This document shows, piece after piece, positions 1 to 42,741 of a stretch of 42,741 nucleotides of DNA. The DNA comes from Candidatus Brocadiia bacterium. GTDB lineage: Bacteria; Planctomycetota; DG-23; SLPQ01. The DNA lies in assembly GCA_007131925.1 (NCBI GenBank), contig SLPQ01000065.1, positions 1 to 42,741 on the forward strand. The letters run 5' to 3'. The notes under the pieces are model-generated. The model had not been told where the DNA came from. It saw only the letters and a program-made list of their open reading frames with translations, and searched no databases. A program made the position numbers and the translations under genes. The first letter of the stretch is position 1. Each line of letters opens with the position of its first letter.

Positions 1-928
1 ATATGTGGCGGCCCGTCCTGCCCACGACGGTGGCGCCGGTGAGATCGGCGAAACGATCGGCCTGCTCCGCTGACGGCAGTGTATACATGACGTGAGTGGC
101 GCATTCCCAGTCGAGACCGATGGCACGAATGGGCTGGAGGCCGCTTTTTTTCGTGCCTTCGAGAATCTTTTTCTTCTCGGCTCGCATGCGCTTTATCATC
201 CCGGGCAGGCGCGTGAGCTGGACGTTAAGCATGGCGCCCATAACTTCACTGGCGCGAGCGCCGGCCGCGGCGAAATGCTCGATCGCATCGTCCCGGCCCT
301 TCCAGTAAAAGTTGCAGCAGTCGATGTAGCAGCCGGCGCGCCGGATCACGTCGTCATTGTCACTGACGAGGGCGCCTCCCTCCCCGCAGGAGATGTTCTT
401 GTAGTAGTTGAACGAAAAGGCTGCCGCGTGGCCGATCGAACCGAGCATCCGCCCGCGGTAAGCGCCGCCGACTGCCTGGCAGGCGTCCTCTATGACGAGA
501 AGCTTGTGCTTTTCGGCAACCTTCATGATGGCGTCCATGTCGCAGGATAATCCCCACATGTGAACCGGTATGACAGCCTTTGTACGCTCACCGACTGCAG
601 CGTCGAGCGCCTGCGGGTCCATGGTGATGGTGTCATCGATATCGATTATGACCGGGATGGCGCCGGCGGCCAGCACAGCTATGGCAGTGGCCATGTACGT
701 GACCGAAGGGACAATGACTTCGTGGCCTGGTCCGACACCGAGGCCTACAAGTGAGGCCGTCAGCGCCGTGGTGCCGCTGGATGTGAGCAGCGCGCCTGAC
801 ACACCGAGATGCCCGGCCCAGCGCTTTTCAAAGCGCGCGCATTCGTTTCCGATATTGTACCGAAAGAGCTTGCCGCTCTCGAGGACCTTTCTGACCGCCT
901 CGGCCTCCTTTGAACCCATAAGGTACAT
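1..928 (-). CDS. DegT/DnrJ/EryC1/StrS family PLP-dependent aminotransferase (3' end runs off the window)
   Basis: Not in the ORF track because there is no stop in the window. Manual translation from ATG 928: MYLMGSKEAEAVRKVLESGKLFRY...SSGTTAL...GVGPGHEVIVPSVTYMAT...VHMWG...VIEDACQAVG...FSFNYYKNISCGEGG, with the PLP-binding Lys motif. SD AAAGGGGG upstream. Confidence 0.9.
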   Translation of the reverse strand, partial: MYLMGSKEAEAVRKVLESGKLFRYNIGNECARFEKRWAGHLGVSGALLTSSGTTALTASLVGLGVGPGHEVIVPSVTYMATAIAVLAAGAIPVIIDIDDTITMDPQALDAAVGERTKAVIPVHMWGLSCDMDAIMKVAEKHKLLVIEDACQAVGGAYRGRMLGSIGHAAAFSFNYYKNISCGEGGALVSDNDDVIRRAGCYIDCCNFYWKGRDDAIEHFAAAGARASEVMGAMLNVQLTRLPGMIKRMRAEKKKILEGTKKSGLQPIRAIGLDWECATHVMYTLPSAEQADRFADLTGATVVGRTGRHI

Positions 929-977
929 GCTGCGCCCCCTTTATCATCAACTGTGCCCGTTATCCTGCAGGTCTTCC

Positions 978-1943
978 TCAAACCTGCCGCTCTCCCTGCC
1001 GGTCATCACCATCCCCCGCCGCAGGAGCCCCGGAGACCTTATTGCTATTCTTGAAGCTCAGCTGCGGCTCTGCTATCGCAACCCGTGTGCCGGGCTCGAC
1101 GCTGTGAGTGAGCCAGACATTTCCGCCTATAATCGAGCCCCTGCCGATGACAGTGGAGCCGCCGAGGATGGTGGCGCCAGGGTAGAGAGTCACATCATCC
1201 TCTATGGTGGGGTGCCGCTTCTTACCGCGAAGCTTCTGCCCCTTGCGCGGGGAAAGCGCACCGAGGGTCACGCCGTGGTAGATCCTGACGCGGTCGCCGA
1301 TCTGGGTCGTTTCGCCGATTACTACGCCGGTGCCGTGGTCGACAAAAAAAGACCGGCCGATAACAGCGCCGGGGTGGATGTCTATACCCGTCAAATTGTG
1401 CGCGTACTCGGTCATGATGCGAGGGATCAGTGGAACGCCGATATCGTACAGCTCATGGGCCAGGCGATAGACTGTGATAGCATACATGCCCGGGTAAGAG
1501 AAGATTATCTCGTCAAGGGTCTTGGCGGCAGGGTCACCGTCGTAGTGGGACTGGACATCCAGTGAGAGCTTTTCCCGTATCTCAGGTAGTCGCGCTATGA
1601 ACTCCATCGCCACCTCTTCACCCTTGCCCCTGCACAGCGGCGCCAGCAGATCGAGGCGCTGTCGCTCATGCTCGACGCTCAGGGTGACCTCCCGGCAGAG
1701 AGTCCGCGCGATCCGGTCGATATGGCCGCCGATGACAAACTCGAGATTGGTCTCGTCGATGGATTTTTCCCCGTAATAGCCGGGATAGATAACAACAAAG
1801 CAGGTCTGGAGGATCTCGATTATCTTCTGGCGGTCGGGCAGCGCTGCACTGGCAATATGCCTGATAGCGCTGGTGCGCGTGTAGGAGTCCACGATTTTCT
1901 TGACGAGGCCGGGTAGCCGCCGCCGCAGGCTTTCATCGCCCAT
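978..1943 (-). CDS. cysE: Serine O-acetyltransferase (long CysE/EpsC type)
   Basis: DVQSHYDGDPAA..SYPG, YRLAHEL, hexapeptide region TGIDIHPGAVIGRSFFVDHGTGVVIGET, KRHPTIEDDV. The ATG at 1943 is preferred over the TTG at 1946. Confidence 0.92.
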   Translation of the reverse strand: MGDESLRRRLPGLVKKIVDSYTRTSAIRHIASAALPDRQKIIEILQTCFVVIYPGYYGEKSIDETNLEFVIGGHIDRIARTLCREVTLSVEHERQRLDLLAPLCRGKGEEVAMEFIARLPEIREKLSLDVQSHYDGDPAAKTLDEIIFSYPGMYAITVYRLAHELYDIGVPLIPRIMTEYAHNLTGIDIHPGAVIGRSFFVDHGTGVVIGETTQIGDRVRIYHGVTLGALSPRKGQKLRGKKRHPTIEDDVTLYPGATILGGSTVIGRGSIIGGNVWLTHSVEPGTRVAIAEPQLSFKNSNKVSGAPAAGDGDDRQGERQV

Positions 1944-2019
1944 CAATCAAACCTTTCGTCAGTTAATATGCCGCTCGACGCACTATGCAGAGCGCGCCGA
2001 GAAGTGCTTACGGCAATTG

Positions 2020-2048
2020 ATTCTACGTTTGCCGTTGATAAGGGTCAA
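2020..2048 (-). promoter_or_regulatory. Sigma-70-type promoter for cysE-DegT
   Basis: TTGACC-17 nt-TAGAAT on the minus strand, 77 bp upstream of cysE. It is overlapped by an ACGGCAA-N12-TTGCCGT inverted repeat (2010-2035). Confidence 0.65.
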
Positions 2049-2199
2049 CAGTGACGCCCACTGAGGCAGGCGCACTCCTGTCTTTGCCGGCTTTCACCAG
2101 GGGCTCATGCCCACCCTGCCATAGGGCGGTATACCCAGCGGGGCAACAGCAGGATGACCAGGCGCGACCGTACGGCTGATCAGAGCCCATCCACCCCCC

Positions 2200-2844
2200 T
2201 CAGGTGCGAACCCCCGTCAGCGCCCCATAGCCGAACATGCATGCATAGCCTATCAGCATGAGCGCCAGGACTACAATGAGTCCACGGTAGAAGCCGTCGG
2301 GTATGTGTTTGCGGCCAAAGCCAACAATGAACGAGACAAATACATACCATGCAAAGTCACTGGAAATATGTCCGCTGTAAAAGACGGCTACGTTGGTGGG
2401 GGTGGGATCGACCCTCGCTGCCAGCGACAGGCCGATAGCAATCCACCACAGCGAGAAGCTGGGGTTTATGAGACTTATGAAGAAACCCCCAAGTATTGGG
2501 TTTTCGATCCTCGAGGGGGGCTTTTCTCCGGCAACTATCGCGGCAAGGGAGAGCCTCGGCGCCTGCCTGATCATCATTATGCCCATGGCGGCAAGGGTCA
2601 CTGCACCTGCTCCTGCGATGATCCTCAGTGTGGTCTGGTTCTGAAAAAAGCGGCTTGCCCCGGCAAATATTGCCACCACGATGCTTGCCTCGAGTATCGC
2701 ATGGCCCGTGACCACCAGAAAGCCGGTGTGGGCGCCTCTTTTGGCCGCCGAGTGGATATTAAACGCCAGAAGGGGGCCCGGGATCAAGGCGCCGCTCAGG
2801 CCGGTAGTGAAAGCAAAAAGGAAAATATCCGTTGCATCTTTCAA
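2200..2844 (-). CDS. LysE family translocator
   Basis: N-terminal LSGALIPGP, TGHAILE, NPSFSLWW, GHISSDFAWY, ~6 hydrophobic segments. TTG start with GAGG SD. Confidence 0.88.
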   Translation of the reverse strand: MKDATDIFLFAFTTGLSGALIPGPLLAFNIHSAAKRGAHTGFLVVTGHAILEASIVVAIFAGASRFFQNQTTLRIIAGAGAVTLAAMGIMMIRQAPRLSLAAIVAGEKPPSRIENPILGGFFISLINPSFSLWWIAIGLSLAARVDPTPTNVAVFYSGHISSDFAWYVFVSFIVGFGRKHIPDGFYRGLIVVLALMLIGYACMFGYGALTGVRT

Positions 2845-2976
2845 AAAAACGTACCTCTATGTCGTCGGCGCGTCTAAAATCTTGCCTGCAACGATTCTAC
2901 ATTCGGCCACGGGGGCGCGCAACAGGTCCATGATGGCGCTTCCAATCGGCGTATGGCGCTTTCTCGGCGCTTTGCG

Positions 2977-3001
2977 GGAACATTCCCGCGACGAATACGT
3001 A
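2977..3001 (+). promoter_or_regulatory. Candidate ECF-sigma (autoregulatory) promoter
   Basis: GGAAC-16 nt-CGTA directly upstream of the ECF sigma ATG, matching the general ECF AAC/CGT promoter pattern. Confidence 0.6.
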
Positions 3002-3016
3002 CTAGAAAGGGCAAGC

Positions 3017-3598
3017 ATGCAGCAGCGAAGTGATGAAGAACTGCTGGCCGGCAGCCTCAAGGGGCACTCCGGCGACTTCAAGCTGCTTGTTGAAAGGTAC
3101 GAATCTGAGCTCTTTAACTTTCTGTATCGTCTGACAGGAGACAGGCAGACGGCCGAAGACCTCTTCCAGGAGACGTTTCTACTTGTTTATACGAAGATGG
3201 ATGTCTTCAGGCCTGACGCCGCCTTCAGACCGTGGGTATACACTATAGCAGCCAACCTCGCCCGCGACACGATGCGTAAGCGCAGGACGAGGAGAGCGCT
3301 CTCGCTCGATGCCAACCTGGGCGCCGACGAGAATGGCCGCTTCGGTGACATGCTCGCGGGTGATTCGCCGGAGCCGCAGGCTATGCTTGACATGAATGAG
3401 TCAGCGGACCTTGCGCATGAGCTTGTGAAAAGGCTGCCTGAAAACCTGCGGGAGGTTGTGGTGCTGTACTTTTTCAACGCAATGAAATATTCGCAGATAA
3501 GCGAGGTACTTGGCCTGCCGATGGGGACCGTCAAGTCGCGGCTCTTCCGCGCGGTACGCCATATGGCAGCCGACCTTAAGGCGAAACGGGGTTACTGA
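3017..3598 (+). CDS. ECF RNA polymerase sigma-70 family factor
   Basis: SDEELL, region 2 (AEDLFQETFL...FRPWVYTIAAN), region 4 (LPENLREVVVL...YSQISEVLGLPMGTVKSRLFRA). The true start is taken as ATG 3017 after GAAAGG, not the ORF-track start at 2681. Confidence 0.93.
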   Translation: MQQRSDEELLAGSLKGHSGDFKLLVERYESELFNFLYRLTGDRQTAEDLFQETFLLVYTKMDVFRPDAAFRPWVYTIAANLARDTMRKRRTRRALSLDANLGADENGRFGDMLAGDSPEPQAMLDMNESADLAHELVKRLPENLREVVVLYFFNAMKYSQISEVLGLPMGTVKSRLFRAVRHMAADLKAKRGY

Positions 3599-3600
3599 AC

Positions 3601-4380
3601 GTGGACGACAAATGTAAAATCTATCAGGATATGCTCGTCGAGGAGGCTCTCGGCGAAGCGGGCCAGAGGGAGAGGACATTTCTCAAGGCCCACCTGGCAA
3701 AGTGCGCTCACTGCCGCAGAGAGCTTGCTCTGATCAGCGATGCGGTGGGAGCGCTAAGGCGCGAGCAGCCGGCGAGCACACCGGTTGGTCTTGCCGAGCG
3801 TGCCTGTCATCATGTCGGCACCGTTGGCGAGCGACTGACGACGGCTGCATCATCATTCGGCCCTGCAGACCTGTTCAGGCCCTCCACCTGGCGCGCGCGA
3901 AAGTCCTTGGTGGCATGGATGGTAGCCGCATCTATACTCGTTATGAGCATCGCCTCGCTCGTTCCGGGATGGATGAACGCAGGTGACAGCAGGCAGATAG
4001 CCCAGTGCCAGCAGGGACTTCGCCTCGTGGCTGCCTCACTCAGGCAATACGCCGCTGACAACGGCGGACTGTATCCCACGGGCTCCAAGTGGTACGAGAG
4101 CCTTGACTACGCCTACCTGCGCAGGCAGGGCGCACTTATCTGTCCGGCCCGAATAGCGATCGGGCAGCCCAGCAGGGCCATTGTGGATTATGCCTATACC
4201 CCTCAAAGGGCGAGCATTCACTCCGGCCATGACTACCCCCTGCTCTGGGACCGAAAGGGCAGACATGACAGACTCGGCAGAAATGTCGTCTTCGCAAGCG
4301 GCCATGTCATGTGGCTGGACGAGGATCGTTTCGAGGTGCTGCTTGCCAAGTATAGAATTGACGAAGCGGAGGCTTATTAA
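3601..4380 (+). CDS. Zinc-finger (ZAS) anti-sigma factor with a TM helix and a C-terminal pilin-like H-X9-DG-type domain
   Basis: HLAKCAHC (HxxxCxxC) motif, TM segment SLVAWMVAASILVMSIASLVP, then CQQGLRLVAASLRQYAADNGGLYP...CPA...RHDRLGRNVVFASGHV. Starts 2 nt after the sigma gene. Confidence 0.8.
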   Translation: MDDKCKIYQDMLVEEALGEAGQRERTFLKAHLAKCAHCRRELALISDAVGALRREQPASTPVGLAERACHHVGTVGERLTTAASSFGPADLFRPSTWRARKSLVAWMVAASILVMSIASLVPGWMNAGDSRQIAQCQQGLRLVAASLRQYAADNGGLYPTGSKWYESLDYAYLRRQGALICPARIAIGQPSRAIVDYAYTPQRASIHSGHDYPLLWDRKGRHDRLGRNVVFASGHVMWLDEDRFEVLLAKYRIDEAEAY

Positions 4381-4404
4381 CGCCCAAGCAAGTCCGCCGA
4401 AGCC

Positions 4405-4442
4405 AAAACTGCCGGCGCGTGGTAAAGAGCGCCGGCAGTTTT
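4405..4442. terminator. Bidirectional intrinsic terminator
   Basis: AAAACTGCCGGCGC-10 nt loop-GCGCCGGCAGTTTT between convergent genes, with A/T tracts on both sides. Confidence 0.85.
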
Positions 4443-4492
4443 CTGATTTTACATCTCTCAGCTCTTAACTGCCCCTCAGAGCGTTGAGCCGG

Positions 4493-4999
4493 TCAGCGTC
4501 GCCGTCCCTGCGGCGGTGCGGGCGCGTCGATGGGAAGCTCCGGCGCTGTACCGAAATCAACGCGCAGGTCGTTTCTCTGCACGGCGTTGATGACCCGGTT
4601 GCTGACATCGTAACTGTACACGGCCATCCGCTCGCTGTCGGTGTCGATAACCATAACGACCGAGCGGGTTGAGGATGTCCTCATCGGCACGATCATGAGC
4701 GGACCTAAGGCACGCTGCTGGAGATCCTCACGCAGGTTGCGCCGCTCGACACGCTCCAATGGGACATCTCCGACCGTCGGCGGATAGTCGTAAACAACCA
4801 GCGTGCCGGATACTCTGTCGGCCAGCCAGAAGGCATCTCTCGAGCTGGAAATCTGTGAAGAGGCGGCCGCCAAGGCACCCTGGCTGGCCGAAACCTCACC
4901 AAAGGCATAGCGACTGTCCTGGCCGGGGATCAGAAGAAGCGCCACAAGCAGCGCATTAAGGGCTATTGATCCATACAATGCCAGTGATCTTGTCTTCAT
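4493..4999 (-). CDS. Hypothetical exported protein with two tandem ~45-aa repeats
   Basis: Strong SD GGAGGGG and an N-terminal signal/TM segment. Internal duplication: SSSRDAFWLADRVSGTLVVYDY..RRNLREDL / SSTRSVVMVIDTDSERMAVYSY..RNDLRVDF. Confidence 0.75.
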   Translation of the reverse strand: MKTRSLALYGSIALNALLVALLLIPGQDSRYAFGEVSASQGALAAASSQISSSRDAFWLADRVSGTLVVYDYPPTVGDVPLERVERRNLREDLQQRALGPLMIVPMRTSSTRSVVMVIDTDSERMAVYSYDVSNRVINAVQRNDLRVDFGTAPELPIDAPAPPQGRRR

Positions 5000-5042
5000 T
5001 GGGTTGCCCCTCCTAACGCTGTACCATCAGACTGCAAAGTCC

Positions 5043-5294
5043 TCAATCGACCGAAACTACCTTCTTTATACCTCTGAGCTGAGCATATGTCGCGGCCGAC
5101 CCGAGTACCACAAAAATGAGAATTGAAAAGAACCTCTGCCTGTTTGCCTCACTGGTACTTGATGAATAGAAGGCATCCACCCGGGCGGCGAAGTCCATTT
5201 CCCGCGGCGGAGCCTGCGCCAGAGCACCGGGCAACAGCAGTGCACACAAAATTACTGCCGCGAGAGAAAAAACAGCTGCTCTTCTGAGTGTCAT
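5043..5294 (-). CDS. Small hypothetical membrane protein (signal peptide plus C-terminal TM helix)
   Basis: SD GGGAGG before ATG 5294. Signal peptide ending ALA-Q, and C-terminal TM FFSILIFVVLGSAATY followed by basic residues. Confidence 0.65.
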   Translation of the reverse strand: MTLRRAAVFSLAAVILCALLLPGALAQAPPREMDFAARVDAFYSSSTSEANRQRFFSILIFVVLGSAATYAQLRGIKKVVSVD

Positions 5295-5741
5295 CTCATC
5301 CTCCCATAAAACGACATATCGCACCCAGCCTGCGCCGGCAGCAGATATGACGTTTCAAATCACATGCTGGTACCATATATGACATATTTTAGCAGCAATA
5401 ATTCGAAAAAGCGCCTCGAAAACAGCAGCGAGATCAAAAAGTGGCCATTTCATAGACAATTTTTCGGTAGCGGCGACGGCGAAGTGTATAAGATTCTGGA
5501 GCCAATGCCACAAAAAGCCGGCTGCGCCGCCCCAGGCTGAGAAGCAGGCGCCCTTTGCCAGCGATGCTCCCGCGCCATGGGCTGAGGGCATCTCTTCTCG
5601 TCCGCGGCGAGCCCTCTTTGTGCACAAGACGCGCCATGGCGCACTTGAGACTTGCCGAGCGTGGCGAGCGCCTTAGAATGTACACCACGATGGAGGGCCG
5701 CGCGCCATCTCACGCTTATTGAGTCTTGCAGGGGAACCCCC

Positions 5742-8351
5742 ATGGCCGTGACGGCGATGATGGAGCAGTATAACCGCATCAAGCGGCAGTGCCGCGATGC
5801 GATACTGTTTTTCCGGATGGGGGACTTTTACGAGATGTTTTACGAGGACGCAAAGATCGCATCGCGCGTTCTGGGCATAGCGCTGACCAGCCGCAGCAAG
5901 GGGGATGCAGCGGTGCCTATGGCGGGCGTACCCCATCATTCGGCCTCTGACTATCTCAAGCGCCTCGTCGAGGCGGGCTACGACGTGGCAATATGCGACC
6001 AGGTCGAAGACCCGGCAAAGGCCAAAGGCATCGTGCGCCGCGAGGTCACACGCGTGGTTACGGCCGGGACGCTCACCGAAGATGACATGCTCGATGACAA
6101 GAGTGCAAACTTTCTGGCAGCTGTCATGCCGGCGTCGCCGCTGTGCGGGGTGGCTTGGGCGGATATCTCCACGGGGGCGTTTTTCGTAGAAGAGATCCAG
6201 GCCGCCGAGCTCGAAAGTGAGCTCTTCCGGCTCCAGCCTGCCGAGTGCCTCATACCCGAGGGCGCTAACTCTCGAAGGGCCGGGCTGGCTGCCGATATCG
6301 AGGGCGCCATTCCGGGCAGGCTCACACCCCGCAGTGACTGGGCGTTTTCACCGGCTGAGGCAACGCGCCTTCTCGAAAGGCATTTCGAGGTTTCGAGCCT
6401 CGACGGCTTCGGTCTTTCAGGGATGAGCGCGGGCGTCGGCGCGGCGGGGGCCGTCTTTGATTACCTCAGGGAGACGCAGAAAGGCGCCCTTTCGCATGTT
6501 CTCAAGATTGTCCGGGTAGAGCCCTCTGACAGGCTCATACTGGACCGCAGCGCACAGGCAAGTCTCGAGATCCTGCGAACGCAGCGTGATGGCAGCACCG
6601 AAGGCTCTCTGCTGGCTGTCCTCGACCACACCAACTCCTCCATGGGAGCTCGGCTGCTGCGCGAATGGATCACAGCGCCGCTTGTGGATATCGATGCGAT
6701 AAACAGGCGCCACGACGCTGTCGGAGAGTTTCTGGCGAAGGGGCAGGCACGCGCGCGCATCAGGGACAGGCTCCGAGAGACGAGCGACCTCGAGCGCATC
6801 GCCACCCGCCTTGCCACCGAGACCGCCCGGCCCCACGAGCTTGTAGCCGTTGCCACGACTGCCGAGGCGCTTCCGAGAATAGTCGAGGCAGCCTCTGCGC
6901 TTGACACAAGGTCAATCGGCGGGATTATCGAGAGGCTGGATACTCTTGATGACATGCGTAAGCTGATTCGCACTGCCATGGCCGAAAAGCCACCTTCAAA
7001 TCCTCGCGACGGCGGGCTTATCCGCGCCGGGTATGACGAGGAGCTCGACAGGCTGCGCTCCATAAGCCGCGACGGCAGGACATGGCTTGCCCAGTACCAG
7101 GCGCGAGAGGTCGAGCGCACAGGTATTGAAAACCTCAAGGTCGGCTACAACCGGGTCTTCGGCTACTATATCCAGGTCACAAACGTAAATCGCGACAAGG
7201 TACCGCCCAACTACGTCCGCAAGCAGACACTCAAGAACGCAGAGCGTTATGTCACAGGCGAGCTTCGAGAGTACGAGTCGAAGGTACTGTCGGCCCAGGA
7301 GCGCGCAGGCGAGCTCGAGTACGAGATTTTCAGGGAGATCCGACGCCTGCTGGGCGCGCAGGCGGGCAGGCTTCAGAAGGTGGGTGCAGCCCTTGCAGAG
7401 ATAGACGTCCTATCGGCCCTGGCAGAGGTCGCCGAGTGCAACAGGTACGTCCGCCCCGAGGTAAACAACTCCCGGGAGATTCATATAGAGGCGGGCAGGC
7501 ACCCTGTCCTGGATGTGATGCTGGAGGAGGAGTTTGTCCCGAATGACATCCATATCGGCACCGACGGGTGTGATCTGGCGGTGATAACAGGGCCGAATAT
7601 GGCCGGCAAGTCCACATACATCAGGCAGGCAGCGCTTCTTGTCATAATGGCTCAGGCGGGCAGCTTTGTGCCGGCGCGCCGGGCCTCTGCGGGAGTGGCG
7701 GACAGGGTTTTTGCGAGGGTGGGCGCCTCTGACGAGCTCGCACGCGGGCAGAGCACTTTTATGGTTGAGATGACGGAGACGGCGAATATCCTCAATAACG
7801 CCACCGAGCGCTCGGTGGTGGTCCTCGACGAGGTCGGCCGCGGCACAAGCACGTTCGATGGCCTTTCGCTGGCCTGGGCGGTCTGCGAAGAGCTGGCCTG
7901 CCGACTGAAGGCGCGGGTGCTTTTTGCGACGCACTACCATGAGCTCACGGAGCTGGCTCTTGTCCTCGAAAATGTAAAGAATTTCAACGTCCGCGTGTCT
8001 GAGTGGCAAGGCAACGTAACCTTTCACCATGAGATAGTCGAGGGAGGCACCGACAAGAGCTACGGCATATATGTGGCAAAGCTGGCGGGAGTGCCTGGCG
8101 AGGTGGTCGAGAGGGCAAAGGCGATACTCTCGCGGCTCGAGGCGCAGGCGGTCGACGGCGAGGAAAGGCCGGCCTTTGTGCCGCACGACCAGCAGAGCCG
8201 GGAGGCGCAGTACGGACTGTTTGCGCCACTGGATCAGAGGGTGATGGACGAACTGCGCTCAATAGACGTCGATAACCTTACGCCGGTCGAGGCCCTGCTC
8301 AAACTGCGGCAGTTGCAGAGGCGGGCTGACTCAACAGGGGCGATCCGGTAG
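5742..8351 (+). CDS. mutS: DNA mismatch repair protein MutS
   Basis: MMEQY..IK, FFRMGDFYEMF, Walker A ITGPNMAGKSTY, STFMVEM, LDEVGRGTST, ATHYHEL, SYGIYVAKLAG. Start taken at ATG 5742. Confidence 0.97.
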   Translation: MAVTAMMEQYNRIKRQCRDAILFFRMGDFYEMFYEDAKIASRVLGIALTSRSKGDAAVPMAGVPHHSASDYLKRLVEAGYDVAICDQVEDPAKAKGIVRREVTRVVTAGTLTEDDMLDDKSANFLAAVMPASPLCGVAWADISTGAFFVEEIQAAELESELFRLQPAECLIPEGANSRRAGLAADIEGAIPGRLTPRSDWAFSPAEATRLLERHFEVSSLDGFGLSGMSAGVGAAGAVFDYLRETQKGALSHVLKIVRVEPSDRLILDRSAQASLEILRTQRDGSTEGSLLAVLDHTNSSMGARLLREWITAPLVDIDAINRRHDAVGEFLAKGQARARIRDRLRETSDLERIATRLATETARPHELVAVATTAEALPRIVEAASALDTRSIGGIIERLDTLDDMRKLIRTAMAEKPPSNPRDGGLIRAGYDEELDRLRSISRDGRTWLAQYQAREVERTGIENLKVGYNRVFGYYIQVTNVNRDKVPPNYVRKQTLKNAERYVTGELREYESKVLSAQERAGELEYEIFREIRRLLGAQAGRLQKVGAALAEIDVLSALAEVAECNRYVRPEVNNSREIHIEAGRHPVLDVMLEEEFVPNDIHIGTDGCDLAVITGPNMAGKSTYIRQAALLVIMAQAGSFVPARRASAGVADRVFARVGASDELARGQSTFMVEMTETANILNNATERSVVVLDEVGRGTSTFDGLSLAWAVCEELACRLKARVLFATHYHELTELALVLENVKNFNVRVSEWQGNVTFHHEIVEGGTDKSYGIYVAKLAGVPGEVVERAKAILSRLEAQAVDGEERPAFVPHDQQSREAQYGLFAPLDQRVMDELRSIDVDNLTPVEALLKLRQLQRRADSTGAIR

Positions 8352-8386
8352 GCACAGAGTTTCTCGAAGAGAGGGATTGTCTCCAG

Positions 8387-8701
8387 ATGATAAAGCTTAC
8401 CGAAGCCCAGCTGGTAGAGATGGTCCTTGTGGCCGCTCGCCGCGGATATAAGCAGGCCCTCGAAGACGCCGAAAAGACCAGCCGCCGCCAGCGCGATGCG
8501 TGTGCGCAGGAGGGCGTGGATGCCTACCGCGCGAATGCGCTCGAGTGTCTGCGCAGGCGCCTTGGCGAGCTCAAAGACTTGAAGGCCAACGAGCTTCTGG
8601 TTGCCGGCTTCAATGAAGCCGTGGAGTACCTTGAATTCGGCGCGTCAAAGGATTGGCAGGAGCTCTCGAGCGGCACAGATCAGGGCAAAGAAGGAACGTA
8701 A
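8387..8701 (+). CDS. Hypothetical protein (helical, 104 aa)
   Basis: Fills the gap after mutS, with a GAGGG SD and plausible codon usage. No recognisable motif. Confidence 0.6.
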   Translation: MIKLTEAQLVEMVLVAARRGYKQALEDAEKTSRRQRDACAQEGVDAYRANALECLRRRLGELKDLKANELLVAGFNEAVEYLEFGASKDWQELSSGTDQGKEGT

Positions 8702-8769
8702 ATTCTTATCGATAAGCTTACACTGTTGCTGCCTGCGCCCCCCCGCAGCCGGCTGCATGGAGACAAACA

Positions 8770-9399
8770 TTGAAAATAGACCTTCACATACACACCAGTG
8801 AGCGCAGCGGCTGCGGCAAGTCCACCGAGGCGGAGATGATAAGAGCCGCGAAGGCCGCCGGGCTCGGCGCGATCGCCTTGACTGATCACGGCGCGCTTGC
8901 GCCATCCCTTCACCTGGCCGAGCTCAACCGCCTCCACCACCCCTTCCGCATCTTTCCCGGCATAGAGATAGAGTGCGAAGACGAGCATATCGTCGTGGTC
9001 GGCCTCGAAGAAGGCGCGCTCGAACGGGACGGATGGAGCTACGAGGCACTCTACAGATTCGTCGCGCGAAAGGGCGGCTTTCTCTTTCTGGCACACCCCT
9101 TCCGGTACCATGACCATATCAACGTCGATGTCGACGCCTTTCCGCCGGGGGGTGTGGAGATAGACTCAAAGAACATGGCTGATGTCGACCGGCAGCTCCT
9201 CGATGACTTTTTCGCGCGCACGGGGCTTGCCCCCCTCTGCAACAGCGACGCCCACGATGCCGAGACCGTCGGCCTCTATCACAATACGCTCCAGCGCAGC
9301 CCGGCCGACCCTGTCGACCTCGTGCGCATCCTCAGAGAGGGGCGCTTCGCCTGCGGTGATCGCCCGGACGTGCGCTTCATGAGAAAGGAGAGCAGCTGA
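8770..9399 (+). CDS. PHP-domain metal-dependent phosphoesterase
   Basis: DLHIHT, ALTDH, GIE, AHPFR and NSDAH motifs. TTG start after GGAG. Confidence 0.88.
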   Translation: MKIDLHIHTSERSGCGKSTEAEMIRAAKAAGLGAIALTDHGALAPSLHLAELNRLHHPFRIFPGIEIECEDEHIVVVGLEEGALERDGWSYEALYRFVARKGGFLFLAHPFRYHDHINVDVDAFPPGGVEIDSKNMADVDRQLLDDFFARTGLAPLCNSDAHDAETVGLYHNTLQRSPADPVDLVRILREGRFACGDRPDVRFMRKESS

Positions 9400-10154
9400 T
9401 GCAGGCACAGGTAATACTCACGGCCAGTCAGTCCAAGAGACTCATCGCAAAGGGCATCCTGAAGTGGGAGCCCTTCCGGCACGCTCAGCGCTCAGGCATA
9501 ATCGCAATATGCAAGGGCACGACCAATTCCTATATCGTCGAGGAGCTGCTGGCCGAGGCCTTTGACAAGCGCCGGTACGTAATGGGCCGCACAGCGCCGG
9601 CAGGGCTCGACACCTCCTGGGCCGACGCCGAGGCAGCAGAGGTCGTACTGGAGGAGGGCAGGCGCATCGAGGGGGCCTTACTGGCCGACATCGTCACCCG
9701 AATGGGTCCAGGCGACCTCTTCCTCAAGGGCGCAAACGCCATCAACTACGATCTCGGCCAGGCAGGGGTGCTCATCGCTCACCCCTCAGGCGGCACGCTC
9801 GGGGCGACCATGGGGACGATTGTGAGCCGAAAGGTGCGCCTTGTGCATCCGGCGGGCCTTGAAAAAAGCGTGCCCGCAGACATTGCAGCGGCCGCGCGCC
9901 GCCTCTGCGAACAAGACGCCTGTGTCGGCCAGGTTTACGGACTCTGGCCTACACATGGAGAAATCTTTACCGAGATAGAGGCAATCGAGGCCCTTTTCAA
10001 TATCGAGGCCGTACCGGCAGGCTCAGGCGGCATCGCGGGCGCAGAGGGCGCGCTCACACTGTCTGTTTTCGGCGAAAGGGCCGAGCTTGACAGGGCCCTC
10101 GCCCTGATCGACGAGATTCAAAAGGAGCCCCCTTTCGGGGCCGGCGGCCCGTGA
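9399..10154 (+). CDS. Conserved hypothetical protein (possible NagB/RpiA/CoA-transferase-like fold)
   Basis: Start overlaps the PHP stop (TGATG) with an AGGAG SD. Motifs KGTTNSY, GPGDLFLKGANA, GLEKSVP and GSGGIAGAEG look conserved. The fold assignment is an inference. Confidence 0.75.
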   Translation: MQAQVILTASQSKRLIAKGILKWEPFRHAQRSGIIAICKGTTNSYIVEELLAEAFDKRRYVMGRTAPAGLDTSWADAEAAEVVLEEGRRIEGALLADIVTRMGPGDLFLKGANAINYDLGQAGVLIAHPSGGTLGATMGTIVSRKVRLVHPAGLEKSVPADIAAAARRLCEQDACVGQVYGLWPTHGEIFTEIEAIEALFNIEAVPAGSGGIAGAEGALTLSVFGERAELDRALALIDEIQKEPPFGAGGP

Positions 10155-10248
10155 ATAGCGGGCTGTGAAGACGCCCTTGGCGGCAGAGATCAGCCACTGA
10201 GGTCTCGCTGCAGAAAAAAAAGCAGGAACCCCTATCGACGAAGCGACC

Positions 10249-11832
10249 ATGGGTGCTTTTGACTACATCATAAGGGGCGCAAAAGTATATGATGGATCGG
10301 GCTCATCGCCCCGCCTGACCGACGTAGGCATTACGGGCGACCGGGTAGGCGCGGTGGGGGATCTTTCCGGCGCACATGGCAATGTCATCGATGCCAGCGG
10401 GCTTGCAGCAGCGCCCGGCTTCATAGACCCGCATACGCACAGCGATCTGCCGAGCCTGCTGGCGCCTCTGGCCGAGAGCCGTCTCTATGCCGGCGTCACG
10501 ACAGAAATCGGGGGAAACTGCGGCTTTGCCGCCGGACCGTTTCTCAAGCCTGAAGACCAGGCCTTTCTTGAAAACCATGACAAGATAGAAATAACGTGGC
10601 GCAGCCAGGCTGAGTTTTTCGACAGGCTGGAGGCGGCCGGTTCCGCTGTCAACCACGCATTTCTTGCCGGCCACGGCAACATCCGTCACGTAGCGATGGC
10701 AGGCGACTTCGACCGGCCGGCAACGGCCACCGAGATCCGCCGTATGCGTGCCATACTGGCAGGCGAGCTCGCCGCGGGCGCCATAGGCATGTCCAGCGGG
10801 CTTATATATCCGCCGGGCTGCTTTGCGACGGCCAAGGAAATCGCCGAGGTCGCAAGTGTGCTGGCAGACGGCCCACTCATTTATGCAACCCACATTCGAA
10901 ACGAGGGGCCGCTGCTGATGGAGTCCCTCGACGAGGCGCTTTTCATCTCAGAGACGGCCGCCTGTCCGCTGCACATCTCCCATCTCAAGGTCTATGAGCG
11001 CGAAAACTGGCACATTATCGACCAGCTGCGTCAGTGGTGGGCCGGGCGCTCAGAGCGCGCCGTTCGCATCAGCGCCGACAGCTATCCCTACACGGCATCG
11101 CACACCCGTCTTGACACTATACTTCCGCAGTGGGTATTTGAAGGCGGCTTTGCGGCCGAGCTCACCCGGCTCTCCTGCGAGAGCGAGTGGTCCAGGATAC
11201 AAAGGGATATGCCCGGAGACGACGTAGATGACGCATTCTGGGACTCGATCATGATAGCCTCCGTCGCATCAGCAGAAAACCGGCGATGGCAGGGGACTCT
11301 GCTTTCCGATGCGGCCGCCGGCATGGGCACCTCACCGTTAGAAGCGGTCAGGAGACTACTTCTGGCCGACAAGGCGCGCACGATGGCAGTCTTTTTTCGG
11401 ATGTCCGAGGCAAATATGCTCGATATTCACAAATGGAGCGACGTGCTTGTGGGCAGCGACTCGGCCGTGCGTGCCGCCTGCGGGGCGACCGCCGACGGAT
11501 TTCCCCATCCGCGTGCGTGCGGTACCACAGGGCGCGCGCTGCGCCTTCTTGTGCGAGAAAGGGGCGTACTTACGCTTGCCGAAGCGATACACAGGATGAC
11601 GGGCCGGGTTTCAGACATATTTGCTCTGAGATCCCGGGGCTATCTCAAAGAGGGCTATGCGGCCGACGTGGTCGTCTTTGATCCGGACAGTATCACCGAC
11701 CGGGCGACTTTCCAGAACCCACTCGCCTTTACTGTCGGCGTCAGACATCTTTTCGTAAACGGCAGACCGGTGCTGACCGACGGGGCTGTTACGGGCCTGA
11801 AGCCGGGCAGGCTCCTGCGCCATGGAGGGTGA
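10249..11832 (+). CDS. N-acyl-D-amino-acid deacylase (D-aminoacylase) family amidohydrolase
   Basis: PGFIDPHTHSD, GNCG, SSGLIYPPG, THIRNE, HISHLK, YPYTAS, GSD, PHPR, GYAADVVVFDP. Confidence 0.92.
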   Translation: MGAFDYIIRGAKVYDGSGSSPRLTDVGITGDRVGAVGDLSGAHGNVIDASGLAAAPGFIDPHTHSDLPSLLAPLAESRLYAGVTTEIGGNCGFAAGPFLKPEDQAFLENHDKIEITWRSQAEFFDRLEAAGSAVNHAFLAGHGNIRHVAMAGDFDRPATATEIRRMRAILAGELAAGAIGMSSGLIYPPGCFATAKEIAEVASVLADGPLIYATHIRNEGPLLMESLDEALFISETAACPLHISHLKVYERENWHIIDQLRQWWAGRSERAVRISADSYPYTASHTRLDTILPQWVFEGGFAAELTRLSCESEWSRIQRDMPGDDVDDAFWDSIMIASVASAENRRWQGTLLSDAAAGMGTSPLEAVRRLLLADKARTMAVFFRMSEANMLDIHKWSDVLVGSDSAVRAACGATADGFPHPRACGTTGRALRLLVRERGVLTLAEAIHRMTGRVSDIFALRSRGYLKEGYAADVVVFDPDSITDRATFQNPLAFTVGVRHLFVNGRPVLTDGAVTGLKPGRLLRHGG

Positions 11833-12086
11833 GACGACCAGAGCGCCCGACGCGGTTGTCCCTGCAGCTGTAACGTGCCGGCGCCCTCCGAAGATATAAT
11901 TACAAGGTCGAGCCCTCCTGCTTTTTCAGGGTGAAGAGATGCTTCATCCCATGGACGCGGCGGGAAAAATCGGTCGATCCTTTAAGGTCGCGACAGAAAA
12001 TCACAATATGAAGGATTGATTTGAAGGCCAATGCTCTTCCTGCGGCATCCCCATCCGCGCCCAGTCAAAAACGGAAAGCACCCACC

Positions 12087-14246
12087 CTATCGGCTGATGG
12101 CAGTTTGAAAGTCATCTTCGGTAAGAAACTCGACGCGCCCGTCAACGTAGAGCACATATCTGCCATCGGCTCGGATGCCCTCACGTTCGTACACCAGTAT
12201 GGACCTTGCCGGAGAGTGTATGGTCCGGCCTTTCACGTAGCGATAGTCGGACGAAGCCGTCGAGGCGCCTGCTCTTGGCGCGCCGAGCATTTCCGGCGCC
12301 ACCGCCTCCTCCAGCGTATCAGGGAAGCGCCCGTGCCTTGTTGTGGTAGCCAGGTGCAGGAGTCCGCCTATCTTGAGAAGCCGCTGCCTGTCGGCAGAGG
12401 CGCTCTCTCCCGGCGAGAGGCCCGGCTGGGCGGCCACCTGGCGAGCTGCATTTGCCCTGGCGATGCCTATGATGGCCGGGCCGGCCAGGCCCGCAATCCC
12501 GCAGGGGCTGTACACCTGGAGCTCGATGAGGCTTCCATTGGTGGTTGCAGCCATGGCTATGCCGTCGATATGCCTCTTGAGGCGAAAGGCCGGTGGTATG
12601 TCGGCGCTGCTGAAGGACAGCCGTTCGTCGTAGTATGCCCTGTCTATCTCGGAGCCGACACCGGCAAGGACATGCTCGTAGGCTATGTCGATGATGTGAT
12701 CGAGGTTAAAGTAAGCCAAATGGGAGACGTCCGCAGCCAGGGCGCTTCGTGCTCGCGAATAGCCTGCGCTGTCGGCTATGGATGCACTTGGAGCTATCAC
12801 GCGATCAAAGGCGGCTCGCAGGCTCTCCCTGCTTTTGGCGCAGACAAGGTAGCCGCCGCCGACCGTCAGGGATGGTGAAGGCCCGCCGGCGCCACCGGAT
12901 ACTAAGGAATACACGCGCTGGTTGCCGAGCATGGAGATTTCGAGCCTGGCCGAACGGCTCCCGGACGCCGCAAGCGGCGAGAGAAATTCGGGATCGGCCT
13001 CGGCATAAGCTGCGATCTTGCGCAGGGCCTCACGAAGGGCCGCCTCATTGCTGACCTCGACCAGAGTCACGCGGCTTAAACCAGCGCCGCTGATCAGAGC
13101 CATGACATCCCCTGACGCCGATATCCTGTAATAACCGATGGCCGCCTTTCCAAGAGAACCTATGACATCGCGGCGAAAGTTGACACCGGCCGACTGCTGG
13201 AGCCGCCTTGTCAGCGCATCCGGGTCAAAGCCGCCGTCTCCGGAGGTCGCCCTGAATAGACGCAGCGCCTCATCCCAGAGTCGTGCAGGGTCGCTCATTC
13301 GCGCGCCGAAAAAAACCGCGTCCCGCGGAACAACCGACAGGCGCCTTTCCGAGAAAGGCTCGCTTCCCACCATCTCCAACAGCCTCGAATCCTCCGAGCG
13401 CATCGAGACGAAGATACGATCGACGACACCTGAGCGGTCAAAACCGCTCTCCATGATTACTGATTCTATCTCATCGAGCCCGACCATGCCGATAAGGCCC
13501 GGAAGATCGAAGGGCACCCCGTCCGATGCCTCCCCTTTCAACCTCTCCACCAGCTCAGGAAAGTCAAGATATGCACGCAGTACACCCGATCCCTCGGCCA
13601 GGACCTCCCGAGCGTTGATGAAACGGGTCGATGCACTCAGGCTGCCGGCGGTCGAGGAGGCATTTCGACGGTCAATCGCCCCGAGCACAGCGTACCTGGA
13701 GCCCATCACAAGCAGGCCGTCAACGATGGCAGCGTGCCTGCCATCCACGCCCGATATATTCACCATCACCCCAGAGACCTGTATCCTGGTAGGGGGCATG
13801 CCCCGGTCGGCTTCTGCCGCATAGAGGCTATTGAGAAAATCCCACCCCGCCGCTTCCCGCTCGCCGATCTGGGCGACTACAAGGTGTTCAAAGCCCTCGT
13901 CAGCAGGAGAAAAGCCGATCGCGGCACCGCCTTTAATCGAGCCGACCATTTCGAGAAATCTCCCGACCACCTCAGGGGCGCTGCCGGTGCTCTCGCCCTC
14001 TTGCGACTCAAGGGAAAGCCTGATGCTCTTGGTCGAGTCGTCCTGCCATAGCGCCCAGAGGCCGGTATCCCTGGCCTTTTCGATGGCCGCCGGCACACTC
14101 GGACATTCTACGAAAAGGACGGTGTCGGCGGGAAAGAGCTGTGCCAGGGGCCTTGCCGGATGTAGCTCTTGAGCAAAGCCGGTTATAGCACAAGCGCACG
14201 CCACGACCATGAGCAGGCCGGATCGAAAATACGCCGGGAGCCGCAT
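12087..14246 (-). CDS. Large exported protein (DUF3352-like N-terminus) with a C-terminal pilin-like H-X9-DG-type module
   Basis: Signal peptide from ATG 14246, LFPADTVLFVE start typical of DUF3352-like repeats, TM-like GIAGLAGPAIIGIA, then LKIGGLLH..GRFPDTL..DYRYV..LVYE..GRYVLYVDGRVEF. Confidence 0.7.
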   Translation of the reverse strand: MRLPAYFRSGLLMVVACACAITGFAQELHPARPLAQLFPADTVLFVECPSVPAAIEKARDTGLWALWQDDSTKSIRLSLESQEGESTGSAPEVVGRFLEMVGSIKGGAAIGFSPADEGFEHLVVAQIGEREAAGWDFLNSLYAAEADRGMPPTRIQVSGVMVNISGVDGRHAAIVDGLLVMGSRYAVLGAIDRRNASSTAGSLSASTRFINAREVLAEGSGVLRAYLDFPELVERLKGEASDGVPFDLPGLIGMVGLDEIESVIMESGFDRSGVVDRIFVSMRSEDSRLLEMVGSEPFSERRLSVVPRDAVFFGARMSDPARLWDEALRLFRATSGDGGFDPDALTRRLQQSAGVNFRRDVIGSLGKAAIGYYRISASGDVMALISGAGLSRVTLVEVSNEAALREALRKIAAYAEADPEFLSPLAASGSRSARLEISMLGNQRVYSLVSGGAGGPSPSLTVGGGYLVCAKSRESLRAAFDRVIAPSASIADSAGYSRARSALAADVSHLAYFNLDHIIDIAYEHVLAGVGSEIDRAYYDERLSFSSADIPPAFRLKRHIDGIAMAATTNGSLIELQVYSPCGIAGLAGPAIIGIARANAARQVAAQPGLSPGESASADRQRLLKIGGLLHLATTTRHGRFPDTLEEAVAPEMLGAPRAGASTASSDYRYVKGRTIHSPARSILVYEREGIRADGRYVLYVDGRVEFLTEDDFQTAISR

Positions 14247-14442
14247 TTTAAGCCTCCTGATAGAAGCCCAACAGCAAACGTTCCTGTCTTTGAATATAGC
14301 ACAGCCTTTGCACGTCGGCAAGAACGGGCAATCGTGCTTGTGCCGGCTCACAGCCAATAAATTGTTGAATTTGACCCTTGCGTGATATAAATTTGGTCTG
14401 CTCTAACCAGCAGGTACGGCCGGCGACCCCGGAGGTATACGG

Positions 14443-15645
14443 ATGAAAGAGTGGTGCGCTGCGCTTGTCTTGTGGCTGTCTGTGGCGGCGACGGCCGCTC
14501 CAGGTGCACTCGTGGTGGCGGATTTCGAGGAGCCGCAAGAGTTTCGCATCGCTGAAAGCGTGGCAGGATCCCTCAGGTACGAGTTTGCCAGTGAAGAGAA
14601 CAGGGGGCACTTTCTGTGCGTGGAGTTTACACGCCTGCAAAACTCCGGCTTCGCATATATCTACCTGCCCATAGCGGACGCGCTCAGCGGGTCTGCCGAA
14701 GATTACGACGGCATATCTTTCATGGTCCGAGGCGATGGTTCGAGCACGTTCGGGACAGTAGAGATGCGCTTTGACGGCTTTGTGAACATTTTTCAGGCGG
14801 TCTTTCCGCTCGACTGCACGGAGTGGCGCCGCGTGGATATACGTTGGGACGAGTTTTTCCAGATGAACGACGGCGTTCGAAAGGCCGAGATGAACTGGGA
14901 CACGCTGAACCGCTTCGCTCTCGGCTCGAGAGGGATGTGGGGCTCATGCTCCTACGCCATAGACGATATTGCACTGGCCTCAATAGAACCTCGCGAGCCA
15001 CGGCAGGCTTACCGGGGAATGGCCCGGCTCGAGCGTACCGGCGAGAAACTGCGCAAAGAAGGTGCACAGCTGACGATCGCGGCGCTGGGCGACTCTATCA
15101 CTTTCGGCACAAGGTTGCCGGCGGATGAAAGGGAGGATGCGACATATCTCGCGCGCCTGGCGGCCGGCATCGAAGAGCGCTTTGCCGGCGCAGCAGTCAA
15201 GACGGTCAACGCCGGCGTTGGAGGCGATACGATAGCCCGGGGGATCGTGCGCATCGGCCACCAGGTCGCATATCATGAACCTGACCTGGTGCTCGTGTAT
15301 CTCGGCGCCAACGACGCCATGTACGCACTGCCCGAAAGCCGTGTTAGACATGCGATGTCGCTGCTGGTCGAAAAACTCCTGGAAACCACCGATGCAGACA
15401 TACTCCTGCTCGGCCCCACCCAGATCCTGGGCAAGCCCGGTCTGCCCGAGTCCTACGGGCGGATTTACGCCAGTATAGCGCGCGAACGTGGCGTGGCGTA
15501 TTTCGATCTTTCAGAAGCCCTCTCGATGCTGACGGAGTCGGATTTCAGGAACGCGCTGGCCGATAATGTGCACCTTTCAGCCTATGGGCACAGGGTCATA
15601 GCCGATGCGATACTTGATTTTGTCGCTGAAAGGGTCCAGCGCTGA
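14443..15645 (+). CDS. Secreted SGNH/GDSL hydrolase with an N-terminal CIA30/CBM11-like domain
   Basis: Signal peptide; VADFE...YDGISFMVRGDG...IDDIAL (galactose-binding-like domain); SGNH blocks LGDSIT, NAGVGGDT, GAND, DNVH. Confidence 0.88.
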   Translation: MKEWCAALVLWLSVAATAAPGALVVADFEEPQEFRIAESVAGSLRYEFASEENRGHFLCVEFTRLQNSGFAYIYLPIADALSGSAEDYDGISFMVRGDGSSTFGTVEMRFDGFVNIFQAVFPLDCTEWRRVDIRWDEFFQMNDGVRKAEMNWDTLNRFALGSRGMWGSCSYAIDDIALASIEPREPRQAYRGMARLERTGEKLRKEGAQLTIAALGDSITFGTRLPADEREDATYLARLAAGIEERFAGAAVKTVNAGVGGDTIARGIVRIGHQVAYHEPDLVLVYLGANDAMYALPESRVRHAMSLLVEKLLETTDADILLLGPTQILGKPGLPESYGRIYASIARERGVAYFDLSEALSMLTESDFRNALADNVHLSAYGHRVIADAILDFVAERVQR

Positions 15646-15687
15646 TGTGAAAAACCCCTGTGCTGCACTCGCCGGTGGGCAGCGTTT

Positions 15688-17808
15688 TCAAACGCCGAAC
15701 GAACGTCGTATGTTCTGGCGCAACCTCATATAGATGACCTCCCATAGGCGCCGATGTCCGTAATCGATCCTGGCCCTGCCGGCCATACCGGGCTTGAGGG
15801 GGCGAGAGGGGTCATCATTAGGCAGCTCTATTGCGATCTCAAAGGTAGCATCGACCGCCACGATGGCGCGTCGGATGTCCGAACGTGTCTGCACACCGCC
15901 GCCGGCCCTGTCGGCAAGGACCGGGCTGGGCAGGAAACGGCGCGGCGCCGCGGATATCTCCGTGACAACGCCTGCAAAGGACTCCCACGGATAGGCCCTG
16001 AGAGTAATGCGGGCCCGCGCATCTTCGGTGACAAACGGAAGGTCCTTTTCAGTGACGGCTACGGTGACCTTCGTCGAGGTGATGTCAGCAAACTCCATGA
16101 GGAAACCGCCCTCGCGGATGTACTTGCCGACGAGGCTGTAATTGGGTGGAGTCAGGATGACGCCGTCGAATGGCGCTCGAATCGTCAGGTCCTCGATACG
16201 CTCGCGGATGTCAGCTATTCTCAGCTCCACTTCGCGCTTTGAGTCGAGGTGGTATTCGCGCGTGGCAAGGTCGCCGGTCGCTGCGGCGTAGTCCGCCTGC
16301 ATCTGGTGGCTCTCGGCAATACCAAGCATCTCTTGCAGCGCGATCTCGAGCCTGGGGTTTTCCAAGCGGGCGATGACAGCGCCGGCGGCGACCGGCCGGC
16401 CCGGCTCAAAGGGCGTCTCTGCAAGTACACCATCGCTGGCAGCATACACCGTGTGCATGCGTGCGGGAGTTATGACGCACGGCGCCGTTACAGAATATCC
16501 CATGTCATGAAAGAAGAGAAAGTAGGCTCCGGCAGCGGCTATCGCAAGTATCACTGCGATACGACCCGGATTTACGCTGGCCGGACGGCCCTTTCGCCTG
16601 GCGATGTACACTGCAAGCCGGATGATGGGCACCAGCAGAAGTCCGTATACGGTGGTGATCATGATCCAGACGCCCAGCGGCGGGATGCGCCACAAGAGCC
16701 CCCTGACGATCCGGTACATAATGTAGATGATCCAGATCGACGAGGCCGTGCCGTAGACGAGTTTGATGGCATTTTCACGCGAGAAGATCGAGGCTCCCGG
16801 CACCTTGAGACCCAGGATGTAGCGCTGCACGAAGCGGCGGACGTACTGCACCGAGCTCGAGCGCAGGTTTGGTATGGCGAGTATGTCGCTGAGGATATAG
16901 TAGCCATCAAACTTCATGAGCGGATTGCCGTTAAAGAGCAGAGACGATATGCCCGCCAGGATCATGATCCGGTATGATATGGCCCTCGCCACACCCGGCG
17001 CACTGGCCCACCAGACCACAGCCGCGACCGAGGCGATGATAAGCTCAGTAATGATGCCGGCAGCGCTTATATAAAACTTGCGAGAATGCTTGTCCTGTAT
17101 CCATGCGTCGCTGATGTTGCAGTAAAGGCACGGCGTGAGCACCAACACGAGTATGCCCACCTCGTGGACTTCCCCGCCGAAGTACTTGCACGTGAAGCCG
17201 TGGCCGAGTTCGTGAAGGGTCTTGACAAGAATGAACATCAGCCAGAAGAAAAGCAGGTTTTCTGCGGTCAGCAGGTCTGCAAAGCCACCAGTGGCTTCAC
17301 TGAGGTTGCCGAAAAATATCACCAGAGCCCATGCAAAAAGGCCCCCGTAGATCGCAAGGGCCGGCCGCGACCACAGGAAACGCAGGTAAGGCATCGCCCT
17401 GGTGAAGATCCGGTCCGGATCGTAAAGCGGTATCTTGATGAAGAGTATCCGCTTGATCTGCTCCCACAGGCTCTTCTGCCTGCGCCGAAGCACCGCCAGG
17501 CGGTATAGTGACTCCGACTGGTTGGGAAGGACATTTTCGAAAAAGTTCGCCGTGCCAAGCTGCTGGATAAATGCCTGCAGCTCCTCATCGTCGATTTCGT
17601 GGCCGAGCTGCTCGAGGCGCGCCTTGACCTCGTCGATGGAGGTCTCCCCGTCCAGCATCCTTGTTATTGCGTACTCGGTGGGCATCAGCCGGAAGTAGCG
17701 CAGGCTGATGGGATCCTTGACAACATAAACAAGCTGGCCCTGCTGGTTTTGCGTCGATATCACCAGGTCGTCGCGGACCTTGAGCTGCTGCCAGTGGCTA
17801 AGCTTCAT
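15688..17808 (-). CDS. PqqD-like domain + M50 site-2 metalloprotease + HlyD/membrane-fusion protein fusion
   Basis: N-terminal VVKDPISLRYFRL...LDGETSIDEV (PqqD-like); HELGH zinc motif and NGNPLMKFDGYY within TM segments; C-terminal IRAPFDGVI and LKPGMAGRARI (MFP). Confidence 0.88.
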   Translation of the reverse strand: MKLSHWQQLKVRDDLVISTQNQQGQLVYVVKDPISLRYFRLMPTEYAITRMLDGETSIDEVKARLEQLGHEIDDEELQAFIQQLGTANFFENVLPNQSESLYRLAVLRRRQKSLWEQIKRILFIKIPLYDPDRIFTRAMPYLRFLWSRPALAIYGGLFAWALVIFFGNLSEATGGFADLLTAENLLFFWLMFILVKTLHELGHGFTCKYFGGEVHEVGILVLVLTPCLYCNISDAWIQDKHSRKFYISAAGIITELIIASVAAVVWWASAPGVARAISYRIMILAGISSLLFNGNPLMKFDGYYILSDILAIPNLRSSSVQYVRRFVQRYILGLKVPGASIFSRENAIKLVYGTASSIWIIYIMYRIVRGLLWRIPPLGVWIMITTVYGLLLVPIIRLAVYIARRKGRPASVNPGRIAVILAIAAAGAYFLFFHDMGYSVTAPCVITPARMHTVYAASDGVLAETPFEPGRPVAAGAVIARLENPRLEIALQEMLGIAESHQMQADYAAATGDLATREYHLDSKREVELRIADIRERIEDLTIRAPFDGVILTPPNYSLVGKYIREGGFLMEFADITSTKVTVAVTEKDLPFVTEDARARITLRAYPWESFAGVVTEISAAPRRFLPSPVLADRAGGGVQTRSDIRRAIVAVDATFEIAIELPNDDPSRPLKPGMAGRARIDYGHRRLWEVIYMRLRQNIRRSFGV

Positions 17809-18644
17809 TCCATGGTCTCGGCCTGCGCGGTCTGTACAGGCAAAACATAAAGCTCGGCATTCATGCCAGGTATCAGTGCACCGTCGGAGTTGTCCACTAC
17901 GGCCCTTATGCCGAAGGAGCGCCCCCCCACATCAGCAACGGGCGCGATGAAGGTCACATCCCCTTCGAAGACGGTTTCGTCGCAAGCCGCAGTCTTTACC
18001 TCCACCCTCATGCCATGCCGCAGCTCCGCCCGGCGCGCGATGTGGGGATGTGCCTCTATATAGACCTTACTTGTGTCAATCAGGTGGAAAAGGCGCTTGT
18101 CGAGAGGATAAGTGGTTTCGCCAAGCTCGATGTACTTTTTTGCGACTATGCCGCTGAAAGGCGCACGCACGGTGTACTCATCGAGCGTAGCCTTTCTGAG
18201 CTCCGCGATGAGCCTCAACTGCTCTAGCTCCTGCCGCTGGGCCTCGACCTGGATGCGGGAGACTTCGAAGTTGTACTCGGCCCTTTCAAGATCCACCTGA
18301 GAGTCGGTGCCTCGCTGGGTAAGGGTGGTGGCGCGCTCAAGGTCTCTTTTGGCCTGCTCGAGGCGCACCTCGGCGGACTTCAGGGCCGCACGATTGCCTG
18401 CCTGCATGACGGCAAGGTCATAATTGGCCTGCTGCACACTCGCGGCGAGCCTGCATAGCACGTCGCCCTCCTCGACCCGCTGGCCCTCCTCGACCAGTAT
18501 CTCCGCGACGATGCCTACTACCTCGGCATTTACGTGAGAAGAGCGCACGGCCTGCACGGTAGCTCTGATGGCAGGCTCGTCGGCGGCCTTCGCACCCTCG
18601 GCCAGCAGCGCCGCCGCAAGAACCGCAAAGAATATCTTTCTCAT
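17805..18644 (-). CDS. Efflux RND/HlyD-type periplasmic adaptor (membrane fusion protein)
   Basis: Signal peptide from ATG 18644; GIVAEILVEEGQRVEEGDVL lipoyl half, coiled coil, VRAPFSGIV, LIPGMNAEL. The stop overlaps the next start (ATGA). Confidence 0.9.
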   Translation of the reverse strand: MRKIFFAVLAAALLAEGAKAADEPAIRATVQAVRSSHVNAEVVGIVAEILVEEGQRVEEGDVLCRLAASVQQANYDLAVMQAGNRAALKSAEVRLEQAKRDLERATTLTQRGTDSQVDLERAEYNFEVSRIQVEAQRQELEQLRLIAELRKATLDEYTVRAPFSGIVAKKYIELGETTYPLDKRLFHLIDTSKVYIEAHPHIARRAELRHGMRVEVKTAACDETVFEGDVTFIAPVADVGGRSFGIRAVVDNSDGALIPGMNAELYVLPVQTAQAETME

Positions 18645-18654
18645 GGTCGACACC

Positions 18655-20535
18655 TCAGAGAAAAAATGCCCGGAACCTTTCGATCGTCGTTCGAAAGAGC
18701 ACGTACAGGACATGTCGTCTTCCGGCCTCAATTGAGGCCGATCCGCTCACGCCGACCCGCAGCGCTTCGGTGGTTTCATCATCCATCGGCAGGCACCTGA
18801 CGACAAAGACGTTCTGGCCGGCCATGGGGCGCGTGGTGGGGCTTATGTGGTCGACCCGCCAGCGATAAACCACGTTGGGGGCGCCGCTGAGCGCAAACTT
18901 GACCGTATTACCCACCTCCACAAAGCGTATATCCCTCTCTTGGACCTCCACCTCGAGTACGAGCTGGGAGATATCCGCGATCTCAGTCAGGGGATCCCCG
19001 GCGTTCATAACCGAGTTGAGCGAGGCATTCAGCTGGTCTCGTGGGGTGACGATGAGTCCGTCAATGGGGCTTTTTATTTCCATGCCGGCGAGCCTCAAAC
19101 GGGCGTTTTCCAGCCTGGCGTCGAGGATGCTCAGCTCAATGTCGGCCAGGCTCGCCGCGGCCGGATTGGTCGCGCGCTTGATCTCACGGTCTGCCTCCTT
19201 GAGGTGCATCTGCAGCTCGATGTCCCTGATGGTGTTCAAGACCTCCCGCTGATCCATCACCGCGATCGTCTCCCCGGCCATGACAAAGTCGCCCTCTGTC
19301 TTGAGAAGCCGCTCTATCTTGCCCTGATAGCGAGGCGCGGCAAATGCGCTCACGCGCGGTGCCAGGCGGCACTCACCCCTTATAGTCAGGTCCCAACTTC
19401 CAAAGGCGAGAAATGCCACCGCCGCTGCAATCAGCGCTACCTTCGCCAGAAATCCGATCCTCTGCGACCCGGTAGCCCGTTTCTTTATGGCGGCCGCCTT
19501 GCGGACAAGGCGGATGCCAGGCATCTTTTCGACCTCGCGCGCCCTCAGAAGGGCACCGGCCGACGACCTGCAAAAGCCCTGCACGAGGGAAAAGTCCTGC
19601 GGCGAATGCCCCTGCTGACTGCGCCGCTCAAAGCCCATGACCGCCAGAAGCGAGTCTTGATGCTCCAGGCGCATAAACAGCACCGACTTGTACTCGCTGG
19701 CCTCAAAGTACAGCCGCAGCCTCTCGCGCAGGTCTTCATCCTCCACCTTTTCGAGATATGCCGCGGTAAAGTGCCAGTCACCCCCTATGCGCGCCACCTC
19801 GGATACGAGCTGTCTTAAGTTTTGCACGGCCGCGCCCTGCTGCGAGACGTCGTCGATGCCGGATATGGCAGCTATGCGAAAGCCCGTGCGCGTGGGCAGC
19901 GCCACAAAGGTCCTGTCGAAAAAGACCATCTCCCGGACGCGGTTGGCCAGTGTAAAGGCCATCCGTTCAAGATCATCTGCGCATGCGAGCTCGCTTTCGA
20001 TCTCGGCCAGTTTGGCAAGCCTGCCGGCGGTCTCCTTGCTGCCTCGCAGCTGCAGGTTGGCGAAATATACCACCAGGTATACGCAAAGGCTCTGAAGCGT
20101 GTGAACGTCGTCCCGCGCGTAGGCGGCGTTTTCCCGCTTTCGCCGCGCGAAAAGCACCACCGCCTGCGTGGTCTCATCAAGCTCGACCGGCACGGCTATA
20201 AGGCAGACATCCTGCAGCTCCTGGACCTCCTCACCCTCCTCCGGATAGTACAATACGGGCTGCTTCTGCTCGATTGTGCGGTAGACGATGCGGGTGATGT
20301 TTTCCTCGCTGAGGCTGCTGAGAGGCCCCTCTTCTGGCAGGTGCGATGCCTTCGGCACGAGCTGGCGGTTCTTTGAATCATAGAGCCACAGACTGCCCCC
20401 CTCCGCGGCCATGCCGACATAGAGCATTCGGAAGAATTCCTTGAAGAACTCATCCGGACCAACGTCGCTACGCGCCAGGCGCGCCAGTCTGGCTGCTATG
20501 GGAAGTGTCTGTCTGCCGGTGGTTTCCTGCGCCAA
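18655..20535 (-). CDS. Tandem GAF-like domains + TM helix + HlyD/membrane-fusion protein
   Basis: TTG start after AGGAGG. N-terminal GAF-like region (GSLWLYD..LIAVPV..YARDDVHTL), TM FLAKVALIAAAVAFLAF, APRYQGKIERLLKTEGDFV, IKSPIDGLI, LRVGVSGSASI. Confidence 0.85.
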   Translation of the reverse strand: MAQETTGRQTLPIAARLARLARSDVGPDEFFKEFFRMLYVGMAAEGGSLWLYDSKNRQLVPKASHLPEEGPLSSLSEENITRIVYRTIEQKQPVLYYPEEGEEVQELQDVCLIAVPVELDETTQAVVLFARRKRENAAYARDDVHTLQSLCVYLVVYFANLQLRGSKETAGRLAKLAEIESELACADDLERMAFTLANRVREMVFFDRTFVALPTRTGFRIAAISGIDDVSQQGAAVQNLRQLVSEVARIGGDWHFTAAYLEKVEDEDLRERLRLYFEASEYKSVLFMRLEHQDSLLAVMGFERRSQQGHSPQDFSLVQGFCRSSAGALLRAREVEKMPGIRLVRKAAAIKKRATGSQRIGFLAKVALIAAAVAFLAFGSWDLTIRGECRLAPRVSAFAAPRYQGKIERLLKTEGDFVMAGETIAVMDQREVLNTIRDIELQMHLKEADREIKRATNPAAASLADIELSILDARLENARLRLAGMEIKSPIDGLIVTPRDQLNASLNSVMNAGDPLTEIADISQLVLEVEVQERDIRFVEVGNTVKFALSGAPNVVYRWRVDHISPTTRPMAGQNVFVVRCLPMDDETTEALRVGVSGSASIEAGRRHVLYVLFRTTIERFRAFFL

Positions 20536-20680
20536 GATAGCCTCCTGAAGCCCATAACTTATAGTAGTTTAAAACAACCAACTCAAAGTTCAAGTGCCGA
20601 TACTGTTGCATTGCAAAGCTTGACACAACGGGAATAATCGTTACACTGCTCATGTTCAATTTGAAGGAGCGATACAGATA

Positions 20681-20866
20681 GTGTATAATTCAATAATTGA
20701 CAGTGAACTTCTTCAAATCCTGGCCTGCCCGGCCTGCAGGGGCCCGCTCGCCGAAAAAGGCGGGCGGCTCTCATGCAGTACCTGCAGCCGCGTATATCCT
20801 GTAAGGCAGGGCATACCGATACTGCTCGAAGAAGAAGCCCTGCCGATTGAAAAAGGGCTGGATTGA
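20681..20866 (+). CDS. Trm112/UPF0434 family small zinc-binding protein
   Basis: LLQILACPACRGPL...LSCSTCSRVYPVRQGIPILL. SD GAAGGAG. Confidence 0.88.
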   Translation: MYNSIIDSELLQILACPACRGPLAEKGGRLSCSTCSRVYPVRQGIPILLEEEALPIEKGLD

Positions 20867-20896
20867 GAGCTGGCCAGCCGGCATGGAGCGTGCGAC

Positions 20897-21646
20897 TTGA
20901 AGGCCGTCATCTCTGACATTCACAGCAATATAGAAGCGCTTTCGGCTGTTCTGGACGACATTAAAGGCCGGGGCATCAGGGAGATAATATGCCTCGGAGA
21001 TATAATCGGATACGGCCCGAATCCCAAGGAATGCATTGACCTTGCCCGCGAGTTCAAGCTGACAATCCTCGGCAACCACGACGAGGCAGCGCTCTGGAGC
21101 GAGCAGACAGAGTCTTTCAACCCGATCGCCCATAGTGCTGTCGAATGGACCAGAGGCGTGCTCGAAGATGCCAGAGACTCATTTCGAAACAACAAGCGCT
21201 GGGGGTTTCTGGGAGAGCTTCAGCGCACCTTTTCTGAAGGCTCCAGTCTTTACGTACACGGCTCTCCGAGGCGGCCGGTAAGAGAGTACATATTTCCCGA
21301 GGATATCGCCAATAATGCCAAGATGTCGGATGTATTCGCCCAGATAGATCATATCTGCTTTATAGGACATACCCACATGCCGGGCGTTTTCACCGATGAT
21401 ATGACTTTCAAACCGCCCCAGGAAGTCTTCAACAAGTTTCAACTCAACGCCGCCAAGACAGTCGTGAACGTAGGGTCTGTAGGCCAGCCGCGTGACGGTG
21501 ACAATCGAGCCTGCTACGTGGTCCTGGATGGGGCAAAGGTGGAATGGGTCCGCGTCCAGTACGACTTCGAGGCCACCATGAAAAAGATTTACGAAGTCCG
21601 CGAGCTGGATAATTTCCTCGCCGACCGCCTTGCCGAAGGCAGGTAG
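20897..21646 (+). CDS. Metallophosphoesterase family protein (YfcE/MJ0936-like)
   Basis: ISDIHSN, LGDIIGYG, GNHD, VHGSP, GHTH, NVGSVGQPRDGD. Confidence 0.92.
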   Translation: MKAVISDIHSNIEALSAVLDDIKGRGIREIICLGDIIGYGPNPKECIDLAREFKLTILGNHDEAALWSEQTESFNPIAHSAVEWTRGVLEDARDSFRNNKRWGFLGELQRTFSEGSSLYVHGSPRRPVREYIFPEDIANNAKMSDVFAQIDHICFIGHTHMPGVFTDDMTFKPPQEVFNKFQLNAAKTVVNVGSVGQPRDGDNRACYVVLDGAKVEWVRVQYDFEATMKKIYEVRELDNFLADRLAEGR

Positions 21647-21672
21647 CCGCGCACCCGCTTTGAAGGATTGGA

Positions 21673-23604
21673 ATGGACAAGAGAACCGTTGCCGCCGTTG
21701 CCATCACCATTGCCTTTTTCGTGATATGGTCATGGCTGATCTTGCCGTACTTTGGAATAGGCCCAGCCCCTGTCGAGGATGAGACACCGGCTGTCGAGCG
21801 GGATGTCCCAGTCGATGAGCTGCCTGTCGAGCCGACACCTGCGGAGCCGGTTACGCCGCCTGTTGCAGTGCCGCCGGTCGAGCCGGTGCCTGAGAGAGAG
21901 GCAGCTGTCGCGCCGGACGAAGATGTAGATGTGATCAGCCCGGACTACGTCATACCGCCTGAATACAGGCAGGAGAACCTTCAGGATGCCCTGATCACCG
22001 TCGAGACCGACCTGCTCAGCGTTGACTTCACGGCAATGACCGGCTCGGTAAAGAGTGTAACTCTGAAGGAATACGAAGACTTTGAGAGAACCGGCAACCT
22101 CGTGCTGCTCGAGGATTTCACCGAGGGCATATTTCCCACTGAGATCGCCCAGATCGAAGGGCTTGACATCAGTGACCGCCTGTGGCGGCTCGAGCAGGAA
22201 CCTCTCGCCGACGAAGACGGCATAACGCGCGTTTCTTTTGCCACGATCCTTGAGCACGGCATTGCCGTGACCAAAACCTACATCCTGTATCCGGACAGGT
22301 ATGGATTTGCACTCCAGGTGCAAGTGGAAAACCTGCTCGACTCGACACGCCGCATTTCGTACGAAATCCTCGGCCCCACGGGCGTCCCCTCAGAGGACGT
22401 CGCAAAAAATGACGTCCAGGGAGTGCTCGCGACCGTGCCCGCCGAAGCCGGGCTCGAAGGCAAGATGGATGTCAGTATGCGTGCAGCGGCCAGCCTGATC
22501 ACCGAAGGAAGAAACAGGGGCCGACTTGTTACCGACCCCACTATGCGCGTCACCTTCGCCGGCGCTCTCAACAGGTATTTCGCATCCGTACTGCGCCCCT
22601 CCATCGACGTGCCTGTCGATAGGGCATGGAGCGACGCCTATTACGACAGCGCCCTGGGCATAACCGAGCTTGAGGGGCTCACCGCCGAAGATGCACGTCA
22701 CAGATACACTCCTGAGCAGCGGGGCAATATCGCAAGCTATTTTTACACCGCCGGCTCAGGCTTCGTGGTAAACACAGGTGAGCTTGCACCTTTCGGCAGC
22801 GCGGGGTCGGCTGTTGTGCACGACTACCTGATGTACAGCGGCCCGAAGGAGAGCCAGGCGCTGGCGGGTTTTGACACGGAGGCATTCAGGACGGGCTTTC
22901 CGGTGCTCCTGGACTACGGGATGCTCGAGCCGCTCGTCAAACTCATCCTGATACTCTTGCGCGCCTTCTATATCGCTATCCCCAACTGGGGTATTGCGAT
23001 TATTATCCTGACGCTCGTGATGCGCGGAGCCATGCACCCGCTGATGCGCAAGAGCCAGGTTTCCATGGCCAAGATGCAAAAGCTGCAACCGCAGATCAAG
23101 AAGCTCCAGGAAAAATACAAGAAGGACAAGCAGCGCCTTGGCCAGGAACAGATGAAGCTTATGAAGGAGTCAGGCGCAAACCCGCTTGGCGGCTGCCTGC
23201 CCATGCTTATACAGCTGCCTATCTTCTTCGCGCTTTACCGCTCGCTGATGCTGTCGATAGAGCTCAGACATGCCCCTTTCATCCTATGGATCAACGACCT
23301 AGCTCAGCCCGACAGACTGATGGAGCTGCCGTTTGTCCTGCCGCTTCTGGGAACCCCCTGGCTGAACCTGCTGCCGATAGCCATGGTAAGCTCCATGATA
23401 GTCCAGCAGCGCATGATGCCGAAGGGAGCTACGCCTGAGGCAGCCCAGCAGCAGCGGCTGATGGCATTTTTCATGCCTGTCTTCATAGGTTTCATACTGT
23501 ACAATCTCGCTGCCGGGCTCAACCTTTACATCTTTACCAGCACCGTGTTCGGCATTGCCGAGCAGTGGTGGGTGAAACGACACCTTGCCGCGCAGGAAGG
23601 CTGA
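21673..23604 (+). CDS. yidC: Membrane protein insertase YidC
   Basis: N-terminal TM helix, Pro/Glu-rich linker, large periplasmic domain, then NWGIAIIILTL, MQKLQPQIKKLQEKYK, NPLGGCLPMLIQLPIFFALY, WINDLAQPD. Confidence 0.95.
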   Translation: MDKRTVAAVAITIAFFVIWSWLILPYFGIGPAPVEDETPAVERDVPVDELPVEPTPAEPVTPPVAVPPVEPVPEREAAVAPDEDVDVISPDYVIPPEYRQENLQDALITVETDLLSVDFTAMTGSVKSVTLKEYEDFERTGNLVLLEDFTEGIFPTEIAQIEGLDISDRLWRLEQEPLADEDGITRVSFATILEHGIAVTKTYILYPDRYGFALQVQVENLLDSTRRISYEILGPTGVPSEDVAKNDVQGVLATVPAEAGLEGKMDVSMRAAASLITEGRNRGRLVTDPTMRVTFAGALNRYFASVLRPSIDVPVDRAWSDAYYDSALGITELEGLTAEDARHRYTPEQRGNIASYFYTAGSGFVVNTGELAPFGSAGSAVVHDYLMYSGPKESQALAGFDTEAFRTGFPVLLDYGMLEPLVKLILILLRAFYIAIPNWGIAIIILTLVMRGAMHPLMRKSQVSMAKMQKLQPQIKKLQEKYKKDKQRLGQEQMKLMKESGANPLGGCLPMLIQLPIFFALYRSLMLSIELRHAPFILWINDLAQPDRLMELPFVLPLLGTPWLNLLPIAMVSSMIVQQRMMPKGATPEAAQQQRLMAFFMPVFIGFILYNLAAGLNLYIFTSTVFGIAEQWWVKRHLAAQEG

Positions 23605-23842
23605 GAAAGTCTCTGTACCTTCACTCTCGATGCGCAAGGCCTTTCAAGCTTCTCGCGGCGCCGTCGCCGCGTGGACACTCCTGCGCATCGAGGCTGCCCT
23701 GCTTCTGGTAAGATCTGCACAGAAAGCCACCTCAAGAAAACGGCAAATCAGCCACTCCCCGTGCGGCCACTCCGGGCGAGTGCAATGCCCTGAGATCAGA
23801 GCTCGCCTTTGTCGGCGCAGGCGCTCAATGCGGGAACGCGCC

Positions 23843-23928
23843 AAATAAAAAACCCCTGCGACGCCTTGCTGAGTTAAAGTAGCAGGAACGAACATATAGG
23901 GGGATGGCGCCAGCGACCGCAGGGGTTT
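23843..23928 (-). terminator. 3' stem plus U-tract (terminator-like domain) of the candidate sRNA
   Basis: Minus strand AAACCCCUGCG...CGCAGGGGUUU followed by UUUAUUU. The interior is additionally paired (GGCGCC/GGCGUC, UGCU/AGCA). The loop is larger than in a textbook terminator. Confidence 0.6.
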
Positions 23929-24165
23929 GTCTTTCTGCCGGGGACAAGTTCGACACTTACATGGCCACACCCTGTATGCCGCTCATCCCCGAAACAGTAT
24001 GGGGAGGCGAGCAGGCCCCTCAAGAGCCCGCTCGACAATCTCCAACAGCGTCTTTTCAAAGATCTACCCGGCGTTTCAAAAACAAGAGCAGTTACGAAAC
24101 GTTTGTCGCCATGTCGGCGGGTCATTTCGTTCCTGCAGTTGGCGGCAAAAACACAACGCCGCCGA
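23843..24165 (-). ncRNA. Candidate sigma-54-dependent structured small RNA (~320 nt), no family recognised
   Basis: Lies between a perfect sigma-54 promoter and a terminal stem plus U-tract. It has several hairpins and an 11-nt long-range complementarity, and no credible ORF. Confidence 0.6.
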
Positions 24166-24174
24166 CACACCATG

Positions 24175-24190
24175 AGCAATAGCCGTGCCA
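24175..24190 (-). promoter_or_regulatory. Sigma-54 (RpoN) -24/-12 promoter
   Basis: TGGCACGGCTATTGCT is an exact match to the TGGCACG-N4-TTGCW consensus. Predicted +1 near 24164. Confidence 0.8.
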
Positions 24191-24346
24191 AAAGCCCTTA
24201 CAAAGTAACACTCGCCAAGCATGCGCACAATGACCGTCACCGTAACCTATGGATGATTAAGGGCTTGAGACCATCTTGAATGATGATCGACACCGGCCGA
24301 ATTTCGGTTGATCCGGGATCGCGGGGGCATGTGTGGATGCACCGGA

Positions 24347-24456
24347 TGTATATCGCGCTATACATCTCCGCCGCGGCAAAGATCGTAACAGAAGGTGTCA
24401 TACAGTGTTAGACAGATATGTACTGTTCCGCTATACAGTGTATAGGGCCGAATACA
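24347..24456. promoter_or_regulatory. Cluster of four palindromic upstream activator-like sites
   Basis: TGTA-N10-TACA (24347-24364), TGTC-N11-GACA (24396-24414), TGTA-N11-TACA (24419-24437) and TGTA-N10-TACA (24439-24456), 157-266 bp upstream of the sigma-54 site. Confidence 0.55.
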
Positions 24457-24462
24457 TGCACG

Positions 24463-25422
24463 CTAAGCGCACCGGATGCGCCTGCGCCACCATGAGAGTA
24501 GCCCTGCAAGGCTCTCTTCGATAGGGGTTCTGCCGGGCTGCCAGCCCGTCCTGTAACGAAACTTGGTGTTATCCCCCACCACTACCGGCGTGTCCGACGG
24601 GCGCATCTTGGCCTGATCAGCGACAACCTCTATCTCGCAGGAGGCCATTTTAAGCAGAATCTCAAGAATGTGCCCAACTTCAACAGCTCTACCGCTGGCG
24701 ACATTGTATATCTCGCCCGCCTCGCCTTTCTGCGCCGCGGCCAGGTATGCACGCGCCACGTCGCGAACGTCGCTGTAATCCCGCATCGAACGAAGGTTTC
24801 CGACCGATATGCGCGGCGGGTCGAGGCCCGCTTCTATTCTCGCTACAGCCATTGCGAAGTCGCTTGGTGCAAAGCCCGGCCCCTGACGGGGTCCGGTGTG
24901 GTTGAAGGGGCGCAATATTACCACTGGCAGGGACTCCGTACGCCATCTTTCGAGGGCTATTATCTCACCTGCCGCCTTGGACGCTGCATAGGGGTTTGAG
25001 GGTTTCACCCGCTTGCTTTCACGTACCGGCGTATCATCGGGCCTGACGTGGCCGTAAACATCCGCCGATGATACGTGGACGATCTTCGAAAGCTTGCAGC
25101 GTGCAATTTGATAGTACAGGTTTGCAGTGCCGAAGGCATTGACCCGCACAGCCTCGGCGGGGCTTTTCAGGGAAAGGGGCACACTGGCAAGCGCGGCAAG
25201 GTGAAATACCCAGTCCGCCCTCAGGCTCGTCAGCGCAGCGGCGAGATCATCAGCGTTGCAGAGGTCCGCGCTGGCCAGGCGCAGACGTCCGGCAAAGCCA
25301 TCAAGTCGGGAGAGATCCTCGCCGGGACGCGCTATTCCGGTGACCTCCAAGCCCTCTTCCAGCAGCAGCTCTGCAAGGTGCGAGCCGGCAAAGCCCGCTA
25401 TGCCTGTTATGACAGCATGCAT
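24463..25422 (-). CDS. rmd: GDP-4-dehydro-6-deoxy-D-mannose reductase (Rmd)-like extended SDR
   Basis: ITGIAGFAGSHL, HLAALASV, SSADVYG, YAASK, RPFNHTGPRQ, GNLRSMRDYSDVRDV. Directly downstream of gmd. Confidence 0.8.
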   Translation of the reverse strand: MHAVITGIAGFAGSHLAELLLEEGLEVTGIARPGEDLSRLDGFAGRLRLASADLCNADDLAAALTSLRADWVFHLAALASVPLSLKSPAEAVRVNAFGTANLYYQIARCKLSKIVHVSSADVYGHVRPDDTPVRESKRVKPSNPYAASKAAGEIIALERWRTESLPVVILRPFNHTGPRQGPGFAPSDFAMAVARIEAGLDPPRISVGNLRSMRDYSDVRDVARAYLAAAQKGEAGEIYNVASGRAVEVGHILEILLKMASCEIEVVADQAKMRPSDTPVVVGDNTKFRYRTGWQPGRTPIEESLAGLLSWWRRRIRCA

Positions 25423-25423
25423 G

Positions 25424-26389
25424 TCACTTCTCACAGGACAGGCGTTCGAGGTCGGCTGCGACCATCATCTCCACCAGTCCGTCAAAATCAACTCGCGGGC
25501 GCCACTTGAGCTGCCTGTGAGCCTTTGAGGCATCGGCGATGAGATGATCCACCTCCGCCGGCCTGAAAAATGCATCATCTATGACCACGTGCTTTTCCCA
25601 GTCGAGGTCTGCCGCGGCAAAGGCCTTTTCCACAAAGTCGCGAACGCTGTGCGACTTTCCTGTCCCGACAACAAAATCAGACGGCTCGTCCTGCTGCAGC
25701 ATCAGCCACATGGCTCTGACGTAGTCACCGGCAAAGCCCCAGTCCCGGTGCGCATCAAGGTTTCCCAGATGCAGCTCGTCCTGAAGCCCCGCCCTGATGC
25801 GCGCGATGCCGTCGGTTATCTTTCGCGTCACAAACTCCCTGCCTCGCCGTGGCGACTCATGGTTAAAAAGTATCCCCGAGCATGCGAAGAGGCCGTACGA
25901 TTCACGATAATTCATCGTAATGTAGTGGCCATAAACCTTGGCTACACCGTACGGGCTGCGCGGATGAAACGGTGTGTCTTCGTTCTGGGGGACCTGGCGG
26001 ACCTTGCCGAACATCTCCGACGAAGATGCCTGGTAAAAGCGTATTCCAGGGTTTACGAGGCGCACCGCCTCGAGCATCCTCGTGACGCCGATGCCGGTAA
26101 ACTCCCCTGTAAGAACGGGCTGCACCCAGGAGGTGGGCACGAAGGACATCGCAGCGAGGTTGTAAAGCTCCTCCGGCTGGACCTCGCGCAGGATGCTTAT
26201 GATGGAGAGCTGGTCGAGCAGATCCGCCTGGTGAAGAATCAGCCGGGGCTTGAGATGCGCAATCCGCTCAAACTTCTCTGTGGACGAGCGGCGCACCATG
26301 CCGTGAACCTCATAACCCTCTTCCAGAAGAAGCTCGGCCAGGTATGAGCCGTCCTGGCCTGTAATGCCGGTTATGAGCGCCCTTTTCAT
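25424..26389 (-). CDS. gmd: GDP-mannose 4,6-dehydratase
   Basis: [58 protein letters not shown]. The start is one of three tandem ATGs (26389-26395). Confidence 0.96.
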
Positions 26390-26634
26390 CATCATTTCCC
26401 CCAAATAAAATTAACAGCCTGCACCGCGGTAGACGTCTTTGCAGCAGTCAGCGTAGTATACACTAAGCCGCGCCCTCTTGCATCAGAATAAGCCCCTTTG
26501 CCGCGCGCAGGCAGCGCGATTGCCCGGGAGCCGTGTATCGCCCCCTGCGCACAGTTGCGGCCCTGGAGGCTCGTGATTAAAATTATGACCTTAGGGCATG
26601 TTTTCACCTTCTTTTTTGCAGAGAGGCGATTTCT

Positions 26635-27549
26635 TTGGACGCAAGCGCAAGTCTCGGCATGGTACTGGGCCTGGCAACAGCCTTTGCCATCGGCCTTTTC
26701 ATGGTGCCGCGCAGATATTTCAGGGGCAACACGATCACCTTTCTGGTGGGGATGACATTCGGGGCGATGGCTGGAAACGGCGCCTATTGGTTTTTGGCCG
26801 GCATGCCGTTTTCAATGCGGCCTATGGCTTTATTTTCGCTGGTTCCCGGCATAAACTGGGCTGTAGGCACCTTCGCTTATGCTCATGGCACGCACAGGGT
26901 GGGTCTGGCCAAGGCCACAGGCATCAAGAATACCCAGGTCCTGGTCGCCACCACGGGCGCTTTCATCTTCTTCGGTGAGGCCGAGACCACCAGGCCGACG
27001 TTAGCATTTCTGGGAAGCGCCCTCGTCGTAGCGACTGCCTTTATTCTCTCAAGAATCCGCCACCGCGACGAGGTCCTCCCGCACGCAGGCCTCGGCGGGT
27101 ACCTGATACCGATAATAGCAAGCCTCCTTTACGGCCTCAACGGGCTCATGATGACTGTTCTGATCGGGGCCGATATCCCGCGTGCACAGATTAACCTCGG
27201 CATCGGCACTGGCGCGTTCATCGGCGGAGTCGCGGTGTATCTTCTTGCAGAGCGCAGGCTCGACTTTGTACGCGCGGCGACCTTTTCCCAGCATGGGTTG
27301 GCCGTTCTCGGGGGACTCGTATGGTCGCTTGCCCTTGTTACAATGGTGCTGGCTATCGACTTTGCGGGCCTTGCGGTGGCATGGTCGCTGATGAATCTCT
27401 CAATCGTCGTAAGCGTACTTTACGGAGTAGTGCTCTTTCGGGAGGTGGACCTGACCCTGCGCTGGAAGCAGGTGGCAGCGGGCCTTCTTGTGGCATCCAT
27501 GGGTGTGCTGGCGCTGTATCTTTCCAAGGCTATCCCCGCCCCGGTGTAG
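26635..27549 (+). CDS. DMT superfamily (GlcU/RhaT-like sugar uptake) 10-TM transporter
   Basis: Ten hydrophobic segments in two repeats; GLFMVPRR, GINWAVG..VGLAKA, GGLVWS..GLAVAWSL..YGVVLFRE. TTG start after GAGAGG. Confidence 0.75.
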   Translation: MDASASLGMVLGLATAFAIGLFMVPRRYFRGNTITFLVGMTFGAMAGNGAYWFLAGMPFSMRPMALFSLVPGINWAVGTFAYAHGTHRVGLAKATGIKNTQVLVATTGAFIFFGEAETTRPTLAFLGSALVVATAFILSRIRHRDEVLPHAGLGGYLIPIIASLLYGLNGLMMTVLIGADIPRAQINLGIGTGAFIGGVAVYLLAERRLDFVRAATFSQHGLAVLGGLVWSLALVTMVLAIDFAGLAVAWSLMNLSIVVSVLYGVVLFREVDLTLRWKQVAAGLLVASMGVLALYLSKAIPAPV

Positions 27550-27669
27550 CCGACCTGCGCCAACGGAGCTCAAACGGCACTGGAGGATGGCCCACGCGAT
27601 ACCACAGTCCATCCGAAAGGCCGTTTGCTGCCCCTTCAGAAATCGCGGCCTGCTGACGGAGCTCCAGCC

Positions 27670-29064
27670 ATGAGTACTGACGATAACACTATAGTAGCCG
27701 TGGCCACGCCGCGCGGCAGAGCGGCACTGGGTATAGTGCGTCTGTCTGGCGGCGAGGCGTTGCGCATTGTCTCGGAGTGTCTTGACCGGCCGCTCAAAGC
27801 AGGGAGCTTCAGGAGGGTCGAGTCGCGGCTCACTCTGTCGCGAACTGCTGGGTTTCCAGTCGTTCTTTACGTGATGCTGGCAGGGCGCTCCTACACTCGT
27901 GAGGACGTAGTCGAGATACACGCGCCAGGTTCGCCGCCTCTTCTTGCAGCCATACTCTCAGAGATGCGCACGCGCGGCGCTCGCCTGGCTGAGCCGGGGG
28001 AGTTTACCCGCAGGGCCTTTCTTAACGGCCGCATAGACCTGGCACAGGCAGAGGCGGTCATGGCCATTGTGCGCGCGGGCAGCGAGACGGAGGAGCGGCT
28101 TGCCCTCTCGGCGCTCAAGGGCGACCTCTCAAGACGAGTGGGGGCGGTGCGCGGCGAGCTCGTACATTTGATGGCGGATATCGAGGCAGGGCTCGACTTT
28201 GTGGAAGATGAGGATATCTTCGTGCCGCCTGAGCGGCAGCGCCGCAGCATCGAAGGCGCCGCCGCCGCACTGGCGCAGGTGCTGTCAACAAGTGCGGTCA
28301 GGCGCCTGTACCGCGAAGAAGCCGCAGCCGTCCTGTACGGGCCGGCAAACGCAGGTAAGTCCAGCATCTTTAACCTGCTGGCAGGCTCCCCCTCGGCGAT
28401 AGTGGAGGATATGCCCGGCACAACGCGCGACTTTCTCGAAGCAGCAGTCGATCTTGAGGGGGTGCGGTTTATCCTGGTGGACACCGCAGGCATAAGGCCG
28501 CCGGCGGAGCTTGTCGAGCAGATCGCCCTCGAGCAAAGCGAAAGGGCGGCCCGCGACGCCCAGGTCGTGGCCTTCGTGGTTGACGCTTCTCGTGTGCCGG
28601 ACGATACAGCACGGCGGCTTTACGAGAGTGCGAGAACTTTGCCGCACCTTGCGATCCTCAATAAGTGCGACCTCGCCCAGCCACGAGACATCGCGGCATG
28701 GAGGCGCTTCTTCTCAAAGGGCGGTCCCGCCCAAGCCTCTACACGCCACGGGGTGCTGGAGCTCTCGGCGGCTACCGGAAGGGGAATAGACGACCTGGAA
28801 GCGGCCCTCGCGGAAATGGTGCTCGGCGGGTTTGTCAACCTTTCCGGCAGCAGGTATCTCATTGATGCGAGACAGCAGACATGCCTTGAGCATGCGCTGG
28901 CGGCGCTTGAAAGGGCCGGACGCATGGTTGAAACCGCCGCAGGCGACGAGCTTACCGCCCTGGAGATGAGAGATGCCATCGAGGCGCTCGGCAGGGTGAC
29001 AGGCGAGGATTACTTCTCTGATCTTCTCGACGAGGTCTTCAGTCGCTTCTGCGTAGGAAAGTGA
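27670..29064 (+). CDS. mnmE: tRNA modification GTPase MnmE (TrmE)
   Basis: TIVAVATP, SYTREDVVEIH, EPGEFTRRAFLNGRIDLAQAE, GPANAGKSS, GTTRD, DTAG, NKCD, C-terminal FSRFCVGK. Confidence 0.96.
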   Translation: MSTDDNTIVAVATPRGRAALGIVRLSGGEALRIVSECLDRPLKAGSFRRVESRLTLSRTAGFPVVLYVMLAGRSYTREDVVEIHAPGSPPLLAAILSEMRTRGARLAEPGEFTRRAFLNGRIDLAQAEAVMAIVRAGSETEERLALSALKGDLSRRVGAVRGELVHLMADIEAGLDFVEDEDIFVPPERQRRSIEGAAAALAQVLSTSAVRRLYREEAAAVLYGPANAGKSSIFNLLAGSPSAIVEDMPGTTRDFLEAAVDLEGVRFILVDTAGIRPPAELVEQIALEQSERAARDAQVVAFVVDASRVPDDTARRLYESARTLPHLAILNKCDLAQPRDIAAWRRFFSKGGPAQASTRHGVLELSAATGRGIDDLEAALAEMVLGGFVNLSGSRYLIDARQQTCLEHALAALERAGRMVETAAGDELTALEMRDAIEALGRVTGEDYFSDLLDEVFSRFCVGK

Positions 29065-29199
29065 TATGCCGGCCGACTTGACCCTGGCCGTGGATCGGCT
29101 GCCCACGGTGTCTTTTGTCGCGGCCTGCGGCGGGAGCGTCCGATGCCGCAAGTGCCGGCATACACACCGCCCGGCAAACACCCCCCCGCCCGGGGCGCG

Positions 29200-30168
29200 C
29201 TAAGTAGCGAGGTCTAAGATACGGCGGGCGTTTTCCCAGTAGATATGTTTGAGCACCTTTGCCGGCAGGTCGAGGCCGCAGATGACCGGCTCGGTCTCGC
29301 TGTCGGGGTCTCTTATCATCGAGCGCCCGTTGTAGGGTGTCTCCCACATCATGCGCTGGACGTGAAAACGCGAAGTGTAATACGTTGGAGATACCCCCGC
29401 CTGCACCACAAGGTCGGACCCGAAAAGTATCCGGCCGGCGTTTCTGATGAAAAACTCACGCGCTCTCTCGTGCTGACGCGAAATCTCACGTATGGTCCAC
29501 TTCGTCGCTGAGGTATCCACGTAAAAGTGCGGATAGGTGTCAATGAGCTGCTGAAGGTAGGCCAGGTTCTCAGGGTGTCCCCCCATGTGAACCCCCACGT
29601 ATGTCAGGCCCGGATGGGCATCCAGCAGATACTCCACCTGGTGAAAATAGTGGCCCTTGTGCCCGGCGCGGCCATCGACGTAAAACCGTCGCCACCATGC
29701 ATCAGGCTGCGCGATATGTGCCTGCACAGCAAGGCCAAGCTCCTGTGCACGATCAAAGAGCGGCTTGAGCATCGGGTCGTCGAGCCAGACGCGGGGAGCG
29801 CGGCCCTCGCGATCCGGGACGATCTTGAACTTCAGCGCCACAAAGCCTTCATCGCGCTGCTGCTCGATCTCGCGGACGCATTTATCGATAAGCTCGGCAG
29901 TGAGATTCACATCGCGAATTGGCGGCCACCCGCAAAAAAGGAAGAAATCGCCAAAGGCGTGCCTGATCTCACGAGCCCTCTCAAGCGTGGCAATGCCGAG
30001 GGCACGCTCCACACCGTAGCCGAGCGCACACTCATGGTACACCTGCGTAGCGCGCGCATCACCGAGGTGCATGTGATGGTCGAAAAGGGGCGAAGGTGGA
30101 GCCGAGAGCGGCTCATCGAGCGCACCCGCCAGGTCTTCGTACAGACTGTGGTGAAATTCGCTCATCAT
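29200..30168 (-). CDS. Amidohydrolase_2 family metal-dependent hydrolase
   Basis: FDHHMHL, ALKF, QAHIA, VHMGG, YVDTSA, ILFGSD, IYWENARRIL. Confidence 0.85.
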   Translation of the reverse strand: MMSEFHHSLYEDLAGALDEPLSAPPSPLFDHHMHLGDARATQVYHECALGYGVERALGIATLERAREIRHAFGDFFLFCGWPPIRDVNLTAELIDKCVREIEQQRDEGFVALKFKIVPDREGRAPRVWLDDPMLKPLFDRAQELGLAVQAHIAQPDAWWRRFYVDGRAGHKGHYFHQVEYLLDAHPGLTYVGVHMGGHPENLAYLQQLIDTYPHFYVDTSATKWTIREISRQHERAREFFIRNAGRILFGSDLVVQAGVSPTYYTSRFHVQRMMWETPYNGRSMIRDPDSETEPVICGLDLPAKVLKHIYWENARRILDLAT

Positions 30169-30348
30169 GTATCCTGTCTTAGCAGATGCGCGGTCGGATC
30201 CCCATTGCGGCCAAACTGCAGGCGCAACTACTGAAAGATTAAAAAGGGGGGCGCGCCTCGTAAAGGCTTTTGTCGGCGCCTGGCAGCCGGGCTGCTGCAG
30301 ATGCGCCCACCGAGGGGTTCCTTTTGCAGCTCTTCGCAGAAGCGTTTC

Positions 30349-31836
30349 TTAGTGTTTGTCGGGTCTGACGGGATTGCCGCGAATGGCGGCTGTGACCTTC
30401 GGCACAACAGATGGAGCCTGCTCTGAATCTTCTTCTATAACACGCATCGACTTCCATGCGCCCGATTTGTACCTGAGACGAAAGGCCAGCGCCAGCAGTC
30501 CCACATACGTGGTGCCTATCATGGCAGCGGTAAGAAAGCCTGCCTTCCAGACCTCCACGGCAAGGTACACCGGCAGCACGAGGCAGAGCCCGGAAAGAGA
30601 TGTAATCATCACCATGACAAAGCGCGTATCGCCTGCGCCCTTTAGGGCCGACGAGTAAATGATGTTAAAAGCGTCAAAGAGGCTGTAAATCGCCACAAAG
30701 CGCAGGAAGACGATGGCGATCCGATAGGCCTCAGGCCAGTTTCCCCCAATCTCTCCAGGCCTGAAAAGCCGCGTGAGCGGTCCGCCAAAGAGCACAAATA
30801 CAGTCGCTACAAGCGCCATATACACAAAAGTCATCTTGAAGGCGCTCCTTGTAGCCCGCTCGGCGAGGTCGGTCTCGCCGCGGCCGACAAACTGCCCGAC
30901 GAGTATCGACGTCGCGATTCCAAAGCCGATCATCGGCAGAAAGGCCAGGTGGTTTATCGAAAACGCAATGCTGCCTCCCTGCTGCTCGGCCGCTCCGATA
31001 CGGTACATCAGCATCACAAAGGCCGTCCAGCCGACCATGTCCACAGTCCACTGGACACCGTTGGGCAGGCCGTAGCGGATAAGGCGCCTGAAGAGTGCCA
31101 TCTCGAAGATGGGCCTCCTCAATATCCCGAACTCCCGCCCAAGGCGCCCAAAGCGCACGAAGATCACAAATGTCAGACAGATCGCGCCCGAGGCTATTAC
31201 CGTCGCCGTCGCCGCGCCCCTCGTGCCCCAGCGAGGCAGGCCGAAGCGTCCGAATATGAGAGCGTAGTTGAGGATTACGTTCAGAATGTGCCCGGGGATG
31301 TGTATGGCCATGTTGTAGTAGGTCTTACCCAGACCGCCGTAGAAGCTCGAAAGCGCTCCGGTCATTATCATCAGCCCCGCACCGGAGACGAAGATGCGAA
31401 AATATACCACCTCTTCCGCCTGCGCCTCCGGCGAGTGGTCCGCAAAGCGCATCAGCGGGCCGGCAAAGCGGGAGATGACAAAAAGAAGCACCGCCGAGAT
31501 AAGCGCGACATACACCCCGTGCCATACCGCCACCGATATGCGCTCGTGCCTGCCCGCACCGAAATACTGCGCCACAAACGTGCCGGTATACCCCGTCGTG
31601 CCCATGAAAAGGCTCAAGACCGTCCAGCCGGCAATGCTGGCGAACATCGCTCCCGCCAGCGCATTTGTCGAGTAGCGCGCAAGGAAGATGCGATCGACAA
31701 AGGACATGACGGTAGCGGAGGCCTGCGCCATGACAAGTGGGCCTGCTATCTCCAGCACGTGTCTGTAGCCACCGTCACGCCGACCGGCCGGTATCGCTCT
31801 CAATCCCTGCACGCCGCCTCCAGAAACCGCAGCCAA
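30349..31836 (-). CDS. MATE family efflux transporter
   Basis: IAGPLVMA, FVDRIFL, FVAQYFGAG, NYALIFGRFGLPRWG..GAATAT, LKGAGDT, 12 TM segments. The start codon is uncertain. Confidence 0.92.
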   Translation of the reverse strand: MAAVSGGGVQGLRAIPAGRRDGGYRHVLEIAGPLVMAQASATVMSFVDRIFLARYSTNALAGAMFASIAGWTVLSLFMGTTGYTGTFVAQYFGAGRHERISVAVWHGVYVALISAVLLFVISRFAGPLMRFADHSPEAQAEEVVYFRIFVSGAGLMIMTGALSSFYGGLGKTYYNMAIHIPGHILNVILNYALIFGRFGLPRWGTRGAATATVIASGAICLTFVIFVRFGRLGREFGILRRPIFEMALFRRLIRYGLPNGVQWTVDMVGWTAFVMLMYRIGAAEQQGGSIAFSINHLAFLPMIGFGIATSILVGQFVGRGETDLAERATRSAFKMTFVYMALVATVFVLFGGPLTRLFRPGEIGGNWPEAYRIAIVFLRFVAIYSLFDAFNIIYSSALKGAGDTRFVMVMITSLSGLCLVLPVYLAVEVWKAGFLTAAMIGTTYVGLLALAFRLRYKSGAWKSMRVIEEDSEQAPSVVPKVTAAIRGNPVRPDKH

Positions 31837-31915
31837 AATCGACCGCCAACGCCACCTTTAGTGCCCCGGCCGAGGCCGACACACGCGCATATCGCCGGCT
31901 CAGTACGTTGCCCAT

Positions 31916-32395
31916 TCATAATGCGCGACTTCCGGCGGGATCGTTTTCTTCGATCCTGGAGCGCAGGAAGGCGACAAACCCCTCGGGATCATCCGTCCCA
32001 AGCAGCAAGGTCTTTGGGCCCATCTGTATCCGCACGCAGGGGCCCATGCGGATGTTCCAGAGCCAACCCTTTCTGGTCCAGTGAATGCCCATCCCTCCCG
32101 GGAGCCCGACGCGATCCCGCTCGACGCCGGTGATGCGCTCATACGGGATGCTCATTCTGAAAACCGAGAGCGGTCCGAAGCGCACGGCAAGCCGATCGCC
32201 CTCGTCTCTGATTGTGAGGGACGCAAACGCGAATGAAAACACGCCAATGACCACAGCTCCAGCCGTAAGTACGACCAGGGGCACCACGTGGCCGCGGGAG
32301 GCATACGCCAGCACCAGCCAGATTACCGCCGCAAAGAGCATAATCGGCCGGATAATTCCATTCTGGGTATGCAAGTATCCGGGCACTTCAGACAT
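31916..32395 (-). CDS. Hypothetical membrane protein (two TM helices plus a PH-like beta domain)
   Basis: YLHTQ, two TM helices, LAVRFGP, GMGIHW...WLWN, LGTDDPE. ATG 32395 follows a GGGG SD. Confidence 0.7.
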   Translation of the reverse strand: MSEVPGYLHTQNGIIRPIMLFAAVIWLVLAYASRGHVVPLVVLTAGAVVIGVFSFAFASLTIRDEGDRLAVRFGPLSVFRMSIPYERITGVERDRVGLPGGMGIHWTRKGWLWNIRMGPCVRIQMGPKTLLLGTDDPEGFVAFLRSRIEENDPAGSRAL

Positions 32396-32560
32396 CAGAA
32401 AACCCCTGCTGCAAGGAAAACCACCATGAACACGGTCAGCGATTATAAGGCTGCGTGGCCGCAATGGAAATGCTTTGTACGGTCGCTCGAGGCTTGACGG
32501 CCCGTTGCGTCTTTCCGTGGGACGTTAGTCGAGCTGACGCTTCAGCGAAGTGAACGAAAC

Positions 32561-32597
32561 GGCGCGCGAAAAGGCGTTTCTTGCATTTTCGCGCGCC
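32561..32597 (-). terminator. Stem-loop downstream of cysK (probable terminator of the sulfur operon)
   Basis: 12-bp inverted repeat GGCGCGCGAAAA/TTTTCGCGCGCC, followed on the minus strand by GTTTCGTT. Confidence 0.55.
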
Positions 32598-32645
32598 GCA
32601 CTGCTACAAATGGGGCAGCTGGACGTAAGCTCCCGCCGCCTTTGC

Positions 32646-33602
32646 CTACAGGAGCCCCTCGTACAATATGCTCGACAGGTACCGCTCACCGGAGTCAGGC
32701 AGTATTACGACGATAGTCTTGTTTTCGAAGGCGTCATGACCGGCCAACCGAGCGGCCACCGCTGCGGCCGCGCCGCTGGAGATACCTGAGATTATCCCCT
32801 CTTCACTGGCGAGCCGCCTGGCAAAGTCGATAGCCTCCTCATCCCCGACCGTCTCCACCCGGTCGACGAGGTTGAGGTCCAGCACCTTGGGGACAAAGCC
32901 TGCGCCGATGCCCTGGATCTTGTGGGGGCCGGGCTTGATCTCGCTGCCGGCGAGCGTCTGGGTCAATATCGGGCTTTTCTCAGGCTCGACGGCGATGGAG
33001 ATGATCTGTTTGGACTTCTCGCGCTTTATGAAGCGCGATACGCCTGTAATGGTGCCTCCCGTCCCGACGCCTGAGACCAGCACGTCTATCGCGCCGCCGG
33101 TGTCATCCCAGATCTCAGGACCGGTGGTACGTTCGTGTATGCCGGGATTTGCGGGGTTTTCAAACTGCTGCGGCATGTAGTACTTGTCGGGATCAGACGC
33201 CATGAGCTCCCCGGCGCGGGTAATAGCACCGGGCATGCCTTCCGACCCGGGAGTCAGGATGACGTTGGCGCCGAAGGCCTTCAGGACCTTTCGCCTCTCA
33301 AGTGACATTGTCTCAGGCATGGTCAGGTCCACCTTGTACCCGCGCGCAGCTCCGACAAAGGCAAGGGCAATGCCCGTATTACCGCTGGTCGGCTCCACGA
33401 TCACCTTGCCCGGCCGCAAGACGCCCCTCTCTTCGGCGTCCCATATCATTGATGCACCGATGCGGCACTTGACGGAAAAGGCAGGATTGCGCGCCTCGAT
33501 CTTGCCTAAGATGGTCGCCTTTGACCCGGGCGCCAGCCTGTTGAGCCTTACCAGCGGGGTCCTGCCGATCGCAAGCGAGTTGTCGTCATACGTTCGAACC
33601 AT
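32646..33602 (-). CDS. cysK: Cysteine synthase A
   Basis: [19 protein letters not shown] (PLP Lys), [39 protein letters not shown]. Confidence 0.96.
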
Positions 33603-33627
33603 GTCCCAACCCCTTTCACTCTATGTA

Positions 33628-34299
33628 TTAGGTTGTCGTCGTTTCGGTCGCGTCTCCAGGCTTCTCGCTAAGGTGCGACGAGCCAGCCCTGGCGATAATA
33701 AAGCAGCCCCACTCAGCGGTCAGGTTCGGCAGGAGAATGTGCGGTCGCACTTTGCCGCCTCTGACCGCATAAGTACAGTCTATCCGACCACCGCAACGGC
33801 GCGCAAGTTTCACAAAATCGGCAAGTGTCGTATGATGTATGTTTGGCGTCTCATACCATTCGTGGGGCAGCGCAGCAGTTTTCGGCATAAATCCTCTCAA
33901 GAGCTGCCAGCGCACTCGCCAGTGAGCGAAGTTCGGAACGAAGCATATTGCACGCTGCGCCACGCGCAGCATCTCGGTGAGGACGCGGTCCGGTCGGCTC
34001 AAGACCTCGAGTGTCCGGTTGAGTACGGCCGTGTCAAACGAATCGTCCGAGAAGCATCCAAGCCCCTCGGCAGCATCGAGCATTATAACATCAAGGCCGC
34101 GCGATATGCAGTGGATCACCGCGTCCCGGTCGATATCCACACCCACGGTAAATTCGCGCCGCCCGAGGCTTTCCAGCAGCTCGCCATACCCGCAACCTAT
34201 GTCCAGGACACGCCTGTCGTCTCGCAGAAGCTCGAGCAGCACTCGGTTGGCGCTCCGGCGTGTCGCTTGTTCGCTGTGGAAAATCTCACTTCTTTCCAT
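33628..34299 (-). CDS. metW: Methionine biosynthesis protein MetW
   Basis: VLDIGCGYG SAM motif, PNFAHWRVR, LPHEWYETPNIH. Overlaps the metX stop. Confidence 0.9.
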   Translation of the reverse strand: MERSEIFHSEQATRRSANRVLLELLRDDRRVLDIGCGYGELLESLGRREFTVGVDIDRDAVIHCISRGLDVIMLDAAEGLGCFSDDSFDTAVLNRTLEVLSRPDRVLTEMLRVAQRAICFVPNFAHWRVRWQLLRGFMPKTAALPHEWYETPNIHHTTLADFVKLARRCGGRIDCTYAVRGGKVRPHILLPNLTAEWGCFIIARAGSSHLSEKPGDATETTTT

Positions 34300-35443
34300 C
34301 TCGCACCGATTGGATGAAGCCTGATACTATCGTGGCCAGCGGTTCATACTCCAGAAGGAAAGCATCATGTCCGTACGCCGACTCGAGCTCCACGAAGCTC
34401 ACGCGCTTGCGGCCGACCAGCAGTGCATCGACCAGCTCGCGCGACTGCGCCGTAGGAAAGAGCCAGTCGCCGGTGTACGACACGACCAGCCACCTTGCCT
34501 TGGATGGCGCCAGGGCTTCCGCGAGAGAGCTGCACTCGGCGGCCGGGTCGTAGTAGTCCATGGCCTTGGTGATATAGAGATACGAATTTCCGTCGAAACG
34601 CTCCACAAACTTGGCGCCCTGGTAGTCAAGGTAGGTCTCCACTGCAAACTCGCTGTCAAAGCCGTACGAGAGCTTCTCGGCCTCCCGGAGTGCCCTGCCA
34701 AACTTCTCCTGCATGGAGGAGTCGGAGAGATAAGTTATATGGCCTATCATGCGCGCGACTGCCAGACCCCCCAGCGGCTCTCCGTTGTCATAATAGTCGC
34801 CTCCGCACCAGCGGGGATCGCTGGTGATGGCATTTCTGCCCACTGCGTTGAAGGCTATCGACTGCGCCGACAGGCGTGACGTGGACGCTATTACAATGGC
34901 CGATCCGACACGCTCCGGAAATGATATCGCCCACTCAATCGCCTGCATGCCGCCCATTGACCCGCCAATGACCGCGGCTACCCTGTCGATACCGAGCCTG
35001 TCTAGAAGCCGAGCCTGTACGCGCACCATATCACCGATCGTCACAGTTGGAAAGCTCATGCCGTAACGCCTGCCGGTGGCTACGTTTATGCTGCCAGGGC
35101 CGGTCGTTCCGCGGCAACCGCCGAGGACGTTCGAACAGATTACGAAATACCGATCGGTATCGATGGCCCTGCCCGGTCCCACAAAATCATCCCACCAGCC
35201 CACAGCCGCCTCATCCGGTCTGTACCGGCCCGCTACGTGCGCGTCACCCGAAAGCGCGTGCGCAATGAGGATGACGTTGTCCTTTGTACGGGAAAGCTCG
35301 CCGAGCGTCTCGTAGGCGACGGTTATGGGCGAGAGGTGCGCTCCGCTTTCAAGCTCAAACCTCTCGCCCGGTTCCACCACCTGCATACTCGCACGCTGTG
35401 CAAGGGGCACGCCAGCAGGTGTCTCTTGTGCGACTCTTCTCAT
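34286..35443 (-). CDS. metX: Homoserine O-acetyltransferase
   Basis: [30 protein letters not shown] nucleophile elbow, [16 protein letters not shown]. Confidence 0.95.
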
Positions 35444-36738
35444 GTACGTTTCCCGTGGGCTCTGGCGATGGCCTGGTCGATGTCGGCCTTTATGTCTCCG
35501 GCGTCCTCCAGACCCACCGAGAGCCTTATATAGTCTTCGCTCACACCGGCGGCCAGCTGCTGCTCGGGCTTGAGCTGCTGGTGGGTGGTCGAGGCCGGAT
35601 GTATCACGAGGGTTTTTGCATCACCGATATTGGCAAGGTGGCTGCATAGCTCGAGTGAATCGATGAATGTCACCGCCGCATCGCGCCCGCCCTTGATGCC
35701 AAAGCCAACAATCGCTCCGGCACCCTTGGGAAGGTACCTGGCGACCCTGGCGTGGTCGGCGTGCGACGGCAGACCGGGGTAGTTTACCCATGTGACGCCG
35801 GGATGACTCTCCAGCCAGCCGGCCAGCTCCAGGGCGTTCGAAGAGTGTTTAGCCATCCTGAGGGGCAGTGTCTCAAGGCCCTGCAAGAAGAGAAATGCGT
35901 TAAAGGGCGAAAGACACCCTCCCATGTCACGAAGCAGGCACACCCGCGCACGCAGGATGTAAGCAAGCGGGCCAAAGGCCTCCGACAGCACCAGGCCATG
36001 ATAGCTCTCGAGCGGCTCGGTGAACTCGGTGTAAGGCGCAGCCGTCCAGTCAAATCTTCCGCTGTCGACTATCGCGCCGCCTATCGACGTTCCATGGCCG
36101 CCGATGTACTTGGTGAGCGAGTACACGGCGATGTCGGCCCCGTGGTCAAACGGCTTGAGAAGGGATGCGGTCGTGACCGTGTTGTCTACCACCAGCGGCA
36201 CTCCCGCCGAGTGCGCAATGTCAGCGAGCGACTCGAGGTCGGTGACGTCGTTTTTCGGATTGCCCAGCGACTCACAGTAAAGAAGACGCGTCTTGTCATC
36301 AAAGGCAGCCTTTACCGCGTCAAGATCGCCGACGTCCACAAAGCGCACCTCGATGCCAAGCCTCGCCATGGTATGCTCAAAGAGCGTACGCGTGCCGCCG
36401 TAGAGGCTGTCGGACGAGACAATGTTCTGGCCTGCAGAGGTAATGTTCAAAACGGCGGCCGTGATGGCAGCCTGCCCCGAGGCGAAAGCCAGCGCGCCGA
36501 CACCACCGTCCAGCGCCGCAAGGCGCTTTTCAAGCACATCGGTGGTGGGGTTCATGATACGGGTGTAAATATTTCCAAACTCCTTGAGTGCAAAAAGCCG
36601 CGCGGCATGGCCGGAGTCCTCGAAGTTAAATGATGTCGTCTGATAAATCGGCACCGCCCGCGCCCCGGTAGCCGTATCCGGCTCCTGCCCGGCGTGCAGG
36701 CTCAGCGTGTCAAATCCGAAAGTCTTTTCTATACTCAT
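35440..36738 (-). CDS. metY: O-acetylhomoserine aminocarboxypropyltransferase (sulfhydrylase)
   Basis: [36 protein letters not shown] (PLP Lys), [28 protein letters not shown]. Confidence 0.95.
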
Positions 36739-36924
36739 TCATGCGCCCCTTTCCCGGCGACAGCGACCAAGACGTCATGCCTGGACTTACGCGCCGGAGA
36801 CCGGAAGTTATATTTGAAGTCAAGCTCATCAAGCGACACATAGTGCAGCGATTTTCAGACGAATTCGCACCCCTCATCTCCGATCTCATTTCTTCAAGGA
36901 AACCCGCTACGGCACGGGTTGTCT

Positions 36925-37752
36925 TCAGCCGGCCCTTACCGTTTCACGGGCCGGTGCTCCCATCGAAGCGTCCAGAATCCGGCCGGCCGCCCTTGCAGCT
37001 GCGCATCCGGACAGGAGCATCGCACCGAAGGTCGGGCCCATGCGCGGCGTGCCGACTACGGTGCTGACGCTCATCCCGCAAGCGATGATGCCGGGAAAGA
37101 CTTCACCAGTGCCGGCCAGCACTGCGTCCTCAGCATTTTCTGCATCCATCGCGCCCATGCCGGCCATCTCCAAGAGACCGCGCCGGGCGAGTTTCTCGCA
37201 TACGGCCGCATCATGGCCGGTGGCGTCGACCACGACCTTTGCCTCTATCGAGATCGGGTCCACACAGGTGATCTGCCTCGGCAGAGCACCTACGGGCGTC
37301 CAGTTTACAACCACGCCGCTCACACGCCTGCGGCGCACTATCAGGTCTTCGACGGTGGTCATGTTCAGCACCGACACGCCGGCATCGCACGCACTGGCTA
37401 TCAGCTTCGAACATGCCTCTGGCGCATCGGCTACGTACAGCCCTTCGCAGGCCTTATCGTATCTGACACCTAAGCGGTTGAATTGCTCCTGTGCCGGGTG
37501 GCGCACGGTCACTTTGTTCATGAGAAAACCGCCTATCCAGAATCCCCCTCCGAGATAATTGTTTCGCTCGATGAGCAGCACCTTGCGACCGCCGGACGCA
37601 AGCTCCCGCGCGCATACCAGGCCGGCAGGGCCGGCGCCGACTACAACGACGTCACTTGAAACATGCCTTTCGAGAGTCTCAGTGAAGCTCGATAGTATCG
37701 CGCGCGTAACGTCTGCATCCTTTACGGAGGCGAAAACCCTTTCATCAGACAT
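36925..37752 (-). CDS. thi4: THI4-family thiazole synthase, with Cys at the sulfur-donor position
   Basis: VVGAGPAG, GGGFWIGG, GVVVNW, LPRQITCVDP, DATGHD, PRMGPTFGAMLLSG. Confidence 0.92.
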   Translation of the reverse strand: MSDERVFASVKDADVTRAILSSFTETLERHVSSDVVVVGAGPAGLVCARELASGGRKVLLIERNNYLGGGFWIGGFLMNKVTVRHPAQEQFNRLGVRYDKACEGLYVADAPEACSKLIASACDAGVSVLNMTTVEDLIVRRRRVSGVVVNWTPVGALPRQITCVDPISIEAKVVVDATGHDAAVCEKLARRGLLEMAGMGAMDAENAEDAVLAGTGEVFPGIIACGMSVSTVVGTPRMGPTFGAMLLSGCAAARAAGRILDASMGAPARETVRAG

Positions 37753-37800
37753 TGCCTCTCTCCCTCAAAAAACCGTGCAGTATGTTGTGCGGCCCGCCCC

Positions 37801-38232
37801 TCAGTCTGTGAGCGCAGGCCCCTTTTCCTTTTCCTTTGACGCGAGGTCCTCGATGGTCACTCCAAGAAGCACCTCGCCTATAGCCACGGATACCGCCTTC
37901 CAGACCTCTCGTGTGGCGCATCCGGGCGACCTGGAGCACTGCGCAGGGTCATCCAGGCACGGCACCAGCGCGGTACCCCCCTCGAGAACCTCCACAACCT
38001 CGTTGGCGCTGATCTGGCCCGGCGCTCGCGAAAGCGTATAACCGCCCCCCTGCCCCCTGTGGCTTTCAATGAGCCCCGCGCCACGCAGCGCGCCAAGAAT
38101 CCCGTCAAGATACTTCTTCGAGACGTCCTCCCGACCAGCGATTTCCTCGCTCGTGAGCGGCTCACCGCCCGCAAGCGCTATGCACTTCATTGCCCTCAGA
38201 CCATACCTTGACCGCGTCGAAAGCCTCATCAT
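37801..38232 (-). CDS. Rrf2 family transcriptional regulator (IscR/CymR-like, three Cys)
   Basis: MRLSTRSRYGLRAM, SKKYLDGIL, SHRGQGGGYTL, C-X6-C-X5-C (CLDDPAQCSRSPGC). The true start is ATG 38232 or 38229 after AGGGG, not the ORF-track start at 38610. Confidence 0.93.
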   Translation of the reverse strand: MMRLSTRSRYGLRAMKCIALAGGEPLTSEEIAGREDVSKKYLDGILGALRGAGLIESHRGQGGGYTLSRAPGQISANEVVEVLEGGTALVPCLDDPAQCSRSPGCATREVWKAVSVAIGEVLLGVTIEDLASKEKEKGPALTD

Positions 38233-38243
38233 GGCCCCTATGA

Positions 38244-38289
38244 ATAGTCTATCAATGCGATATACTATACAGCGGGCCGGCCTGCTTGC
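38244..38289 (-). promoter_or_regulatory. Sigma-70 promoter of the Rrf2 operon with an overlapping 25-bp palindromic operator
   Basis: TTGCAA-16 nt-TATAGT on the minus strand. ATAGTCTATC-AATGC-GATATACTAT (38244-38268) has 10-bp arms with one mismatch and covers the -10 and +1. Confidence 0.65.
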
Positions 38290-38717
38290 AAATAAATTTT
38301 TGATAAAGTGAACACGCAGGCTGGGATGACATCCGGATTGCACTATTTGCCGGCGGACAAGCCGCCGGCGCCTCAGGCGCGGGGGGAGCTGGCCGTGCCG
38401 AGCCGGCTGTTTACCAAAACTTTTTGTGCTTGCAGCCAGCACGCGCTGCATCGGGCGCAGCACGTCGTGACAGGCGAATATGCCGGTTTCTTTGCACTTG
38501 CGGCCCTTCAAAATGCTCTTGGCGGGGGCTGTACGTAGTGAGAGATACCTGCCGCGCGAGATTGGACGAATGACGCCAAGCTTGCCCATGGCAGGAAGGT
38601 TGAGCGCCAATCACTCGAAGACTCCGCCAATCAAGCGGCTCTTGCCGGCCCGGCCAAGGCAATGCTCAATCCCGCTTGAGGGTACAAGCAGCCCTGAATG
38701 AGCTCAGGCCAGGACGG

Positions 38718-40199
38718 CTACCTGTGCGAAAGGGCTTCGACCTGCTCGAATGGTACCAGCCTTACGGAACCGTCTCCAAAAAGCGCGTTTACGTGGTTGT
38801 CCCAGGTCACCCACCTGCCATACGCCACAAGGTCGCGCGGATCTTCGCGCATGCCGCTGCCAACGTAGGCTAATGCCCCTTCTCCCGTTAAAGCCCCTCT
38901 GTGATCGGAAGTCGCGATATAACCCCTGGCTGCAAGCACATCGAGGCGCTCCGGAAAGGCGCCATCGTGGTCCATTGCATACATTAGCAATGCGAGCCCC
39001 ACCTGTCTGAGCGTCTGACTTTCGGCAAAAATGGGGGACTTCTGCTCGAATGTCTCCCGGGCCATGGATTCCTTCTTCTCGAGGTCTTCCAGGGCGCTGC
39101 TTAACCGCGGGTCCATGTGGTGGAGGGGCTCTCTATCCAGGTACGCCTTCAAAGCCGTGTCGTTGGCACACACAAGCTCCAGAAGGTTAAGTGCGGCCCG
39201 CCGGTGCTCCTCAAAGGCCTGCTCCAGGATCGCTTGCGCCTCTTCATCCACATCAGGGTCCCCACGTAGAATCTGCGTTATGGCAGCCCTGGGGTAAAAG
39301 ACGTCGTGAAGCGCCCCCTCCAGCATGCCGCTCCACCTGGCGCCGGCACGCATCTCACTTTCTTCTTGCGAGCCGATTATCTCTATGAGGCTCGCATACG
39401 CCGCTGCAGCCGGCGAATCCTCCGCCGCTGCGACCGCCTGCTTCAGTCTGCAGGCGGCCCTGAGCGCGGACTTTGTCGCCCACCTCTGGTAGACCGTATC
39501 GTTGTGCGGCGCCATGTGACCCGCAAAGGCGAAAAGCAGCTCGGCCGCCAGGTCGCGCTCGCTTTCGGGAAGGTCGCTTACACACACTGTGACCCCAGGG
39601 CCCAGGCGGCTCAGAGAATGCACATGGCGCACAACACGTGTTGTGCTCACAGCAAGGAACCGCTCGGTCCCCTGAAGGCCCAGAACGTCAAGGGCCCGAA
39701 GAATCGCCGCGTGCAATGCAGGCTCAGGCAGTGTCATCTTCTCCGCCGATGCACCTTTTCTCAGCATCTCTATTGCATCGAGAGGCCTGCTCGACCAGGC
39801 ATGATCCTTGGCAACAAGGTAATAGCCCAGCGCATTGGATGGATCTTCGGCGATCAAGGCTCTTGCGAATGCTTCACCTTGTTGAGCTCGCACCGCGGTG
39901 AGTGCCGCCAGTTGCGCGGGCTCCTGTGGCATGAAGTAAGCGGCTTTCTGCAAGGCACTCTCTCGCACCTGGTAAAGGCGGGTGCCACTGAGAACGGCCA
40001 GACCTAAGAGGGTCTGGAAGTCTGAGGTCCGGTCTATGACGGACATGAGATTTTCCGCAGAAACCACTTTCTCAAAGCGCTCGCGGGCCTCCCCCAGGGG
40101 CTCGCCGGTCTCGCCGGCGACGTACGGCGCGGCTGCAAGACACAAAATGACAGCCGGCACCACTGTGGATTTCCAGAGTTTCAGACAGTCTGAGCCCAT
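38718..40199 (-). CDS. Exported helical hypothetical protein with a C-terminal pilin-like H-X9-DG-type module
   Basis: GGAGG SD, signal peptide, TPR-like EDPSNALGYY, and C-terminal LRQVGLALLMYAMDHDGAFPERL...HVNALFGDGSV. Confidence 0.72.
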   Translation of the reverse strand: MGSDCLKLWKSTVVPAVILCLAAAPYVAGETGEPLGEARERFEKVVSAENLMSVIDRTSDFQTLLGLAVLSGTRLYQVRESALQKAAYFMPQEPAQLAALTAVRAQQGEAFARALIAEDPSNALGYYLVAKDHAWSSRPLDAIEMLRKGASAEKMTLPEPALHAAILRALDVLGLQGTERFLAVSTTRVVRHVHSLSRLGPGVTVCVSDLPESERDLAAELLFAFAGHMAPHNDTVYQRWATKSALRAACRLKQAVAAAEDSPAAAAYASLIEIIGSQEESEMRAGARWSGMLEGALHDVFYPRAAITQILRGDPDVDEEAQAILEQAFEEHRRAALNLLELVCANDTALKAYLDREPLHHMDPRLSSALEDLEKKESMARETFEQKSPIFAESQTLRQVGLALLMYAMDHDGAFPERLDVLAARGYIATSDHRGALTGEGALAYVGSGMREDPRDLVAYGRWVTWDNHVNALFGDGSVRLVPFEQVEALSHR

Positions 40200-40471
40200 A
40201 CTTCGTCCTCCTCCACGCGACGGTGAAATATTGAAGTCTCCCGAGCAATGAGTGATTGCGCAGGCATTATTGTCTATCCGTCAGTGGCAGCGCATGGAAT
40301 TATTACACGTTGGGCGCGAGATTGTTCCCCGGGACTTCGCTTTTTTAAGGTGTTGACTCCGGCTGGCCGGTGCTTAAGGTTCAATATTGGCTTACATGCT
40401 GGCTTATCATGCGCAGGCGCCGAGCGCGCATCGGCCCTGCCGGACACCAAGGCACGTTTGGGAGGCTTTTC

Positions 40472-41488
40472 ATGGCTGCAAACGCAACAGTAGTCTTCAC
40501 TGCACCCAGGACCGTCGAAATCGAAGACCGCCCCATTCCTGAGCCCCGCGAGGGCCAGGTGGTTGTAAAGACCAGGCGCTCACTTATATCGACCGGAACC
40601 GAGCTTACCATCCTCAACGGCGAGTACCCTGAGGGCTCGGCATGGGAAAGGTACGGCAAGTTTCCCTTTGTCCCGGGCTACGACAACATCGGCGAGGTTG
40701 TCAAGACCGGCCCGGGTGTGGACGAGGCCCTTATCGGCAGGCGTATCTCATCATACGGCACGCACAGCATGTATGCGGCGGTTTCAATCGACCAGATCAG
40801 GCCTGTTCGCGAGGACACGCCGGATGACCTGGCGGCCTTCGGCACCATAGCAGACATCGTTTACAACGGTGTCCGTCGCGGCAGGCCCGAGTGGGGCGAG
40901 TCGGCGGTCGTATACGGTTTGGGGCTTCTTGGGCAGATGACGGTCAGGTGCTTGATTTTCGCAGGGCTCAAGCCGGTCTTTGCCGTCGACATAAGCGATG
41001 AGCGCCTCGCGCGCCTGCCGGAGCACCCCCGCATCGTACCTTTAAATCCGAAGACCACCGATGTGCGCAAGACGGTCGCCGAGAGGACCCGCGCCCGCAT
41101 GGCCGACATAGTGTACGAGGTCACCGGCGCGCCGGGGCTCATACCGAAGGAGTTTGAGGTTCTTAAGAACGTCGGGCGCATGGTGATCCTGTCGAGCCCT
41201 TCGGGGCCGACCGAGTTTGACTTTCACGACCTGTGCAATTCGCCCAGCTACACCATAATCGGAGCGCACGGCTCCTCATCGCCTGCATGCGAGACACCTT
41301 ACAACCAGTGGACCCGGCCGCGCAACACAGAGCTGTACTTCGACATGGCTACAGATGGCGACCTGGAGATGGAGAGTCTGATATCTCATTGTGAAGATTA
41401 TACCGAGGCTCCAGAGCTCTACCGGATGCTCATCGAGGACCGCAGCGCAGCCATGGGCGTTATTTTGAAGTGGAGCAGCAGTGGCTGA
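40472..41488 (+). CDS. Medium-chain dehydrogenase/reductase (zinc-binding dehydrogenase family, lacking the canonical catalytic Zn ligands)
   Basis: GGAGG SD; SLISTGTE and PGY in place of the C..D/GHE motifs; Rossmann VYGLGLLG; DIVYEVTG. Confidence 0.88.
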   Translation: MAANATVVFTAPRTVEIEDRPIPEPREGQVVVKTRRSLISTGTELTILNGEYPEGSAWERYGKFPFVPGYDNIGEVVKTGPGVDEALIGRRISSYGTHSMYAAVSIDQIRPVREDTPDDLAAFGTIADIVYNGVRRGRPEWGESAVVYGLGLLGQMTVRCLIFAGLKPVFAVDISDERLARLPEHPRIVPLNPKTTDVRKTVAERTRARMADIVYEVTGAPGLIPKEFEVLKNVGRMVILSSPSGPTEFDFHDLCNSPSYTIIGAHGSSSPACETPYNQWTRPRNTELYFDMATDGDLEMESLISHCEDYTEAPELYRMLIEDRSAAMGVILKWSSSG

Positions 41489-41539
41489 GGAACCTCCACA
41501 GCGCATTTTTTGTTTCGGTATTCAGGGAAGGAGCAAGTG

Positions 41540-42741
41540 ATGAGAACGTTGATAATCGCAGCGGCTCTTGCGGGTATTGTGCTCTGCATCACCGCCACAA
41601 CGCACGCAGATGAGTATCCGGAGAGGTGGATCATGGCCTTTGGCCTGCGCCTTGCCGAGCCGGAGGATGCCGAGAGTTTTATCGAGTTTATCCGGGAGGC
41701 GAAGGATCTCGGCTACACGCACGTATTCTTTGATGACTTTTACAACCAGACACTGCGCGCTATGCCGCAGAAGTATTTCGACCACATCGTGATGGTGCGC
41801 GATGCAGCCCGGGAAATCGGCATCACGATCGTGCCGGGCATATTCAATGTCGGCTATTCGTGGAGGGTCATATGGTATGACAGCAACCTCGCCGCGGGCA
41901 TACCGGCACGAAATGTGCCATTTGTCGTAGAGGACGGCGTTGCCACTGTCGACCAGACCGCCGTACCGCCTCTGAGAAACGGCTCCTTCGAGGTTTCCCC
42001 GGACGGAGGTCTCGGCGGCTGGAGGATTGCCGAGGGGCTCGAGCAGGTCATCAGCATCGATACAGAGGTCGCTCGCACTGGCAACTCCTCCCTCAGCATG
42101 ACAAACTTCGAGTCGCTGCCGCGCGATGACAGGGACCGCCCGATCAATGCCAATGTCGTACAGACCGTCGAGGTCGAGCCCTTCCAGTACTATCGACTCA
42201 CCATCTGGCGCAAGACCAGCGGCGTCGATGCAAGGGGCTCCAGTGTGCTCATTGCCCCCACTGACGGCAGGCGCCGTCGCCTCTCATACACTCACTTCGA
42301 GGTTGACCCGGTACAGGACTGGCGGGACTATGTATCGCCCGACTCTGACTGGCGGGAGTTTGAACTGACCTTCAACACACTTGAGTCAACCTCCATCGAC
42401 ATCACAGTCGGCGTGTCAGGCGCGACTGCCGGCACAGTGTGGTGGGATGACCTCAAGATCGAGCCTGCGGGCCTGGCAAACCTGCTGCGCGGCGACACGA
42501 AGCCCTTCGTGGTAACCAGCGCCGACGGCAATACTGTCTATGAAGAGGGGCGCGACTTCATGTACGTGGCCGACACGAAGCTGGGCATGGAGCCGCTGCC
42601 TGAGTGGCTCTCCTACCTGCCGCCGGGGGGCACCTACAGCGTGTGGCATCCCGGCCCGGACATCCGTCTCACGGAGCGTTCTGCGATCCAGGATGGAGAC
42701 ACGATACTGGTGTCGTACTTTCATCCGCACATCGTATACGG
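41540..42741 (+). CDS. Secreted putative carbohydrate-active protein (TIM-barrel-like N-terminus with an inserted CBM4/9-like domain), 3' truncated
   Basis: Not in the ORF track because there is no stop in the window. AAGGAG SD; MRTLIIAAALAGIVLCITATTHA signal peptide; REAKDLGYTHVFF; LRNGSFE...QTVEVEPFQYYRLTIWRKT...GTVWWDDLKIEP (CBM_4_9-like). Confidence 0.8.
   Translation, partial: MRTLIIAAALAGIVLCITATTHADEYPERWIMAFGLRLAEPEDAESFIEFIREAKDLGYTHVFFDDFYNQTLRAMPQKYFDHIVMVRDAAREIGITIVPGIFNVGYSWRVIWYDSNLAAGIPARNVPFVVEDGVATVDQTAVPPLRNGSFEVSPDGGLGGWRIAEGLEQVISIDTEVARTGNSSLSMTNFESLPRDDRDRPINANVVQTVEVEPFQYYRLTIWRKTSGVDARGSSVLIAPTDGRRRRLSYTHFEVDPVQDWRDYVSPDSDWREFELTFNTLESTSIDITVGVSGATAGTVWWDDLKIEPAGLANLLRGDTKPFVVTSADGNTVYEEGRDFMYVADTKLGMEPLPEWLSYLPPGGTYSVWHPGPDIRLTERSAIQDGDTILVSYFHPHIVY

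Follow-up and report, generated by a model that had tools for sequence, protein, structure and literature searches.

A three-gene module of membrane-fusion proteins and a fused site-2 protease as a candidate leader-dependent processing and export machine in a Candidatus Brocadiia bacterium

Results

Three coupled genes each carry an adaptor domain

We analysed a window of 42,741 nucleotides from a Candidatus Brocadiia bacterium (GCA_007131925.1 SLPQ01000065.1:1-42741), in which three minus-strand ORFs, here g1, g2 and g3, closely follow one another. The g2 ATG lies 10 nt beyond the TGA stop of g1, and the g3 ATG overlaps the g2 stop as ATGA. The domain orders are GAF-GAF-TM-MFP (g1), signal peptide-MFP (g2) and RRE-M50-MFP (g3), where MFP denotes the membrane-fusion, or periplasmic adaptor, domain; the Pfam families HlyD_D23/HlyD_3 were detected in all three (E 4.7e-16, 7e-25 and 3.6e-13, respectively). 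A preliminary description of this DNA had read three tightly coupled genes with an MFP domain in each and had proposed HMM domain calls as a check; these bore out the reading, returning three MFP domains, two GAF domains in g1, and M50 with a faint PqqD match in g3. Upstream of g1, an intergenic stretch (20536..20680, no strand assigned) presumably contains the operon promoter and is divergent from a small plus-strand ORF at 20681-20866. All features of the module described below are on the minus strand.

g1 (18655..20535, 626 aa; Pfam GAF_3, GAF, HlyD_D23 and HlyD_3) starts with a TTG codon at 20535, with AGGAGG five bases upstream. As anticipated from the sequence, it has GAF-like domains, two in number: the first at residues 28-154 (20074..20454; Pfam GAF_3, E 2e-13) and the second at residues 188-329 (19549..19974; Pfam GAF, E 7.2e-7). 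The only hydrophobic segment spans residues 360-378, and GAF domain 1, being N-terminal to it, is probably cytoplasmic. The adaptor domain follows (residues ~389-615, 18691..19371; TIGR01730, HlyD_D23, HlyD_3), with a TIGR01730 RND_mfp match at residues 389-610 (E 3.4e-20) that falls under the curated cut-off. Ligand gating through the GAF domains, which had also been proposed, might be imagined, purely speculatively. g2 (17805..18644) encodes an adaptor of 279 aa counted from the ATG, as a longer frame from a TTG would overlap g1. Its N-terminus, read from the sequence, is hydrophobic and looks like a Sec-type signal sequence, and the protein passes the TIGR01730 cut-off (136.9 bits vs 94.9) in addition to its HlyD_D23 match (E 7e-25).

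g3 fuses an RRE-like domain and a site-2 protease to an adaptor

g3 (15688..17808, 706 aa) was resolved by domain searches into an RRE domain, an M50 intramembrane metalloprotease, a transmembrane part and an MFP domain. It has more than 2138 homologues, and its own genome holds a single copy of the M50-MFP gene. The N-terminal domain (residues ~9-91, 17536..17784) had been called PqqD-like, and by its modelled fold it is an RRE/PqqD-like winged-helix domain, though Pfam PqqD (PF05402) matched it faintly, below the cut-off (E 0.048, 14.4 bits vs a gathering value of 23.4). The AlphaFold2 model (pLDDT 86.7) has three strands, then three helices. Its top Foldseek matches were the lasso-peptide RREs TbiB1 (TM 0.73 on target, rmsd 2.8) and TfuB1, together with PqqD, LynD/TruD, CteB, MccB, TigE, ThcOx and PbtF, with a lowest E of just 3.4e-3; a profile of the N-terminus searched against PDB sequences found PqqD at E 0.011.

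Site-2 proteases (S2P) bind zinc through HExxH and a downstream N-x-x-P-x-x-x-x-D-G motif. Both are present in the membrane core of g3 (residues ~125-400, 16609..17436), as HELGH (residues 199-203, 17200..17214) and NGNPLMKFDG (residues 293-302, 16903..16932), the latter with the third zinc ligand, D301. H199, E200, H203, N293, P296, L297 and D301 are the same in all 90 relatives compared. Together with the fold, this agrees with the earlier reading of an intact site-2 protease. For the AlphaFold2 model of the core (pLDDT 85.4), S2P structures fill the eight top places in VIA-align (RseP, SpoIVFB, MjS2P; Z 8.2-10.5, rmsd 3.2-4.7 over 130-173 residues), and the ninth entry has Z 4.4. By sequence, Peptidase_M50 (PF02163) matched at E 6e-6 with 26.1 bits, slightly below its 27.2 gathering cut-off, and a precomputed domain list assigns PF02163 to the protein. 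The family NF041824 (daptide_HExxH) matched residues 28-393 at E 7e-53 with 180 bits, missing its equivalog cut-off of 300, and the YydH/LiaK family matched at E 1.5e-10. Hydrophobic segments at residues 375-400 and 415-433 precede the C-terminal membrane-fusion domain (residues 440-706, 15691..16491; HlyD_3, HlyD_D23 at 450-619, TIGR01730 at 439-686 with E 2.8e-17).

The module lacks a conventional pump and recurs in related loci

The module is flanked in the window by genes for a GDSL lipase, a metallophosphoesterase and YidC. As the preliminary description had noted, no ABC pump, RND pump or OEP/outer-membrane channel was found next to the module in the window, nor was there a leader-bearing gene adjoining it. 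Domain searches likewise gave no ABC domain in g1-g3 or the flanking genes and no C39 peptidase domain in g1-g3. Set against canonical type I secretion, the locus thus has the MFP component, in three domains, and no ABC transporter in g1-g3 and flanks. A search for TolC-like channels had been suggested, and its outcome was divided: the window has none, and in the rest of the genome there are eight OEP-domain matches, spread over five contigs, as well as other MFPs.

The trio corresponds to a conserved type-I-secretion-related locus with a secondary SecA_DEAD protein, reported by Kamneva, Poudel and Ward (2015, PLoS One; PMC4452313). Going by the accessible part of that paper, Peptidase_M50+HlyD, GAF+HlyD and HlyD/biotin-lipoyl proteins are common to both, the phyla are the same, and neither has an ABC transporter; this confirms the kinship to type-I-secretion-related clusters that had been suspected. 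We conclude that our module is that locus, minus its SecA-like partner. The same part of the paper names no substrate and no RRE domain, the word 'substrate' appearing a single time in the main text, where type I secretion is discussed in general terms. The Kamneva locus differs in its secondary SecA_DEAD protein, which our genome lacks, as it lacks an OEP gene in the locus. The expectation of such a partner did not hold here: the genome-wide search (91%-complete genome) gave one SecA_DEAD match, the canonical 937-aa frame, on another contig.

In related loci g1, g2 and g3 recur together, with M50+HlyD, GAF+HlyD and a separate HlyD protein all present, and a g1 homologue adjoins the M50-MFP gene in 29 of the 41 loci with enough flank. 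SecA_DEAD genes were found in 19 of 80 related loci and OEP genes in 16 of 80. These loci also bear on whether the three proteins are ordinary adaptors of an unlinked ABC, RND or MFS efflux pump, with the protease fusion incidental. Such a role would suit g2, which scores above the cut-off of an RND adaptor family, and it would agree with the finding of OEP proteins and further MFPs at other places in the genome. However, ABC ATPase homologues are near the module in only 3/80 loci, and no RND-sized polytopic protein was seen there (three non-module ORFs have at least eight hydrophobic segments, all below 700 aa), so the standard ABC or RND partner that would have spoken against a non-canonical apparatus did not appear. 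Because M50 and RRE residues are invariant, the g3 fusion is under selection, and we regard the ordinary-adaptor explanation as very unlikely.

Another reading takes its cue from the protease, whose closest structures include RseP and SpoIVFB, and from the GAF domains, which are typical sensor modules: M50 would cut a membrane-tethered regulator upon a GAF or periplasmic signal, in the manner of regulated intramembrane proteolysis. Neither the window nor the related loci show a conserved sigma/anti-sigma gene next to the module, and three MFP domains and the link to large leader-bearing proteins described below would be left unexplained. g3 shares the fold, HExxH and the Asp ligand with RseP, SpoIVFB and MjS2P but differs in having no PDZ or CBS domains, an N-terminal RRE, a C-terminal MFP and no gene context of regulatory proteolysis. 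We find this reading hardly credible.

Large proteins with a short acidic leader accompany the module

Beside the module in related loci, large proteins start with the leader core L-E-x-L-E-x-R. A strict form of this pattern, counted where it fell within the N-terminal 130 residues of a frame of at least 200 aa, was found in 17 ORFs in 14 of 80 loci, vs 0.4 expected by chance, and looser forms were seen in two more loci (L070 and L027). When the genomes of L047, L072, L015 and L039 were searched in full, leader matches occurred only beside the module (1, 1, 2 and 2, respectively). The leaders, as read from the sequences, have no hydrophobic Sec-type core. The profile was built from module-adjacent sequences with a pattern fixing E, E and R, so its 'invariant' columns are so by construction and lineage bias is possible.

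A planctomycete N-terminal 'export signal', RRLxxExLExRxLLA, was described by Studholme et al. (2004), as cited in PMC8567305. It and LEPR-XLL (NF012209) share the core of our leader, and both stand at the N-terminus of very large proteins of surface type; no machinery exporting these proteins is named in the part of PMC8567305 that was available. NF012209, with a cut-off of 17 bits, gave 28.2, 16.4 and 13.9 bits on module-adjacent proteins of L072, L047 and L073, respectively, and a Pfam search reported no leader family. In our genome the profile had exactly four matches at E<=10, all heading frames of 700-1497 aa. These four genes (G000:C41:30541-35034, C63:4504-7749, C181:1-2312 and C243:10379-12481) stand among unrelated genes on contigs other than that of the module. 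Their leaders are an I-A-P variant, in contrast to the xLL form of LEPR-XLL; none of the four matches NF012209, and they share with that family just the core L-E-x-L-E-x-R. These unlinked genes are the likely substrates here, and the substrate is presumed to be large proteins encoded elsewhere in the genome, not a small peptide.

Leader and module also go together across genomes. Among 300 genomes of the bacterium's own phylum, M50-MFP was found in 36 of 41 leader-positive vs 43 of 259 leader-negative genomes (odds ratio 36, Fisher 3e-19, uncorrected for phylogeny, related genomes not being independent), and in a second phylum, that of G301, the counts were 13/14 vs 33/186 among 200 genomes. 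Six leader-positive genomes had no module match (G085, G098, G116, G138, G201 and G385), and 43 of the 79 module-positive genomes of the own-phylum sample had no leader match at E<=0.01, with a short profile and ~24 candidates scored per genome. In genomes outside the training set, leader matches lay at most 13 kb from an M50-MFP match in 19 of 92 cases (12/67, where chance would give ~0.7, and 7/25), and 35 of the 67 head frames of at least 1000 aa by hand count.

These proteins weigh upon a further possibility, that of a RiPP-like system of the daptide or epipeptide type, in which the RRE-M50 part trims a short peptide and the adaptors pass it to an outer channel. The RRE fold of g3 would suit it, and so would the top protease families, both RiPP leader peptidases. 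Yet neither a short precursor ORF nor a modifying enzyme was found beside the module in the window, daptide-type aminotransferase, methyltransferase and dehydrogenase genes included, and the 80 loci hold no conserved small-ORF cluster except DUF3467 (4 loci). With leaders heading such long frames here and elsewhere, we consider small-peptide maturation highly improbable.

A predicted complex places the leader on the RRE domain and in the protease site

We predicted the complex of g3 residues 1-440 with a 45-aa leader. The score was 0.68 (0.68, 0.69 and 0.68 in separate runs), against at most 0.31 for three controls, and it passes a mark that was attained by 116 of 157 complexes of known structure and by 2 of 215 mismatched pairs, rates that hold just roughly here because our own alignments were used. 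Contacts agree to at least 72% between runs, with a partner pLDDT of ~50. Leader residues 7-10 are placed on the RRE strand 37-41 and helix 72-87, and the leader Arg at g3 residues 231-236 and Y304, of which D234 is invariant and W236 nearly so. The predicted interface also includes H199, E200, H203 and residues 299-301. The prediction thus has the leader lying on the groove of the RRE and within the protease site; part of the score may stem from resemblance to RRE-leader complexes of known structure. The proposal that the protease recognises and cuts a leader has hereby gained concrete candidates with genomic and modelling support, and what changes is their nature, large proteins in place of a small peptide.

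Discussion

Our favoured interpretation, to which we give slightly better than an even chance, is that the module is a leader-dependent, type-I-like processing and export machine that acts on large surface proteins headed by a short acidic leader. The three genes would form its inner-membrane and periplasmic core. In the substrate leader, basic residues would precede L-E-x-L-E-x-R-(I-A-P or x-L-L), and the models suggest that the cytoplasmic RRE of g3 captures it as an added strand between the third strand and third helix. Residues past the conserved Arg would then enter the zinc site of the fused S2P and the leader would be removed; if g3 works like the daptide RRE-S2P protease, the cut probably falls behind the A-P pair. 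In the periplasm, the MFP domains of all three proteins may join into a duct that reaches an OEP/TolC-type channel whose gene lies elsewhere in the genome, a step suggested by the domain families and by the presence of OEP genes at related loci. The two GAF domains of g1 would face the cytoplasm, where they may have a regulatory or a docking role.

It is because of the MFP domains and those OEP genes that we speak of secretion at all. Alternatively, the RRE-M50 part could be solely a leader peptidase or maturation factor, with proteins leaving via Sec, an unlinked ABC type I system or another route and the MFPs serving as scaffolds or anchors. The leader's ties to the RRE-M50 domains fit this equally well, the window holds no linked inner-membrane transporter or ATPase, no second SecA was found in the 91%-complete genome, and S2P enzymes are proteases, not channels. 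Nevertheless, three separate MFP domains are conserved together, the OEP genes and SecA-like ATPases of related loci are difficult to explain without transport, and the leaders have no hydrophobic Sec-type core; processing without export therefore seems to us unlikely.

Peptidase-containing ABC exporters of the colicin V/bacteriocin type follow a similar logic: the exporter's peptidase reads and cuts an N-terminal leader, and an MFP and a TolC-type channel complete the path. Here, we propose instead that an RRE recognises the leader and that an intramembrane metalloprotease cuts it. The nearest characterised relative of g3 is the daptide protease MpaP/DapP (NF041824), which likewise has an N-terminal RRE and a site-2 protease. 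As far as the daptide preprint (10.1101/2023.03.08.531785) was available, its RRE is N-terminal to the S2P, which removes a leader with the motif ELExMEAP, resembling E-L-E-E-R-I-A-P in our genome. Judged by the length of its model (379 positions), MpaP lacks an MFP domain, unlike g3 with its C-terminal one, and the daptide system acts on peptides, whereas the presumed substrates here are proteins of 700-1500 aa.

More tentatively, and with considerable doubt, the module could represent an unnamed protein secretion system of diderm bacteria, in which an RRE reads the acidic leader of giant surface proteins, in the manner of RiPP biosynthesis, and a duct-fused S2P clips it, all without an ABC transporter. 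The inner-membrane station would be made up of the S2P-MFP and GAF-MFP proteins; a SecA-like motor would drive export in genomes that have one, and housekeeping SecA or proton-motive force in those that do not, this genome among them. A dedicated SecA-like ATPase is common among relatives, and only the housekeeping SecA is seen in this genome; we know of no S2P that acts as a protein-conducting channel. If the proposal is true, a machine would be found for the 'export signal'/LEPR-XLL and a substrate for the Kamneva locus. A short N-terminal tag of large surface proteins has long been suspected to be an export signal, and the module looks like the missing machine.

Gene arrangement and neighbors of the module

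Three genes on the minus strand of the window are tightly coupled, as had been proposed from the sequence. The first, g1 (20535 to 18655), begins with a TTG codon preceded by AGGAGG five bases upstream; the second, g2 (18644 to 17805), starts with an ATG 10 nt past the g1 stop, and the ATG of the third, g3 (17808 to 15688), overlaps the g2 stop as ATGA. The membrane fusion protein (MFP) domain ascribed to each gene was recovered by Pfam, which reported HlyD-type adaptor domains in all three products. In g1 two GAF domains are followed by a single hydrophobic segment (residues 360-378) and the adaptor domain. g2 scores above the curated threshold for TIGR01730, an adaptor subfamily, and a Sec-type signal sequence could be read at its N-terminus. 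g3 opens with a domain of roughly 90 residues, followed by a polytopic M50 core, more hydrophobic segments and, at the C-terminus, an adaptor domain.

The module is flanked by unrelated housekeeping-type genes (encoding a GDSL lipase, a metallophosphoesterase, YidC, MutS and MnmE), and no other gene of the window was kept beside it in the 80 relatives' loci that we fetched around M50-MFP genes. The window holds the minimal form of the locus, without a SecA-like gene, an OEP gene or a substrate in cis. The intergenic stretch upstream of g1 is only about 145 bp long because it is narrowed by a 61-aa ORF (20681-20866, plus strand), which contains two Cys-x-x-Cys pairs, lies directly upstream of the metallophosphoesterase gene and presumably resembles small proteins of the Trm112/zinc-ribbon type. 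Elsewhere in the window, a 756-aa protein with a weak match to DUF3352 as its sole family match is encoded divergently from the GDSL lipase gene (12087-14357, minus strand), and a GDP-mannose 4,6-dehydratase gene overlaps that of an NAD-dependent epimerase/reductase (24463-26404, minus strand), the usual GDP-fucose-type pair.

DNA of the window recurs in other sequencing runs. Run X1 covers the stretch almost completely and may be its source, and X2, from a second study, contains fragments identical to window DNA (15000-21700); both are labeled soda lake metagenome. In the metatranscriptome run X7 three short contigs matched at 99% at least (15315-15519, 17094-17254 within g3 and 19077-19271 within g1), corresponding to parts of the GDSL gene, g3 and g1. 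As DNA can occur in metatranscriptome libraries, we did not count these contigs as expression.

Fold and active site of g3

The preliminary description had called the N-terminal domain of g3 PqqD-like and its M50 core an intact site-2 protease. By sequence alone the first assignment was marginal (Pfam PqqD, E 0.048), and a 34-sequence profile of the g3 N-terminus searched against the PDB reached PqqD, TfuB1, TbiB1, PqqCD and PaaA at E 0.01-0.3 only. The AlphaFold2 model built from the 34-sequence alignment (pLDDT 86.7) shows three strands and then three helices. Its top structural match was TbiB1 with its leader (TM 0.73 on target, rmsd 2.8 Å), and further leader-binding RRE domains followed (TfuB1, PqqD, TigE, CteB, TruD/LynD, ThcOx, PbtF and MccB). 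At fold level, therefore, the PqqD-like assignment is upheld. Foldseek by itself gave weak E-values both for this domain and for the M50 core.

For the M50 core, the sequence profile found MjS2P alone in the PDB, at E 0.14, and a fold search was therefore needed. The AlphaFold2 model of the core (pLDDT 85.4) had as its closest matches every S2P structure available (RseP from three species, SpoIVFB and MjS2P; Z 8.2-10.5), with a drop to Z 4.4 at the next entry. HELGH and NGNPLMKFDG both lie within the polytopic core, and H199, E200, H203, N293, P296 and D301 are unvarying in 90 relatives. The S2P fold and these invariant residues bear out the protease assignment, and we would expect an active enzyme. 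Among named families, the daptide intramembrane protease comes nearest to g3 (NF041824; E 7e-53 over residues 28-393, under the equivalog cut-off). The preprint on that enzyme presents it as a site-2 protease with an RRE joined to its N-terminus, which cuts off a leader with an ELExMEAP motif (10.1101/2023.03.08.531785).

Distribution of the module

The trio is conserved well beyond the window. Kamneva et al. (2015; PMC4452313) came upon the same three proteins in the vicinity of secondary SecA_DEAD proteins, in Planctomycetes, Verrucomicrobia and Proteobacteria as well as in a single species from Nitrospirae and another from Chlorobi. They describe the three proteins as related to type I secretion, without an ABC transporter and with their function left open. 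By their account, the META1p2399-2402 operon of Methylobacterium extorquens AM1 also encodes this module. Our locus sample agrees with that description. g3 has more than 2138 homologs, mostly in Planctomycetota and Verrucomicrobiota; SecA_DEAD genes occur in 19 of the 80 fetched loci and OEP genes in 16. Partners in the 41 loci with enough flank were GAF-MFP (29), plain MFP (22) and WD40-MFP (3). ABC ATPase homologs were found near the module in only 3/80 loci, and no RND-sized polytopic protein was found near it in related loci; homologous clusters therefore do not consistently partner a standard ABC or RND pump, and the earlier view of a non-canonical apparatus stands on this point.

The module is accessory: of the 301 genomes that we sampled from the window's phylum, 80 have it (56/191 among those of high quality), and carriers frequently possess two to four copies. 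A single copy is found in the host genome (G000; 3.03 Mb in 257 contigs, 91% complete). A SecA_DEAD search of this 91% complete assembly gave one match, the canonical SecA, and OEP matches lie on five contigs other than the window's.

Several loci show variants. A WD40-fused protein stands in for the plain adaptor in Gemmata-like loci (L021, L034, L037, L043, L050 and L052); this form (cluster c6, 7 loci) has about 520-735 aa, with an HlyD-type adaptor segment and a WD40 beta-propeller, and is encoded upstream of M50-MFP. A DUF3467 protein (93-131 aa) adjoins the module in four verrucomicrobial loci, just upstream of GAF-MFP in L005, L015 and L026 and downstream of M50-MFP in L048; no such protein was seen next to the module of the window. 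In a Tepidisphaera locus, GAF-MFP is directly preceded by a frame of 1576 aa (L055:3978-8708) whose C-terminal part is an HlyD-type adaptor domain; it may be a fourth, giant adaptor form, its N-terminal part being possibly over-called.

A common leader on large proteins

Large genes beside modules share an N-terminal L-E-x-L-E-x-R followed by I-A-P or x-L-L, located 10 to 80 residues from the start of the protein. The x-L-L form is the NCBIfam LEPR-XLL domain, which scored 28.2 bits (cut-off 17) in the module-adjacent protein of L072, 16.4 in that of L047 and 13.9 in that of L073. According to a published account, the LEPR-XLL motif and the 'export signal' at planctomycete N-termini from Studholme et al. 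(2004) are one and the same, and 52 proteins of T. immobilis bear it, including 8 of the 10 longest; section 19 of this account names no export machinery for the motif (PMC8567305). Giant proteins of a green sulfur epibiont are likewise described as having LEPRxLL N-termini, without known transport signals, and a recently acquired secA, Cag_1676, is among the genes co-expressed with two LEPRxLL giants (10.64898/2026.03.19.712371); we take this co-expression as a lead only.

A profile of the leader gave exactly four matches in G000 at E<=10, each at the start of a 700-1497-aa frame and each of the I-A-P variant (C41:30541-35034, C63:4504-7749, C181:1-2312 and C243:10379-12481). NCBIfam LEPR-XLL did not match these four leaders, no Pfam leader family was reported for 12 N-termini tested, and the four proteins contain no Pfam domains at all. 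Glycine-rich repeats, of a type seen in beta-helical surface proteins, are all that they have in common besides the leader. No secretion genes were found around the four genes, whose neighbors are unrelated; a DDE transposase fragment adjoins the one on C243.

Link between leader and module

Leader-bearing large proteins are linked to the module both by position and statistically. Among frames of at least 200 aa, 17 ORFs in 14/80 loci had the strict pattern within their first 130 residues, where 0.4 adjacent ORFs would be expected by chance (at the chance-match rate taken from G000); the 14 loci represent about ten lineages, because there are close kin among them (L015/L016, L066/L068, L008/L019/L023). 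Looser forms were seen in L070 and L027. Genome-wide, only module-adjacent genes matched the profile in the genomes behind L047, L072, L015 and L039; these genes were in the profile, so that only the absence of other matches is informative there.

Among 300 other genomes of the window's phylum, the module was present in 36 of 41 leader-positive versus 43 of 259 leader-negative genomes (odds ratio 36, Fisher 3e-19, uncorrected for relatedness), and among 200 other genomes of the phylum of sampled genome G301 in 13/14 versus 33/186. The profile is short, some 24-36 candidates were scored per genome, and its sequences had been picked beside modules by a pattern fixing E, E and R. Module-positive genomes without a leader match numbered 43, and leader-positive ones without a module match six. 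In genomes outside the training set of the profile, with distances worked out by hand, 12 of 67 leader matches in the window's phylum (chance expectation about 0.7) lay within 13 kb of an M50-MFP match, as did 7 of the 25 from the second phylum. More than half of the first set (35/67) head frames of at least 1000 aa, up to 11,600 aa, and frames in the second phylum reach 19,216 aa.

Modeled contact and proposed function

A complex was predicted between g3 residues 1-440 (90-row alignment) and residues 1-45 of the C63 protein (18-row alignment). The leader complex scored 0.68 (runs 0.68, 0.69 and 0.68), versus 0.31, 0.00 and 0.00 for controls. Of 157 solved complexes 116 attain the score mark, as do 2 of 215 mismatched pairs; these counts are only rough here because the alignments were custom-made. 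The runs have at least 72% of contacts in common, with a partner pLDDT of about 50. In the model, leader residues 4-21 make contact with both the RRE domain and the protease site. Residues 7-10 of the leader are predicted to occupy the classic RRE groove, on strand 37-41 and against helix 72-87, its conserved Arg would meet residues 231-236 of g3 (D234 invariant, W236 nearly so) and Y304, and the segment after the Arg would be touched by H199, E200, H203 and residues 299-301. As RRE-leader complexes have already been solved, the score may partly reflect likeness to known structures; the prediction supports leader binding and is not proof of it.

From these results we lean towards reading the module as a processing-and-export machine for leader-bearing proteins. 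By analogy with the daptide leader, cleavage would occur after the A-P pair. The main rival, in which the module is a dedicated leader peptidase and the substrates exit by another route, we consider unlikely. In the export machine that we favor, the three adaptors would build a periplasmic duct, and an OEP channel encoded away from the module would be put to use.

The locus and the motif have each been published separately; no paper joining the leader motif with the M50/MFP/GAF locus was found in the literature searched, with most subscription journals outside it. If the proposed function is true, two orphans are joined: the N-terminal motif of many of the largest bacterial proteins, and a widespread envelope locus of three to five genes without a known substrate. 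If the link holds, the RRE should bind the leader, cutting should take place close to the A-P pair, and mutants should lose surface proteins. An RRE domain would moreover be seen at work in protein export, outside RiPP biosynthesis, and the minimal form of the locus in the window would bound what the core machine needs.

Follow-up and report, generated by a model that had tools for sequence, protein, structure and literature searches.

Genomic setting of the locus

The stretch of DNA examined here (the window) comprises the 42,741 nucleotides of SLPQ01000065.1, from a Candidatus Brocadiia bacterium. It is one contig of a 257-contig, 3.03-Mb genome that has a GC content of 59.9% and is 91% complete. 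The sequencing run that contains the full stretch is labelled as a soda-lake metagenome, and contigs from two further DNA runs are identical to the window over the parts that they cover, with no variants and no ends. An 858-bp gap (23605-24462) separates the 3′ ends of two convergent genes, yidC and a gene for a GDP-sugar epimerase. Among the sequencing runs listed for this gap, three were DNA contig runs and none was RNA. On the minus strand of this gap we find a predicted transcription unit with a sigma-54-type promoter element and, further upstream, a pair of candidate enhancer sites. Distances of these sites are counted from the T of TGGCAC in the promoter element.

21673-23604, plus strand: yidC, with 60KD_IMP and YidC_periplas domains
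23843-24164, minus strand: predicted non-coding transcript of about 320 nt, both ends predicted
24175-24190, minus strand: sigma-54 -24/-12 element TGGCACGGCTATTGCT, an exact TGGCAC-N5-TTGCW
24347-24364: proximal candidate enhancer TGTAT-N8-ATACA, at -174 to -157
24432-24444: second palindrome TATACA-N1-TGTATA, overlapping the distal candidate enhancer
24439-24456: distal candidate enhancer TGTAT-N8-ATACA, at -266 to -249
24463-25434, minus strand: GDP-sugar epimerase/reductase-like (fcl-like) gene, its 3′ end facing the gap
25424-26404, minus strand: GDP-mannose 4,6-dehydratase gene (gmd), preceding the fcl-like gene

The open reading frames of the gap reach 108 amino acids, a length that is expected at 60% GC. 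Four of them were compared with Pfam and gave no match, and none is conserved, in agreement with a sequence-only reading of this DNA that had described a gap without a credible reading frame. That reading had also held that no downstream gene needs the promoter, and past the predicted terminator there is indeed only the converging 3′ end of yidC.

A sigma-54 promoter element and its machinery

The leftward promoter proposed at 24190-24175 is borne out as an exact match on the minus strand, with its GG and GC dinucleotides at exact spacing. Taken alone, the motif is at about chance level. When one mismatch is allowed, the window contains 2 matches against 1.79 expected, and at least 2 were seen in 51 of 100 shuffles. 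Across the 3.03-Mb genome there are 4 exact copies of the motif, where our own arithmetic from the GC content predicts about 2.8. The case for more than a chance occurrence therefore comes from conservation of the element in two other loci (see below), and not from the window alone.

The gene for the sigma factor itself, rpoN, which was still to be confirmed after the sequence-only reading, is present on contig C135 (DNA-binding domain, 204.3 bits). Proteins with a Sigma54_activat domain gave 10 strong matches genome-wide (195-247 bits), none of them inside the window. Elsewhere in the genome, -24/-12 elements precede genes that are plausible sigma-54 targets and have clear ribosome-binding sites of the GGAGG type. 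Judged from their translations, these comprise two pilin-like genes, an Hsp20-like gene, response regulators, a hydrogenase-like gene and a MraY/WecA-like gene.

Homologous loci downstream of yidC

A YidC-anchored scan of metagenome contigs yielded 8 loci, of which two (L015 and L016) gave BLAST matches to the gap. Both matches lie downstream of yidC and cover 202 nt at 78% identity in L015 and 83 nt at 84% identity in L016, and the YidC proteins of these loci are 67% and 54% identical in amino acids to that of the window. The L015 contig, 4.5 kb in length, terminates upstream of the promoter region. L016 has the gene order of the window, with a metallophosphoesterase gene and yidC converging on the RNA, followed by an fcl-like gene and gmd.

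In both loci, the strand opposite yidC bears a sigma-54 element. The syntenic -24/-12 elements are TGGCATGGCTGTTGCT in L015 (TGGCAT-N5-TTGCT) and TGGCACGCTGTTTGCT in L016 (TGGCAC-N5-TTGCT), and CAT directly follows the element in all three loci. The motif was absent from 18 other foreign loci, which included 11 yidC loci of 8 same-class genomes. The sequence-only reading had called for conservation of the promoter and of the helices in relatives, and both the promoter and the 3′ helices are kept in L015 and L016.

The third codon positions of yidC serve as a neutral reference. They are 45% identical between the window and L015 and 42% between the window and L016 (pairwise range 41-48%), and against these values the terminator stem-loop shows pairwise identities of 75/79, 65/79 and 68/79. 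The 3′ block is conserved far more strongly than neutral sites. All three loci have in common a 3′ domain, about 155 nt long, that consists of CCUCCCCAUA, CGGGGAYG...CGUCCCC around a variable apex, a stem of about 18 bp and a U-run. The terminal loop is 33-39 nt long across the three loci and reads ...GCCAUCCCCCUA...GUUCCUGCU...UUAACU..., and the invariant block of L016 has one 3-nt and one 1-nt deletion. In L016 the promoter is situated about 210 nt further upstream, giving a predicted RNA of about 530 nt with an unrelated 5′ part; the common unit therefore consists of the promoter, the 3′ domain and the terminator. In both L015 and L016, the conserved stem-loop lies only about 20-50 nt past the yidC stop codon.

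Paired upstream sites at fixed distances from the promoter

The two TGTAT-N8-ATACA sites upstream of the promoter are 92 bp apart. L015 has the distal site with the same N8 spacing at identical positions (-266 to -249), and its proximal counterpart, TGTAT-N3-ATACA, ends at the same -157. In L016, TATAC occurs at -266 to -262 and again at -174 to -170. Each of the three loci has its pair of AT-rich sites at exactly -266 and -174, counted from the -24 element, and the sequence between the sites does not align across loci. Both motifs are rare: TGTAT-N8-ATACA occurs at only 3 sites in the 3.03-Mb genome, two of which are the candidate enhancers, and the two TGTATA/TATACA hexamer palindromes at the locus are the only ones in the genome. 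The third TGTAT-N8-ATACA site (C47:2343) was considered as an enhancer and rejected, as it lies inside coding-like sequence with no -24/-12 element at enhancer distance. Two sites at a fixed distance from the -24 element are, as expected, what an enhancer-binding protein would use.

Predicted transcript and its structure

The start of the transcript was predicted 12 nt past the C of the -12 GC, and its end was placed at the U-run. The predicted RNA contains the following elements, all on the minus strand and listed from the 5′ end.

24141-24164: 5′ hairpin CGGCGGC...GCCGCC, kept in L015 with another loop, weaker in L016
24008-24034: hairpin of 11-12 bp, kept in L015, not kept in L016
24001-24007: invariant CCUCCCC, containing the anti-Shine-Dalgarno core CCUCC; mean predicted probability of being unpaired 0.29-0.43
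23939-23991: middle stem-loop, in which invariant CGGGGA pairs with invariant GUCCCCG and the apex is variable
23850-23928: terminator stem-loop, with a sequence-invariant stem of about 18 bp that includes two G-U pairs
23843-23852: UUUUUUAUUU, the U-run of the predicted intrinsic terminator, with a T-run behind the stem in each of the three loci

All helices named in the sequence-only reading can be found in the sequence, namely a long-range pairing of 24167-24159 with 24120-24112, the hairpin at 24034-24008, a UCCCC/GGGGA pairing, and the terminal stem AAACCCCUGCG/CGCAGGGGUUU with the U-run that follows it. Of these, however, the long-range helix is not kept in L015, and the conserved alternative to it is the local 5′ hairpin at 24164-24141. 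The hairpin at 24034-24008 has undergone A-U to G-C and G-U to A-U changes in L015 that preserve pairing.

In the 39-nt terminator loop of the window (23870-23908), which varies very little among the loci, are found CAUCCCCCUA, GUUCCUGCU and UUAACU, the first of which is predicted to be open in all three sequences (probability of being unpaired 0.81-0.92). The RNA has three invariant UCCCC motifs, for which the same probability is 0.81-0.92 in the loop copy and 0.29-0.43 and 0.00-0.09 in the others. In all three sequences, the prediction pairs the single GGGGA of the 3′ domain with the middle GUCCCC.

Compared with shuffled sequences, the window's RNA is predicted to fold modestly better: the minus strand has a z-score of -2.82 (1 of 100 shuffles as good) and the plus strand one of -1.97 (4 of 100). 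For L015 the z-score is -3.21, and 0 of 100 shuffles were as good. Covariation was the other structural check called for in the sequence-only reading. Both sides change in 7 of 36 pairs, and 8 of 500 shuffles equalled this count, which was obtained with a structure derived from the same three sequences; the signal is weak because there are only three of them. In the apical helix of the middle stem-loop, 5 of the 8 pairs differ on both sides across the three sequences, and the long terminal stem has no covariation in any of them.

Absence of a coding pattern and choice of strand

Mismatches between the window and L015 are spread evenly over the three codon phases (34/34/33, p 0.99), as are those between the window and L016 (35/40/42). 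In the last 600 nt of yidC, the corresponding counts are 21/9/94 (p 6e-23). Alignment gaps in the RNA run to 1, 2, 4 and 9 nt, compared with 3 and 3 nt in yidC, and outside the invariant block no reading frame is shared among the three loci in any of the six frames. Judged by these substitution and gap patterns, the region 23843-24164 is non-coding, as the sequence-only reading had assumed.

The same comparison bears on the strand. On the minus strand all three loci keep the T-run that follows the stem; on the plus strand it is present in the window and absent from L015 and L016. The two G-U pairs of the stem, which occur in all three sequences, would become A-C mismatches on the plus strand. 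The G-U pairs, the missing plus-strand T-run in L015 and L016 and the better predicted fold of the minus strand all speak against use of the plus strand.

Comparison with known RNA families and distribution

The sequence-only reading recognised no known RNA in the region, and covariance-model searches are in accord with it. Rfam 15 gave no match at gathering scores across the whole window. At 23550-24500, with E-values up to 10, the only hits were PYLIS_2, a snoRNA and narK, all at chance level; the best of them, PYLIS_2, reached 19.4 bits against a cut-off of 36 (E 0.078). 6S RNA was set aside, as the window has no match to a 6S covariance model and the genome's own candidate is located elsewhere. 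That candidate (C228:9767-9950) scores 46.3 bits against a cut-off of 46.4. A CsrA sponge of the CsrB/RsmZ type was likewise rejected, given that the 322 nt contain 3 GGA, none of them in a predicted hairpin loop. CsrA is encoded on contig C168.

The RNA is single copy in its own genome, and the family is known from three members only. BLAST with the whole gap found no match in 40 related species genomes. A covariance model of the RNA, applied to 12 genomes of the class, returned three weak matches outside its own genome (E 0.026-0.33), and these were rejected, with no sigma-54-like motif within 600 nt upstream of any of them. The same model gave no match in 150 genomes of the phylum, and BLAST of a 93-nt block against 400 phylum genomes gave only fragments of up to 38 nt (best E 0.001). 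In two genomes of the same family the 3′ region of yidC is not assembled: one has the first 138 codons at a contig end, and the other has no yidC match. A search for the loop pattern in species-representative genomes (185,579 species) returned 5 stretches, all of which we read as unrelated. Four of the five were rejected as the RNA because they read N-P-S-P-Y-M-F-L-L, which we take to be an anthranilate-synthase-type motif. The loop pattern had no match in viral contigs.

A putative enhancer-dependent RNA gene and its possible mode of action

Together, the presence of rpoN, the conserved promoter and helices, the lack of a coding signature and of an Rfam match, and the paired AT-rich sites at identical distances support the proposal made in the sequence-only reading, that of a regulatory RNA belonging to an unknown family. 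We consider it highly likely that the minus strand of 23843-24164 encodes a real and conserved non-coding RNA, of a family not yet described, whose transcription depends on sigma-54 and on an enhancer. The sequence features, their conservation, the non-coding pattern and the presence of rpoN and of activators in the genome are established here; the transcript with its ends, the activator, the base-pairing mechanism and the targets are what we infer.

In the reading that we favour, an enhancer-binding protein at the two AT-rich sites, which lie some 190 and 280 bp ahead of the transcription start, would activate the sigma-54 RNA polymerase. The polymerase would fire at TGGCAC-N5-TTGCT and transcribe leftward until it stopped at the long stem-loop and U-run, and no protein would be made from the transcript. 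The 3′ portion of about 155 nt would be the conserved functional part, made up of the CCUCCCC linker, the GGGGA/UCCCC stem-loop and the terminator hairpin, and its large invariant unpaired loop would display CAUCCCCCUA and GUUCCUGCU. C/U-rich stretches could then pair in trans with the G-rich Shine-Dalgarno regions of mRNAs, and this pairing would block translation of those mRNAs for as long as the activating signal was present. As an explanation of the whole locus, a stand-alone sigma-54-activated RNA gene that acts by pairing with ribosome-binding sites seems to us somewhat probable.

GGAG-type Shine-Dalgarno sites are present in 1195 of 2411 crude start regions of the genome, and these sites, together with the open C/U-rich loop, make pairing with G-rich ribosome-binding sites the simplest mechanism. 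RoxS and FsrA, with their C-rich regions, work in this way (PMC8216469), as does Qrr at the ribosome-binding site of hapR (PMC13501541). The exposed, invariant C/U-rich loop and the two further UCCCC motifs would be the parts of the RNA that pair with such sites. Target scans gave no excess. The C/U-rich seeds paired with the 2411 start regions no better than shuffled seeds did; the loop A seed, for instance, formed 276 duplexes at -18 kcal/mol or below, against 173-469 for five shuffles. None of the start regions of neighbouring genes in the three loci stood out, and a duplex scan of the genome (contigs up to C63) produced implausibly strong duplexes everywhere. Neither Hfq nor R3H and KhpA/B domains were found in the 91%-complete genome. 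An invariant block of about 85 nt, including the fixed 18-bp stem, is more conservation than a pairing seed needs. In view of the lack of a seed excess, the unremarkable neighbours, the absence of Hfq among the proteins found and the fixed stem, we hold base-pairing to ribosome-binding sites only tentatively, as a possible mechanism, and regard a protein-binding, ligand-binding or structural role as unlikely.

The latter role would apply if the RNA were real and driven by sigma-54 and its invariant 3′ stem-loop acted as a protein- or ligand-binding or structured module, for example as a decoy for an RNA-binding protein, with no pairing to mRNA. The roughly 18-bp stem and its 39-nt loop are fixed without compensatory change while neutral sites are near saturation, which is what such a module would show, and the unproductive target scans and the failure to find Hfq point the same way. 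Against it stand the lack of a CsrA-type signature (3 GGA in 322 nt, none in predicted hairpin loops), the KhpA/B and R3H domains that were not found, the lack of an Rfam match to a known protein-binding RNA, and a loop that is predicted to be unstructured. Within this alternative, a more specific proposal treats the 3′ module, about 85 nt long, as a structured RNA module of a new type, either a switch or a protein- or ligand-binding platform, which a lineage without Hfq would make only in response to a sigma-54 signal; we think this rather unlikely. The GGGGA before the fixed 18-bp stem and 39-nt loop could, in that case, pair with any of the three UCCCC motifs.

The remaining alternatives deny that there is an independent RNA gene, or that its product is RNA. 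The stem-loop might mainly serve the gmd-fcl operon or yidC as a terminator or as an element that stabilizes the 3′ end, with a sigma-54 element that is secondary or due to chance. The sigma-54 element lies about 270 nt past the stop codon of the fcl-like gene, which is read from the same strand, and our scan detected no strong terminator in the interval; the stem-loop stands close to the yidC stop (about 20-50 nt) in L015 and L016, and the exact promoter motif is at about chance frequency. Yet each of the three loci has a sigma-54 element on that strand together with AT-rich pairs at identical offsets, and by our own arithmetic a relaxed motif would occur by chance within about 650 nt at a rate of only about 1e-3 per locus. 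A terminator would not need the 39-nt invariant loop or the upstream CCUCCCC and GGGGA/UCCCC module, and the G-U pairs, together with the lack of a T-run in L015 and L016, argue against use on the plus strand. We judge a simple terminator to be improbable. That the promoter drives a small protein gene is far less credible still. A 105-aa open frame does span 23874-24191 and contains an internal ATG and an AGGA-like site, which would give a frame at 24126-23874 with its ATG after AGGAAC. It has no Pfam match, however, the equivalent ATG of L015 opens a frame of 6 codons, and no reading frame is common to the three loci; substitutions lack periodicity, indels measure 1, 2 and 4 nt, and L016 has a 1-nt deletion within the invariant block. 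Equally implausible is a chance promoter-like motif in a decayed intergenic remnant with no function at all. The near-chance motif frequency and the lack of a homologue in the species-representative genomes searched would suit such a remnant, but it is strongly disfavoured by a 3′ block conserved far above neutral and by promoter and enhancer spacing that is conserved in three loci.

Relation to known regulatory RNAs and significance

Sigma-54-dependent small RNAs are already known as a kind, and what is new here is the RNA family. The Qrr RNAs are about 100 nt long. CrcZ of Pseudomonas is sigma-54-dependent and has CbrB as its activator, and GlmY and CrcZ are protein decoys with repeated motifs of their own. 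Pxr of Myxococcus, a developmental small RNA, has a sigma-54-type promoter and several stem-loops; in contrast to Pxr, the region studied here has no Rfam match of any kind. RoxS/RsaE, FsrA and CsfG of Firmicutes are shorter than the RNA predicted here and are transcribed from sigma-A-type or other promoters, not from sigma-54 promoters. To our knowledge, regulatory RNAs are almost unknown beyond Proteobacteria and Firmicutes. Rfam small-RNA families number 8 for the whole PVC group, as compared with 345 for Proteobacteria, according to Table 1 of one survey (PMC9029176). Among the literature matches listed, none was to a sigma-54 small RNA from Planctomycetes/Planctomycetota.

The closest parallel in organization is with the quorum regulatory RNAs Qrr1-5 of Vibrio, which depend on LuxO and sigma-54. 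As far as the sources cited here describe them, they resemble the predicted unit in being stand-alone genes with a sigma-54 promoter served by an enhancer-binding protein, their own terminator and no open reading frame, and they repress targets such as hapR at the ribosome-binding site (PMC13501541; PMC10162802; PMC3730234). Unlike Qrr, the RNA predicted here is about 320 nt long and single copy, has TGTAT-N8-ATACA as its site motif, belongs to another lineage and comes from a genome in which Hfq was not found; it matches no Rfam sequence or structure, Qrr included. GlmY/GlmZ of Enterobacteriaceae are described as using sigma-54 with a dedicated activator at upstream sites (PMC3045617). Compared with GlmY/GlmZ and CrcZ, the present RNA lacks their repeats and has no homology to them. 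In the account given of RoxS/RsaE, FsrA and CsfG, CCCC-type motifs pair with targets through G-C pairs that are essential (PMC8216469). The three invariant UCCCC motifs of our candidate, one of them in a loop predicted to be exposed, are similar in this respect, whereas it has no Rfam match and its Shine-Dalgarno pairing has no statistical support.

Understanding of sigma-54 small RNAs as such would be unchanged unless the invariant module does more than base-pair. Should it prove to be the switch or binding platform considered above, it would represent a new class of enhancer-controlled riboregulator. For this uncultured soda-lake lineage, a complete putative regulatory unit, from enhancer sites and sigma-54 promoter to RNA and terminator, can be read from sequence. 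It may offer an entry point to signal-dependent RNA regulation in the organism, as the site motif could be matched to one of its 10 activators and the invariant loop could be used as bait for targets or partners.

The terminator loop and its coding-like letters

The invariant sequence CCAUCCCCCUAUAUGUUC (window 23890-23906), which lies in the loop of the RNA's 3' terminator stem-loop, is letter for letter a possible coding sequence for P-S-P-Y-M-F. Because of this, the loop-pattern scan of species-representative genomes matched genes encoding N-P-S-P-Y-M-F-L-L in four unrelated genomes (L024-L027). We take the likeness between the RNA loop and this coding sequence to be a coincidence. Three letters of CCAUCCCCCUAUAUGUUC are deleted in L016, one of the two metagenome contigs (with L015) that carry homologues of the RNA downstream of yidC.

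In the window, a spacer of ~240 nt (23605-23842) separates the stop codon of yidC from the RNA's 3' end. This spacer spans only ~20-50 nt in L015 and L016, and the additional sequence is not conserved. It contains one terminator-like feature:
Window 23744-23726, minus strand: weak terminator-like hairpin

Sigma-54-like elements and a 6S RNA candidate elsewhere in the genome

Other -24/-12 elements occur on further contigs (C-numbers) of the same genome, G000.

-24/-12 and sigma-54-like elements outside the window
C69:1927 and C69:3053, plus strand: good elements (TTTGGCATGG-N-ATTGC), ~1.1 kb apart
C20:14180: precedes an Hsp20-like gene
C30:1372 and C154:3387: precede response regulators
C34:1709: precedes a hydrogenase-small-subunit-like gene
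C119:25337: precedes an MraY/WecA-like gene
C47:1945, plus strand: sigma-54-like element TTTGGCCCGGGTTTTGCA, ~150 nt upstream of an ORF

Each C69 element lies upstream of a gene whose product, in translations read by eye, has a prepilin-type (G)FTLIEL start. The ORF behind the C47 element (start region GGAAGGGGGTACCTATG) contains the third TGTAT-N8-ATACA site of the genome, at C47:2343, 400 nt downstream of TTTGGCCCGGGTTTTGCA; neither this element nor this site shows an obvious connection with the locus of the RNA.

The genome also holds a 6S RNA candidate (C228:9767-9950, locus L060; 46.3 bits, E 4.4e-8), which scores 0.1 bit below the Rfam gathering score of 46.4.

Other genes of the window

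A 626-aa protein encoded at 18655-20535 on the minus strand combines N-terminal GAF domains with an HlyD/CusB-type membrane-fusion barrel-sandwich domain, to our knowledge an unusual pairing. The putative gmd-epimerase operon ends ~270 nt before the sigma-54 promoter of the RNA. Its two ORFs, as listed, overlap by 11 nt (25424-25434), which suggests that gmd and the epimerase are translationally coupled in a GDP-fucose-type operon.
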